NCBI GenBank assembly: GCA_951406725.2
Contig: OX597818.1
Location: 51,336,001 to 51,400,000 of the forward strand
Reading direction: 5' to 3'
Length of the DNA stretch: 64,000 bases
Source of the DNA: Octopus vulgaris
Taxonomy: Eukaryota
Part shown: positions 1 to 64,000 of the stretch, in pieces
Layout of the letters: each line of letters starts with the position of its first letter
How positions within the stretch are numbered: the stretch's first letter is position 1
Program-made: the position numbers and the translations under genes
Notes under the pieces: generated by a model
What the model was told of the DNA's origin: nothing
Databases searched by the model: none
The model's input: only the letters and a program-made list of their open reading frames with translations

Positions 1-129
1 TCAAAATTAGCTTAAGACCACATTTTAGTAAATTCATTTGCATTTAGTTAGTGCATTCCAGTAGAAAAGTGAAAATCTTGCATGTATTTTTAAATGATTG
101 TACTTACAAGCTGTCTTTTATATTTTCAG

Positions 130-224
130 TCCATGTCATAGTGGCCACTCCTGGGAGAATTCTCGATTTACTGAATAAAAATGTAGTCAAAAGCAGTAAA
201 TGTAGTATGCTTGTACTGGATGAA
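130..224 (+). CDS. DDX6: DDX6/Me31B helicase internal exon ([32 protein letters not shown])
   Basis: ttttcag acceptor, gtaagt donor; contains motif Ib (TPGR) and the first half of motif II; upstream exons lie outside the window. Confidence 0.95.
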
Positions 225-316
225 GTAAGTTTTTTTTTTCATTTTTCTCTCCCCCCGTATATTTATACATTTATCAATATATTATAGTTATACAAATTTT
301 TCATTTTTTCTTACAG

Positions 317-439
317 GGAGACAAACTATTATCTCAAGATTTCAAAGACATGTTAGACTCTATAATAAACCATTTGCCAGGAGACAGACAAGTCTTGCTT
401 TATTCAGCAACTTTCCCAGTTTCTGTGCAGCATTTTATG
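317..439 (+). CDS. DDX6: DDX6 exon ([41 protein letters not shown])
   Basis: ttacag acceptor, gtatgt donor, 123 nt in phase 0; DKLLSQDF and motif III (SAT) typical of DDX6; not in the ORF track. Confidence 0.95.
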
Positions 440-738
440 GTATGTATGTTTAAATTGACTATATAATTAGTGCAAAGATATTTTTAATGTGTTGCAGTAG
501 CAACTGAACATGAACTAAACCCTATTTGTGAGCCCATGTAAGGTGGCCAAAAGTTTGCATTTGTAAATGTCTAAATATGGAAATTATATGAAGTTGGATT
601 TTTTTTCTTTTAATAATTGATACCATACATCAGTTTGGAATGAGATAATACACTGAAGAAAGGTTTAATCCCACTCAGATTTTATGAAACTCGCATGTGG
701 TTAGCATAACTGAATTATCAGTTTCAATGAGAATTAAG

Positions 739-1406
739 GGATCTTTTCGGTTTGAACGTCAGTTTTTTAAAAATAATTTCCACGTAACTAAACACTTTTA
801 AACTTCGTATACTGGTAGAATCATCATCGTTTAGCGTCCGTTTTCCATGCTAGCATGGGTTGGTCGGTTCTACTGGGGTCTGTGAAGCCAGAAGGCTTCA
901 TCAGGCCCAGTCAAATCTGGCAGTGTTTCTACGGCTGGATGCCCTTCCTAACGCCAACCACTCCGAGAGTGTAGTGGGTGCTTTTTACGTGCCACCCGCA
1001 CAGGTGCCAGACAGAGCTGGCAAACGGCCACGAACGGATGGTGCTTTTTATGTGCCACCGGCACGAGGGCCAGGCGAGGCTGTGTTTATAAAACATCTTT
1101 TTCTCTTAGCTTTGAGAAAATTCTATAGTTTGTAAGATATTTGTTGTTTTTTTTCTTCAATTTCTGCAATTTCAACCAATCAATGACGTCCATTTGGGGT
1201 GAAACCATTCTGTGCCGTATGAATATGTCCTTCGTTTAAGAAACAGATTGAGTTTATTTACATTTCTGAAGAAAAAAGATACCCTTCCCCCCACCCCTAA
1301 CCCTAAAGCAGATTGAAATGCAATAGATCGATACTAGGGTCATAATTATGGGTGACAATTTCATGACACCGCTAGAAAAAAACTGCCGTTCAAACCGAAA
1401 AGATCC
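739..1406. mobile_element. MITE with ~28-bp TIRs (ggatcttttcggtttgaacg...) carrying a nested SINE at ~821-1080
   Basis: Terminal inverted repeats; near-perfect 8-bp TSD gaattaag/aaattaag. Confidence 0.8.
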
Positions 1407-1538
1407 AAATTAAGTTCTGGGCAATATGTTGAATTGTTTTACAGTCAAATTGGTTGCTGAAGAATTAAAGCCATTTGAGAAATGGATACAAATATTTTGA
1501 GTCTATGCAATAAATATTTACTTCTAATTTTTTAACAG

Positions 1539-1667
1539 CGAAAACATTTGAATAATCCATACGAAATAAATCTAATGGAGGAACTTACCTTAAAAGGTGT
1601 GACTCAGTATTATGCCTATGTAAGAGAAAAACAGAAGGTTCATTGTTTAAATACACTATTCTCAAAG
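1539..1667 (+). CDS. DDX6: DDX6 exon (RKHLNNPYEINLMEELTLKGVTQYYAYVREKQKVHCLNTLFSK)
   Basis: aacag acceptor, gtaagt donor, 129 nt; PYEINLMEELTLKGVTQYYA is a DDX6-family signature. Confidence 0.97.
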
Positions 1668-2160
1668 GTAAGTACAACTGCTTTATGGATTCAAAACTTA
1701 GAAAAAATTTCTGTATTGTATCAGTCTATAAGCATAAAATTTATTTTGGATTATTTGCTTTATCCCTTGATAAAACAGAAAAAAAAAAACTGGTCTTGAA
1801 TTTCTGCTTTTCCCTAAGCTAGCTTTTCTTCATTTTGAATTAACCTGAAATAAGCATTAATTACATTTAACGGTAATCTGAAAGCTAAAGGGTGTAATTG
1901 TTATGTGCAGCTTCCAAAAGCAATGAACAGATGAGCCTATTCCTTTCATAGGGTTGCAGAATACTGACTGGATGACTTTGTAGTAAATGTTTCAAATTCA
2001 GCCTGCTGAGATGGAATTTTCCAAATGTCATCCTTCTTCAGTTGCTAAATCTAGTGGGATAGTTGGGGAGATGGACTTAGATTGAAACTCATTCCTGTTG
2101 GTAGGACAAGATATCTTTGTAAATTCTCTTGACAATTATCTTTCTCTTAGTATGTTACCA

Positions 2161-2472
2161 TCAACATCATCATTTAACGTCCGCTTTCCATGCTAGCATG
2201 GGTTGGACGATTTGACTGAGGTCTGGTGAACCAGACTACAATCTGATCTGGCTGTTTCTACAGCTGGATGCTCTTCCTAATGCCAACCACTCCGAGAGTG
2301 TAGTGGGTGCTTTTACGTGCCACCGGCACAAGGGCCAGTCAGGTGGTACTGACAACGACCATGCCCAAATGGTGCTTATGTGCCACCTGCACAGGAGCCA
2401 GTCCAGCAGCACTGGCAACGACCTTGCTCAAATGTTTCACGTGCCACCAGCACAAGTGCTAGTAAGGCGACG
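2161..2472 (-). mobile_element. (GAT)n-tailed SINE, family C
   Basis: Shared core gttggcgttaggaagggcatccagc...ccaacccatgctagcatggaaagcggacgttaaa(gat)n; many copies across the window. Confidence 0.85.
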
Positions 2473-3289
2473 TTGTACAGAGTTTTGAAATGTACTTGGT
2501 ACAATTTGCTGAAGCTTAGATTCTGTCAATTTAGCTTTTAGCTCTTTGCTAGTTATTTCTCATAACACCTAATGTAACTTGATGGAAAATGCTTTCATAT
2601 TGCAAATAATTTTAATCAGAATTGTTCAAGTTTTGGCATTTCTCATTGATTGGAATGAAATTTAAACTTTACCTGTAAAGATTTTTGACTTGGTGAAATC
2701 TTCCTTAAATTAGATTTGGTCTTAAAAAGAAAATGTCTGTGGCCTATCAATGTGTATTAAAAAAAAATTGTGCAATATTTGATTGATAGGTAATTTTTGT
2801 AATTGCAAAGGTTTTTCAATGGTTACAGTGAATCTTAAAATATGTAAAATGTACCTCCCTTTCCCTTCTGTTCTACAAATTCATTTATTGCTCAATGTAC
2901 AATATTCGTGATTTGGCATCATTAACGTCTGTTTTTGCATACTGGCATGGGTTTGACTGAAAGCTGGGGAGCTGCACCAGTTTTATCTGATTTGGCATAG
3001 TTTCTACAGCTAGATTTCCTTTGTAATGCCAACCACTCCAAGAGTGTAGTGGGTTTTTATGCACCACTGGCATTGCCCCCGACTACAGTCTCGCTTGTTG
3101 CTACCTTCATGAGGTCCAAAGTTTGAAGGGTTCTTTTTACATGCTACTGACACTGGAGCCAGATATGCGACACTGGCATACAGCATATTGCCCAACATTT
3201 GAAGGTGCTTTTTGTGTGTCACTAGCATGAGTGCCACTTATGACACTGGCATTGCCACTACTGAAATTTCACTTGGCTTGATGAGGCTT

Positions 3290-3760
3290 AAGCACAGCAT
3301 ATTGCCAAAGGTTTCTGCCACTGAGGCCCAACATTAGAAGATCACACTTCATCACCTCATGTCATATCTTCCTGAGTCTACCTCTTCCACAGAGATCAGC
3401 ACCTCGCACAACTGTCCTCATCCATACACATTACAGGGCCATACCAGTGTAGTGATCTCTTATGCCCAATTTTTCTCTTGAGACACACAGACATTGCCTA
3501 CTAGCTTCATTTCTTTTAAGCCTTCACATGTCCTTGGTGGTCACAACTCGTGTTTCACTGCTGTGTAGCATGATTGTTTGCACTTGGCATCGTATAATCT
3601 GCCTTTCACTTTGAGGTGGAGATCCTTTGTTACCAACAAGTGGAAGCTCTCTGAACTTTGCCCAGCCTATTCTCATTCTAGCAGCTATTCTCTTGGAGTC
3701 TTCGACCTTTGCTACTGACTTGGTCACCGAGGTAATGGAAGTTATCAACTAGTTTTCCTT
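3290..3760 (-). mobile_element. Degenerate RTE-clade LINE ORF2 3' fragment
   Basis: Translation includes ARMRIGWAKFRELP and MLHSSET (cf. LLYGSETW), typical of the RTE C-terminus; frameshifted. Confidence 0.6.
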
Positions 3761-6700
3761 CCTGGCATTTGGTCTATTTTCTGTACATAGTGTTAATTGT
3801 ACATGTGCACCTTCTGCACACACACACACACACACACATACACACAAACCATTTTCCCTTCCCCTGATATTGCTGCACCTCTTATGTGACCATATTTTAC
3901 ACTGGGTACATCTTATGGAAGCAATTATCTTTTTAAACGTTTCTCATGTTTTCAAACTTAATGATCAAAATGGGATAATTTCCCTTAGGCTTTATACAAT
4001 AGTTTGACATTGAAAGGGATTTACAGTTTTAGAAACTGTAAATTAACTGCCTATACTTAGATTATATAGGCTTTGGAGTATGATCCTAGAAACATTTGCT
4101 TAGAACCAGGGATTTTGATAGGACTGCTCCTTTACTCGAAGCTAAGTTGAATATACCTTTGGAAATTTTAGTTTAGGCTTAAGCTTAAATTGTTTACCGT
4201 CTGCTTTCCATGCTAGCATGGGTTGGACGATTTGACTGAGCTCTGGTGAACCAGATGGCTGCGCCAGGCTCCAATCTGATCTGGCAGTTTCTACAGCTGG
4301 ATGCCTTTCCTAATGCCAACCACTCCAAGAGTGTAGTGGGTGCTTTTACGTGCCACCGGCATGAGGGCCAGTTTGGTGGTACTGGCAACAGCCATGCTCA
4401 AGTGGTGCTTTTTATGTGCCACCTGCACAGGAGCCAGTCCAGTGGCACTGGCAATGCCCTTGCTCGAATGTTTTTTCATGTGATATCATAAATGTTTAAA
4501 TGCTGATCTGTCTGCTTCCAGAGGTATATTCTCTATAGAGTGGACACAGTTTTAAGTCACTAAACTTACTGCATACCTGTCCATAGGAAACTGGCCCATT
4601 CAGATCATGAAACAGTCTTAAGTTGCTTAATATGCTGTATTAAGCTATTTGACACTTTCTTCTTACCTTCTTTCATTCAAACTATACCTTTACCAAAAAT
4701 AAAGCTTTTATGCATAACAAAGATTTTAATTCTACATCGGTAAACTTGCCATTAGGCATCTAATTGAATATGTCTACAAATTTTACTTGCAAAAATTTCT
4801 GGTTGATGTTTTGCACTTTCTGTACAAGTTTAGGAGTGTTTTATAGAAAGCCAACTAATTTCTTTAATTTGCTGTATCCTAATTTAATATGAATTTTTCC
4901 TGAAACTGCCTGTCTTAAATATCTTAAGCTAAAATTTCTATCAAAATCTTGTACAACTGAAACCATTCTCCTATGTACCAATATATAAAGCTAGATGGTT
5001 TAAAACCTTTTGATTGCATTACCTTGTTTCAGTTGAATGTGAAACTGGTTGGAAGTTGTTCCATTAATTTTTAATCTTGGACAAGAGCACCAGTGATAAT
5101 TAACAATGTTGGGATGATGGGATTTTTTAAGAATCATAACTGATCAGATAAGCACATGAAAAAGCACGGTTAAAAAGCTACAAAGACATGGGTTGGCTGT
5201 GGTTTCGGGGATATTTCAGTCTGAAGTGGAATGTGACAGGGTTTACCTTTTTTATGGATGACCTGTGAACAATTGTGGACTTGAAATTTAGAGAAGACAG
5301 CAGGAGTAGGTTGAGAATGGGGTTGCAACATAGTCCCTATGTTCTAGTTCTGGGACTAGCATAGCTAGAAAAGTTTCAGTGGTGAGAGTAATGAAGTTTG
5401 GGGAAAGCGAGAGGGTTAGTTGGGTGATGTATTAAAGGCAGTGGAATGTTTGAAGAAAGATTTGTGATTGGGAATTACAAGGAGGAAAACATATAGAGGG
5501 ACATAAAATGAGTGTTAGGGGATAATTGGAGACTAAGTTGTAGTTTAAATCTTTGCTCAGTGCTGGTGGCATTTAAAGAGCACCATCCAAATGTGGCCAA
5601 TACCAGTGGCCCCTGACTGGCTCCCATGCCAGTGACACGTAAAAAGCACTATCCAAACGTGATCGATGCCAGACCTGCCTGACTAGCTCCTGTGCTGGTG
5701 GCACGTAAAAAGTACCCACTACACTCTCGGAGTGGTTGGCATAAGGAAATGCATCTAGCTGTGGAAACATTGCCAGAACAGATTGGAGCCTAGTGCAGCT
5801 CCTGGCTTTCCAGACCTTAGTCCATTCCAGCATAGAAAATGGATCTTAAATGAGGAATAGCTAATTTTAATTATAGAAATACAGGATAGGAGAAAGTGTT
5901 TGGGTTCCATGTAAGTGATGACCTGGCCATTTTGTTAGGGTCAATGGAATGGTTAGTAATGTTAGTGTGTGAACAGTTAACTGGTTGATAGGTAGATAGG
6001 AATACACCAGGTGTCTACTAGGTGTACCATGTGATGGAGGTACTGGTTCAAAGCATATAGGGTTTACCATGGTGATTTCTGGTGTTAATGGTTTGGTTAG
6101 TGGTTGGATAGGCAAGAATGTATGGAGGCAAAATGTAGGTGGAAAGGGAATAAGTACTTAAATATATTCTGAGCTGAAGTGACTATAGTGTTGGAATGAA
6201 CTCTTAAATGTACAATGTGCCAAGTGTGATTGCTGAGAAAGAAGTGGTGTGAGGGGATTAATTGTGGTAGTTGAAGTATAAAGGGAAGTATAATGCTGAG
6301 CTAGATCTTGGGAATGGTGTGAAAATGCATCCCTGGTGGATCGATCTTGGCAACAGTAGTTAGTGAGATGCATGTGGAAGTTAGAGCTGAAAGGCATACT
6401 AATGAGGAAGGGAAGTGCCACTGAAAAGATGTGTGGGTGGAGCAACATGAAAGGCTGGGTAGAATGGTAAATGAGAATGTTTCAGTGAATAAACAGAGCC
6501 TTCCTGAGAAGACATGTAGTTCAGAAGAATGATAGGAAGAGACGGTGATGGATGTTGTGAAGAGGAATCTGAGATGACTGGGTTGTAAGATGGGGAATTA
6601 TGAAAGTGAATGTAGAAGTTGAAGACTCAAGATGTGGCTACAAGTGTTGGAGGAAATGAGGATTAGTGAAAAAGAATAGGGGTGAAATGGAGAACTCGTG

Positions 6701-6880
6701 AAGCTTGCAAGGCTGGCCTCTTATAAGAAGGAAAATGGCCTTAAAATACATGACAATATCCACTTGGATGTTGTCATGAAAGGGTTACGGTATATTATTT
6801 TATGTATGTGTAGTGAATATTACATGTTACCATATGTTTTCTTCAGAAAAATTAATCCATTTTTATTTTTATGTAATCAG

Positions 6881-7061
6881 TTACAGATAAACCAGTCCAT
6901 TATATTTTGTAATACGGCTCAAAGAGTAGAATTGTTAGCCAAAAAGATTACAGAACTTGGTTATTCTTGTTTCTATATTCATTCAAAAATGAATCAACAA
7001 CACAGAAACAGAGTTTTTCATGATTTTCGTCAGGGCCTTTGCAGGAATCTTGTCTGCTCAG
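6881..7061 (+). CDS. DDX6: DDX6 exon ([60 protein letters not shown])
   Basis: atcag acceptor, gtaagt donor; motif IV region closely matching DDX6. Confidence 0.97.
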
Positions 7062-8772
7062 GTAAGTAATTTCAAGGAAATATTGTCTTGGGCTTTTTCA
7101 TTACCAATTTGCTTGAATCCTATTTCTTCCATTTTTCCCAATCAGCTAACAGGAATCTTACGTTAATGAGTTCAATTGGTAAACATGTTATGTTTGTCAT
7201 TCTAATGTATATTGTAGTCCCTGAAATTTTCTCCAAACTACAAGGTTATCAAATATGCTTGTAATTGGTTTGGCAATCTCTCCTAAACTTATCTAAATTG
7301 CTCTATGTAGATACAAAAAAAACCACCTTTCACTCTCTTTAATACTGTCAGGTTGCAACCTAAACACTTTAAAAGTAATCTTATACTGATTTCATAAACG
7401 AGGATTTTTATGGGTTATAACTGCTTAAACAGATGAAATTGCAAATCTGAAGGAAACGTTTGTGCCTCACTGTCCAGTTATCAGCATACCATTAAAATCC
7501 TTAGTTGCTACATAGGCTGTTAATTTCTTGTCCCACAGACTGATGCCAAATTACCAAAACTGCAGTGGTAGTTCTCATTTACAGTTGTGAAATATCTTTA
7601 ACTGCTAGCCCTGGAATGCTAAATTACATGGAATTATATGCTTCTGCTACATGCAAAGCCAAGACTAGCTTAGTTTGTTTCTACTACTCCTAAATTGCTT
7701 ACTCTTTGTTATCCCTACAGTTGTCACCTTATGATCCTTTACTCAACATTCTTTACTCCCCAGAACTGCTACTGGGGATTCTTCTGCTTTATGCAACCCA
7801 TGGCCTACATATATTCAATCTAACTAGGTCATGGGAATTAGCCTTTAGCATCTAAACTGGCTAAATCCTGCCAAAATATTCTACTTGTTCAAACCAGCTA
7901 GATTGAGGTCTTTCATTTTTCAGTCATTTTAAAAATATACCTGATCAAAATCTTGAAGGTTCAAGATAAAGCCTGATTAATTCTCAAAAGTGAAATTGTA
8001 GTTGTGGACATTGTTGGAGGCACATAAAAAGCATCTTTTTAACATTGAGCCTCACAGAAGCAAGGGCAAATGACAGACCTTTTGACAATATGCTGTACTT
8101 GAGAAGACCCATCAAGCCAAGTGAAATAATAGTCGTGGCAGATACTGGTGTCATGCAAAAGCACCCATTACTCTCTTGGAGTGGTTGGTGTTAGGAAGGG
8201 CATCCAGCCATACAAAACCATGCCAAATCGGACTGGAGTCTGGTGCAGCCCCTCAGCTTACCAGCTCTGGTCAAACTAACCCATGCCACTTGGGTCAAAC
8301 TCAGATGTCCTACACAGCAGAAAAATGTGTTTGATGTTAACTACCTCAAATCAAATTAGACACTACTCCTGCTATACCAAGTTGGTGTAACTACCAGTTT
8401 TGTCAAAGCAAATTAGTGCTGCACTCACCTGGCAAATAAGATTAGTGGTTACTCCTGAGCTTGTAACTTTTTGGTTTGAATTATTGGTTTAGACCTTTGA
8501 CCTTAAATCAAATTGATTTAACAAGTTATCACTCACACCAGTTTTTTAAAATTCCAGGATTTCAGTAAATTTGCTAATCACATTTACTAATTTATATTTA
8601 ATTATCTAGTTTTCCTGTCTTAGGTGATTAAGTCACTTTCACATTTGAATGAGAGAATTTGTTATCTTAATTTGATAGTAAATTGTCTTCATCCTTTGAT
8701 GTCAAAGGATCTGGTCTATAGCAGTTTCACCAACTATATTGAATAGGTGGGGAAAATAGAACCTCTCTTCAA

Positions 8773-9143
8773 CGGCTGTGTGGTAAGTAGCTTGTTTACC
8801 AACCACATGGTTCCGGGTTCAATCCCACTGCTTGGCACATTGGGCAAGTGTCTTCTACTAAAGCCTCGGGCCGACCAAAGCCTTGAGTGGATTTGGTAGA
8901 TGGAAACCGAAAGAAGCCTGTCGTATATGCGTTTGTGTGTCTGTGTTTGTCCCCCTAGCATTGCTTGACAACCGATGCTGGTGTGTTTACGTCCCCGTTA
9001 CTTAGTGGTTCGGCAAAAGAGACCGATAGAATAAGTACTAGGCTTACAAAAGAATAAGTCCCGGGGTCGAGTTGCTCGATTAAAGGCGGTGCTCCAGCAT
9101 GGCCGCAGTCAAATGACTGAAACAAGTAAAAGAGTAAAGAGTA
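8773..9143 (+). mobile_element. tRNA-derived SINE, family A
   Basis: A-box-like ggctgtgtggtaa and B-box-like ggttcaatccc head, internal TA/TG microsatellite, tail caagtaaaagagtaaagag; many copies. Confidence 0.88.
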
Positions 9144-9577
9144 ATATGGAGTGTAGCTTTGCTTTTTTTTTTTTTTTTTTTTTTGAGCCTCACAAATATT
9201 CAATTAATATAGAATATTAATTATAAATAAACCAATTTTAAGATGTGAGATTTTGACTCATTTTTCGTAGGTACTTCGTTAATGGTGTTGATTTGGCACC
9301 TTGACTAAGTCGGTTGGGCTTTGGAGTGAGCGGTGGTGGTGAAACTCCGCTACTTGTTAAGCAGTACTTATGCTGCAGGACATCTTGCGTTGTTCTATCC
9401 AGTCTCTTATAGCTTCATCCATCCCAGTTATTGCATTATATCTCACTAACTGGTTTTAATCCTTTAACATTTAAACCAGCTGCACTTGGCCCAAATATTC
9501 CTATTTCATATTCAAAAAGGCCAGATCCAACCTCACTCCTACCCTACAATATCATTCTAAAAATAAACTCTCTAAAC

Positions 9578-9778
9578 CAGTGCTTTTCAAACTTTTTGCT
9601 GGAGCGGAACCCCAAGGAAACATTCCACTGGCTCGAGGAACCCCTGTGCAATAATTCAATAGTCTTATGCACACATATCTGCACAGGAGAATTAAAAATT
9701 ACTGCCGATTTTAGCAGTTTTGTAACTTCTTGCGGAACCCCTTGACTGTACTGGTGGAACCCTGGTTGAAAACCACTG
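9578..9778. mobile_element. hAT (Charlie-like) MITE
   Basis: cagtgcttttcaa...ttgaaaaccactg TIRs; 8-bp TSD ctctaaac/ttctaaac. Confidence 0.8.
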
Positions 9779-9969
9779 TTCTAAACAATCAGATATTTAA
9801 TTCAGAATGATGTGAATAAGCTTTCCATTTGACAGATTAATCCGAATGTTTGTGTATTGGAAGTTACTTTGCTAAAATAGTGCAATTATTTTCAATCTCT
9901 CGATTGTTGGGGATTTCAGTTTACAAACTTGGATGCGATTTGAAATGGGTTTAATTTTTTTTCTTTCAG

Positions 9970-10071
9970 ATTTGTTCACTAGAGGCATTGACATCCAGGC
10001 TGTGAATGTAGTAATAAACTTTGATTTTCCAAAATATTCAGAGACTTATTTACACAGAATTGGTAGATCTG
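9970..10071 (+). CDS. DDX6: DDX6 exon ([34 protein letters not shown])
   Basis: tttcag acceptor; motifs V (TRGID) and VI (HRIGR); gtagat donor assumed at 10072. Confidence 0.93.
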
Positions 10072-11489
10072 GTAGATATTGTCTTGCTTTTCATAAGTTT
10101 TTCATTGAAATCTTCCAAACCTTAATCACAATTTAAGTTCCTAACACTGGCTTAATAAGTTATTTTACTAAATTCTTTGTTAAATTTAAAATAATTGAAA
10201 GGTGCATATTAATACTATCTTACATTCAAGTTTTAATCATTTTGTATATTATGAAACCATTTGGCTTACAGAAATTATTTTAACCATTTAGCATTTCAAC
10301 TAGCCAAATCTGACCTAAAGGTGAAGTCTCATTGAAATCTTGAAGCTAAAGGATAATGCATGATGATCATCATTGCTTAACATCCGCTTTCCATGCTAGC
10401 ATGGGTTGGACGATTTGACTGAGAACTGGCGAACCAGATGGCTGCACCAGGCTTCAATCTTATCTGAATGTTTTTTTCATGTGCTGGTAACTATCACGAA
10501 TGGTGCTTCTTGCGTGCCACCGGCATGGAATCCAGTTAGCTGCTCTGGCAAAGATCACGCTCGGATGGTGCTCTTAGCGCTTCACTAGCACGGATGCCAG
10601 AAAAACAAATTAATGCATTTGACATGAATGCTGAAGGGTTAAAGTAATGGCCAAAATTGTGATTTTGCTGTGGCTGTTACTAAACAATTCAACTGTTAAG
10701 GTGCTAATATTTTTAGATGTAAGGAGGAAAATTTCACTTAACTGTATTGAATCAGATTTTTTATGTGAAATGTAATATTGCCAGTTGATCTTAGGTTTTA
10801 GTTTTAATATGTAGCCATATAGCATTTAAGCTGGTTATATCTGGCTTGAATATTCTGGTTTAGTCAAACCAACTGGATCAGACATCTCACCTATCTGCAA
10901 TGGCATTGTAAAAAATTATCAAATCTTGAAGCTGAGATAATGAATGATTAATTACAAAACATTAGACAATTATATTGAATGCTAATGGGTTGAGATGGTC
11001 TGTATATTTCAACTGAATTTGAGTATATTGTGAATCACATAGAAACATTTTGGTATGCTACTCACCATTTTGTCTGGCTTTTCATGCTGGCATGGGTTGA
11101 ACAGGTCATGGTCCAAGTCTTTATTGGAAACTGCTGTTCCCAATAAATAGGTTTAAACACTAGAGGTCTTGTCGCTTTGGCTTGGTTTCTACAGCTGGAT
11201 CTCCTTGTTACCAACCATTTTCTTTTGGCACCAACACTAAGACAAGACCATAGGGGCCTCATTAGGCCACTTTACTCTTGCTCAGTCACCAATCACTTTA
11301 GAGGATAGAAGGGGTGGGGTAAGGTAGGGTCTTTTCTAATTACATTTACCTTACAAGGGTGGAGTACGTTCTACGTTAAGTGTAGAGGATACTCTAACAA
11401 GCCTTGTACTTGGTTAATGTGATTGAGGTGGTTGACAGTTAGGCCAGGATGGAGAAGGAGTAAGAACAGCATAGTACATGATTAAAGTA

Positions 11490-11830
11490 TAGATCAACAT
11501 CAAATGGAAATTGTGGTTGCCATACCTGTGCTGGTGGCATGTAAAATGCACCATCCGTACATGGCCGATGCCAGTGCTGCCATGACTGGCTTCTGTGCCG
11601 GTGGCACGTAAAAAACACCAACCAATCGTGGCCGTTGCCAGCCTCCCCTGGCACGTAAAAAACACCCATTACACTCACAGTGGTTGGCGTTAGGAAGGGC
11701 ATCCAGCTGTAGAAACACTGCCAGATCAGACTTGAGCCTGGTGCAGCCTTCTGGCTTCCCAGACCCTGGTTGAACTGTCGAACCCATGCTAGCATGGAAA
11801 ACAGACGTTTAAACGATGATGATAATAATG
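11490..11830 (+). mobile_element. (GAT)n-tailed SINE, family C
   Basis: Family core, internal gtgccggtggcacgtaaaa units and gatgatgat tail. Confidence 0.85.
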
Positions 11831-12400
11831 AACAGCAGGGTTGGTCATAGTAGGACTAGGTAGGGGGACAAATAGAACTATCCAGATGAGTGTTGGATAG
11901 CATGGTGTAGTTTGTTACAGTCTCGTACACATAACTGGGTAAGGTGGCTGTTGGAAGGCCAGTTTTGTTGTTGGAGCATCACAGGTGATGAAATGAACTG
12001 GGAGATGGTGTGAATATTAGTAGGAAGGGGAACCAATACTCTATTAGATGGGCTTGGAGAAGGGTGAAGTTTGCTTACAGGCAGCACTTGTGGTGGAGTG
12101 TAAGAGATGGAGGATATGAGTAAGGGGTAGCAACAAATACAGGCCTGGCAGGATAGAAACACGTCCCAGCCTATAAAACTACCTCAATGCGAGTTTTGTT
12201 ATGAATGGTTAGTAGTCTGCAGTACCACATATTATTTCACAATGTTATGTTGCAAGACAAATCTGGAGTTGTTTTAAATTTTCTGTTAAATTATTTACGT
12301 TTTTGAATACAAGATACTGAAATTGTAAAGCTTTTTTAACCATTTCAGATAATACTTGGCTTTGTGTATTAGATACTGGAAATTTTTTTTTATGTTTCAG

Positions 12401-12557
12401 ATTCAATCTCTTCAAAGTGGAAGAAGAGCTAGGTACTGAAATCAAACCAATCCCGAAGATGATTGATAAAGCATTGTACGTTGCTGAATACCACATGGAA
12501 AAACCAGAAGATGGTCCTGAAGATGGCTGCAAACAGACTGGCCAAGTGTCAAAATAA
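12401..12557 (+). CDS. DDX6: DDX6 last coding exon ([52 protein letters not shown])
   Basis: poly-T/tttcag acceptor; [19 protein letters not shown] matches the DDX6 C-terminus; TAA at 12555-12557. Confidence 0.92.
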
Positions 12558-15500
12558 AAATAAGGGCAGCATTGGCGTCTTGAGGAGAGAAATATATACA
12601 TAGTTTCTACAGACTTATTTGCTGGGCCCAGGCTGTGTCTGGCAAAGAAAAGCACCAGTAAGTTTGGGTTGGGAGGGGGATATGTTCCTGTTGAATTTAC
12701 TTTGAATTTATTTGTATTAACCTTGATAATCTTTGCATATGACATGCAGGACACAGATTCTACCTGGTGCTAGACAAGAAACTAACACCTAATGCCATTA
12801 TACGACCTGTGTTAAGTTCTTCCAGGTTGCTGTAAGTACCTCCACATTCGGCTACATGTCTCAAAGTTCTGCAAGTCCAATCTTCCCCCACCATTTTTTT
12901 TTTCCTTCTCCAAACTGGAAGTTTTTGTTTTTTTTTAATTTAAAAGAATATATATTTCTCTGCTCTAATTGCCAAACAAAAGAACTCTTTTTCATGAACA
13001 CCATTTAACACTTCAGTGGGACTAGACTTCACATTTTATCTGGAAAAAATTGCTTGTTTTAGTCCTCATCATATCATTCATCTAAAAACTTTATATTTTC
13101 TCTTCCACATCCTGGTTTAAAAGTAAATATCAGTGTAACTGGGTTCGGTGATGTAGTTTGGACTCGGGGAGATATTCTTCAGACAGCTGCTTTCCTTCAA
13201 CTCCAACCAGTAAAATGCAACTGAAGTTGTGAAGTTCTACGCACAGTTTAGTTTACACATGGTTTTAAAAATAAACACGTCAAGCTAACAAATTTACTAA
13301 GCTTGCTTAACAAACTAATAGTTGGTAATCAAGATACTGACGTGCACTCTAGGAGTTAAATGTTATATGCAAGTTGAACTTCTTCAAACCAAATATTTAA
13401 TTTCAAAGCTGTACTGTTTTCTCAAAACATCGGATTCTCCCCAGCAGCTACAAAACCTCCATGAATAACTTCATCTTTTCTATCCCTCTTCCTTCTCCAC
13501 AGTTACTCAGATAAAATGTTATAAAAACTGTCAAAATGGAAATCTACATGCATAAGCATTTATTTAACAAAAAAAGAAAGAAAATGGCTTACGATTTGAC
13601 CTTGTAAATATCAGCCTTAAAGGTAAATGTGAAGTGCACATTCTGCTCGTTGGGTTTGTGCAAGGTGCTGAACGCAAAAGAATCCTAACATTACCTTTTA
13701 CACTGCTTGCCTAATGTGCATACATTACCGGCAGAGCTTGTGTATTTTGTAAATTTCTATATTTTTGTATCGTGCTCACAGCTGTTGAATAGCACAGCTG
13801 GCGACCGAACAGTGGTTCCTTTTTTAACTGTCGCCAAGATCTCGTCTTCTATACCTTGTGCAGCACGTGCTCAACATAACTGTATATACAATGTAAATAA
13901 TGACCATCCCACTCAGAAAAAAATGTTGTGCATACTCTGTCAGCACTGGCAGAATGTTTTTTTTCTAATGCTTTGGATTGACTCAATTCTGCTGGGTGAG
14001 TCTTATGTGCAGCTACTGCTGTTGACACTTGCTAAATAAAAATACAGGTACTGTAAAGACATTTGCTATTCAACTGCAATCTTCTGAGTGGGGCTTGGGA
14101 TATAGGCAATAACCCAATGACTTGAAAAATTTAAAATGCTGTTGACAAAACTGCAATTTTTTTTTTTTTCCTTCCACCTCCTAAAAATGCTCATTGGATG
14201 TCTTGAAGAAGTCCTAAACCCACTCTGCCATATTTTTTTATTTTGAGAAATTCCTTTCTGGTCGTCACAAGCTAGTAAAAAAAAAAAATAACAACTGAAC
14301 TGAACCTCTTACCAAACTTTAGCTATTGGGTTTTCATGGATTCTTACCAAATTAAAAAGCAATGCAAGTTCAGCTAGATATAGACAAAACATATCACTTT
14401 TGATGTGATTAGTTCAGAGACAAAATGTTTAAAACAAAAAGAAAAAAAAAATTTAAAGCTGCAACATTTCTCATAGCTTCATAATTGACAAACAATTCAA
14501 TAAGATTGAATTAATAAGTCATTGTGACGACTTGCTACTTGTTTATGATCACCGAAAAAAATGCTATGTGATCGCTTTTTATTTAAATCTTTTTTTTTTC
14601 TGTAATTTTCTGTTTTACCTTTTGCAGTGGTAAAATCCAGAAAACTAACTAAAAATGGTTTTGCTCCAGCAATGAATGTTCACTCCATTGCTGAGGATCT
14701 TTAATTTTGGATATCTTCCATATCTGCTTTAATTGGAGTTATTTTGAATCTTGCTACAGTTGAGTTAAATTTCCATCATTCAGACTTTCAACTAAACAAG
14801 AGTGAACCCTTTTTTCTTTTTTTTTTTTTTTTTCGATCCTTTTTAAAGATGCAACTTATAAGAGCCTCACTGCTTACAATAGTTTTAGAAAGTCATTTGA
14901 AATTGAAATATCTTAGCTATAATTATATAAAAAGAATGGCACAGAACTGCTGGTTAGCTTTCCAGTGCCTTGAATTCTTACCTCTTCTAAACAAGCCTTG
15001 ATGTATTCCCCTTCACTCTTCCTTCCTCAGCTTGCTCATCAACAGAACTATGTACGACTTGCCTGGAATTAGACATGGTTCCTTGATAAACAGCCTTAAT
15101 GTGCTGGCAACTTTTTCAGAATTTAAAGTTGGGTATAGACTTTCAAAATTTCCATTTTTGGAAGTGTGAAGAGGAATTATTTGTGAAGGCTTTAAAAAAA
15201 ACCTCAATGCAATCTGATTTCTTCACTTTTTAGCCAATTAATCATGACTGTGATACTTTCTACTCATTTAGTAGCAACTTTACAGCTAAAGAACTAATGG
15301 TAAAAGGCTAATTATTTGCATCTTTGAATTTGATCTCCAGACATGCCTTTAACGATAACGACCTCTGACTTGCTTAAACATTTTTGAAACTGATCAACTC
15401 TTCGGGACCAAATTGAACAATGGTGGTTTACTGTTGTATTATGGGGGCTGCTATAGAATCAGAGTACCTTAAGTGTTAAGGTTTTTAATTAAGTCTTTAC

Positions 15501-16900
15501 TTCTGTAGGTTTTAAAAGGAGGTTATATAAAACCCCTTTAATTCTAATAAGGTAATTGATATTAACAAGGATTTAGTTGTAGGTAAGATAAATCTTTCTA
15601 TTTACAAAATAAAGATGTAGATAGTTCTCCAAGATTTCTCAGCAGCTTCCACACAATAGGAATGAATTCCATTCAATGCCCCCTTTTTTTTTAAACAGCT
15701 TTTAATGCCATTACCATAAAGTTTATCACTTACAGATTCATCTAAATTTCAGATGAGCGATTTTGTGTTGACCCTTAAAATAGCATTCAGGTTCCTCCCT
15801 GTTAACTTTTTTTTTTTTTTTTAAGATACTGTTAATTTTTAATTTAGTCCCCAGTAAATATCAGTCTTGATTTCATTTGAACCCAATTGTTACCCTTGAG
15901 AGGCAGGTTGTAACAAGGGGTCTTTAGCTTTTGTAATACTATTAATTTTTTCCCCCCCATTTGTTTAGATTAAGCTATTTGGTTAATTTATGGTAATGGT
16001 CTTTTTTTTTCTCCCCTCCCCCCTACAAGCTCTAATGAGAACCTAAGGCTGGCTTTAATGAAGTGCTTTAAGTTTCTAGGATTTGGCAAATGGACATTGG
16101 CTCTTTTTATCGGATGAAAAGATAAGCAAATGTGAACTTGTCAATCTAACTGAAACTACAAATCTTATTTGGCCTAAAAATGTCATAGCTACATGCAACT
16201 TACTCCTAAATCTTCTAAGCTGTAACCCATGGTTAGGCTGTCCTCTACATTGTTTTTAAAGAATTTTAATTCAGAAGTTTGGACATTCGATATAGTTTAC
16301 TCTATGACTTTTTAGATCTCGAATAAGAGCTTAATATTTCTGTTTGGGATCTGCTTTCCCTTACCAACCAACCAACCAACCAAGACTAGACCAATATTAC
16401 AAACTTAATGCGAAGAATAGAACCACAAACATTTAAAGCAGGTTTTTTTGTAAGACCTCCCAAGAAATATTGACTCTCGTATATAAGTGTTTGCCTTTTG
16501 TGCCTATTCTTTTGGAGGGGTGGACTGCTTCAAAATGATAAACCGTGTCAATTTTAAGCAGGTTTTTTTCTATTTATCACCACCTCCTCTTCATACATAT
16601 TAAGTCTTACAATGCCAACTGACCTTGACATACTAAGACATTGTAATTCATTTCTAGAAACAAATTTAATTTTTTTTTCTTTTTTTTTCCTACCTTTATT
16701 TGGTTGTGACAAGATTATAACATTTTGTATTAGTGATTAATTAGGGCAGTTTTATTTTCTTAGTTAATTTAGATCTGAAACTAAACTAAACTAAAATAAA
16801 ATTCTTTCTTATCAAGGCTTCAAGCAACACTGAATAAAATACCAAAGACCTTCATTAAAATAATTTTGTTCTCAGCAATAAAAATTTAAAAAAATCCTGC
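12558..16900 (+). other. Probable long 3'UTR of DDX6
   Basis: About 4.3 kb without recognisable SINEs in an otherwise SINE-dense window; U-rich; AATAAA at 16833 and 16877 just before repeats resume. Confidence 0.6.
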
Positions 16901-16964
16901 CTCAGAAATTGTCTTGTCCTCAATGTTTTTTAAGCCTTTCCTTCAATGTTGAATATTTTTCTCT

Positions 16965-17193
16965 TTAACCCTTTAGTGTTAAGATTACTCTGTTAAATGT
17001 AATACTTTTTCACTCAAATTGTTTTGAATTAATCATGTATTATCTTACAGCTTTGAGGTTTCAATGATGTGATTGTTTATTTTTTAGCATGACATTGTAG
17101 GTTAGGTGTGAGAGGCTAGATATTGCCAGTTTGAATATAAAACATGTAGAATGTCTGGGCCAGATATGGCCGGTTTAAATACTAAAGGGTTAA
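16965..17193. mobile_element. piggyBac-type MITE (TTAA target)
   Basis: ttaa-ccctttag...ctaaaggg-ttaa; near-identical copy at 43204-43430. Confidence 0.85.
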
Positions 17194-17449
17194 ATGAGGA
17201 TTTCTACTGAACCGATTATGTTGTTCGTTTAAGTAATCAAATTAGCCTTTACCCTAACCTCATTGCAATATACACAAATTGTTAGGAACAGTTTGATGCT
17301 GCTCCTTTGCCAGGCATTGTTCTCGGACTCCTATTTTTCTAGTTCAACCTCAGTTCTTTTAAATTAGATCCTACCAACATGTGAAGAAATGAATTGAAAA
17401 ATCTTGACTATTCTCTATCCCTACCATTTCATTGTGTGAAAGGGTTCCT

Positions 17450-17667
17450 TTAACCCTTTCATTACTGTATTTATTTTGAGATACTCTGTTTTTCTTTCAA
17501 TTACTTTAAATATAACCAAGAATTAAGTAAAATAAATTAGTTATCATTCAGCCAGTGTTAGGAACATAAATTGTTTCTAAGGTTTGGTGGAAGATTTTAA
17601 TTCAAAACTTATGAAAACAAGACATTTGTACTTAGAGCCAGAGCCGGGTTGGTAATGAAAGGGTTAA
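17450..17667. mobile_element. Second piggyBac-type MITE family (TTAA target)
   Basis: ttaa-ccctttc...gaaaggg-ttaa; related copy at 62817-63046. Confidence 0.8.
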
Positions 17668-18974
17668 ACCCAATGGGCAGACACTAAAGCTTTTTTTTTT
17701 TTTTTTTTTTTTTTTTCCTCTCTCCCTACAGTTGGATTTGGTAAAATACATTGGACATTTATCTGACACTAAGTGAAGAGTTGAATGCCTATTTTGCATT
17801 TGTCACCCTAGCAGAAACCCTGCTTTGGGTAGTTTACCTCTAGTCATAAGTATGTTTCTTCAAGTTGATTAGGATAGTCATTTCAGAAATTGAGCTTCAT
17901 CCTTTTTACAGAAGCTTTCTAATCTCATGGTTCTGGGTTCAGTCCCACTGCGTGGCGCCCTGGGCGAGCGTCTTCCACTATAGCCTCTGGCCGACCAAAG
18001 CCTTGAATGGATTTGGTAGGCAGAAACTGAAAGAAGCCCGTTGTGTGTGTGTGTGTGTCCCAACATCGCTTGACAACTGCTGCTGGTGTGTTTATGTCCC
18101 CTGTCACTTAGCGGTTTGGCAAAAGAGCCCGATAGAATAAGTACTAGGCTTACAAAGAATAAGTCCTAGGGTTGATTTACTTGACTAAAGGCGGTGCTGA
18201 AGCATGGTCAGTCAAATGACAAACAAGTAAAAGAATAGTCTGCATTGATCTTATGTACACACGTATTTGTAAAGAGATGGAACTACATTTTTTTTTTTTT
18301 TTTTCAATACATCCTTTCAAAAAGATGTTAGGATGTGATTTTTGAGTATCTAATTAAGCTACTGTGTCTAGCATGTGATGTACTTGTGCAAAGGTATTAC
18401 TTCATGAGCTTGAAGTAAACTGTTCTGAGCAGTGAAGTGAAAGACAGGCAATGAAAAGTTTCAATACAGCTTTTTAACTTTTTGGCATTCAGATTACTAC
18501 TGAGTGTGATGCTTTGTCTTGATTTTTAGATTATCTTGCACCTTTACTTGTCTCAGTCATTTGACTGTGGCTATGCTGGAGCACTGCCTTTAATCGAGCA
18601 AATCGACCCCAGGACTTACTCTTTGTAAGCTTAGCACTTATTCTATCGGTCACTTTTGCCAAACTAAGTTACAGGGACGAAAACACACTAGCATCGGTTG
18701 TCAAGCGATGTTGGGGGGAGACGCGCTCACATATATGATGGGCTTCTTTCAGTTTCCGTCTACCAAATCCACTCCCAAGGCTTTGGTCGACCTGAGGCTA
18801 TAGTAGAAGACACTTGCCGAAGGTGCCACGCAGTGGAACTGAACCAAGAACCATGTGGTTTGTGAGCAAGCTACTTACCACACAGCCACTCCTGTACCTT
18901 TTGAGATTTAAAAAAATATCCTTTTGATTGACATTGTAGGATAGGTGTTAGGTTTGGACATAACAATATTTGCT

Positions 18975-19303
18975 GGTTATGGTAAGTTCAGTGACTTGTT
19001 TACCAAACTGACATCTTTAAGTAGTTAACTAAAGATTTGTTGCAACTCTATTCATTTAACTGTGGGCCATGCTGGAGCACTGCCTTTAGTCAAGCAAATC
19101 AACCACAGGTCTTATTCTTTGTAAGCTTAGCACTTATTCTATTGGTCACTTTTGCTGAACTGCTAAGTTTGGTGGTTATGGTAAGTTCAGTGACTTGTTT
19201 ACCAAACTGACATCTTTAAGTAGTTAACTAAAGATTTGTTGCAACTCTATTCATTTGACTGTGGGCCATGCTGGAGCACTGCCTTTAGTCGAGCAAATCA
19301 ACC
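18975..19303. repeat. Local direct duplication of ~130 bp (unique sequence plus SINE end), offset ~199 bp
   Basis: ggttatggtaagttcagtgacttgtttacc...agcaaatcaacc occurs at ~18975 and ~19174. Confidence 0.85.
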
Positions 19304-19871
19304 CCAGGACTTCAAACAAATCTAAAACCTGTAAAATTTGTATAAAAATGACCAATTGCAAAGACTTTTCTCCCCTTTAACTTAGTTTGCTATAGATCAG
19401 TTAAATAACTTCATTTAATGATCTTTCTCCACATGAAGCCATTAACAGAAAGCTGATTGGTAGATTAACCATTTAGTGTTGAGATTAGTCAAATGTAATA
19501 CTTACTCAGATTGTTTTGAATTCATCATTGTTTAATTTCTGTTTTTCCATGCTGGTATGGGTTTGACTGGGGACTGGCAAGCCAGATTGGCTACACCAGG
19601 TTCCAATCTGATCTGGCAATGTTTCTACACCTGGATGCCCTTCCTAACGCCAACAACTGTGTAGTGGGGTGCTTTTGTGGCACGGGTGCCAGTCAGGTTG
19701 CACTGACATTGGCCACATTCAGGTGGTGGGGGGCTGGCATAATCGTGCTATTATCTCAGCATTAAGACTTAAATGCAATTGTTTTTTTTTTTCAGTGACA
19801 TTTAACCTACAGTTCTTTTCCAGGGCTTAGCAAAACTGAAGGACTAGTGCAATAAGTCTGAGAGGAGAATA

Positions 19872-19906
<35 letters not shown>

Positions 19907-20726
19907 GTTTCAGTCTCCACCTTTAGTCGAGCAAATCAGCCCCAGGACTTATTCTTTGTAAGCCTAGTACTTATTCTATCAGTCTCTTTTTGCCAAACCG
20001 CTAAGTTACAGGAACGTAAACACACCACCATTGCTTGTCAAGCGATGTTTGGGGGGACAAATACAGGCTCACATATATATATGACAGGCTTCTTTCAATT
20101 TCCATCTATCAAATCCACTCACAGGGCATTGGTCGGCCCTGGGCTATAGTAGAAAACTCTTGCCCAAGGTGTCACGTAGTGGGACTGAACCTGGAACCAT
20201 GTGGTCAGTAAGCAAGCTACTTACCACATAGCCACTCCTGTGCCTATGTTGAATAAAATCATGATTGCCCTGTATTTTCTTTTGCTCAAAGCCAGGAACT
20301 TTTCAGCACCTGCTTATATGTTTGATTTTACCTGGTCTTGGTGTTTAGTTTTTGTAAACAAAACAGCCTTGTTATTAAATATAGGTGGTGTCATGCTTAT
20401 TGTCAAGTATGTTGGGGCTTCTTTACATGTTGCATGATCTCTTACAAAAAAAAAAATTGTAAATGTCTTAGATATTTCGTTGTTCAAGAGATTTGAGATT
20501 TTTATCTTGCTTGGAAACGAAAGGTTTGGGAAGGGCATCTGACAGTAGAAAATTTTGCCTCAAAGAATTCCTAAAATGGTGATGCTGTAACCATTTGTTA
20601 CTTTCAAACATGGTTTATCTGACGTCTCTACTTCTTTCCTGAGCATCTTTACTTCTTTGGTTACTGATAAAGCTATTGAGCTACTCATTAAGAATGACCC
20701 CCATCTTGTAATATTGACGATCCAAA

Positions 20727-21300
20727 GGCCGTGAGCTGGTAGGAACGTTAGCATATCAGGCAAGATGCTTGGCTGTATTTCTTCTGCCGTTACGTTCTGA
20801 GTTCAAATTCAGCTGAGGTTGACTTTGCCTTTCATCCTTTCGGGGTCGATAAATTAAGTACCAGTTATGCACTGGGGTCGATGTTATCGACTTAATCCAT
20901 GTGTCTGTCCTTGTTTGTCCTCTCTGTGTTTAGCCCCTTGTGGGTAGTAAAGAAATAGGTATTTTGTCTGCTGTTACATTCTGAGTTCAAATTCCGCCAA
21001 GGTCAACTTTGCCTTTCATCCTTTCGTGGTTGGTAAATTAAGTACCAGTTACGCACTGGGGTCGATGTAATTGACTTAATCCCTTTGCCTGTCCTTGTTT
21101 AGCCCCTTGTGGGTAATAAAAAAAATAAGAAATGTTAGCGGCATTTCATCTACCTTTACATTATGAGTTCAAATTCCGCCAAGGTCAACTTTGCCTTTCA
21201 TCCTTTCGGGGTTCATAAATTAAGTACCAGTTGTATACTGAGGTCGGTCTAATTGACCGGCCCCTCCCCAACAATTTCAGGCCTTATGCCTAGAGTAGAA
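20727..21300 (+). mobile_element. Family B SINE with Deu/Nin-like domain, internally triplicated
   Basis: ctgagttcaaattccgcc...gcctttcatcctttcggggtcgataaattaagtaccagtt occurs three times. Confidence 0.8.
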
Positions 21301-22127
21301 AACAATATTGGTTATCCAAGTCACTTATGTATAACCTACTTTGCTGTCTGTTTCCAGCATCTCTATCCCAGATGGTTTGGCCAGTTTTGATTGTATAACT
21401 GTGCCTGCAGTTGGGTTCACTGCTCTTCCTCTTTATTCCACACATTCTCGTATTGAAAATTTTACTAGCATTTTCTGTGTTTCCTTTTTTTAACTGCGGT
21501 GAAAGCAGATGTATTGCTTTGTGTGGTAAGTAGCATGCTTACCAGCCACTTGGTTCCGGGTTCAGTCCCACTGCGTGGCACCTTGGGCAAGTGTCTTCTA
21601 CTATAGCCTCGGGCCGACCAAAGCCTTGTGAGTGGATTTGGTAGATGGAAACTGAAAGAAGCCCGTCGTATGTATGTATGTATATATATATATGTCTGTG
21701 TTTGTCCCTCCCAACATTGCTTGATGACCGATGCTGGTGTGTTTACGTCCCCGTAACTTAGCGTACTATGCTTACAAAGAATAAGTCCAAGGGTCGATTT
21801 GCTCGACTGAAGGCGGTGCTCCAGCATGGCTGCAGTCAATTGATTGAAACAAGTAAAAGTGTAAATACTTTTCATTAATAATGTCTCAATTCATACCAAG
21901 TGTTTTGCAGTCCAGAATACCTCAGATACATTACAGAAAACTAGCAAAATATTTTCTGTCCCTGTTGTACAGTTGTCTATGAATTCTTATCCTCATGACT
22001 GGAGATGGAGTGGGAGTTCTAGGACACAGTCCCTGTCCTTTTGTCTTCACCTCTTCTGGTGGGGCTTGAGTTTTTTCCAAGCCAAATCACTGTTGTGATT
22101 TATTCCTTTAGCCTTCCCCTCTTCTTT

Positions 22128-22521
22128 TCAGAAACCTGGACGTTATCAAAGAAGCTTGAGAGGCGGTTGGATGGAACCTACACTCGCCTCCTTATGAGAG
22201 CTCAAAATCTCTCGTGGAAGCGTCATCCAACCAAAGTACAAATATATGGGAAATTACCACCTGTATCATCTCTTGTGAAAGGTAGAAGAGTCCAGTTTGC
22301 AGGACATTATTGTAGAGCTGAAAACGAGATAATTTCTACTCTTCTCCTCTGGAAGCCATCTGCTTGCGATATCAGAAGGCGCACACTCTCCTACCCTGAT
22401 GTAATCTCCAGGGATACAGGCATCCAGCAACGGGACCTCCGTAATGCTATGATGGACCATGAAGTCTGGCGTAACATAGTAAATTCCATTGTCTCGCCCA
22501 CAGTCGAACAATGATGATGAT
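22128..22521 (+). mobile_element. RTE-like LINE 3' end
   Basis: SETWTL...RLDGTYTRLL...RRVQFAGH ORF end followed by a (tga)n tail; second copy at ~40218. Confidence 0.85.
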
Positions 22522-22965
22522 CCTCTCTTCACATGCTCGAAGGAATTATGCCTGGAGTTATCTACTTTCCAAGGCTGCTGGGCCCAAATTCCCTACCCTA
22601 ATTGACATCTAGCTACTTAATACTATTCTTTGTCCCCCCCACCACCTCATTTTCTGCAGGCTGTCTCTACTATTATTCCATTTGGCTGGAGGCTTGGTCT
22701 ATCATAACTACTGGCAACCAAGTCAAGGGTGTATACAGTGCAAACAATTAAATATTGTTGCTTTCTTTCTAAATCCTGCTACATTTCATTCACATGGAAT
22801 TTCTGGTCCTCCTAAGTCATCTTGGTATATAAGTTAACCTACCTCACCCACCCTTTTCTTTTGCTGTACATTTTGGTCTGATGAATTTGACTTGTATGCT
22901 GCTAGAAATTACAGTATCTGGTGTGTGGATCATGGGTTGTCTCAAACAACCAGTTGTCTATATTA

Positions 22966-23193
22966 AGGCGGCGGGCTGGCAGAAACGTTAGCACGCCGGG
23001 CGAAATGCGTAGCTGTATTTCGTCTGCCGTTACGTTCTGAGCTCAAATTCCGCCAAGGTCAACTTTGCCTTTCATCCTTTCAGGGTTGATTAAATAAGTA
23101 CCAGTTACGCACTGGGGTCCATATAATCGACTTAATCCGTTTGTCTGTCCTTGTTGTCCCCTCTGTGTTTCGCCCCTTGTGGGTAGTAAAGAA
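22966..23193 (+). mobile_element. Family B SINE, apparently full length
   Basis: ggcggcgggctggcagaaacgttagc head, Deu/Nin-like core, gtgggtagtaaagaaat tail. Confidence 0.85.
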
Positions 23194-24669
23194 ATATATA
23201 TTATAGGCCTCTATCTCTAATCTAGGAACTGTTTTTGAATCTGTCAGATATCTTTCAGCTTCCATACCTTCCTTCTCTATATTGTCTTGTGTTTCTAGGT
23301 CTGTCTAGCTCTTGTTTTGGTGTCACTAATCACTACTATATGGTGAGTGGAATTTTTTTTCAGTAAAGATGACTCAGTAATAAATATCTATCCTGTTTTA
23401 CTGTTGAACATGAAATCTGATTTGTTTGTTCACCTGATTGGTAGGCAAACAGGTTGCCAGCCAGTTTCCTAAAGTTAGGTCACAATACTACAAGAACCTT
23501 TTCTTCATTGCATGTATCATGGTCTTTATTTGCATCAAACTAACCATTACAGTCTCATTCAACATAACGAACCTGCTGTTTTCCATTAGCAAGGTAGGTA
23601 TTGTTCAGAAGTTGCTTATGACTAGCCTCAGCTGGTCGTAGACAACATGGTTAAATACATTGACTTCAGCCATTTTCTCCACTCAAAATTTTGTACTTGT
23701 GAGGAATCTAGTTAAGGCTCCCCTCCATCTTACCTCTTGCACACAACCCATATCTATGTTTCTGCTCTCACAACCTTTCCAGATCTACTTTTCATTGTAC
23801 CAACATTCGTGTGAGCTCTGAAGTGTTTTACCTGATTGAAAGAGGAATTTCCAGTGATGGGTAGATTATTTGGGGTCTGTTTTTTGCATCTGAAAAAGTT
23901 GGTGTGACACCATTTGATGACTCATGTGGGGACAAATGTATATATATATATATACATATATACGACAGGCTTCTTTCAGTTTCCGTCTACCAAATCCACT
24001 CACAAGGCATTGGTCAGCCCGGGGCTCTAGTAGAAGACACTTGCCCAAGATGCCATGCAGTGGGACTGAACGCGGCGCCATGTGGTTGGTAAGCAAGCTA
24101 CTTACCACAGCCATTAGTTGCGACGTCACAGGTGCCAAGCTGTATCGGCCTTTGCCTTACCCTTGGATAACACTGGTGGTGTGGAGAGGAAAGGCTTGTA
24201 TGCATGGACAAACTGCTGGTCTTCTATAAACAACCTTGCTCGGACTTGTGCCTCGGAGTGTAACTTTCCGGGTGCAATTCTATGGTCAATTTATGACTGA
24301 AGGGGATCTTCACTATTTTTTTTTTTTTTTTTTTTTTTTTACTTTCAGGGTCCACTATGAAGCTTCCCCACTGTTATGTTTTATCTCTTTCCATCTGTAT
24401 CCCAGTTACTCCCACCCCCACTCTTTTGTAATCTAAGTTGTCATGTGACTTCTTGTTCTGGCTTTCTTTCATACTTTGACCTTCTCGCCGCCTCCCAGCA
24501 CACAGCCACCTTCAAGTGAAAGTACACCTTTGTCTTACAAACTACATCCTATTATTGGTACAGCAATAAATCACTCTGAAGTGGTTGGCATTAGGAAGGG
24601 CATCCAACTGTAACAACCATAAACAGACTCCAGTCCTTCAACCTGTCAGATTCTGTCAAGTCATCCAGT

Positions 24670-25345
24670 CCTTTCTACTTAGGCACAAAGCCTGAAATTT
24701 TGGGGGAGGGGGCCAGTCGATTAGATCAACCTCCGTATGCAACTGGTACTTAATTTATCGACCCCGAAAGGATGAAAGGCAAAGTCGACCCCAGTGGCAT
24801 TTGAACTCAGAACGTAACGATAGATGAAATACTGCTGAGCATTTTGCCCGGCATGCTAACGATTCTGCCAGCTCACCGCCTTTTTAAAGCCTGCTAACAA
24901 TTCTTATTTCTTTACTGCCCACATGGGGCTACACACAGAGGGGACAGACAAGTGGATTAAGTTGATTACATCGATCCCAGTGCATAACTGGTACTTATTT
25001 AATTGACCCCAAAAGGATGAAAGGCAAAGTCGACCTCGGCGGAATTTGAACTCACAACGTAGTGGCAGACAAAATACCTATTTCTTTATTACCCACAAAG
25101 GGCTAAACACAGAGGGGACAAACAAGGACAGACATAGGTATTAAGTCGATTACATCGATCCCAATGTGTAACTGGTACTTATTTAATCAACCCCGAAAGG
25201 ATGAAAGGCAAAGTCGACCTCGGCGGAATTTGAACTCACAACGTAACGGCAGACGAAATACCGCTAAGCATTTCGCCTGGCGTGCTAACGATTCTGCCAG
25301 CTTGCCGCGTTGGCCTGCTAACGATTCTGCCAGCTCGCTGCCTTC
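24670..25345 (-). mobile_element. Cluster of family B SINE copies
   Basis: Repeated reverse-complement cores ctggtacttaatttatcgaccccgaaaggatgaaaggc. Confidence 0.8.
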
Positions 25346-26216
25346 AAGCTATCCAATCCATACCAGCCTGGAAGACAAACATTAAAAGATGATGGTGATG
25401 AGGATTCCTATATTATTTAGCGCTAGGTCAGCCTTGATCCAACATCTTTGATTAATAGAATCCCTGATATGACCACCACTCCTCTTTTTCTTTTTCTTTT
25501 TTCAGACATTTTAAATGACTTTATCCAGTGTGTGTCCTCTTTATCTTTGAAGAAAATAATGAATAATTTGAAGATTTCGCTTCTATTTTTAGCAGCTCAA
25601 GTGACTCAGACACACCAAGAATTTTCACATTGTGCAGGTTAAAAAAAAAAAAAAAAAAAAAAAGATAAAATTGAAACATCGATTCCTGAATTCACCCCTT
25701 CTGCTATTCTTATTTCTTTATTGCCCACAAGGGCCTAAACATAGAGAGGACAAACGGATTAAGTCAATTACATCGACCCTAGTGCGTAACTGGTACTTAA
25801 TTTATCGACCCTGAAAGGATGAAAGGCAAAGTCGACCTCGGCGGAATTTGAACTCAGAACGTAACGGTAGACAAAATACTGCTAAGCATTTCGCCCAGCA
25901 TGCTAACGTTTCTGCCAGCTCGTTGCCCCTTCTGCTATTCTTTCTCCAGTCACCGGTCCTTAACTCCCTAAATGAAACAAAACCAAACTTCATCACCAGG
26001 AAACATCTCACAAAAACAACATCAGCTTTGATAAACCCTAGTCATATGGAGGCCTCAAAGCCCTTTAATATTTAGATTTCCCTATCAAATGTAATGCTTA
26101 TTAATTTGAATTAATCATGCATTATCTCATAGTTTTAAGATTTCAAAGATGTGATTGTTTATTTTTAGAATGATATTGTTCTTCTGTACCTACCAGTATT
26201 ATCTCCTTATACCTTC

Positions 26217-26485
26217 TGAGCACATGGCTCAGTGCTTAGAGCGTTGGGCTTACAATGATGAGGTAGTGAGTTCGATTTCTAGACCAGGCTGTGTTGTGTT
26301 CTTGAGCAAGACACTTTATTTCACATTGCTCCAGTTCACTTAGCTGTAGAAATTAGTTGTGATGTCACTGGTGCCAAGCTGTATCGGCCCCTAGCCTTTC
26401 CCTTGAACAACATCAGTGGTGTGGAGAGGGAAGGCTGTTATGCATGGACAAACTGCTGGTCTTCCACAAAGAACCTTGCCCAGAT
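26217..26485 (+). mobile_element. tRNA-derived SINE, family D
   Basis: tggctcagtg A-box, gagttcgatt B-box, then ttcttgagcaagacacttt core; related minus copy at ~45678-45820. Confidence 0.7.
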
Positions 26486-27106
26486 GTGAGAGACCAGTTT
26501 TGACATAAAGCAGCTACAATATTTGAGCTGGGAATGGCCACTTTAAATGTTAAAAAGTTCATGGTCACCTGGCTGACTAAAAATAGTAGCCAAATATGCT
26601 ATTGCTTTTGGAAAGAAAAAGACTGAGGTAAACTACTGAGAAAAAAAGAAAAACTGAATGAATCACATGTTAGAATGCTTTTGGAAGCATTTCCGACAGG
26701 ATAAAGTAAATGTAAACAACAAAAAAACCCGAGGTGTTAAATGACTAAACACAATGGCATTCACTAATAACTATATAAAAAGAGTTAACCAAACCCAAGT
26801 TAACAGCTTTGTTGTCACTTTGTATATGTGTGTTGGGTGAAATGTGGTTTTCCCAAACGGTAGTAAAAACAACCTGTTTAGATCAACGACATAAACGCTG
26901 ATACAATCTGGAGAGTATAATTCAATTGTCAGACTTATCCAGTGCAAGCAGCGGAGGGGAACATAACAAAATGTACCTGGTACATGCTGTAAAGTGGTTT
27001 GCAGTGAGAAGGGCACATCCAGCTGTTAAAACCACATCACAAAACATAGATCTAATGAAAATCCCAAACTGCTAAGGCTTATGTTAATAATTCTGCACAT
27101 GATATA

Positions 27107-28212
27107 GGTGCAGGAGTGGCTGTGTGGTAAGTAGCTTGCTTACCAACCACATGGTTCCTGGTTCAGTCCCACTGCGTGGCACCTTGGGCAAGTGTCTTCT
27201 GCTATAGCCTCGGGCCGACCAATGCCTTGTGAGTGGATTTGGTAGACGGAAACTGAAAGAAGCCTGTGGTATATATATATGTATTTGTGTGTCTGTGTTT
27301 GTACCCCTAGCATTGCTTGACAACCGATGGTGGTGTGTTTACGTCCCCGTCACTTAGCGGTTCGGCAAAAGAGAACGATAGAATAAGTACTGGGCTTACA
27401 AAGAATAAGTCCCGGGGTCAATTTGCTCGACTAAAGGCGGTGCTCCAGCATGGCCGCAGTCAAATGACTGAAACAAGTAAAAGAGAGTTTGCTTTTATTC
27501 CAGAGTATGTTTGTTCCTTCTCGAGCCACGCCTGGCTCATAAGGGCCTGTTTCCTGGTCCATTGCAGGTGAGCTGCAAGATGCAGGAGGAAAGCATGAGA
27601 GAAAGTTGTGGCGAAAGAGTCAGTAGAAGTTCACCATTACCTTCTGCCAGAGACACATGGAGCTTAGGTGTTTCACTCATAAACACACACATCGCCCAGT
27701 CTGAGATTCGAACCCGCGAGCCCTTGACCATGTGCCTCCATTCCAGAGTCTACTCTCATGCATTTTCTTTTTTTTCTTCTCTAGTTTCAGCTCAGAGCTG
27801 TGGCCATGCTGGTGCACCGCCGTTTGGTCAACATTGTTTCACCTTACTCTCTCTCTCTCTTTACTCTTTTACTTGTTTCAGTCATTTGACTGTGGCCATG
27901 CTGGAGCACCGCCTTTAGTCGAGCAAATCGACGCCGGGACTTATTCTTTTGTAAGCCCAGTACTTATTCTATTGGTCTCTTTTGCTGAACCGCTAAGTGA
28001 CGGGGACGTTAACACACCAGCATCGGTTGTTAAACGATGTTGGGGGTACAAACACAGACACACAAACATATACACACACATACATATATATATACATATA
28101 TACAACAGGCTTCTTTCAGTTTCCGTCTACCAAATCCACTCACAAGGCATTGGTCGGCCCGGGGCTATAGCAGAAGACACTTGCCCAAGGTGCCTTGCAG
28201 TGGGACTGAACC
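27107..28212. mobile_element. Two family A SINEs in tail-to-tail inverted orientation with another SINE fragment between them
   Basis: + copy 27107-27487 and - copy ~27860-28212, highly similar. Confidence 0.8.
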
Positions 28213-28815
28213 TTATTTTTATTTTGTTTTTTTTCCTGTTCCTAATTAAGTTGTATTTAGATTACAATCTGCACAATTCTCTTCTTTACATCCACTGAAA
28301 TGAAGGACACGTTCATTTCTAAGCATTTGAAAATTATTCTCATTGGATGACCAGCTTTCATATCAGCCTGAAAGATATCCTCCTCATCGTTTTAATCTCT
28401 TTTACTCTTTCATTTGACTGCAGCCATGCTGGAGCACCACCTTTAGTCAAACAAATCAACCCCAGGACGTATTCTTTGTAAGCCTAGTATTTATTCTAAC
28501 AGTCTTTTTTGCCGAACCGCTAAGTTACAGGGACGTAACACAGATACTGTTTCATTTCGTTATTTTTCTTCTTTTTTTGCCACATAATGAGTTACAAATA
28601 CTGTTGTCTGTGGAGACATATTTTTCTAGTAAAAGGAAATAGTAGTTTTCTGGCTGCTATTTCTAATACTTTCAGTATGTGGTCTAGCAACTTGTTGCAA
28701 AGGCCCTCATTGTTATAATTAGATATAATTTTACCGAATATGGTCCTTTTCCATACTGAAATACTACTTGGTGAAATTTGTTGATTTTATTAAATTAATT
28801 ATATTTCACCCTTTA

Positions 28816-28847
<32 letters not shown>

Positions 28848-30311
28848 CGACAGGCTTCTTTCAGTTTCCATCTACCAAATCCACAAACAAGGCTTTGGTT
28901 GGCCTGACGCTATAGTAGAAGACACTTGCTCAAGGTGCCATGCAGTAGGACTGAACCTGGGACCATGTCATTGGTAAGCATGCTACCTACCACACAGCCA
29001 CTCCTGTGCCTGTAATACTTTCCCATGCTTGCATGGGTTGGATGTAATAAGCTGACACACATTTTGTACAGCTGAATGCCCTTTCTGTCACCAGCCACCA
29101 CCACCTGTTTCCCAACAAAGCAATACTTCCCCAGGGCCTGGCATGGTTTTCATGGGAGACTGGAAGCAAACAACTTCAATGATATCTACAATCATCATGA
29201 TGCCTAGACAAGGGTACACACACACACACACACACACATAAGATTCTTTCAGTCTCTGTCTAGCAAATTCAATTACAAATCTTTGGTCAGCTCAAAGCTG
29301 TAGTAGAAGACATTTGCTCAAAGTGCTGTACAGTGGGATTGAACCTGAAACCACATTTTTAGGAAGCAAGCTTCTTAAGTACATAGCCACACATGTGCCT
29401 ATCTATTCATATCATCATCATCATCATCATTTAGCGTCCGCTTTCCATGCTAGCATGGGTTGGACGGTTCAAACGGGGTCTGGGAAGCCAGAAGGCTGCA
29501 CCAGGCCCAGTCTGATCTGGCAATGTTTCTACGGCTGGATGCCCTTCCTAACGCCAACCACTCCGTGAGTGTAGTGGGTGCTTTTTACGGGCCATCGAAC
29601 AGTTAATAATTATTTGTGGTCTTAAACATTACACACGTATTTGCACATTTTTGATGAAAGACCGAGACCTCTGGAGATTTTCTGTGATTGAGAAGACTCA
29701 GCAAGGAAAGTGAGGTCCCAGCCATAGCCTACACCAGGGTCGCATAAGAGCATAACCAGCCCATTTAAGAAGTATCTTTGAATCATCGGGTGATCAAAAT
29801 CAAATCAAATGGAAATTGTAGCTGGTGGAATGCAATAAGCACCATTCATGTGTGGGTCCCTATCAGAGCCCACCTGACTGGCTCCCTGTGCTGGTAGCAT
29901 GTAAAAAGCACCATCTGAACATGGTCAATGCCAGCCCCCCTTGCCCTGACTGGCTTCTGTGCTGGTAGCATGTAAAAAGTACCATACAAACATAGCTGAT
30001 GCCAGTGCCACCTGACTGGCTCCCATGCAAGTGGTACATAAAAAGCACCCATTACACTCTCAGAGTGGTTGGTGTTAGGAAGAGCATCCAGCCGTAGAAA
30101 CATTGCCAGATCAGGTTGGAGCCTGGTGTGGCCTCCTGGCATGCCAGTCCCCAGTCAAACCTATGCCAGCATGGAAAATGATGATGATGAAGGGTTAAAG
30201 GTGTTGAGCTAGCAGAATCATTAGCATGTCAGATGAAATGCTTAGTGGTATTTCATCCATGCTTATATTCTAAGTTCAAATTCTGCTGAGGTCGACTTTG
30301 CCTCTCATCCG

Positions 30312-31428
30312 TCATCATCATCATTTAACGTCCATTTTCCATGCTAGCATGGGTTCAACTGGGGTCTGGGAAGCCAGGAAGCTGCACCAGGCTCCAGTCT
30401 GATCGGGCAGTGTTTCTACAGCTGGATGCCCTTCCTAACGCCAACCACTCCGTGAGTGTAGTGGGTGCTTTTTACGTGCCGCTAGCAGAGGTGCCAGGGG
30501 AGGCTGGCAACAGCCATGATTGGTTGGTGCTTTTTATGTGTCACAGGAACGGAAGCCAGTCAAGGCGGCGCTGGCATCAACCACATTCGGATGGTGCATT
30601 TTACGTGGCACTGGCACAGGCTGACAACGGCCATGATCGGTTGATGCTTTTTATGTTCACAGGCACGGAAGCCAGTCAAGGCGGCGCTGGCATCGACCAC
30701 ATTCGGATGGTGCTTTTTACGTGCCACTGGCACAGGCTGGCAACGGCCATGATCGGTTGATGCATTTTACGTGTCACAGGCACGGAAGCCAGTCAAGGCG
30801 GCACTGGCATTGACCACATTCGGATGGTGCTTTTAACGTGCCACTGGCACAGGCTGGCAACGGCCATGATCGGTTGATGCATTTTACGTGTCACAGGCAC
30901 GGAAGCCAGTCAAGGCGGCACTGGCATTGACCACATTCGGATGGTGCATTTTACGTGGCACTGGCACAGGCTGGCAACGGCCATGATCGGTTGATGCATT
31001 TTACGTGTCACAGGAACGGAAGCCAGTCAAGGCGGCACTGGCATTGACCACATTCGGATGGTGCATTTTACGTGGCACTGGCACAGGCTGACAACGGCCA
31101 TGATCGGTTGATGCATTTTACGTGTCACAGGCACGGAAGCCAGTCAAGGCGGCACTGGCATTGACCACATTCGGATGGTGCTTTTTACGTGCCACTGGCA
31201 CAGGCTGGCAACGGCCATGATCGGTTGATGCATTTTACGTGTCACAGGAACGGAAGCCAGTCAAGGCGGCGCTGGCATTGACCACATTCGGATGGTGCTT
31301 TTTACGTGCCACTGGCACAGGCTGGCAACGGCCATGATCGGTTGATGCATTTTACGTGTCACAGGAACGGAAGCCAGTCAAGGCGGCGCTGGCATTGACC
31401 ACATTCGGATGGTGCTTTTTACGTGCCA
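30312..31428 (-). repeat. Family C SINE with an amplified ~117-bp tandem unit (8 copies)
   Basis: ggaagccagtcaaggcgg recurs at 30551, 30667, 30784, 30901, 31018, 31135, 31252 and 31369. Confidence 0.9.
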
Positions 31429-31609
31429 TATCCTTTCAGATAAAATAAGTACCAGTAGAGCACAGGGGTCGATATAATTGACTTAACTATACCTGGGTAA
31501 GGATATAAAAACTGTACCCTTCGGCCAAGCCATATTGAACCAGTGTGGCAGGGTAGACTCATCAAACCAGTATGATCTCGAGCTCAAATTCATGGCCTTC
31601 ACATTGGAC

Positions 31610-32296
31610 TATGGTTGCCAGCGCCGCCTCGACTGGCTTCCGTGCCAGTGGCACGTAAAATGCACCATCCGAATCGTGGCCGAAGCCAGTGCTGCCTGGA
31701 CTGGCTTCCGTGCCAGTGGCACGTAAAATGCACCATCCGAATCGTGGCCGAAGCCAGTGCTGCCTGGACTGGCTTCCGTGCCAGTGGCACGTAAAGCACC
31801 ATCCGAATCGTGGCCGAAGCCAGTGCTGCCTGGACTGGCTTCCGTGCCAGTGGCACGTAAAAAGCACCATCCGAATCGTGGCCGAAGCCAGTGCTGCCTG
31901 GACTGGCTTCCGTGTCAGTGGCACGTAAAAAGCACCATCCGAATCGTGGCCGAAGCCAGTGCTGCCTGGACTGGCTTCCGTGTCAGTGGCACGTAAAAAG
32001 CACCATCCGAATCGTGGCCGAAGCCAGTGCTGCCTGGACTGGCTTCCGTGCCAGTGGCACGTAAAATGCACCAATCCGACCGTGGCCGATGCCAGCCTCC
32101 CCTAGCACCAGTGCAGGTGACTCGTAAAAAGCACCCACTACACTCACAGAGTGGTTGGCGTTAGGAAGGGCATCCAGCTGTAGAAACTTTGCCAGATAAG
32201 ACCGGAGCCTGGTGCAGCCTTCTGGCTTCCCAGACCCCAGTTGAACCGTCCAACCCATGCTAGCATGGAGAACGGACGTTAAACGATGATGATGAT
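31610..32296 (+). repeat. Family C SINE with an amplified 68-bp tandem unit (about 7 copies)
   Basis: gactggcttccgtg recurs at 31631, 31699, 31767, 31833, 31901, 31969 and 32037; (gat)n tail. Confidence 0.9.
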
Positions 32297-33606
32297 GCTG
32301 ATGCCCTCCTGCTCTGTACTGAACACAAGCAACCGATCCAATCCACTCAAAGGCTTAACAGACAATGCATAAAAGAAAACAGTTAAGAACAAACAAAAAT
32401 GACAAAAGAACAGTATTTTGATTTCTTTGTTTTTTTTTTTTTAGATATTTTTCTTTCTTTCTTTTATTCATTCCATGAGAGAAAAAAAAAATTTAGGTAT
32501 TTGTTCATATTGCTACTGTTTAGGAGATATACTTTCTCTCCTGCTTCTTTTTTTTTCTTTCTTTTTTTAAAATTTTTTAAATGGATCTGCTTCTTAAAAG
32601 ATTTTTGCCAGAACAAGTTTGGAGATAGAATTGTGTTAAAAAAACCCCAAAAAAACAAAAAGAACCTTCTTGAAAAATCCTACACAGGAGATGACAATAG
32701 TGACTTTCAGCGGGGTGTTGATCAAGATATTATTTTTTCGCAGAAATGTTTGATAAATTCTCAAGCTTTCTAACTGTTCTGGGTTTTGTATGGACATGGT
32801 GACGGGGGGATAAAATGCTTTTAAAAATATTATAGTTGTTGATTAAAAATGACAATGGGGTTGTTGCTATGAACTGATGAGATATATGCTGGTAATAATA
32901 ACTCAATCATTTCCTTCTTGTCTTTAGATTATGTTGTTTTGTTTTTTTTTGGTTTCTATATGGCGTACATATTCCAGTTTACACTACAAAGGGAGAAGAT
33001 GAAATAAAGAGCTGAACTTACTGAAATAAAACTCTTGAAATCTGATAAATACGTTAGAAAACTTGTTTTCCTACTTTGAAATTACACCCAACTCCTTAAT
33101 TATGTTAAGAGGATTCTTTCCATTGTGAGAAATTCTGTGAATCACCAGAACTTCTGAGCGTGTATGCATACACACACACACACACACATACAGACACACT
33201 TGCTGTTTTTCTATACACAAACTGAGAAGATATCTTGCAGAACAGTCGTTATTTTAGGGAGATATGTCTTATAATCACCTGAAGAGACACATCTACACTG
33301 CCGGCTACTCCTAAACCAGTTGTTCAGTATCCCACCTGAGAGGGATCATTGTTAGATGGGTCAAAAAAATTGCAGTGGTTCTCGTATTTTCCATCTGTCT
33401 CTCTCATTAATCAAATATCTATATACATACATACATATATATATATACACACACACACACATACATAGATACACACAAACACACATGGTGGTTCAAAATT
33501 GTACAGTAAACTTAAGACATAGACAGATGAGGGAACAACGAACAAGGTGTATTAGTTTGACGCTCAGGAAAAATGGAAGAGTATTTGACGTTTCGAGCCT
33601 ATGCTC

Positions 33607-33676
<70 letters not shown>

Positions 33677-33730
33677 AAATAAGCAACAAGGCTATCCAGA
33701 GATACACGCACACACTCATATACATATATA

Positions 33731-33918
33731 TATAAAATTTAAAGGACTGACCACTAAAAGTGGACGGTCAATATGCTAGATATAGACGTTAAAATCGCTA
33801 TTTTCCACGAAGAACGTGTTCTCAAATAAACACGTTCTTCATGGAAAATAGCGATTTTGATGTCTATATCTAGCATATTGATCGTCGACTTTTAGTGGTC
33901 AGTCCTTTAAATTTTGTA
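33731..33918. repeat. Near-perfect fold-back (~90-bp arms, ~8-nt loop) next to a TA microsatellite
   Basis: tataaaatttaaaggactgaccactaaaag...agaacgtgtt is mirrored by aacacgttct...cttttagtggtcagtcctttaaattttgta. Confidence 0.92.
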
Positions 33919-34719
33919 TGTAAAAATATTTTAATCTTCGGATTTCTTTAATATGCTCGGCCACTGGTTTTAATTGATTAATATCAATTTCTACCCTTAT
34001 TCAATTTTATATATATATATATATGTATGTATACATATGTATATGTATATATATATATATATATATATAATATGCACAATTTAAACTTTTGCTTCACTTA
34101 ATCAACGCTAGAAAATGAAATTCCAAAACAGAATTTATTCTTTCCTAATAATCCCTATTAGTTCAGCTGTAATCGACATATAAATAGTGTCGAACAAATC
34201 CAGTCCTGCCCCGCTCAAAACCCAGTAACATTAAGGCACATATACACACACACACAAACACATATTAAGATGTTAACACTGCCTAAGTATCACACAGAAT
34301 GCATGCGTGTGCATGCACGATGCACACTTATAGAAACATGTATCAAAAGTCTCCCCTCGCTTAGTACAAAACAAGCTGACACACATTTCGGGAATTTCTT
34401 AATCTGCTAGTTTCCTACATACAAAATCGGGCATTCTACCAGTGTTTATATTAGCATGTAGACAAATTCTCTGCAATAATTGATTGTGAAGAAATAAAAT
34501 TCGAGAAAGGAAGAGTTGAAAAAAAAAAAAGTGGGGTGTAAGAAAGAAAAAAACCCCAACTTAATGCTGTCTCTCCCTAATGCTAAGTAGACTAAAACAA
34601 GATCCAAGATTCATTTTCATTTTGACAAAAATCCTTTTCAGAAAAATCATTGGCCCTGGAGGGGTGGTCGGTGGTAGGAGGATAAATAAAAAATCCAAGT
34701 ATCATTTCTTGTTAAGCTT

Positions 34720-34720
<1 letters not shown>

Positions 34721-34776
<56 letters not shown>

Positions 34777-34783
34777 ATGTGTA

Positions 34784-34851
<68 letters not shown>

Positions 34852-35020
34852 TATGTGTATATACATATATATTTATATACATAATATATGTATATGTGTG
34901 TGTATATATATATATATATATATGTGCATATATATATATATATATATATGTATATGTGCATATATATATATGTATATGTGTGCATATATAAATATATATA
35001 CATACATATATATATATATT
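34721..35020. repeat. Compound (TA)n/(TG)/(CA) microsatellite, ~300 bp
   Basis: Direct reading; explains the YIYIYI ORFs. Confidence 0.97.
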
Positions 35021-35519
35021 ATTTTTCTTTTCCATATTTTAATCTAAATTTGAATATCTCGGAATTTTCAAAGATTTTCTTAGGGAATTTTTCACGAAGG
35101 TAACCTTAAAGTTCTTTTCTTTTCTTTTCTATCTGTATGGTTGTGCATGCATATGTGTTTATGCGTTTGCATTAAGGGGGTAGGGAAGGGGAAGGGGGGG
35201 GGAGAATGAGAGATAGAGAGAAAGAGATAAATTTCCATGTGTTCTAGCCCTGAGATCCTTTGCTCTCCAAACTTTTATAATTATTATTAATTATAATTAT
35301 AATTATTATTAAAAAAAAAAAAAAAAAAAAAAAAGAAATGTAGTGCAAATAGTCATGTGATTAGATGTTGGCAGGACCAACAATCTAGTGAAAATCTGAT
35401 CTACAAGCTGAAATGAGTTCTACTTCATTGAGATTATTTTTTTTTTTTGTTTTAAAGTATTATTTTTTTTTACTTATTTATTTTTACTTTTTACCCCTCC
35501 TCCCCAAAAACTGAAAGGT

Positions 35520-35653
35520 TTACATGGTGAAAATGTTGTCCACTGGTTCCCATGAGTTGTAACGATTGCTGTAACCTTTCCATTTGACCAAAACCTCTTG
35601 ATGACCTTTCTGCACACGTTTCTTTAAGACTTTCTCTACAATAAAAACCTCAC
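35520..35653 (-). CDS. Terminal exon encoding a chromodomain (SEVFIVEKVLKKRVQKGHQEVLVKWKGYSNRYNSWEPVDNIFTM*)
   Basis: Long pyrimidine tract plus ttccag acceptor; phase 1 matches the 55967 donor; VE....KR...G..E.LVKWKGY....NSWEP..NI chromodomain pattern; TAA at 35520-35522. Confidence 0.88.
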
Positions 35654-35828
35654 CTGGAAAGAGATGAAACACAGAAAAGAACACAGGTGTTATTAATTAA
35701 TTAACAGGTTACTCACAGCAGTGTCACGGTAGCTGTGGTTAGAATAGCAGAGGATTGGTAGAGAGAAAATGGTTAAACAGAGAAACGAACTAGTTGGAAT
35801 AAAGAGAGGGAGTATAAGAGAGAGAGAG

Positions 35829-35862
<34 letters not shown>

Positions 35863-36145
35863 AATGGTAGCTGTAGGATGGGAGTAGTTGTGGGGGAAAG
35901 AAGAGACAGGAATCTCTACAATAAGGTATAATAAATTGATGAGTGGTTCCAATGATGTCTGACACAAAGAGACTGAAGCAGTTTAATTAGTTGATGCTAA
36001 GCTGTCCCAAGTATAACATTGGTTTTAATTGGTTTAAGTGAACTAGACAACACAAGGTGTTATAGATGACTGGAGGAGAGACCTCCTGCTCACCAGGAGC
36101 GGGAGCGGACACATAAGTTATGGTCACAGTCAGGTCAGGTCTCAC

Positions 36146-36243
36146 CCATGTCTTATGGTTGAGTAGTTAGCAATAAGAAGGCCGGACAAGCAACTGTTGA
36201 AGACAATTACTCCAGCAAAGCCTGTCCCACCCATGCAGCTAAG
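36146..36243 (-). other. Candidate alternative exon with an immediate stop (ACT TAG) in the incoming phase
   Basis: ttttttatgcatttcacag acceptor and CATGG/gtgaga donor in unique sequence; no transcript evidence. Confidence 0.4.
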
Positions 36244-36544
36244 CTGTGAAATGCATAAAAAAAAAACCCTTTGTAGTCTTTGGCTTTGATCTAACCAACT
36301 ATACTCCGCCCCCAAACCCTTGTGGCAAATAAAAGAATTGTTATGTAGGCCTGCGACTGGGAGAATTGATAAAATACCTTTGAGTTAGCGTTTAGTTTTC
36401 TATCTTTCTGTATTGGTTTCAAATCCTGTGAAAGTCAAACTTGCTTTTTATGAGTTCTGGGTCAATAGAATATAGGTACTAGTCAAACAAAGAGATCAAT
36501 ATAATCAATATAATGTGCCATTGTGGAGAAATTAGAATCATTAT

Positions 36545-37010
36545 CCGATGACTGGCACCCATGCCAGTGGAGTGCTAACACCGCCATCCAAGCGGGATCA
36601 CTGCCAGAGCAGCTGTCTGGCTTCCGTGCCAGTGGGCATGTAAAAAGCACCATTCAAGTGTGATCGTTACCAGCGTCGCCTTACTGGCACTTGTGCCGGT
36701 GGCATGTGAACAAAACATTCGAGCGAGGTCGTTGCCAGTGCCGCTGGCCTGACTCCTGTGCAGGTGGCACATAAAAAACACCATTTTCGAGCGTGGCCGT
36801 TGCCAGTACCACCAGACTGGCCCTCGTGCCGGTGGCACATAAAAGCACCCACTACACTCTTGGAGTGGTTGGCGTTAGGAAGGGCATCCAGCTGTAGAAA
36901 CTCTGCCAGATCAGATAGGAGCCTGGTGCAGCCATCTGGTTCGCCAGACCTCAGTCATCACCCAACCCATGCTAGCATGGAAAGCGAACGTTAAACAATG
37001 ATGATGATGA
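36545..37010 (+). mobile_element. (GAT)n-tailed SINE, family C, long copy
   Basis: Several internal units, family core and tail. Confidence 0.85.
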
Positions 37011-38282
37011 TTAATAGGATTGGGTCCTTGCACAATTTACATGAGTGATGACAAAATGTAGTCGAGTATAGTTAAATCTATTTATGCAGTGAGTTCAAAT
37101 CCCACAGAGGTCAATTTTGCTTTTCATCTTTTCAGGTTCAATAGAATAAAATACCAGTTGGAGGTTGATGGTATGAACTAACTCCTTCCCTTGAAAACTG
37201 CTGGCCTTGTGCCAAAATCCAAAGGCAATAATTTTATGAATTATTGTTTTCCGGAAGGCAGCGAGCTGGCAGAATTGTTAACACAGAGGGCAAAATGCTA
37301 CAAAGTATTTTGTAGTTTTGTAGCATTTCCCTCAGGTTTACATATTCAGAGCTTAAATGCAGCCGAAGTTGTCTTTGCTTTCAGCTCATCTTTTCTCTGG
37401 CATAGTGCAACCCCCAGTACTACAATATCCAGTGAGTCTTTCTTTGTGAAGACCGGAAGCTGTGAAACGAAAGAGATTTGGCTGCTATTTCTAGCAGTTT
37501 GGATAGCCACACAGGGGTTCCTTTCTTGTACGAAGCTGAGTTTTCGGAAAACAAAAGGAGAAATATATGAGCAAATACAGAAGAAGATCTCTGTGTGTGA
37601 AAGGATGGAAATAGTGATAAGTAAGGGGTAAAGAACAAGGGAAGTAATTAGCTGGTGGCAAACGGAAAATAAGGGACACAAGTATTAAGGGATTGACACA
37701 CGAATAAAAGAGGTTGGGGGGTGGTGTTAATGTGAGTATCAGTTAAACATTACTCACTGCACTAGCACTTGGTGTCATCTCAAATTCAGGATTTAGAGAA
37801 CATTGGTGCATTATATCAAGGAACCTTTCAAAAATAGAGTTATATTTAAAGAAAAGAAATAAGGATGATGATGGTAATGATGATGGTGATGGCGATGATG
37901 ATAATGATGATGTTGATGATGAGGAGTTCTCACATTGAATCTAGACTATGTGCTTGGAAAAGGAGTGTAATGGATGAAACAATCAACTGATGTGATTCGA
38001 GCAAGTGCCTGGAACTTATTTTATCGATCACCGAAAAGATGAAAAGGCAAAAAGTGAGTGGATTTGTTCGATGGAAACTGAAAGGAGCCTGTTGTGTGTG
38101 TGTGTGTACCCTTGTTTTGATGTTACGTGAGATTTGTAAAAGAGCATTGCTGTCATACAGAGCAAAGTGGTTTGTTTTCCAGTGTTCCGTGAAAAAAAAA
38201 TCATGTCAGGCCACGAGAAAAATATTACCTTGTTTGGAAACAGGTGAGGGTTGTGACCCATGCAAGCATGAAAAAGTGGACA

Positions 38283-38971
38283 TTAACCCTTTAGCATTCA
38301 GATTTTATTTATTTATGCACACTTTTCAAGTCTAGCCAGGCTCATGGGCCAGGTCTCTGTGATATATGTGTTCCCTCCAATCATGACTGTTACTTATTTT
38401 ACTAATTCTTTCTTTGACCCTCTGACACACAACAAAGTACTACCTACCAATAAGGGTTTCTCTATATGGCACTCTGACCGACCTGCATGAAATAGAAGCT
38501 AAATCTCTCTCAAACCAGCTGGATGGGATGCCAGTCTTTCACAGCGTTACTCAAGAAACAGGAAGAGAGAGTGAGAGAAAGTTGGGGCGAAAGAGTACAA
38601 CAGGGGTCGCCACCACCCCCTGCCGGAGCCTCATGGAGCTTTTAGGTGTTTTCACTCAATAAACACTCACAACGCCTGGTCTGGGAATTGAAACCGCGAT
38701 CCTCCGACTGCGAGTCCGCTGCCCTAAACACTGGGCCATTGCGCCTTCTTAGCATTCAGATTACTTTGTCAAATGTAATGCTTATTTATTCGTTGTTTTG
38801 AATTACTCATGCATTATCTTGTAGCTTTGAGGTTTCGATGATGTGGTTGTATATTGTTAGAATGGCATTGTAGGATAGGTGTGAGAGGCCAGATCTGACC
38901 AGTTTAATACAACAAAGACAAAGGGAGAATATTTTGGCTTGATATGGATGGTTTAAATGTTAAAGGGTTAA
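38283..38971. mobile_element. piggyBac-type MITE interrupted by a tRNA-headed SINE (minus strand, ~38305-38748)
   Basis: ttaacccttt...aaagggttaa ends; 14-bp duplication ttagcattcagatt flanks the SINE. Confidence 0.75.
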
Positions 38972-39049
38972 ATGGAGATGCTGATGAATGCAAAGAGGCA
39001 AAATGTATTCTCCCTGATTATGTGATGTGTATTTATCAAGACCATGACA

Positions 39050-39433
39050 TACTCTTTTACTCTTTTCAGTCATTTGACTGTGGCCATGCTGGAGCACCGC
39101 CTTTAGTCGAGCAAATCGACCCCGGGACTTATTCTTTTTGTAAGCCCAGTACTTATTCTATCGGTCTCTTTTGCCGAGTCGCTAAGTGACGGGGACGTAA
39201 ACACACCAGCATCGGTTGTCAAGCAATGCTAGGGGGACAAACACAGACACACAAATATATATATATATACGACAGGCTTCTTTCAGTTTCCGTCTACCAA
39301 ATCCACTCACAAGGCATTGGTCGGCCCGGGGCCATAGCAGAAGACACTTGCCCAAGATGCCACGCAGTGGGACTGAACCCGGAACCATGTGGTTGGTTAG
39401 CAAGCTACTTACCACACAGCCACTCCTGCGCCT
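39050..39433 (-). mobile_element. Family A SINE, full length and CpG-rich (young)
   Basis: Complete head ggcgcaggagtggctgtgtggtaag through tail. Confidence 0.88.
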
Positions 39434-40217
39434 ATATATACAAATATATATTGATAGGGAAACTGAAGCTATGATAGATTATCATGAAAGAAGACAAGAG
39501 TCAGGATGAGATCGCTCACACTCATCAGAGGAACCAGAATTTAAGTCTTTGGTGAGCTGACTTTGATGGAAATATTTGCTGTTCTGTTTGTGCAAGAGAG
39601 AGAGAGAGTGAGATCAACCTCCAATCATGACTGTTACTTATTTTACTAACTTTTTGTTTGACCCTCTGACACACAACAATGTACTACCTACCAATGAGGG
39701 TTTCTCAACATGGCACTCTGACCGACCTGCATGAAATAGAAACTAAATCTCTCTCAAACCACTCCCTAGAACCATAAAATAAAAGGAACAACATACTGAC
39801 ATATTGGATAATGAAGTCCTAGTTACACTCTATCTGAATGAGAAAAAAAAAATAATAATAATCAAAACTAAATGAATAAAAGGGATGGCCAAGGCTGGAA
39901 TGCCTCTGATCAACAAGCCTGTTTATCAGGGCTGATCTGGAGTTAGACTAACAATAGAATGTGTAACGTTAGAAGAGGAGATGGTAACAATTCTCACAAC
40001 TATAGATAGACACACAGACAGACACACAAATTGCACTAAAAAACAGAGACTTACATCTCAAAGAAACAAACCTACAACACAACACTATTACTCCTTATAA
40101 ACAATACACAACTGAGATAAATCAAATGATGTATTCTCTAACAAATGGCTAGGCTTAACACATTCCCCATATAGCTGTAATTTCTAAAGAAGCTCATGCT
40201 ACAGGCCATTGTACCAT

Positions 40218-40654
40218 GTATCTTCAAAGCCACAGTCAAACCAATTCTACTATATGGCTCAGAAACCTGGACGTTACCAAAGAAGCTTGAGAGGCGGTTG
40301 GATGGAACTTACACTCGCCTCCTTATGAGAGCTCAAAATCTCTCGTGGAAGCACCATCCAACCAAAATGCAAATATATGGGAAACTACCACCTGTATCAT
40401 CTCTTGTGAAAGGTAGGAGAGTCCAGTTTGCTGGACATTGTTGTAGAGCTGAAAAACAGGTAATTTCTACTCTTCTCCTCTGGAAGCCATCTGCTCGTGA
40501 TACCAGAGGGCGCACACTCTCCTACCCTGATGTAATCTCCAGGGATACAGGCATCCAGCAACAGGACCTCCGTAATGCCATGATGGACCGTGAAGTCTGG
40601 CGTAGCATAGTAAATTCCATTGTCTCGACCACGGTCGAACAATGATGATGATGA
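40218..40654 (+). mobile_element. RTE-like LINE 3' end
   Basis: IFKATVKPILLYGSETWTL...RRVQFAGHCCR ORF ending in tgatgatgatga. Confidence 0.88.
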
Positions 40655-43139
40655 CCATGTATGCTTCCTCTGTGTTTTGAGGGTGAATAAAAAAAATGCC
40701 AGGAATTTAAAAAAAAAACTTGTGCATTAAATTTGTTTAGAATCTGCTGCTGTTTGGATTATTTGGGTGCATTTTTGCCGGGGAATTAATTGTTTATGAC
40801 ATATCTGTATTTCTAAAATAATAATAATAATAATAATAACACGCACACATATATATTACTCAAAGAAATTCCAACTTTGTATGATTTCCACGTTTTATTT
40901 ACAATCTTATGAGCACTAAGAGCACCATCCGAGCGTGATCGTTGCCAGAGCAGCTAACTAGCGTCTGTGCCGGTGGCATGTAAAAAGCACCATTCAAACG
41001 TGATTGTTACCAGCGTCACCTTACTGGCACTTGTGCCGGTGTGCAGGTGACACGTAAAAAGAGAATACACGATTTTCCGTGACTGTTGCTAGTACCGCCT
41101 GACTGGCCCTCGTGCCGGTGGCACGTAAAAGCACCCACTACACTCTTGGAGTGGTTGGCATTAGGAAGGGCATCCAGATGTAGAAACTCTGCCAAATCAA
41201 GATTGGAGCCTGGTGCAGCCATCTGGTTCGCCAGCCCTCAGTCAAATCATCCAACCCATGCTAGCATGGAAAGCGGACGTTAAACGATGATGATGATGAA
41301 TGAAATGATAGAATATTAAATGTCCATTCTGATTGAACTAGTACTTTCATTTACTACCCACAAGGGGCTAAACACAGAGAAGTCAAACAAGGACAGACAA
41401 ATGGATTAAGTCGATTATATCGACCCAAGTGCGTAACTGGTCCTTAATTTATTGATCCCGAAAGGATGAAAGGCAATGTCGACCTTGGTGGAATTTGAAC
41501 TCAGAACGTAAAGACAGACGAAATACCACTGAGCATTTTGCCCAGCATGCTAACGTTTCTGCCAGCTTGCTGTCTTTTTAAAGCCACAAATTTAATAACA
41601 AAGATGTGACCAGCTTTTCAAAGTTCCAAAATGTTATAACGAAAATATATGATGAACTTCCCTAAGTCGTATATGTTATAACACAAAAAAAAAAAAAAGA
41701 ATATGTGATAAGCTTTTCACAGTCACAAATGTCGGAACAAAAATATATCATCTGCACATAAGGTTGGGACGGGGTGGGGGTGGGGGTGGAGGTTGATTTA
41801 GCAGATGCACAACAGCAGGGGGGGTAACAAGCAGTAAGCATTAATTTCACCATCAGCCAGCAGGCATAGAGGTAAAGGGGTTACAACTAGGAATCACTGT
41901 TTGCATCCCCCACAAGCAATGCAACGACAACAGACAACACCAACCACCACCACCACCACCACTATTATCACTACTATCATCATCACCACCACTGCTGCTG
42001 CTGCTGCTACTAAATTCGCTGCCTAAAGGTACTATTCAATCCAAGCTGACAATGCATACATGTTGCTATACTTACTGAATAAGAACCACAGCATCTACAA
42101 AGTAGTTACAAAAATGATATAAAGAATAATTATTATTACAATTTATTTGTATATCACCATCATCATCATCATCATCGTCGTCGTCGTCTTTCTAATGTCC
42201 ACACATAGGTCGGATGGAATTTGTTGAGGCAAGATCTTCTTGGGGTTAGATGCCCTTCCTGCAGACAACCCTCACTGGTTTTCCAAGCATGCTAACGTCT
42301 CCCCATGATCAGACAGGTTTCCACGGAAGACTGGAAACAAAGAGTACTCTTTGACTCTTTTACTCGCTTCAGTCATTTGACTGTGGCCATGCTGGAGCAC
42401 CGCCTTTAGTCGAGCAAATCGACCCCCAGGACTTATTCTTTGAAAGCCTAGTACTTATTCTACTGGTCTCTTTTGCCGAACCGTTAAGTTACGGGGATGT
42501 AAACACACCAGCATCGGTTGTCAAGTGATGTTTGGGGGGGGACAAACTCAGATACAGAAACATATACACGACAGGCTTTTTTCAGTTTCCGTCTACCAAA
42601 TCCACTCACAAGGCATTGGTCGGCCTGAGGCTATAGTAGAAGACACTTGCCCAAGGTGCCACGCAGTACCACTTGCATCACAATGTCATTCATTTACGGC
42701 TGTCACGTGATGTCAGGGCAAGGAGACAATAAAACACACATGCAAAAAAAGGATGTTAAAATGATGACGACGACGACGACGATGATGATGATACAATGGG
42801 CTTTCAAACAGTTTCCACCGACCAAATCCACTCACCAGCCTGGGGCTATAGTAGAAGCTGCTTGCCCAATGGTGCCACGCAGGGGTTCTGAACCTGAAAC
42901 CATGTGGTTGGGAAACATGTAGACCAACTTTGCATGGCTTTTTGTTTTGCTCGAATTGCCCTTTTTAATTTGTTTTTTACTACAATGATGATTTCCTTTC
43001 TTTTTCCAGTTTCTCTCCGTCTTTTCTCTTCTCTTTCCACTCTATCCAAAGAAGGGCAATGTCCAAAATGTCATAACAATTAATTCTTTCTTTCACTCTG
43101 AGCATCAAACTATTAGTTTTCACTGGAAACTTAACTCAT

Positions 43140-43595
43140 CTTATTTCTTTACTGCCCACAAGGGGCTAAACATAGAGGGGACAACCATGGACAGACAAAG
43201 GGATTAACCCTTTAGTGTTCAGATTACTCTGTTAAATGTAATACTTTTCCACTCAAATTGTTTGAATTAATCATGCATTATCTTATAGCTTTGAGGTTTC
43301 AATGATGTGATTGTTTATATTTAGAATGACATTGTCGGGTAGGTGTGAGAGGCTAGATACTGCCAGTTTGAATATAAAACATGTAGAATATCTGGGCCAG
43401 ATATGGCCGGTTTAAACACTAAAGGGTTAAGTCGATTACATCGACCCCAGTGCGTAACTGGTCCTTAATTTATCGACCCTGAAAGGATGAAAGGCAAAGG
43501 CGACCTCGGTGGAATTTGAACTCAGAATGTAAAGATAGACAAAATACCGCTAAGCATTTCGCCCGGCATGCTAACGTTTCTGCCAGCTCACCACC
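43140..43595 (-). mobile_element. Family B SINE split by a piggyBac-type MITE (43204-43430) at its TTAA
   Basis: gga-ttaa[MITE]ttaa-gtcgattac restores the SINE consensus ggattaagtcgattac. Confidence 0.85.
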
Positions 43596-43642
43596 TTTGC
43601 TGTTATTTTGAATTTGTTTTGTTCTTTGCCACACACACACAC

Positions 43643-43781
43643 CAGTGTTTCTCAACCTTTTTACCCTTGCGTAACCCTTAAATAAATTACATGTCTCAAG
43701 GAACCCTTGGACAAAAAAAAAATTATATACCATATCTTTCTCATATTTTTTTCATCGTAGTTCACATGGTAAATACCTTAT

Positions 43782-43858
<77 letters not shown>

Positions 43859-44375
43859 CATACATACATACATATATATATATAAGAAAAGAATAAATGA
43901 ATATATATAAACCATGGTTTATATAGTTACCTTGCAGTTGAGTATTAACTGTAATGTTCAACATTCTTTGTATAGGTAACTAACCAGTGCATTCATAGGG
44001 TTTTGCTATCCCTTAATGAGGTTTGTAACCTTTATTTGTACTTCTGCATATATATAGATATAAACTATCATATATATATATATATATATATATATCGTGC
44101 CGGTGGCACGTAAAATGCACCAATCCGACCGTGGCCGTTGCCAGACTTGCCTGGTACCTGTGCAGGTGGCACGTAAAAAGCACCCACTACACTCACGGAG
44201 AGGTTGGCGTTAGGAAGGGCATCCAGGTGTAGAAACACTGCCAGATCAGACTGGAGCCTGGTGCAGCCTTATGGCTTCCCAGATCCCCAGTTGAACCGTC
44301 CAACCCATGCTAGCACGGAAAACGGACGTTAAACGATGATGATGATGATGATGATGATATGATATTTACCATGTG

Positions 44376-44420
<45 letters not shown>

Positions 44421-44618
44421 TATTTTTTTGATAACATAATAGGTTAGATAGGATGATGCCTATATAACAATATTACAATAACCAATGATATGTTGTGCAT
44501 GTACAGTAATATTATGATCATGAAATTAGCATTAGCTTATCTCAGTCTTTCTCGTAGAACCCCTAGGAACCTTTTGCAGGACCCTAGAGTTCTGGGGAAC
44601 CCCAGCTGAGAAACGGTG
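43643..44618. mobile_element. hAT-like non-autonomous element with a nested family C SINE (44097-44358) and TA microsatellites
   Basis: cagtgtttctcaac...gctgagaaacggtg termini inside a (CA)n tract. Confidence 0.65.
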
Positions 44619-46325
44619 GACACACACACACACACACACGTTTAGTAAGAATTTCAATCCGAAACCATGAGAAGAAACTAATATTGTTGTATCAAACCCT
44701 ACAACATGGTCACTTTGGTTTTAGCCATAATCCCCAAAATTTAAACAGTTCATGAAGGTCACCAGAAAAATTGGTATCCATGGTGACAATATTATAACAT
44801 TGGCTTTTCTATGCTTGCATGTATTGGGTGAAATTCACTGAAGTAAATTTTCTCTGACCGGATGCTTTCCCTGTCACCAACATTCACCCATCTTCAAGCA
44901 AGGTAGTATTTTCTATATACACTTTCAAACAATAACAGTATGATGGCCGGACATGTTTTTACAGCAGATTGTATATTAGCAAGTACATCATTCATTTATA
45001 CTTAGAGTAAAATGCCAAGATAAAGAGACACAAACACACACAAAAAACAGGCTTCTTTCAGTTTCTGTCTTCTGAACCCACTCGACAAGCCTTCGGTTGG
45101 CTCAGGCGACAGTGGAAGACACTTCCTCAAGGTGCTATGTTGAGGGATTGAACCTAGAACAGTCTGATCATGAAACAAATTTCTTAACTACACAGCTATG
45201 TCCATCTTTGTACTGAAAATTTTTGGAACTCTAAGTAACAACAAAAACAGCAATCAGTGTGAGTATTTATAAGCATTAAAAGACTCTTACAAAACAAGAC
45301 TATCTCTCTCTCTCTCTCTCCCTCCCTAATTATAGTTCCTTGTCACTCAATAATCAATATTACGATCTGTAAGGAGTAAAGACCTGCTTCGGTCATGAAT
45401 GACCATGGGATTGCACTTAGAATGTTACCCTCTGAGGCACAAGTTTGGGCAAGGTTGTTTATGGAAGACCAGCAGTTGCCCATGCATGCCAGCCTCTCCT
45501 CTCCATGTCACCAATATTATCCCAGGGAAAGGCAAAGGCCAATACCTCATAGAATTCAAGCTGTAATTACTACCAAAGGCGGTCCTACCCAATATTAAAA
45601 TAAATTTGTTTGAAATCTTAAGGTGTTTCCATTATTTTGTCAAACCCCTGAAAGTGTGTGTATGTGTGTGTATGCAACTCATTTCTACAACTGAGTGAAC
45701 TGGAGCAACATAAAATAAAGTGTCTTGCTCAAGAACACAACACGCAGCCTGGTTCGGGAATCGAACTCACCACCTCATGATTGTGAGCCCCGATGTTTTA
45801 ACCACTGAGCCATGTGCCGCCATGATCTGTACTTAATGCTTTGTTCTAAAGCACATGTATATGGAGTCCTAACAACTGGTTATTAGTTTAAGCAAAATCA
45901 TAACACACACATGTGCACTCGCACGATGAGCCTCTTTCAGTTTCTGCTTACCAAATCCACTCACAAGACTTTGGTAAGATGCAATGCAGTGGGGACTGAA
46001 CCTGGAACCATGTGGTTCGGAAGCAAACCTCTTACCACACAGCCTTGTCCTCTCTCTGTCTCTCTTACTCTTTTACTTGTTTCAGTCATTTGACTGTGGC
46101 CATGCTGGAGCACCGCCTTTAGTTGAACACATCGACCCCAGGACTTATTCGTTGTAAGCCTAGTACTTATTCTATCGGTCTCTTTTGCTGAACCGCTAAC
46201 TTATGGGGACGTAAACACACCAGTATCAGTTGTCAAGCGATGTTGGGGGGGGGGACAAACACAGACACACAAACATATATAAACACACACATACATATAT
46301 ATACACACACACATGTATAAATATA

Positions 46326-46374
<49 letters not shown>

Positions 46375-46961
46375 GATGGGCTTCTTTCAGTTTTTGTCTA
46401 CCAAATCCACTCACAAGGCTTTGGTTGGCCTGAGGCTATAGTAGAAGACACTTGCCCAAGGCGCCACACAGTGGGACTGAACCTGGAACCATGTAGTTTG
46501 CAAGGAAGCTACTTACCACACAGCCACTACACCTATTGGTTGAATATTGCTCTGTTCATCTTCAATTCTAACCCATTTCTATAGAATTCATAAGTTGATA
46601 GCCATAACAGAAATACACTGACATAATTCATATAGGTGTACGAAACAAGGTGTAGCATGACACAAGAATCCAGCACCATTTTGTACAAGATCTTGCAGTC
46701 AGCCATAACCATGTCTGAGACAAGAGCGAGATCTTGCCTACAACCATTTTGCCATGCGCAAGACCATAGCGAGATTCCCGTCGGCAACGACTATTTAAGC
46801 AGGCGTATTAAGGCATTCAGTCTCTCTTCTCCTTCTTGCTTATGCTGGGAGACACTGCAAGCTGGCAGCTCATAGCAGATTCTCATCCTGCTCTAACTTC
46901 ACCCGTTATCTCCAGAGGTAATGTACCTCATGTGAGTGGAGCAATAACGAACTACGTGCTG

Positions 46962-47056
46962 TCACCGGGAACAAGCCACATGAATGAGAACTAAAATAAA
47001 CAACCATTGAATTGCATCTGCTTGCAAGCTTCTTCTTTGAGTTCCAGATCCTAAGA
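46962..47056 (-). other. Candidate alternative exon (ILGSGTQRRSLQADAIQWLFILVLIHVACSR*)
   Basis: ttattttctgtag acceptor, open in phase 1 for 31 codons, at the start of a ~500-nt unique island; no transcript evidence. Confidence 0.3.
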
Positions 47057-48693
47057 CTACAGAAAATAATTGTAATGGGAGAAGGAGATACTCTGCAGAT
47101 ATCATGAATCTTCGATTCCATTATACAGACATTAAATATAAAAATGATGAGGACATCATTTCTGTGGCTATTGTTGTTGTTAAATAGCTTTTGGTTTCTG
47201 TGCTGGTGGCACGTAAAAGGCACCATTTGAGCATGAATGTTACCAGCATCACCTTACTGGCACCTGTGCCAGTGGCATGTGTAAAAAGATTTGAGCGAGG
47301 TCGTTGCCAGTACCGCCAGACTGGATCCCATGCCGGTGGCACGTAAAAGAACCCACTACACTCTCAGAGTGGTTGGCATTAGGAAGGGCATCCAGCTTTA
47401 GAAACTCTGCCAGATCAAGATTGGAGCCTGGTGCAGCCATCTGGTTCGCCAGCCCTCAGTCAAATCGTCCAACCCATGCTAGCATGGAAAGCGGACGTTA
47501 AACGATGATGATGATGATTAGCTTTAAACGAAGCAAACTTAAGACACGAAAGAAGCTAATGGAAAATTCTAGAGGGTTCAATTGGCATCCAAGTCACAGC
47601 CGCTCCATTTTGGTTCTGAGAACTCAATTCTGAAATTACAAGTGGTTCTCATTTTAAAAACAACGATAGGAGGAAAAGTTAAGATTTTGTTGGTATATTA
47701 AACAATTCTTGCAACAATGTATGAATTATCTAACTATTGGTGATGTTGGCATTCAACAAACATTACAAAAGGGCTTTTCTTGTCCCCTGGTTCTTAATCC
47801 TTCCTTTGGAACTCTATGATTTCAAACATCTCTACAGGCTCAACCATAATTGTCTGTGTTTAGCTCATCCGTCCTTGTTGTACCGTAGATCAGACTGTCC
47901 AAAGTAGCCTTTTCCCACTGAAAATATGGATAATCCACCTATGATAGTGCTATGAACAGTAGTTTTTAAAAATCATTTCCAGTCTCTGAACTGTGGCCAT
48001 ACTGGAGCACCAGCTTCTAACTTGTAGTTGAGTTCATTGACCTTCAGTACTTATTTTATTGACTCTAAAAGGATTAAAAGGAAACCGAACCTGGATGATG
48101 GGATTTGAACTGAGAAATACCTGAAATTCTACAGATCCAGCCATTTGTCCTGTATAATCTAAATGGTTATGCAAAAATCAAAATTTGTAGAACCATCCAA
48201 CCCAGGTTTGAAATACACATACACAATCAAACCAAATCAAATCAGATATCAGAGAGCAGAACCAAAATCGAAGTCGATCAACATCAATGGAAATTGCAGC
48301 TGTGGTTTAAGCAAACCATCCGATTGTGGTCGTTGCCAGCGCCGCCCCAACTGGCCTCCGTGCCGGTGGCACGTAAAAGCACCATCCGTTCGTGGCCGTT
48401 TGCCAGCTCCGTCTGGCACCTGTGTGGGTGGTACGTAAAAAGCACCATCCGTTCGTGGCTGTTTGCCAGCTCCATCTGGCACCTGTGCAGGTGGCACGTA
48501 AAAATCACCCACTACACTCGTGGAGTGGTTGGCGTTAGGAAGGGCATCCAGCCGTAGAAACACTGCCAGATCAGACTGGGCCTGATGCAGCCTTCTGGCT
48601 TCACAGACCCCAGTTAAACCGTCCAACCCATACTAGCATGGAAAAAGGACATTAAACAATGATGATGATAATGATGATGACAATCAGCTAACA

Positions 48694-49211
48694 CAGTGGT
48701 TCTCAACCATTTTTTAAATTTATTTATGGACCCCTTTGATAATTATTTTATTTTGCTGGACCCACATAGGCATTCTATATTTAAAAACTAGTTTCATAGG
48801 TGCCTCTTTCAAAATTCCCATTTTGCCGTTCACACATTAACTTGTCAAGGTTGAACTATATAAAACGTTTATGAAAGAAACTGGGCTATTTCCTGCAACA
48901 AATACACCTGAATCAAAATTTCTTTACAGACCCTTAATACACTACTGTCGATAAGGCGGCGAGCTGGCAGAAACGTTAGCATGCCGGGCGAAATGCGTAG
49001 CCGTATTTCGTCTGTCGTTACGTTCCGAGTTCAAATTCCGCCGAGGTCGACTTTGCCTTTCATCTTTTCGGGGTCGACAAATTAAGTACCAGTTGCGTAC
49101 TGGGGTCGATGTAATCGACTTAATCCGTTTGTCTGTCCTTGTTTGTCCCCTCTGTGTTTAGCCCCTTGTGGGTAGTTAAGAAATCAATACACTACTGTTG
49201 AGAACCAATAG
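48694..49211. mobile_element. hAT-like MITE with a nested family B SINE (~48955-49183)
   Basis: cagtggttctcaac...gttgagaaccaata termini; aatacactactgt duplicated around the SINE. Confidence 0.7.
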
Positions 49212-50007
49212 TCTAACCAATTACTAATTAGTGACTAATCAATGATCCCTTCAACCAAGTAAGTCTAGTGGAAATAAAAAAACCCCAAACAAACCAAAAT
49301 AAAAACAAAAAAAAACATGGTTGTTGAAGAATGGCTTAAGCAGAACATCGGGGAACTAGAAAAAAAGCCAGTATTAGGTGAAGGGAAATGCTTACTACAA
49401 GGAAGTGAGATTATCACAAGCTCTTTGATTAGCTACTAGTGATTTATTACTATTTGTTGTTTTAATTGAAAGCAATATTAGTAATACCCGAGTATTTTAA
49501 ATGTGGATGTTTGCGGCTGTCTCTGCTGAGAATGGGATTTTCAGACAAGAGGGATGTATGCTTGTGTATAACATTGTAGCATTTTGAGTGAGTGAGTGTG
49601 TGCGTGTGAGGGAGAGAGAAGCAAGTATGTATGTGAGAGGGAGTGAGTGTTTTATTTAGTCCAAAGTGAAACCTGATCAAACGAATGTATAACGAAAAGT
49701 GATCCAGCTACAACCACCCCCATCTCATTTTAAGTGTGTATAGGGACTACATTATCCGATGTGTCCGCTCCTTCAGGATGTTTGTGCATAACTTATGATA
49801 GGTTTAGCTGCTAAGGGTCTTTCTTGCTGGCTTGCGAGTAAGATGTATGTGTGTGTGTGTATGAGAGAGAGAAAGAAAGAGGGAGTGTGTGTATTATGTG
49901 TATGACAATAAGACCATTTTGCACATGTAGGGGAGTAGGGTTATTTTGTGTATAGTAGATAGGGTACATTTGGTGTGAGTGAGTGCATGAAGCGATGTAT
50001 AGATGGA

Positions 50008-50045
<38 letters not shown>

Positions 50046-50048
<3 letters not shown>

Positions 50049-50392
50049 TAGAAGAAATGAGGTACTCAGAAATCTGGATGGTTTTATATTTACAGATATT
50101 TATAAGTATGTTACATGTTTTTATAAATCACTTATCATATATTAGTGCTTTCGTCCACTCTAGTGGAGTTTTCAATTTGAAATTTAAGAGTCTGTAAAGA
50201 AATTTCGATTCAGATGTATTTGTTGCAAGAATTAGCCCAGTTTCTTTCATAAACATTTCAAATTGAAAACTCCACTAGAGTGGACGAAAGCGCTAATATA
50301 TGATATATGATTTATAAAAATATTTAACATACTAACAAATATCTGTAAATATAAAACCATCCAGATTTCTGAGTACCTCATTTCTTCTAATA
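50046..50392. mobile_element. Inverted-repeat element (~140-bp arms), probably Penelope-derived, with a hammerhead-like motif in each arm
   Basis: Arms are reverse complements; ttgaaaa-c-tccac-taga-gtgga-c-gaaa-gcgc-ta at 50263-50295. Confidence 0.7.
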
Positions 50393-50744
50393 TATAATAC
50401 CTGTACATCATCTCCAAACCTTCTAATATATATATATATATGTATGTATGTATGTATGGGTGTGTGTGTGTGTGTGTGTGTGTGTAAGTATGTGTGAACA
50501 AGTGAGCAAATTTAGTTCTATGAAACCTGAATAATTAAAAGAGCAAAGTGGTTGCATGAAAAGTAGGCAGGAGGGTAGCAAGTTTTGTGATACTCACCAT
50601 GGTTTATCTGCAATCTAACAAGAGCGTTCATAAGTTTTTAGAACAACAATGTCAACATCTTCAAACATATATTAATATAAGGCCTACCACACATTCATTA
50701 GCCCCGATTGAGTTCTTAATCACATTTTCACAGACTGTACTTAT

Positions 50745-51170
50745 TACCAAGTCCTTTGTGAGCTGCTCTCCGGCTATCTATCTGAGGCTTTATATAGCTA
50801 TGGTGCAGCCTCACCTGGAATTTGCATCACCGGTCTGGAACCCCTATCTTTAACAGGATATTAATCATCTGGAAGCTGTTCAGCAACGTGCAACCAAGAG
50901 AATACCCTCCATCAGGCATTTGCCATATTATGAACGCCTTACTTGCCTGGGCATGGATACATTGAAACTGCGACGTCTGGCAGCTGACTTGGTAGACACC
51001 CATAAAATTATTAACCATCTTACAAACAATAACTCTGAGCACCTTTTCAAACTCCATCTGTCTAACACCCGTGGACATGTTTACAAAGTCATAAAACAGC
51101 ACAGACCCCATGACTTTCGGAAACATTTTTTCACGTTAAGAGTTGCTGAAGCATGGAACAAACTGCCGGC
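50745..51170 (+). mobile_element. CR1/L2-like LINE ORF2 3' fragment
   Basis: YIAMVQPHLEFASPVWNPY, LEAVQQRATK, YYERL..LG, TRGH, RKHFFTLRV...WNKLP motifs; contains an in-frame stop. Confidence 0.85.
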
Positions 51171-52143
51171 TTTAACGAATCTTCCAGCATCTTTTTTAAC
51201 TTTCCTCAAACTACATCTGTAACATCCCCCACTCAGCTGTGCCTTGCCTTTCTACTTAATACTGTCTGTGTAAAGATTCATTCAAATAAATTTCTTTTTT
51301 TATACCTCTGTATGAAATGTTAAATTAAATCCTCATTTTACATCAACACAATCATACATAACACACGTGTCGGGGGTACGTAAAAATCACCATTCAAGCA
51401 TGGACGATGCCAGTGCTGGTGGCATGTAAAAAGCACCATTTGAGCGTGGTTGATGTCAGTGCTGGTGGCATATAAAAACCACCATTCAAGCATGGTCGAT
51501 GACAGTGCTACCTGACTGCCCTGCCCACATGCCGGTGGGATGTAAAAAGCACCCACTACACTCTCAGAGTGGTTGGCATTAGGAAGGGCATCCAGTTGTA
51601 GAAATCTTGCCAGCTCAGATTGGAGCCTGGTACAGCCTCCTGGCTTGCCAGTCCTCAGTCAAATTGTCCAACTCATGCCAGCATGGAAAGCAGATGTTAA
51701 ACAATGATGATGTATATGTGTGTGTGTGTATATACATATACACATAAATATTCATTTGTCTCAAGGAATGTGATAGCAATGAATATTTTTTCTCTTCTTT
51801 ATACACCAAGAAACACACACACACTTTGAATTATCTCTTATCAATACACTGACTACCAGCAGTTTTCTTATCATTTTAACATTTCACAGTTAAAAACAGA
51901 AAAGGGAGAAACAACATAAACTAAATTGTTAATTAATTAATTATTTTCTTATTTATATTTTGTAGCTGCATGTATCATCTCTTGGCATTAAACTAAATGA
52001 ACAGGCAGGTGTGTATCTAAAGGTGACGGGAGGTGTGAACAATGAACAAGATATACATCAACATGTGTAGCTATAGGAAAACAAAGAGCTAAGCACGGAT
52101 ATACATTGAATAGTGAAACTAGACATAAACATATATAAATATA

Positions 52144-52534
52144 CTAGCAGTATCGCCTGGCGTTGCTCGGGTTTGTTTCGACCCTTTCGAATTGGAATTT
52201 TTGAAAAGTAAAAATTTTGCATTATGTAGCTTGTTATTCTCTTTAAGTGAACATTTTTCTGGTTGAAATACACCGAAAAATGGCGACACAGCAGTCAAAA
52301 AATCGTTAAAAAATCGGGATTTTCATAGAAAAAAAGCATCTTTTTGATGTAAATAATTTTTGGTGTTAACATGGGCCGATTTGAATTTTTTCTTCTATGA
52401 AATGAAGAGCAAGCCTTCTTCTATCATACTCTCAATTTTGGTCAACTTGCGCCACAGGGTCTCGGAGGAGATAGCGTTAGTTGAAGGCTACCAAACTTGC
52501 CACACACAGACAATTTCAGCTTTATATATATAGA
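52144..52534 (-). mobile_element. Non-autonomous Helitron
   Basis: On the minus strand: 5'-TC(TA)n start, subterminal GC hairpin cccgagcaacgccagg, 3'-CTAG end, inserted between A and T with no TSD. Confidence 0.8.
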
Positions 52535-55500
52535 TACATATGCACATCAACAGTGAGCAGCACTAAACAAGCTGCAACAAGCAAAGATGCTGCAACAGAC
52601 TCAGATTGATGTAAGATACAACTTCAGGCAAATTTACACCAAAATGTGCAGCTAAATGTAAACAACCAGCAACAGGCAATTGTGCATCTACCTACAAATG
52701 ATGCTTGTTTTAGACTGCCGGCATGCAGCAAGGATAGAAATAACTACAGGCAACAAGTGTGCAGTCACATGTGCAGCTAGAATTACAAGGCATGCAGCAA
52801 CGGCAGCAGCATAAACTGGTGCATAAGTTTTTAAGTGTTTTTGTATACCTCTTTACCATTCTCTCTTTTACTCGTTTCAGTCATTTGACTGCGGCCATGC
52901 TGGAGCACCGCCTTTAGTCGAGCAAATCGACCCCAGGACTTGTTCTTTGCGAGCCTAGTACTTATTCTATCTGTGTCTTTTGCCGAACCTCTAAGTTACG
53001 GGGATGTAAACACACCAGCATCGGTTGTCAAGCGATGTTAGGAGGTCAAACACAAACACACACACATATATATATATATATTCTAGTGAATATCTAACCA
53101 TTTCTTTGCTTCCATATCAAGCATTCACTTTTCTCATTATCATAATGAATGCTTTACCTCATTAAGGGCTTATAATCTTGGGAGGGGTTGCTCAGCAGGT
53201 ACATCAGCTTGGGGCCTAGAAACATGACAAGCACTCCACCACCCTGCCCATCCCCTCCAAAACAATACCCTTTAGAGCCAACCTGTATTTTGAGAGGGCT
53301 CACTGGACCTAAAAACAATTTTGTTTCACCTTCAAGAATTCCTCTTGAAGACTGATCTAACCCTTCCTCACCAAACCTTTACTTTTGTGTCATTATCCCT
53401 CCACCCCAGTACATGTGTGTCCCTTTACCTTTCCCCAATAACAAGAGTGGTGGTTAGTGTCCTTCAACATACATTCGAACACACCATCAAAACACACACA
53501 CACACACTTAACCCCTGATGATGGTCCCTCCAAACAGTCAACCTCCATCACATTCTCTCATTACAAAAGCAATCCAAGTGTCATTAAAAAACAATCACTA
53601 AGGTAATTAATTTGCACAAATGGCCGTTGCCAGCCTCGTCTGGCCCCCGTCCCTGGTGGCATGTAAAAAGCACCACCTGATCGTGGCCGTTTTGCCAGCC
53701 TCCTCTGGCACCTGTGCAGGTGGCACATAAAAAGCACCCACTACACTCTCGGAGTGGTTGGCGTTAGGAAGGGCATCCAGCTGTAGAAACACTGCCAGAT
53801 CAGACTGGGCCTGGAGCATGCCTCCTGGCTTCCCAGACCCCAGTTGAACCGTCCAACTCATGCTAGCATGGAAAACAGACGTTAAACAATGATGATGATG
53901 ATGATGATGATACTAGAAGCATGCACAGCTCTGTGGTTAAGAAGTCTACTTTGCAACTAAGTAGTTTCGGGTTCAGTCCCAACATGTGGACCCTTGAACA
54001 AGTGTCTTCTCCTATAACCCAGTTTTCATCTACCAAATCAGCTCACGAGGCATTGGTCAGCCAACAACATTATAGTAGAAAACACTTGCACAAAGTGCTG
54101 TGCTGTGGGACTGACCCCAAGACCACATGGCTAGAAGCAAAGTTCTTAACCACACAGCCATGCCTGTACCTACAGGTATCACACCGTAAATGAAAACACA
54201 GAGGCTGTATAAATTAGCATTGCTGTATTACTGAAGACTGGGTATATGGGTCTGCTTGTGCCATAGTCCTTAGGTGTCCTTCTAATAGTAGTTACTACAT
54301 CTCATACAAGCCAAAAAAAAAAAACAAGTGTTTATCTTAAAAGAAAATATTCCAAGTGTGACTTATCACCTGGTTCAGTTAACCAACAAAAATATCTTCT
54401 AATAAGAGAGTACTCAGTTCAGATCAAAGTTAAATTATCCATCTTCTGGTTTAACAAACACACTTTATAGATCAAATTTATTTTATTGAGAGAAGCACTA
54501 TTCCAGTGTTCCCCACAAATTTTTATCTGTATTTGTGGCGTTTAATGTAGATCTATGATAGTTCCAGATGACTAGGTTGAAAGATAGATAACCGGCCGAA
54601 GGAGAAGGCTGCTGGCAATGTCCAGGTCATGGTTAATCATCATCATCATCATCGTCATTTAACGTCTGCTTTCCATGCTGGCATGGGTTGGACGGTTTGA
54701 CTGAAAATTGGTACCTTAGGGAGCTGCACCAGGTTTCAATCTGATTTGCCAGGGTTTCTACAACGGGATGCCCTTCCGAACGCCAACCACTCGAAGAGTG
54801 CAGTGGGTGTTTTGGATGTGCCACTGGCACAGGTGCCAGTTACGAAACACTGGCATTGGCCATGACTACGGTCTCACTTGGCTTGACCGATCTTCTCAAT
54901 TGTAAGAAAGTACAACAAAGAAATAAAAACACCCCGCTGTAAGGCAGGATTGCTGTTGTTATTGCTTAGTCCCCAGATTAGCTGTAATCAAGCAGAACAA
55001 TGATCAAATGCATTCCATTGTGGCCATCCTGTCATTTTAAAGGTAAGTAGGACTACATATCTGAGGTGCCCTACCACTTCTCAAAGAGCATGGGATGTGA
55101 GCTGAAGAAGATTTGGTTGTTATTACTAGCAGAATGACTGTCCGTAGAGAAACTCCATTCTGTGTGTGAAATTGATGGCTGATTCCATAGCTTGAGGGAA
55201 CTGCTTGGAGAGGGATGAGTTCACCCCCCACCCTAACTTGTCCTCAATACATTACACAAGTGTTGCTATTACCCAGCTGGTTAAGGGCTTCACCGTCCTA
55301 AGATACACAACACACATACACACACCTAACGGATGGCTCGTATACAAACAGGATTGAACACACAAGCTTACACACAGTGAAAAACATGGAATCAGGATAG
55401 GAACAATAATTATATAGTCTGTACTAGTATATACTGACTTGTCCTTAGAACAAATACCATCCAATTTGGTATAATTATTTTACTTCACTAATTCCATCAA

Positions 55501-55583
55501 TCTACAATTCATGCATTTTAAAATTTGGACTACACCATCTACTTTTACTGTAAAGAAATTTTATAAGAGATGCTGCACGAAGT

Positions 55584-55634
55584 TTTGTCAGTGAACAGGT
55601 CGCGGTCTTAAAGCGACGAAAATATTTCGACAAA
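55584..55634 (+). ncRNA. Minimal type I hammerhead ribozyme-like motif (G3-C8 core variant)
   Basis: tttgtca-GTGAACA-g-gtcgc[ggtcttaaa]gcgac-GAAA-atat-TT-cgacaaa: helix I, helix II, GAAA, palindromic tetranucleotide and UH are in the correct order. Confidence 0.6.
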
Positions 55635-55966
55635 TTAAATTTAAATGTTGAAGCGAATCTAACAGATTTGGTACGTTTCTTAAATGGCTTATAAACACCT
55701 TCCACGCTGCAATTGTTTTCGTTCCAGCACACGATCTCAGATCAAGTCACTTGCTATGCAAGTACATCTCCGTAAATTTTATACTATTTTGGATAGTTTA
55801 TACTGGAGCATTGTCACATAAAAAAATTAAGTTTTTATGAAATGACTCTAAAGCCAGACAACTGGGTGTTGGTCAATGAGAATCTAGAAACCCCAGACCC
55901 AAATATTTCTTAATTTGACGTTGCATATAGAATCAGACAAAGCAAAACTGTTCTAAGTATACTTAC

Positions 55967-56803
55967 TTTCAGTTCCTGATTTGCCATCAGAATCTTTAGA
56001 CTTCTGTGATTTTGTGTTTTCTGATTCTTTCTTTTGAGATTTTGGTGTTTCAGGTTTTTTCTTTTCAACAAGAACACTGTCAGAAGATTTTTTGTCAGAT
56101 TTGGTCGTTTCTACAGGTTTAAACTTACTGTCCATTGGTTTGAATTTAGCACTCTCTATAGGTTTGAATTTAGCAATTTCTATGCCCTTAAACTTAGGGC
56201 TCTCCATAGGTTTGAATTGCATTGAATCAATTGGTTTAAATTTGGAAGCTTCAACAGATCTTGAACTGATGTCAAATTTGGCCACAGACTTGCTGTCCGA
56301 ATTCTGCTGAAAATCAGTCTTGGGCTGCTCAACAGGTTTCAGTGTCTCAACAGCCTTTTTAGATTTCTCTTCCAGAGCTTTCTGCTCTGAGCGTGCTAAT
56401 TCTAGAGCTTTTCGGCGACTGCTCCCAGAACCGAAAGTAGTTCTGTGCTGCAAGAATGCAGGGCTTGTGACAATGGGCTTGCTGCCAAACGCAGCGCTTT
56501 GTCTCATTTGTAAGGATTTATTGGGGTTTTGTGCCTGGGAACCCGTGTTTGAATTTGTAGTCATATACGAACTGTGTAAGAAAGACTCACTTCCTGGAGT
56601 GTTCCCTGAAGTCTGAAAGGCTTTTGGTAACGTTGAGAACTGAGGCTCAACTGTACCAAATTTTGGAACTTGATCTGGTTTAGTCTTTGAATCCATGTTC
56701 AACTCAAGTTGTGGACGTTCAGGTTCAAGCTGAGGTGGAGGAGGAGTGGAATTATTCCTTTTGTTGCCACTATTACCAAAACTGTCTGATTTTGTTCGGA
56801 GGT
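55967..56803 (-). CDS. GTF2I-repeat/chromodomain gene exon: 837-nt K/S/P-rich low-complexity linker
   Basis: Lies within the longest ORF in the window (288 aa); tttcag acceptor, gtaagt donor, phase 1-1. Confidence 0.9.
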
Positions 56804-57349
56804 CTGAAATAAAAACCAAAAAATATCATCAACACCTCAACACCCTTAGTTTTGAGAAAAGTTCAAACATATGCTTTTTCCTTTCAGAAAGTATAAGAAG
56901 GTTCTTTATACCTACATTTCTTCTTTTTTCCACATAAAAATTGAGTTGTTAAGGGTTAATGTTAGCCTCGGTCTATTTGTGAATGAAATAGGAACATGTA
57001 TTTATCAAAAAGGAAAAGCTATATGGAGATTCCAAAGATATTCAATTTAACAAGAGCTGGTAGCATTCCCAATGAAACAGAAGTGTATAAAACAGTCTAC
57101 ACCCTCAACAGAATCTAGTCCTTGTTTAAGGATATCACTAACCATTTTTACAGATTCTGAAGAGGAAAAAAAGTGAAATTGTGTAGTTTTCTGATGTAGC
57201 AAAATAATGTTAATCTTTCCAAAACATTGGATGATATGTGTAAAAAAAAAATACAGCTAGTTGTGGTTAAGTAGGTATAGTTGGAAAAGAAATATGCTCT
57301 CTCTCTCTCTGTGCATATATATCTATTTATCTATATGTATATATATAAA

Positions 57350-57562
57350 AATTAAAAATTAGGGTATCTATGAGATACCACCATGCTGAAAATAGCAGCC
57401 ATGATTTGACTCTAAAACCACCTAAATTGTCCATATATCAACATGGAGAGAAAACAAAGAGACAAGATGAAACTAGTAAAAAATTACTAGTTTTTAGACT
57501 CAGATCATGGCTGCTATTTTCAGCATGGTGGTATCTTGTAGATACCCTAATTTATGATTTTA
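57350..57562. repeat. Fold-back element (~70-bp arms) between TA microsatellites
   Basis: aattagggtatcta...ccatgctgaaaatagcagccatgat is mirrored by atcatggctgctattttcagcatgg...tagataccctaatt. Confidence 0.85.
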
Positions 57563-57663
57563 ATAATTATTACCTTTGAAGGTTATTTTTTTCTACGCTG
57601 ACCACTTGATAAAATCGTTATTTTATTTTTAAATTAGCGATCTTATCCTTACTTATATAAATT

Positions 57664-57720
<57 letters not shown>

Positions 57721-58069
57721 CTATTTTCTTAGATTTGTCCATATATACTCTTTTATTCTTTTACCTGTTCCAGTCATTTGACTGCAGCCATGCTGGAGCA
57801 CCAGGACTTATTCTTTGTAAGCCTAGTACTTATTCTATTGGTCTCTTTTGCCGAACCAGCATCAGTTGTCAAGTGATGGTAGGGGTACAAACACAAGCAC
57901 ACACACATGACAGGCTTCTTTCAGTTTCCGTCAACCAAATCCACTCACAAGGCTTTGGTCTGCCTGAGGCTACAGTAGAAGACATTTGCCTAAGGTGTCA
58001 CGCAGTGGGACTGAACCTGGAGCCATGAGGTTGGTAAGCAAGCTACTTACCACACAGCCACTCCTGCGC

Positions 58070-58385
58070 TATATATATATATAAAATACAAAATGGGACA
58101 AGAACGCAAAATATCCGGGCAACTAGGTGATACAAAAAGGGACAACAAAACATCCAGATAGACGATACCAAGTAAACAAGTCCAGATTAGAGCAATCTCA
58201 AGAATAATCAGCCGAAATTGCGAGGATAATCTGGTTCTTGACTGAAGATAGAAAACTTCGAATGACCTGTCCTTGTTTTCTTTGTATCGTCTATCTGGAT
58301 GTTTTGTTGTCCCTTTTTGTATCACCTAGTTGTCCGGATGTCTTGCGTTCTTGTCCCATTTTGTATTTTATATATATATATATAT
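58070..58385. repeat. Fold-back element (~100-bp arms) bounded by (TA)n
   Basis: aaaatacaaaatgggacaagaacgcaa...gacgatac is mirrored by gtatcgtc...ttgcgttcttgtcccattttgtatttt. Confidence 0.88.
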
Positions 58386-59434
58386 GGACAAATCAAAGAA
58401 AATGAAATTAACAATGGAATTTAAAATCACTACAATTGTTTCAATGCATTCATACACCTGTCATATATAGGTGAGATGTTGCGTATTCATTATTTTACAA
58501 CAAAGGTGTAGAATGTGCCTCCTCAGGAGATTGTTCAAATAAGTTCTTGATTAGATCCTTTCACAATTTCACTCAGTTTGGTCACATATACCCAGAGTGG
58601 TGTGTCATTCCCAGCTTTTCACAGACAAAACTAAAACCACAGATATAGTGACGGACAAGATACAATTAATCAAAATACAAAATATATAGATAAAAAAAAA
58701 TAGAGGAAAGAAAATAAAAGGATCAGGTTGACTACAAATTTCTATTCTATCTAAGGGTCAGACTACAAAGAGGAAAGTATTGACCAAACTAAGGAATAAA
58801 ATGAAACATTTAGAGATATTAAAGCAATACGTGCTAGTAGGGTGCCAAAAGCACCATCCGAGCGTGATTGTTGCCAGAGTGGCTATCTGGCCTCCGTGCC
58901 GGTGACACGTAAAAGACACCATTCGAGCGTGATCGTTACCAGCATCGCCTTACTGGCACCCGCGCCGGTGGCATGTGTAAAAGATTTGAGCGAGGTCATT
59001 GCCAGTGCCACCTGACTGGCGGCATGTAAATGCACCCACTACACTCTTGGAGTGGTTGGCGTTAGGAAGAGCATCCAGCTGTAGAAACTCTGCCAGATTA
59101 GATTGGAGTCTGGTTCACCAGCCCTCAGTCATATGTCCAACCCATGCTAGCATGGAAAGCAGACGTTAAACGATGATAATGATGATGATGATGGCCATGA
59201 GGGATTTCTGTTGAATGAATTGACCAAAGTACTCAACTTTTTTAAACCTGGTATGTATTTTATCAGTCTCTTTTGTGAAGCCACTAAGTTATGGGGCACC
59301 CAAACACACCAACATTAGTTGCTAAGCAGTGATGGAGAACAAATACACACACACACACACTCATTATCGGCTTTGGGTGTTCAAACAAGGGAATACAAAA
59401 TAAGCTATGCTAGGTACTGTTTGAAAGTTCTCAC

Positions 59435-59568
59435 CTTTATTAGGTTGTGTGTCATTGGACTGAGCAGGTAAAGTAGGAGGCGGTAAATTGTTCTCTGTGG
59501 ATTCTGTACTCGTATTTTCTTTCTTTGGCGTCGGGTTAGAAGTGACTTTCTTTTTGTTTGGCTGTGGA
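59435..59568 (-). CDS. GTF2I-repeat/chromodomain gene exon: linker (PQPNKKKVTSNPTPKKENTSTESTENNLPPPTLPAQSNDTQPNK)
   Basis: gttcag acceptor, gtgaga donor, 134 nt phase 2-1, in frame with both neighbours; basic NLS-like clusters. Confidence 0.85.
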
Positions 59569-59896
59569 CTGAACAAACAAACAAACAGAAAATAAACAAA
59601 CGATCAATGTAAATTAAAAAAATAAACATAAGTTACCTGACTAAAACCAGCGAAAGAATAAAACAAAACCTACGCATGGTTATCTTTTTATGATTACTTC
59701 TCCGCTCCATGTTTGACTGAGCTGGAACGGATCTGACTCTCATGAAGTGTATTGCCAGTTATTGCAATCTTCCATCATCTCCTACATGTTGTTCAGCCCC
59801 ATGAGATCAGCTATTGCCGGTTCTTTCCACAATTCTTCCAAATGGATGGTTTAGCATATAATTAACCCAACTGTCATCTTCCATATACAACACATA

Positions 59897-60408
59897 CCAT
59901 AAATCCTCGAGGATAATCCGCATTTTCCCCCCAAAGTTTAAAGGTCAAAATCCCTAGTGCGTACTATATACGAGGTTAAAAATGAAAGATATTTTCTAAG
60001 CAATGTCCAAGTCTCTATTTGCTGTCCAGCAATGTTTATTCAGACGCATTTTGTGATGTCGGGCGCGAAAATACCTTAAGCTAAGCCTGAAAGCAATGAA
60101 GTCATAAAAGAATCATCCATAACTTGCAATAAGCAACATTTATTAAACGTTATTACTGTTATTTCTTTATTTTCTGCAAACAAAATGCCCAAAAAAGCTA
60201 CACTTTTGCATTATGTTATATATACAATAACAATAAAAGACGTTACCGTATACATTTTTACAAACCAAGGATGTTATATAGACCTCCTTGACTCAAGTTA
60301 GAGAAGGGGTGCGTATTATACACAAGGTTTAGGTTTTTCAGAGGTACAGCCCCCTAAATATCTCCTGTGTATTATACTCAAGGGCGGACTATACTTGAGG
60401 ATTTACGG
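59897..60408. mobile_element. Tc1/mariner (pogo-like) MITE
   Basis: TA-ccataaatcctcgaggataatccgc...gcggactatacttgaggatttacgg-TA; TA target duplication. Confidence 0.8.
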
Positions 60409-60867
60409 TATTTATCATCATCATTTAATGTCTGCTTTCCATGCTAGCATGGGTTGAACGATTTGACTGAGGACAGGCGAACCAGATGGCTGCACCAGGC
60501 TCCAATCTTGATCTGGGGCTAAACACAGAGAGGACAAACAAGGACAGACAAATGGATTAAGTCGATTATATCGACCCCAGTGCGTAACTAGTACTTATTT
60601 AATCGACCCCGAAAGGATGAAAGGCAAAGTTGACCTTGGCGGAATTTGAACTCAGAACGTAACTGCAGACGAAATACCACTAAGCATTTCGCCTGGTGTG
60701 CTAACGTTTCTACCAGCTCACTGCCTTTGGAAATATATAACCAACAGCGCTACTGTCCACTAAATGTAATATAAAACATTAAATAAAGAGCCTGCTCTTC
60801 AACATTTATTGTCTGTATCAGGGCACCTGATTGTCTTGTACACATTGGCTGATGTTGTCAGTACTTT

Positions 60868-61245
60868 GGGTGCAGGAGTGGCTGTGTGGTAAGTAGCTTG
60901 CTTCCCAACCACATGGTTCTGAGCACCTTGGGCAAGCGTCTTCTACTATAAGCCTCGGGCCGACCAAAGCCTTGTAAGTGGATTTGGTAGATGGAAACTG
61001 AAAGAAGCCTGTCATATATATGTATATGTATGTGTGTGTTTGTGTGTCTGTGTTTGTTCTCCCCCAACATCGCTTGACAACCGATGCTGTTGTGTTTATG
61101 TCCCCGTAACTTAGCGGTTCGGCAAAAAGCGACCGATAGAATAAGTACAAGGCTTACAAAGAATAAGTCCTGGGGTTGATTTCCTCAACTAAAGGCTGGT
61201 GCTCCAGCATAACCGCAGTCAAATGACTGAAACAAGTAAAAGAGT
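60868..61245 (+). mobile_element. Family A SINE
   Basis: Head, microsatellite and tail as in the other family A copies. Confidence 0.85.
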
Positions 61246-61748
61246 ACACTATTTTCACTTAGTTTCTCCTGTGAGTTAACACTGACATCAGTCACAGACA
61301 AACTGCAGCTCACAGAACTTCTGAATGGTACACCTAATGAAAAATTACCTTGAATTTTGTTTAGTGGCATGGTCTGCTTAACGTTGAGCCACCTCTCACG
61401 TGGTCCCTTGAAAAGGGTTGCTTCATGTCAGATTTATACAATGAATCATATACAAATTACTTCCCTCAAGACACTGCAGAATTTCTAAATTTGGTGCCCA
61501 AGTCTTGCTACCTTTTCTTACTGAAGATACTATAATAATAACTGTGGCAGGGGTGGTGGTCATGGTTGTAATAGTAGTAGTTGTTGTCATTGTCATTTAC
61601 TGTCTATTTTTCATACTCAAGAGGAGCCGACATACTAGAGTATAGTGTCAAGTTCCAATACCTGCTTTGGTATAGTTTCTACAGCTGGATGCCCTTCCAA
61701 ACACCAAATATTATTTTGGTAAATACTTCTTTAAGCAGTATAACTTAC

Positions 61749-61926
61749 TTCTTTAGGTGAAACTGGATTTTTTCAGAAGCATTTAAAATTTTCCGAAGAT
61801 CCGATATTCCATAGGACTGTGGTCTTTTTAGGATAATGCCATCCGGGAAGCCCTCAATGTCGATAAACATAGGATCTTTTTCCAGTTTAACATATGGCAT
61901 GGTCCGAGTACTGCCGCAACATAAAG
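61749..61926 (-). CDS. GTF2I-repeat/chromodomain gene exon: I-repeat core (SLCCGSTRTMPYVKLEKDPMFIDIEGFPDGIILKRPQSYGISDLRKILNASEKIQFHLKN)
   Basis: pyrimidine tract plus ccag acceptor, gtaagt donor, 178 nt phase 1-2; PY..P...IEG(F)PDGI..(K)RP.SYGI..L.KIL.....I.F pattern of the GTF2I repeat. Confidence 0.9.
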
Positions 61927-62213
61927 CTGGTAGCGAAAAGGATAAGAAAATAAGTGAGCAGAATAGATAGATATATAGACAAAGAGAAGAGTGAAAGTGG
62001 AAGATTAACAGTTTTAGAAGTTGAATATTGCCAGGATTATTGGGTGTGTAAATACAGTTGAGGGAAACTAGCAATTAATATGAAGGTGAGTCAATTTCAG
62101 TAAATATGAAAACCAAGATCAGAAATTTCAAATGGAGCTATTTTCCCTTCCAAAATATTTTTAATGTTTTCTCTTTTAAAACTGGATTCCACCCACCAAA
62201 TCTAATAGGTATT

Positions 62214-62585
62214 TTGACTCGACTTGACTTGAGACAGCATGCACCCGGGGTGGGTTGAGCTGGCTTCATTCATCCTCAATGCTGCATCTCTCACAAACGC
62301 CGACCCAGACCTGGCGATTTGAGGCTAACGACCACGTGATCTCCAACCACTCCTTATTCCAGTGGCGAACGCCGTAGATATGGGGGCCTGGGTTGGGTTC
62401 CAGATCAGCCTCGACTGTCATCAGCCAGGTTTTTCGTTGTCCATCACATCACTTTCGCCAACCCTGAAGGGGAGCCGGGGCAATTGCTTCGTAGATGAAT
62501 TCTCCTGGTTGACGACGGAGGGCATGACCCAGCCAACGCAGACATCTCATTAGGATGACTTGTTGGGGGGAGGTGATTCTGCACT
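62214..62585 (-). mobile_element. RTE-clade LINE 3' end with a (CAAGT)n tail
   Basis: Minus translation LRWLGHALRRQP...GQRKTW..TVEADL; GC-rich; tail tcaagtcaagtcgagtcaa. Confidence 0.75.
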
Positions 62586-63247
62586 ATTAAAGGCTCGCCA
62601 AGCCTTCAATAGGTATTTTAGTGATTACTAGTAATGCAGCCTTGTAGGATAATACAATATAAGCATACTTTACTACCAAATGACTCAATATGCCTAAATA
62701 AAAACTGAAATAGGTTCATACTCTCTTCAACACTGATGTAATCTAAAGAAAGGATATGGTATCCGTGTTGAGATGCAGGAGTCGTCAGAGAAACACTGGG
62801 AATTCACTAGACTGCTTTAACCCTTTTGTGACCATATTTCTGTTAAGATGCTCTGTGTTTCTTTCAATTAATTTTAAATATAACAAAGAATTTAGTAAAA
62901 TAACTTAGTTATCATTAAGCTAGTGTTAGGAACATAAATTGTGACTAAGGTTTGGTAGAAGATTTTAATTCAAAACTTATGAAAACAGGACATTTGTACT
63001 ACAGAGCCAGGGGCGGTTTCAGGCAGGTTGGTATCAAAAGGGTTAAGGACTCCAGTACCAAGTTAACAATTCTGATCTCTTCTGGTAATCAGAGTCACAG
63101 TTCATAACTAAAGAAGGAGCCTCAACATCAGTTGCAACATCACATAATGTTTCCTCCTCATCACCTATCCAAATGATAAGATGTAATTTGAGTGTGTGTG
63201 TGGCTCTTTTATAAATCTGAAATAAAGTGTTATGAAAATGGACTCAC

Positions 63248-63325
63248 AAAACTTCTCATTGAATAAGGCCTTCACTTCTTCTGCAAGCTTCTTACGATTG
63301 TTTTTGGGCTGATCTTTGCCCTTGG
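63248..63325 (-). CDS. GTF2I-repeat/chromodomain gene exon: N-terminal part of the I-repeat (KGKDQPKNNRKKLAEEVKALFNEKF)
   Basis: tttcag acceptor, gtgagt donor, phase 1-1; L..EV..LFNEKF matches the start of a TFII-I I-repeat. Confidence 0.88.
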
Positions 63326-64000
63326 CTGAAACGAATAAAAGAAGAGAAAATATTTTTAGTCTATACAAATCACAGTTCATAGCGTGAGTGATTTAATTAA
63401 TTAACTAAAGCTGTATGAAACAAACTATTTTATTAATAATTCAAAGGAAACAAGTAATATAAATAAATGCAGTTAATTGTTTTTCTTTTTTAAGGAAATT
63501 TCTGTAGTGAGGAAAAATAAAGCCATCAATGTTTTGGATATAGTTTCTCTTCTCTGAGAGACAAAACAGTGAAGAGGAAAGATTTACACAAAATAATGGC
63601 AATAATGGTAGAATGGTGGAGGCAGCGGCCCAAGGAATTGAAATGGTGAGCTAACTATGAGAAGTAGAGTTATAAGTCTATATAGAATATATAACAGTGG
63701 TTTTGGTAAGATTTGAACTTATGCATATATAGTCAATAGTTTAGTAGTAAGTATTCTTAACTCAGTAATTAAAAAAAAGTGTCAACAAAAGAAGCTAAAT
63801 AAAATGCTAATTCCTAATGTCAAGAATCCTGGTTCAGCCACAGGTTCATAACACTAGGCTTCATTATGTTATCTTTTACTCCATTACTCCGTCACATTTT
63901 TACTCCATTTACTCTGTCACTTAGCAGTTCGGCAAAAGAGACCGATAGAATAAGTACTGGGCTTACAAAGAATAAGTCCCGGGGTCGATTTGCTCGACTA

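Follow-up and report, generated by a model that had tools for sequence, protein, structure and literature searches.

The window analysed here (the whole stretch of 64,000 nucleotides, G000:C5:51336001-51400000) holds part of a spliced single-copy cephalopod gene whose product is, in our judgement, quite probably a homodimeric chromatin-binding regulator that shares the founding module of TFII-I, a module probably older than the bilaterians and probably tamed after a past as a transposon passenger. The gene is spliced, conserved and matched once in its genome, its domains follow a defined order, its block and I-repeat are homologous to those of GTF2I and GTF2IRD1, and relatives of it are widely distributed among animals; as to function, the protein likely behaves as a TFII-I with a single repeat. 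The leading candidate genes for the social and craniofacial features of Williams syndrome are GTF2I and GTF2IRD1. TFII-I had been taken, in an earlier sequence-only reading of this DNA, to be usually described as vertebrate-specific, which is what PMC10721858 says of it, and PMC9541633 lists the repeat fold d.288 for Gnathostomata, as a jawed-vertebrate synapomorphy. A literature search outside subscription journals turned up nothing published on I-repeats of invertebrates, nor on a MADS-like fold of the TFII-I N-terminus. Gunbin and Ruvinsky reportedly wrote an evolutionary paper. Invertebrate GTF2I matches are already in databases, where names of the type 'GTF2I repeat domain-containing' exist for sea cucumber, amphioxus, tunicate and snail; the novelty lies in an intact, conserved host gene and in the MADS-like fold.

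The gene model was built with 99 kb of flanking DNA added to the window and comprises 11 coding exons spread over 118 kb, with an open frame of 1265 amino acids; positions marked as continued extend the window numbering past the window end.

153607-151939 (continued), minus strand: exon 1, low-complexity N-terminus
72729-72554 (continued), minus strand: exon 2
70571-70401 (continued), minus strand: exon 3, HDX-type homeodomain, with exon 4
67386-67293 (continued), minus strand: exon 4, HDX-type homeodomain, with exon 3
66347-66163 (continued), minus strand: exon 5
64384-64243 (continued; G000:C5:51400243-51400384), minus strand: exon 6, 142 nt, phase 0-1
63326..64000, minus strand: in-window part of intron 6 (phase 1, 917 nt)
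63248..63325, minus strand: exon 7 (exon A), 78 nt, phase 1-1, linker plus I-repeat helix 1
61927..63247, minus strand: phase-1 intron after F-N-E-K-F, 1321 nt
61749..61926, minus strand: exon 8 (exon B), exactly 178 nt, phase 1-2, I-repeat core
59569..61748, minus strand: phase-2 intron in the codon before the final Pro, 2180 nt
59435..59568, minus strand: exon 9, 134 nt
55967..56803, minus strand: exon 10, 837 nt, long linker
35520..35653, minus strand: last coding exon, Polycomb/CBX-type chromodomain, then stop

In the encoded protein a low-complexity N-terminus (residues 1-621) is followed by a homeodomain-like region (622-685), a 62-residue block (752-813), the I-repeat (825-900) and the chromodomain (1223-1265). 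Exon A ends in ...LAEEVKALFNEKF plus one base at the donor GTGAGT, the donor of exon B is GTAAGT, and exon 9, from 59568, completes N and then P; both introns flanking exon B have GT-AG ends on the minus strand. The joint 63248-61926 (1321 nt skipped, GT-AG) was present in assembled contigs of all four presumed-RNA runs. The two exons and the phase-1 and phase-2 introns proposed in the sequence-only reading hold in coordinates, splice ends and spliced product. Exon 7 was joined on both sides in the same four runs, the A-B contig of a presumed-RNA run resumes from 61749 to 59564 with a 4-base gap (59565-59568), exons 2-10 are covered as one record by contigs of such runs, and exon 10 and the last exon are joined in the orthologous proteins P0002-P0006. 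Protein and profile searches found a single copy in the 2.8-Gb genome. Orthologs occur in five cephalopod-type records, the named matches being octopods and one cuttlefish; word-based homolog searches returned cephalopod-type proteins only, and homolog and profile searches found no close ortholog outside coleoid cephalopods. As compared to three decapod-type proteins, 59 of 62 residues are identical in the block, 56-57 of 76 in the repeat and 38 of 43 in the chromodomain, whereas the linker before the block retains just 20-21 of 66; conservation of the domains far above that of the linker indicates purifying selection. On the opposite strand of the window, an open frame at 6686-7066 (plus) represents a helicase-like exon of a neighbouring gene, presumably resembling the DDX6/Me31B RNA helicase.

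Exon B alone scored 55.2 bits, and the spliced ortholog 56.6 bits, against Pfam PF02946 (GTF2I; cut-off 27), and all ten matches of exon B in a PDB sequence search were I-repeats (best E 7.5e-9). The predicted model of the octopus repeat fits solved I-repeats with an rmsd of 1.5-2.0 A, in agreement with the fold check proposed earlier, and the suggested two-residue deletion within a 178-nt exon is visible in the alignment to 2dzq, 2dzr and 2ed2, the exon length being exact. A search of the ESM Atlas gave no usable match. The spacing PY-x13-G was considered as an octopus-vertebrate hallmark and rejected, as it occurs in 35 of 71 rows. Some TFII-I repeats bind DNA sequence-specifically, at RGATTR (PMC3438194).

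The 62-residue octopus block, absent from the sequence-only reading, corresponds to the N-terminal 'leucine zipper' block of TFII-I, the main part of this dimerisation block being encoded by exon 6, which begins at the Cys of the block. Vertebrate GTF2I-type proteins match the cephalopod profile over both block and repeat, up to 25 of the 62 residues are identical to those of GTF2IRD1-type proteins, and an HMM built from 22 vertebrate N-termini only gave a gapless 33 bits for cephalopods, as compared to 7.2 for the best of 2000 shuffles and 20.7 for the next non-vertebrate. The block is predicted to form an SRF/MCM1-type MADS core, with a helix, a beta-hairpin and two short helices in an antiparallel dimer, a layout that, if so, would be shared with the MADS core of SRF/MCM1 and with NRF1/EWG (PDB 1mnm, 1k6o, 8k4l). 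No SRF-TF Pfam match was obtained at E 0.1 in five orthologs. The hhalign score of the block against the NRF1 dimerisation domain was 20.1, a value reached by none of 30 column-shuffled controls, and NRF1 was the first Foldseek match after the ten I-repeats (E 0.028); between the repeat and the NRF1 DNA-binding domain, sequence homology was not significant in comparisons of which two used an exon-lacking NRF1 master. In NRF1 itself, a dimerisation domain of this kind precedes a distinct DNA-binding domain (PMC10810270); the domain layout of TFII-I and the role in dimerisation are treated in PMC8155576, PMC5343945, PMC3438194 and PMC2865459. On this prediction, the 'leucine zipper' would be a MADS dimerisation fold of the SRF/MCM1 type in an NRF1-like arrangement, which offers a structural hypothesis for the homo- and heterodimers of TFII-I. 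The NRF1/P3A2 gene of octopus lies at G000:C4:150155331-150162751 (L013-L017); the annotated NRF1 proteins P0186 and P0187 are without the exon in L016, which P0188 has.

The HDX-type homeodomain of octopus scored 35.5 bits (shuffles at most 4.2) and is followed by block and one repeat, the order found in a wider single-repeat family. The profile of that family matched PDB 2da4 (DKFZp686K21156), which we take to be the HDX homeodomain, at E 2.8e-14; the octopus homeodomain exon alone matched 2da4 only at E 0.072. An HMG box between homeodomain and block is absent in octopus (1.0 bit, shuffle maximum 2.7), by a test which, calibrated outside the seed set, gave 15-45 bits for three family members and below 4 for three others. 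The chromodomain best matches CBX4/CBX8 (E 2e-12) and has an aromatic cage of F, W and Y; it differs from Polycomb/CBX chromodomains in its C-terminal location and in being truncated, the C-terminal helix missing.

Vertebrate intron positions were read from ORFs that run through introns, in rows assigned to vertebrates by sequence and not independent of one another. Helix 1 is lacking in 21 of 135 vertebrate-type repeats, the match beginning sharply 27 residues ahead of the conserved Gly; the residue before this start fits a YAG acceptor in 20 of the 21, and P0152 against P0012 shows the Ser-to-Gly change predicted for a phase-1 acceptor. At the other end, 34 of 128 repeats with an intact end diverge right after position +34, and 32 of them go on with a T-first-compatible codon, W, Y, C or stop accounting for 25, which is the expectation for a phase-2 GT donor. 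The stretch between the two breaks is 62 codons or 184 nt in vertebrates, also the size of the human I-repeat core exon, as compared to 60 codons and 178 nt in octopus; vertebrate repeats thus appear to be split at the same two positions, as the earlier reading had it. Within the vertebrate block, one GTF2IRD1-type row (P0092) reads M-V-S at a phase-0 donor and C-R-K-Y at a phase-1 donor, and another row of this type (P0012) reads Q-C at the acceptor; in GTF2I the downstream block donor may lie one codon earlier. Judging from these read-through frames, the four introns in block and repeat of octopus likely occupy the positions that they have in vertebrate TFII-I. The GTF2I-BRAF breakpoint (PMC5407815) was tried as an exon-mapping aid and was uninformative. 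Nineteen metagenome loci related to a cnidarian clade, with about three gene types among the unspliced loci, were read at the DNA level: a phase-0 acceptor stands at the Cys position of the block in 10, a phase-1 donor at the block end in 8 (one more is off by a base), and a phase-1 donor after K-K-Y in 11, while 5 are spliced there. Three of the four introns are therefore common to octopus and these loci, and the intron before the final Pro is absent from them, this fourth (phase-2) intron being seen in octopus and vertebrates only. A transcript-like contig (L019:87-1373) skips in frame the phase 1-1 exon with helix 1 of the repeat.

The profile of four cephalopod block-plus-repeat stretches matched 152 proteins among 1.84 billion, and family counts rest on the 150 listed of these. 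Among 30 matches picked for diversity, 26 were named: three are vertebrate TFII-I-type proteins, three are single-repeat proteins of ray-finned fish, and 20 belong to invertebrates (Dendronephthya, Clytia, Priapulus, Pecten, Mercenaria, Patella, Pomacea, Branchiostoma, five echinoderm genera and three tunicates). The profile search suggested in the earlier reading accordingly finds the module in molluscs, priapulids and cnidarians. GTF2I was detected at E 0.01 in 89 of 92 scanned matches and a chromodomain above cut-off in 11, with weak homeodomain and HMG signals in many; the family profile also matches TFAM HMG boxes and CBX chromodomains. The octopus gene has the order of this unnamed family (homeodomain, HMG box, block, I-repeat, often chromo or PHD), its HDX-type homeodomain, C-terminal chromodomain and three introns, but is without the HMG box, single-copy, conserved and about three times longer, whereas many relatives are multicopy. 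The likeness to the vertebrate TFII-I family (GTF2I, GTF2IRD1, GTF2IRD2; PF02946; PDB 2dzq, 2d99, 1q60) lies in the block-then-repeat order, the repeat fold and, judging from the read-through frames, probably the four intron positions; in octopus, however, the block is internal, the repeat two residues shorter, and a homeodomain, a chromodomain and a 620-residue low-complexity N-terminus are added. TFII-I proteins carry several I-repeats (2-6), whereas the octopus protein has one, with one genome match, and it is not a member of the vertebrate TFII-I family in the strict sense. Outside mammals, the name 'GTF2IRD2' is frequently given to hAT transposases that lack the repeat (PMC10641963), a misnaming that does not apply to the octopus gene.

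That octopus gene and vertebrate GTF2I, GTF2IRD1 and GTF2IRD2 are true orthologs, descended from a single host gene that became fixed in the ancestor of bilaterians and has disappeared from most other lineages, is possible, though we doubt it. The block-only tree (69 rows, 62 columns) paired cephalopods with vertebrates alone, as sister groups, in 350 of 400 bootstrap replicates, in line with the vertebrate block HMM and the fourth intron, but it has few columns; in the repeat-only tree (78 rows, 23 vertebrate repeats) cephalopods joined Priapulus P0069 in 238 of 400. The combined tree (71 rows, 136 columns, after 18 near-duplicates or fragments and 4 short rows were dropped) recovered cephalopods at 100/100, and a joint cephalopod-vertebrate clade was missing from the maximum-likelihood topology yet not rejected (AU p 0.381). 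The lack of close orthologs beyond coleoids also speaks against this explanation. A horizontal move of one element, exchanged by early cephalopods and stem vertebrates or acquired from a fish, would explain the shared introns without ancient vertical descent, and would suit the vertebrate-like block, the fourth intron and the scattered occurrence of multicopy relatives among fish, corals, sea cucumbers and tunicates. It is nevertheless improbable: each of the three trees keeps the octopus sequence out of the vertebrate clade (100/99 combined, 100/95 block, 100/99 repeat), which excludes an origin from a crown jawed-vertebrate gene, identity is only about 30-40%, the gene is a 118-kb single copy, and homeodomain and chromodomain fit the invertebrate architecture, not GTF2I.

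An ordinary ancient family of host transcription factors, with lineage-specific expansions and no transposon past, would account for the host-type homeodomain, HMG box and chromodomain and for a transposase-associated domain at just 1 of 19 fetched loci (short contigs, 7 ORFs scanned, no element ends seen). At that locus (L020), however, a CxC1 KDZ-associated ORF adjoins the repeat gene on the opposite strand, near-identical copies are dispersed (a 16-member cluster in Dendronephthya, 9 in Apostichopus, 9 in Clavelina, 4 in Cololabis), and the tree is star-like and at odds with species relationships, so that we regard a purely host history as rather unlikely. A PF18758 (KDZ) search of the octopus genome gave no match, its controls being silent too, and the length of 118 kb and the single copy of the gene speak against a current element. 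Nothing was found in favour of convergence, chance or contamination of the assembly by vertebrate DNA, which is refuted by the 147-Mb contig, the orthologs in five records, the spliced contigs in four runs and two adjacent homologous domains in the same order; its probability is negligible.

In the reading that we favour, that of a tamed transposon passenger, the founding module would consist of the N-terminal dimerisation block and one I-repeat. The block is predicted to fold like the SRF/MCM1 MADS core and to dimerise by way of antiparallel helices and a beta-sheet to which both chains contribute; DNA would then face two I-repeats and two HDX-type homeodomains per dimer, as it faces the two DNA-binding domains in NRF1, while the chromodomain may read methylated histone H3 (K9 or K27) and the low-complexity N-terminus may recruit cofactors. 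An ancestral homeodomain-HMG-block-repeat-chromo gene would have been carried by DNA transposons of KDZ type; a copy whose HMG box was lost would have become fixed in cephalopods, and in vertebrates block and repeat would have been fixed, the remaining domains lost and the two-exon repeat unit expanded to 5-6 copies. The octopus gene may thus be a tamed transposon gene. Since a transposon takes its introns along from species to species, and many relatives appear to be mobile, shared introns alone cannot date the repeat, whose age rests on phyletic breadth and deep divergence. The suggestion that the I-repeat predates the protostome-deuterostome split is thereby supported and was probably too modest, as the module extends to cnidarians and the N-terminal block is part of it; it is likely far older than vertebrates. 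A bolder version, which we put forward only tentatively, would trace TFII-I, long regarded as a vertebrate invention with a leucine zipper and helix-loop-helix repeats, back to a transposon passenger of pre-bilaterian age and NRF1-like build, with a MADS-type dimerisation domain and a DNA-binding domain related by descent to that of NRF1, of which octopus would keep an independently or jointly tamed one-repeat form with a Polycomb-type chromodomain, the closest living model of proto-TFII-I. The one-repeat cephalopod gene provides the TFII-I family with an origin, a minimal assayable unit and a large-brained invertebrate model.

Several relatives differ in architecture. Block and one repeat are fused to a Tigger/CENP-B-type transposase (DDE_1) or DUF3504 in the group of P0043 (Erpetoichthys, Polypterus) and P0036 (Albula), which would be further transposase captures beside the Charlie8 of GTF2IRD2 but could be gene-model fusions. 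A second, single-repeat type outside the TFII-I clade occurs in ray-finned fish (P0039, P0146, P0084 and kin; Cottoperca, Cololabis, Amia), and is likely mobile, being multicopy in Cololabis. Tandem I-repeats are found in echinoderms, four in P0020 (Anneissia), which also carries a C2H2 zinc-finger array, and two in P0080 (Lytechinus), a multiplication likely independent of that in vertebrates. In the near-identical loci L023-L027, a cysteine/histidine-rich ORF without Pfam match, possibly an element gene, lies tail-to-tail with the repeat gene on the opposite strand (e.g. L025:1996-3042), and L025 holds an intact 1243-residue LINE ORF2. The P0048 cluster of the poison frog Phyllobates comprises several short GTF2I-like block-plus-one-repeat copies on different contigs.
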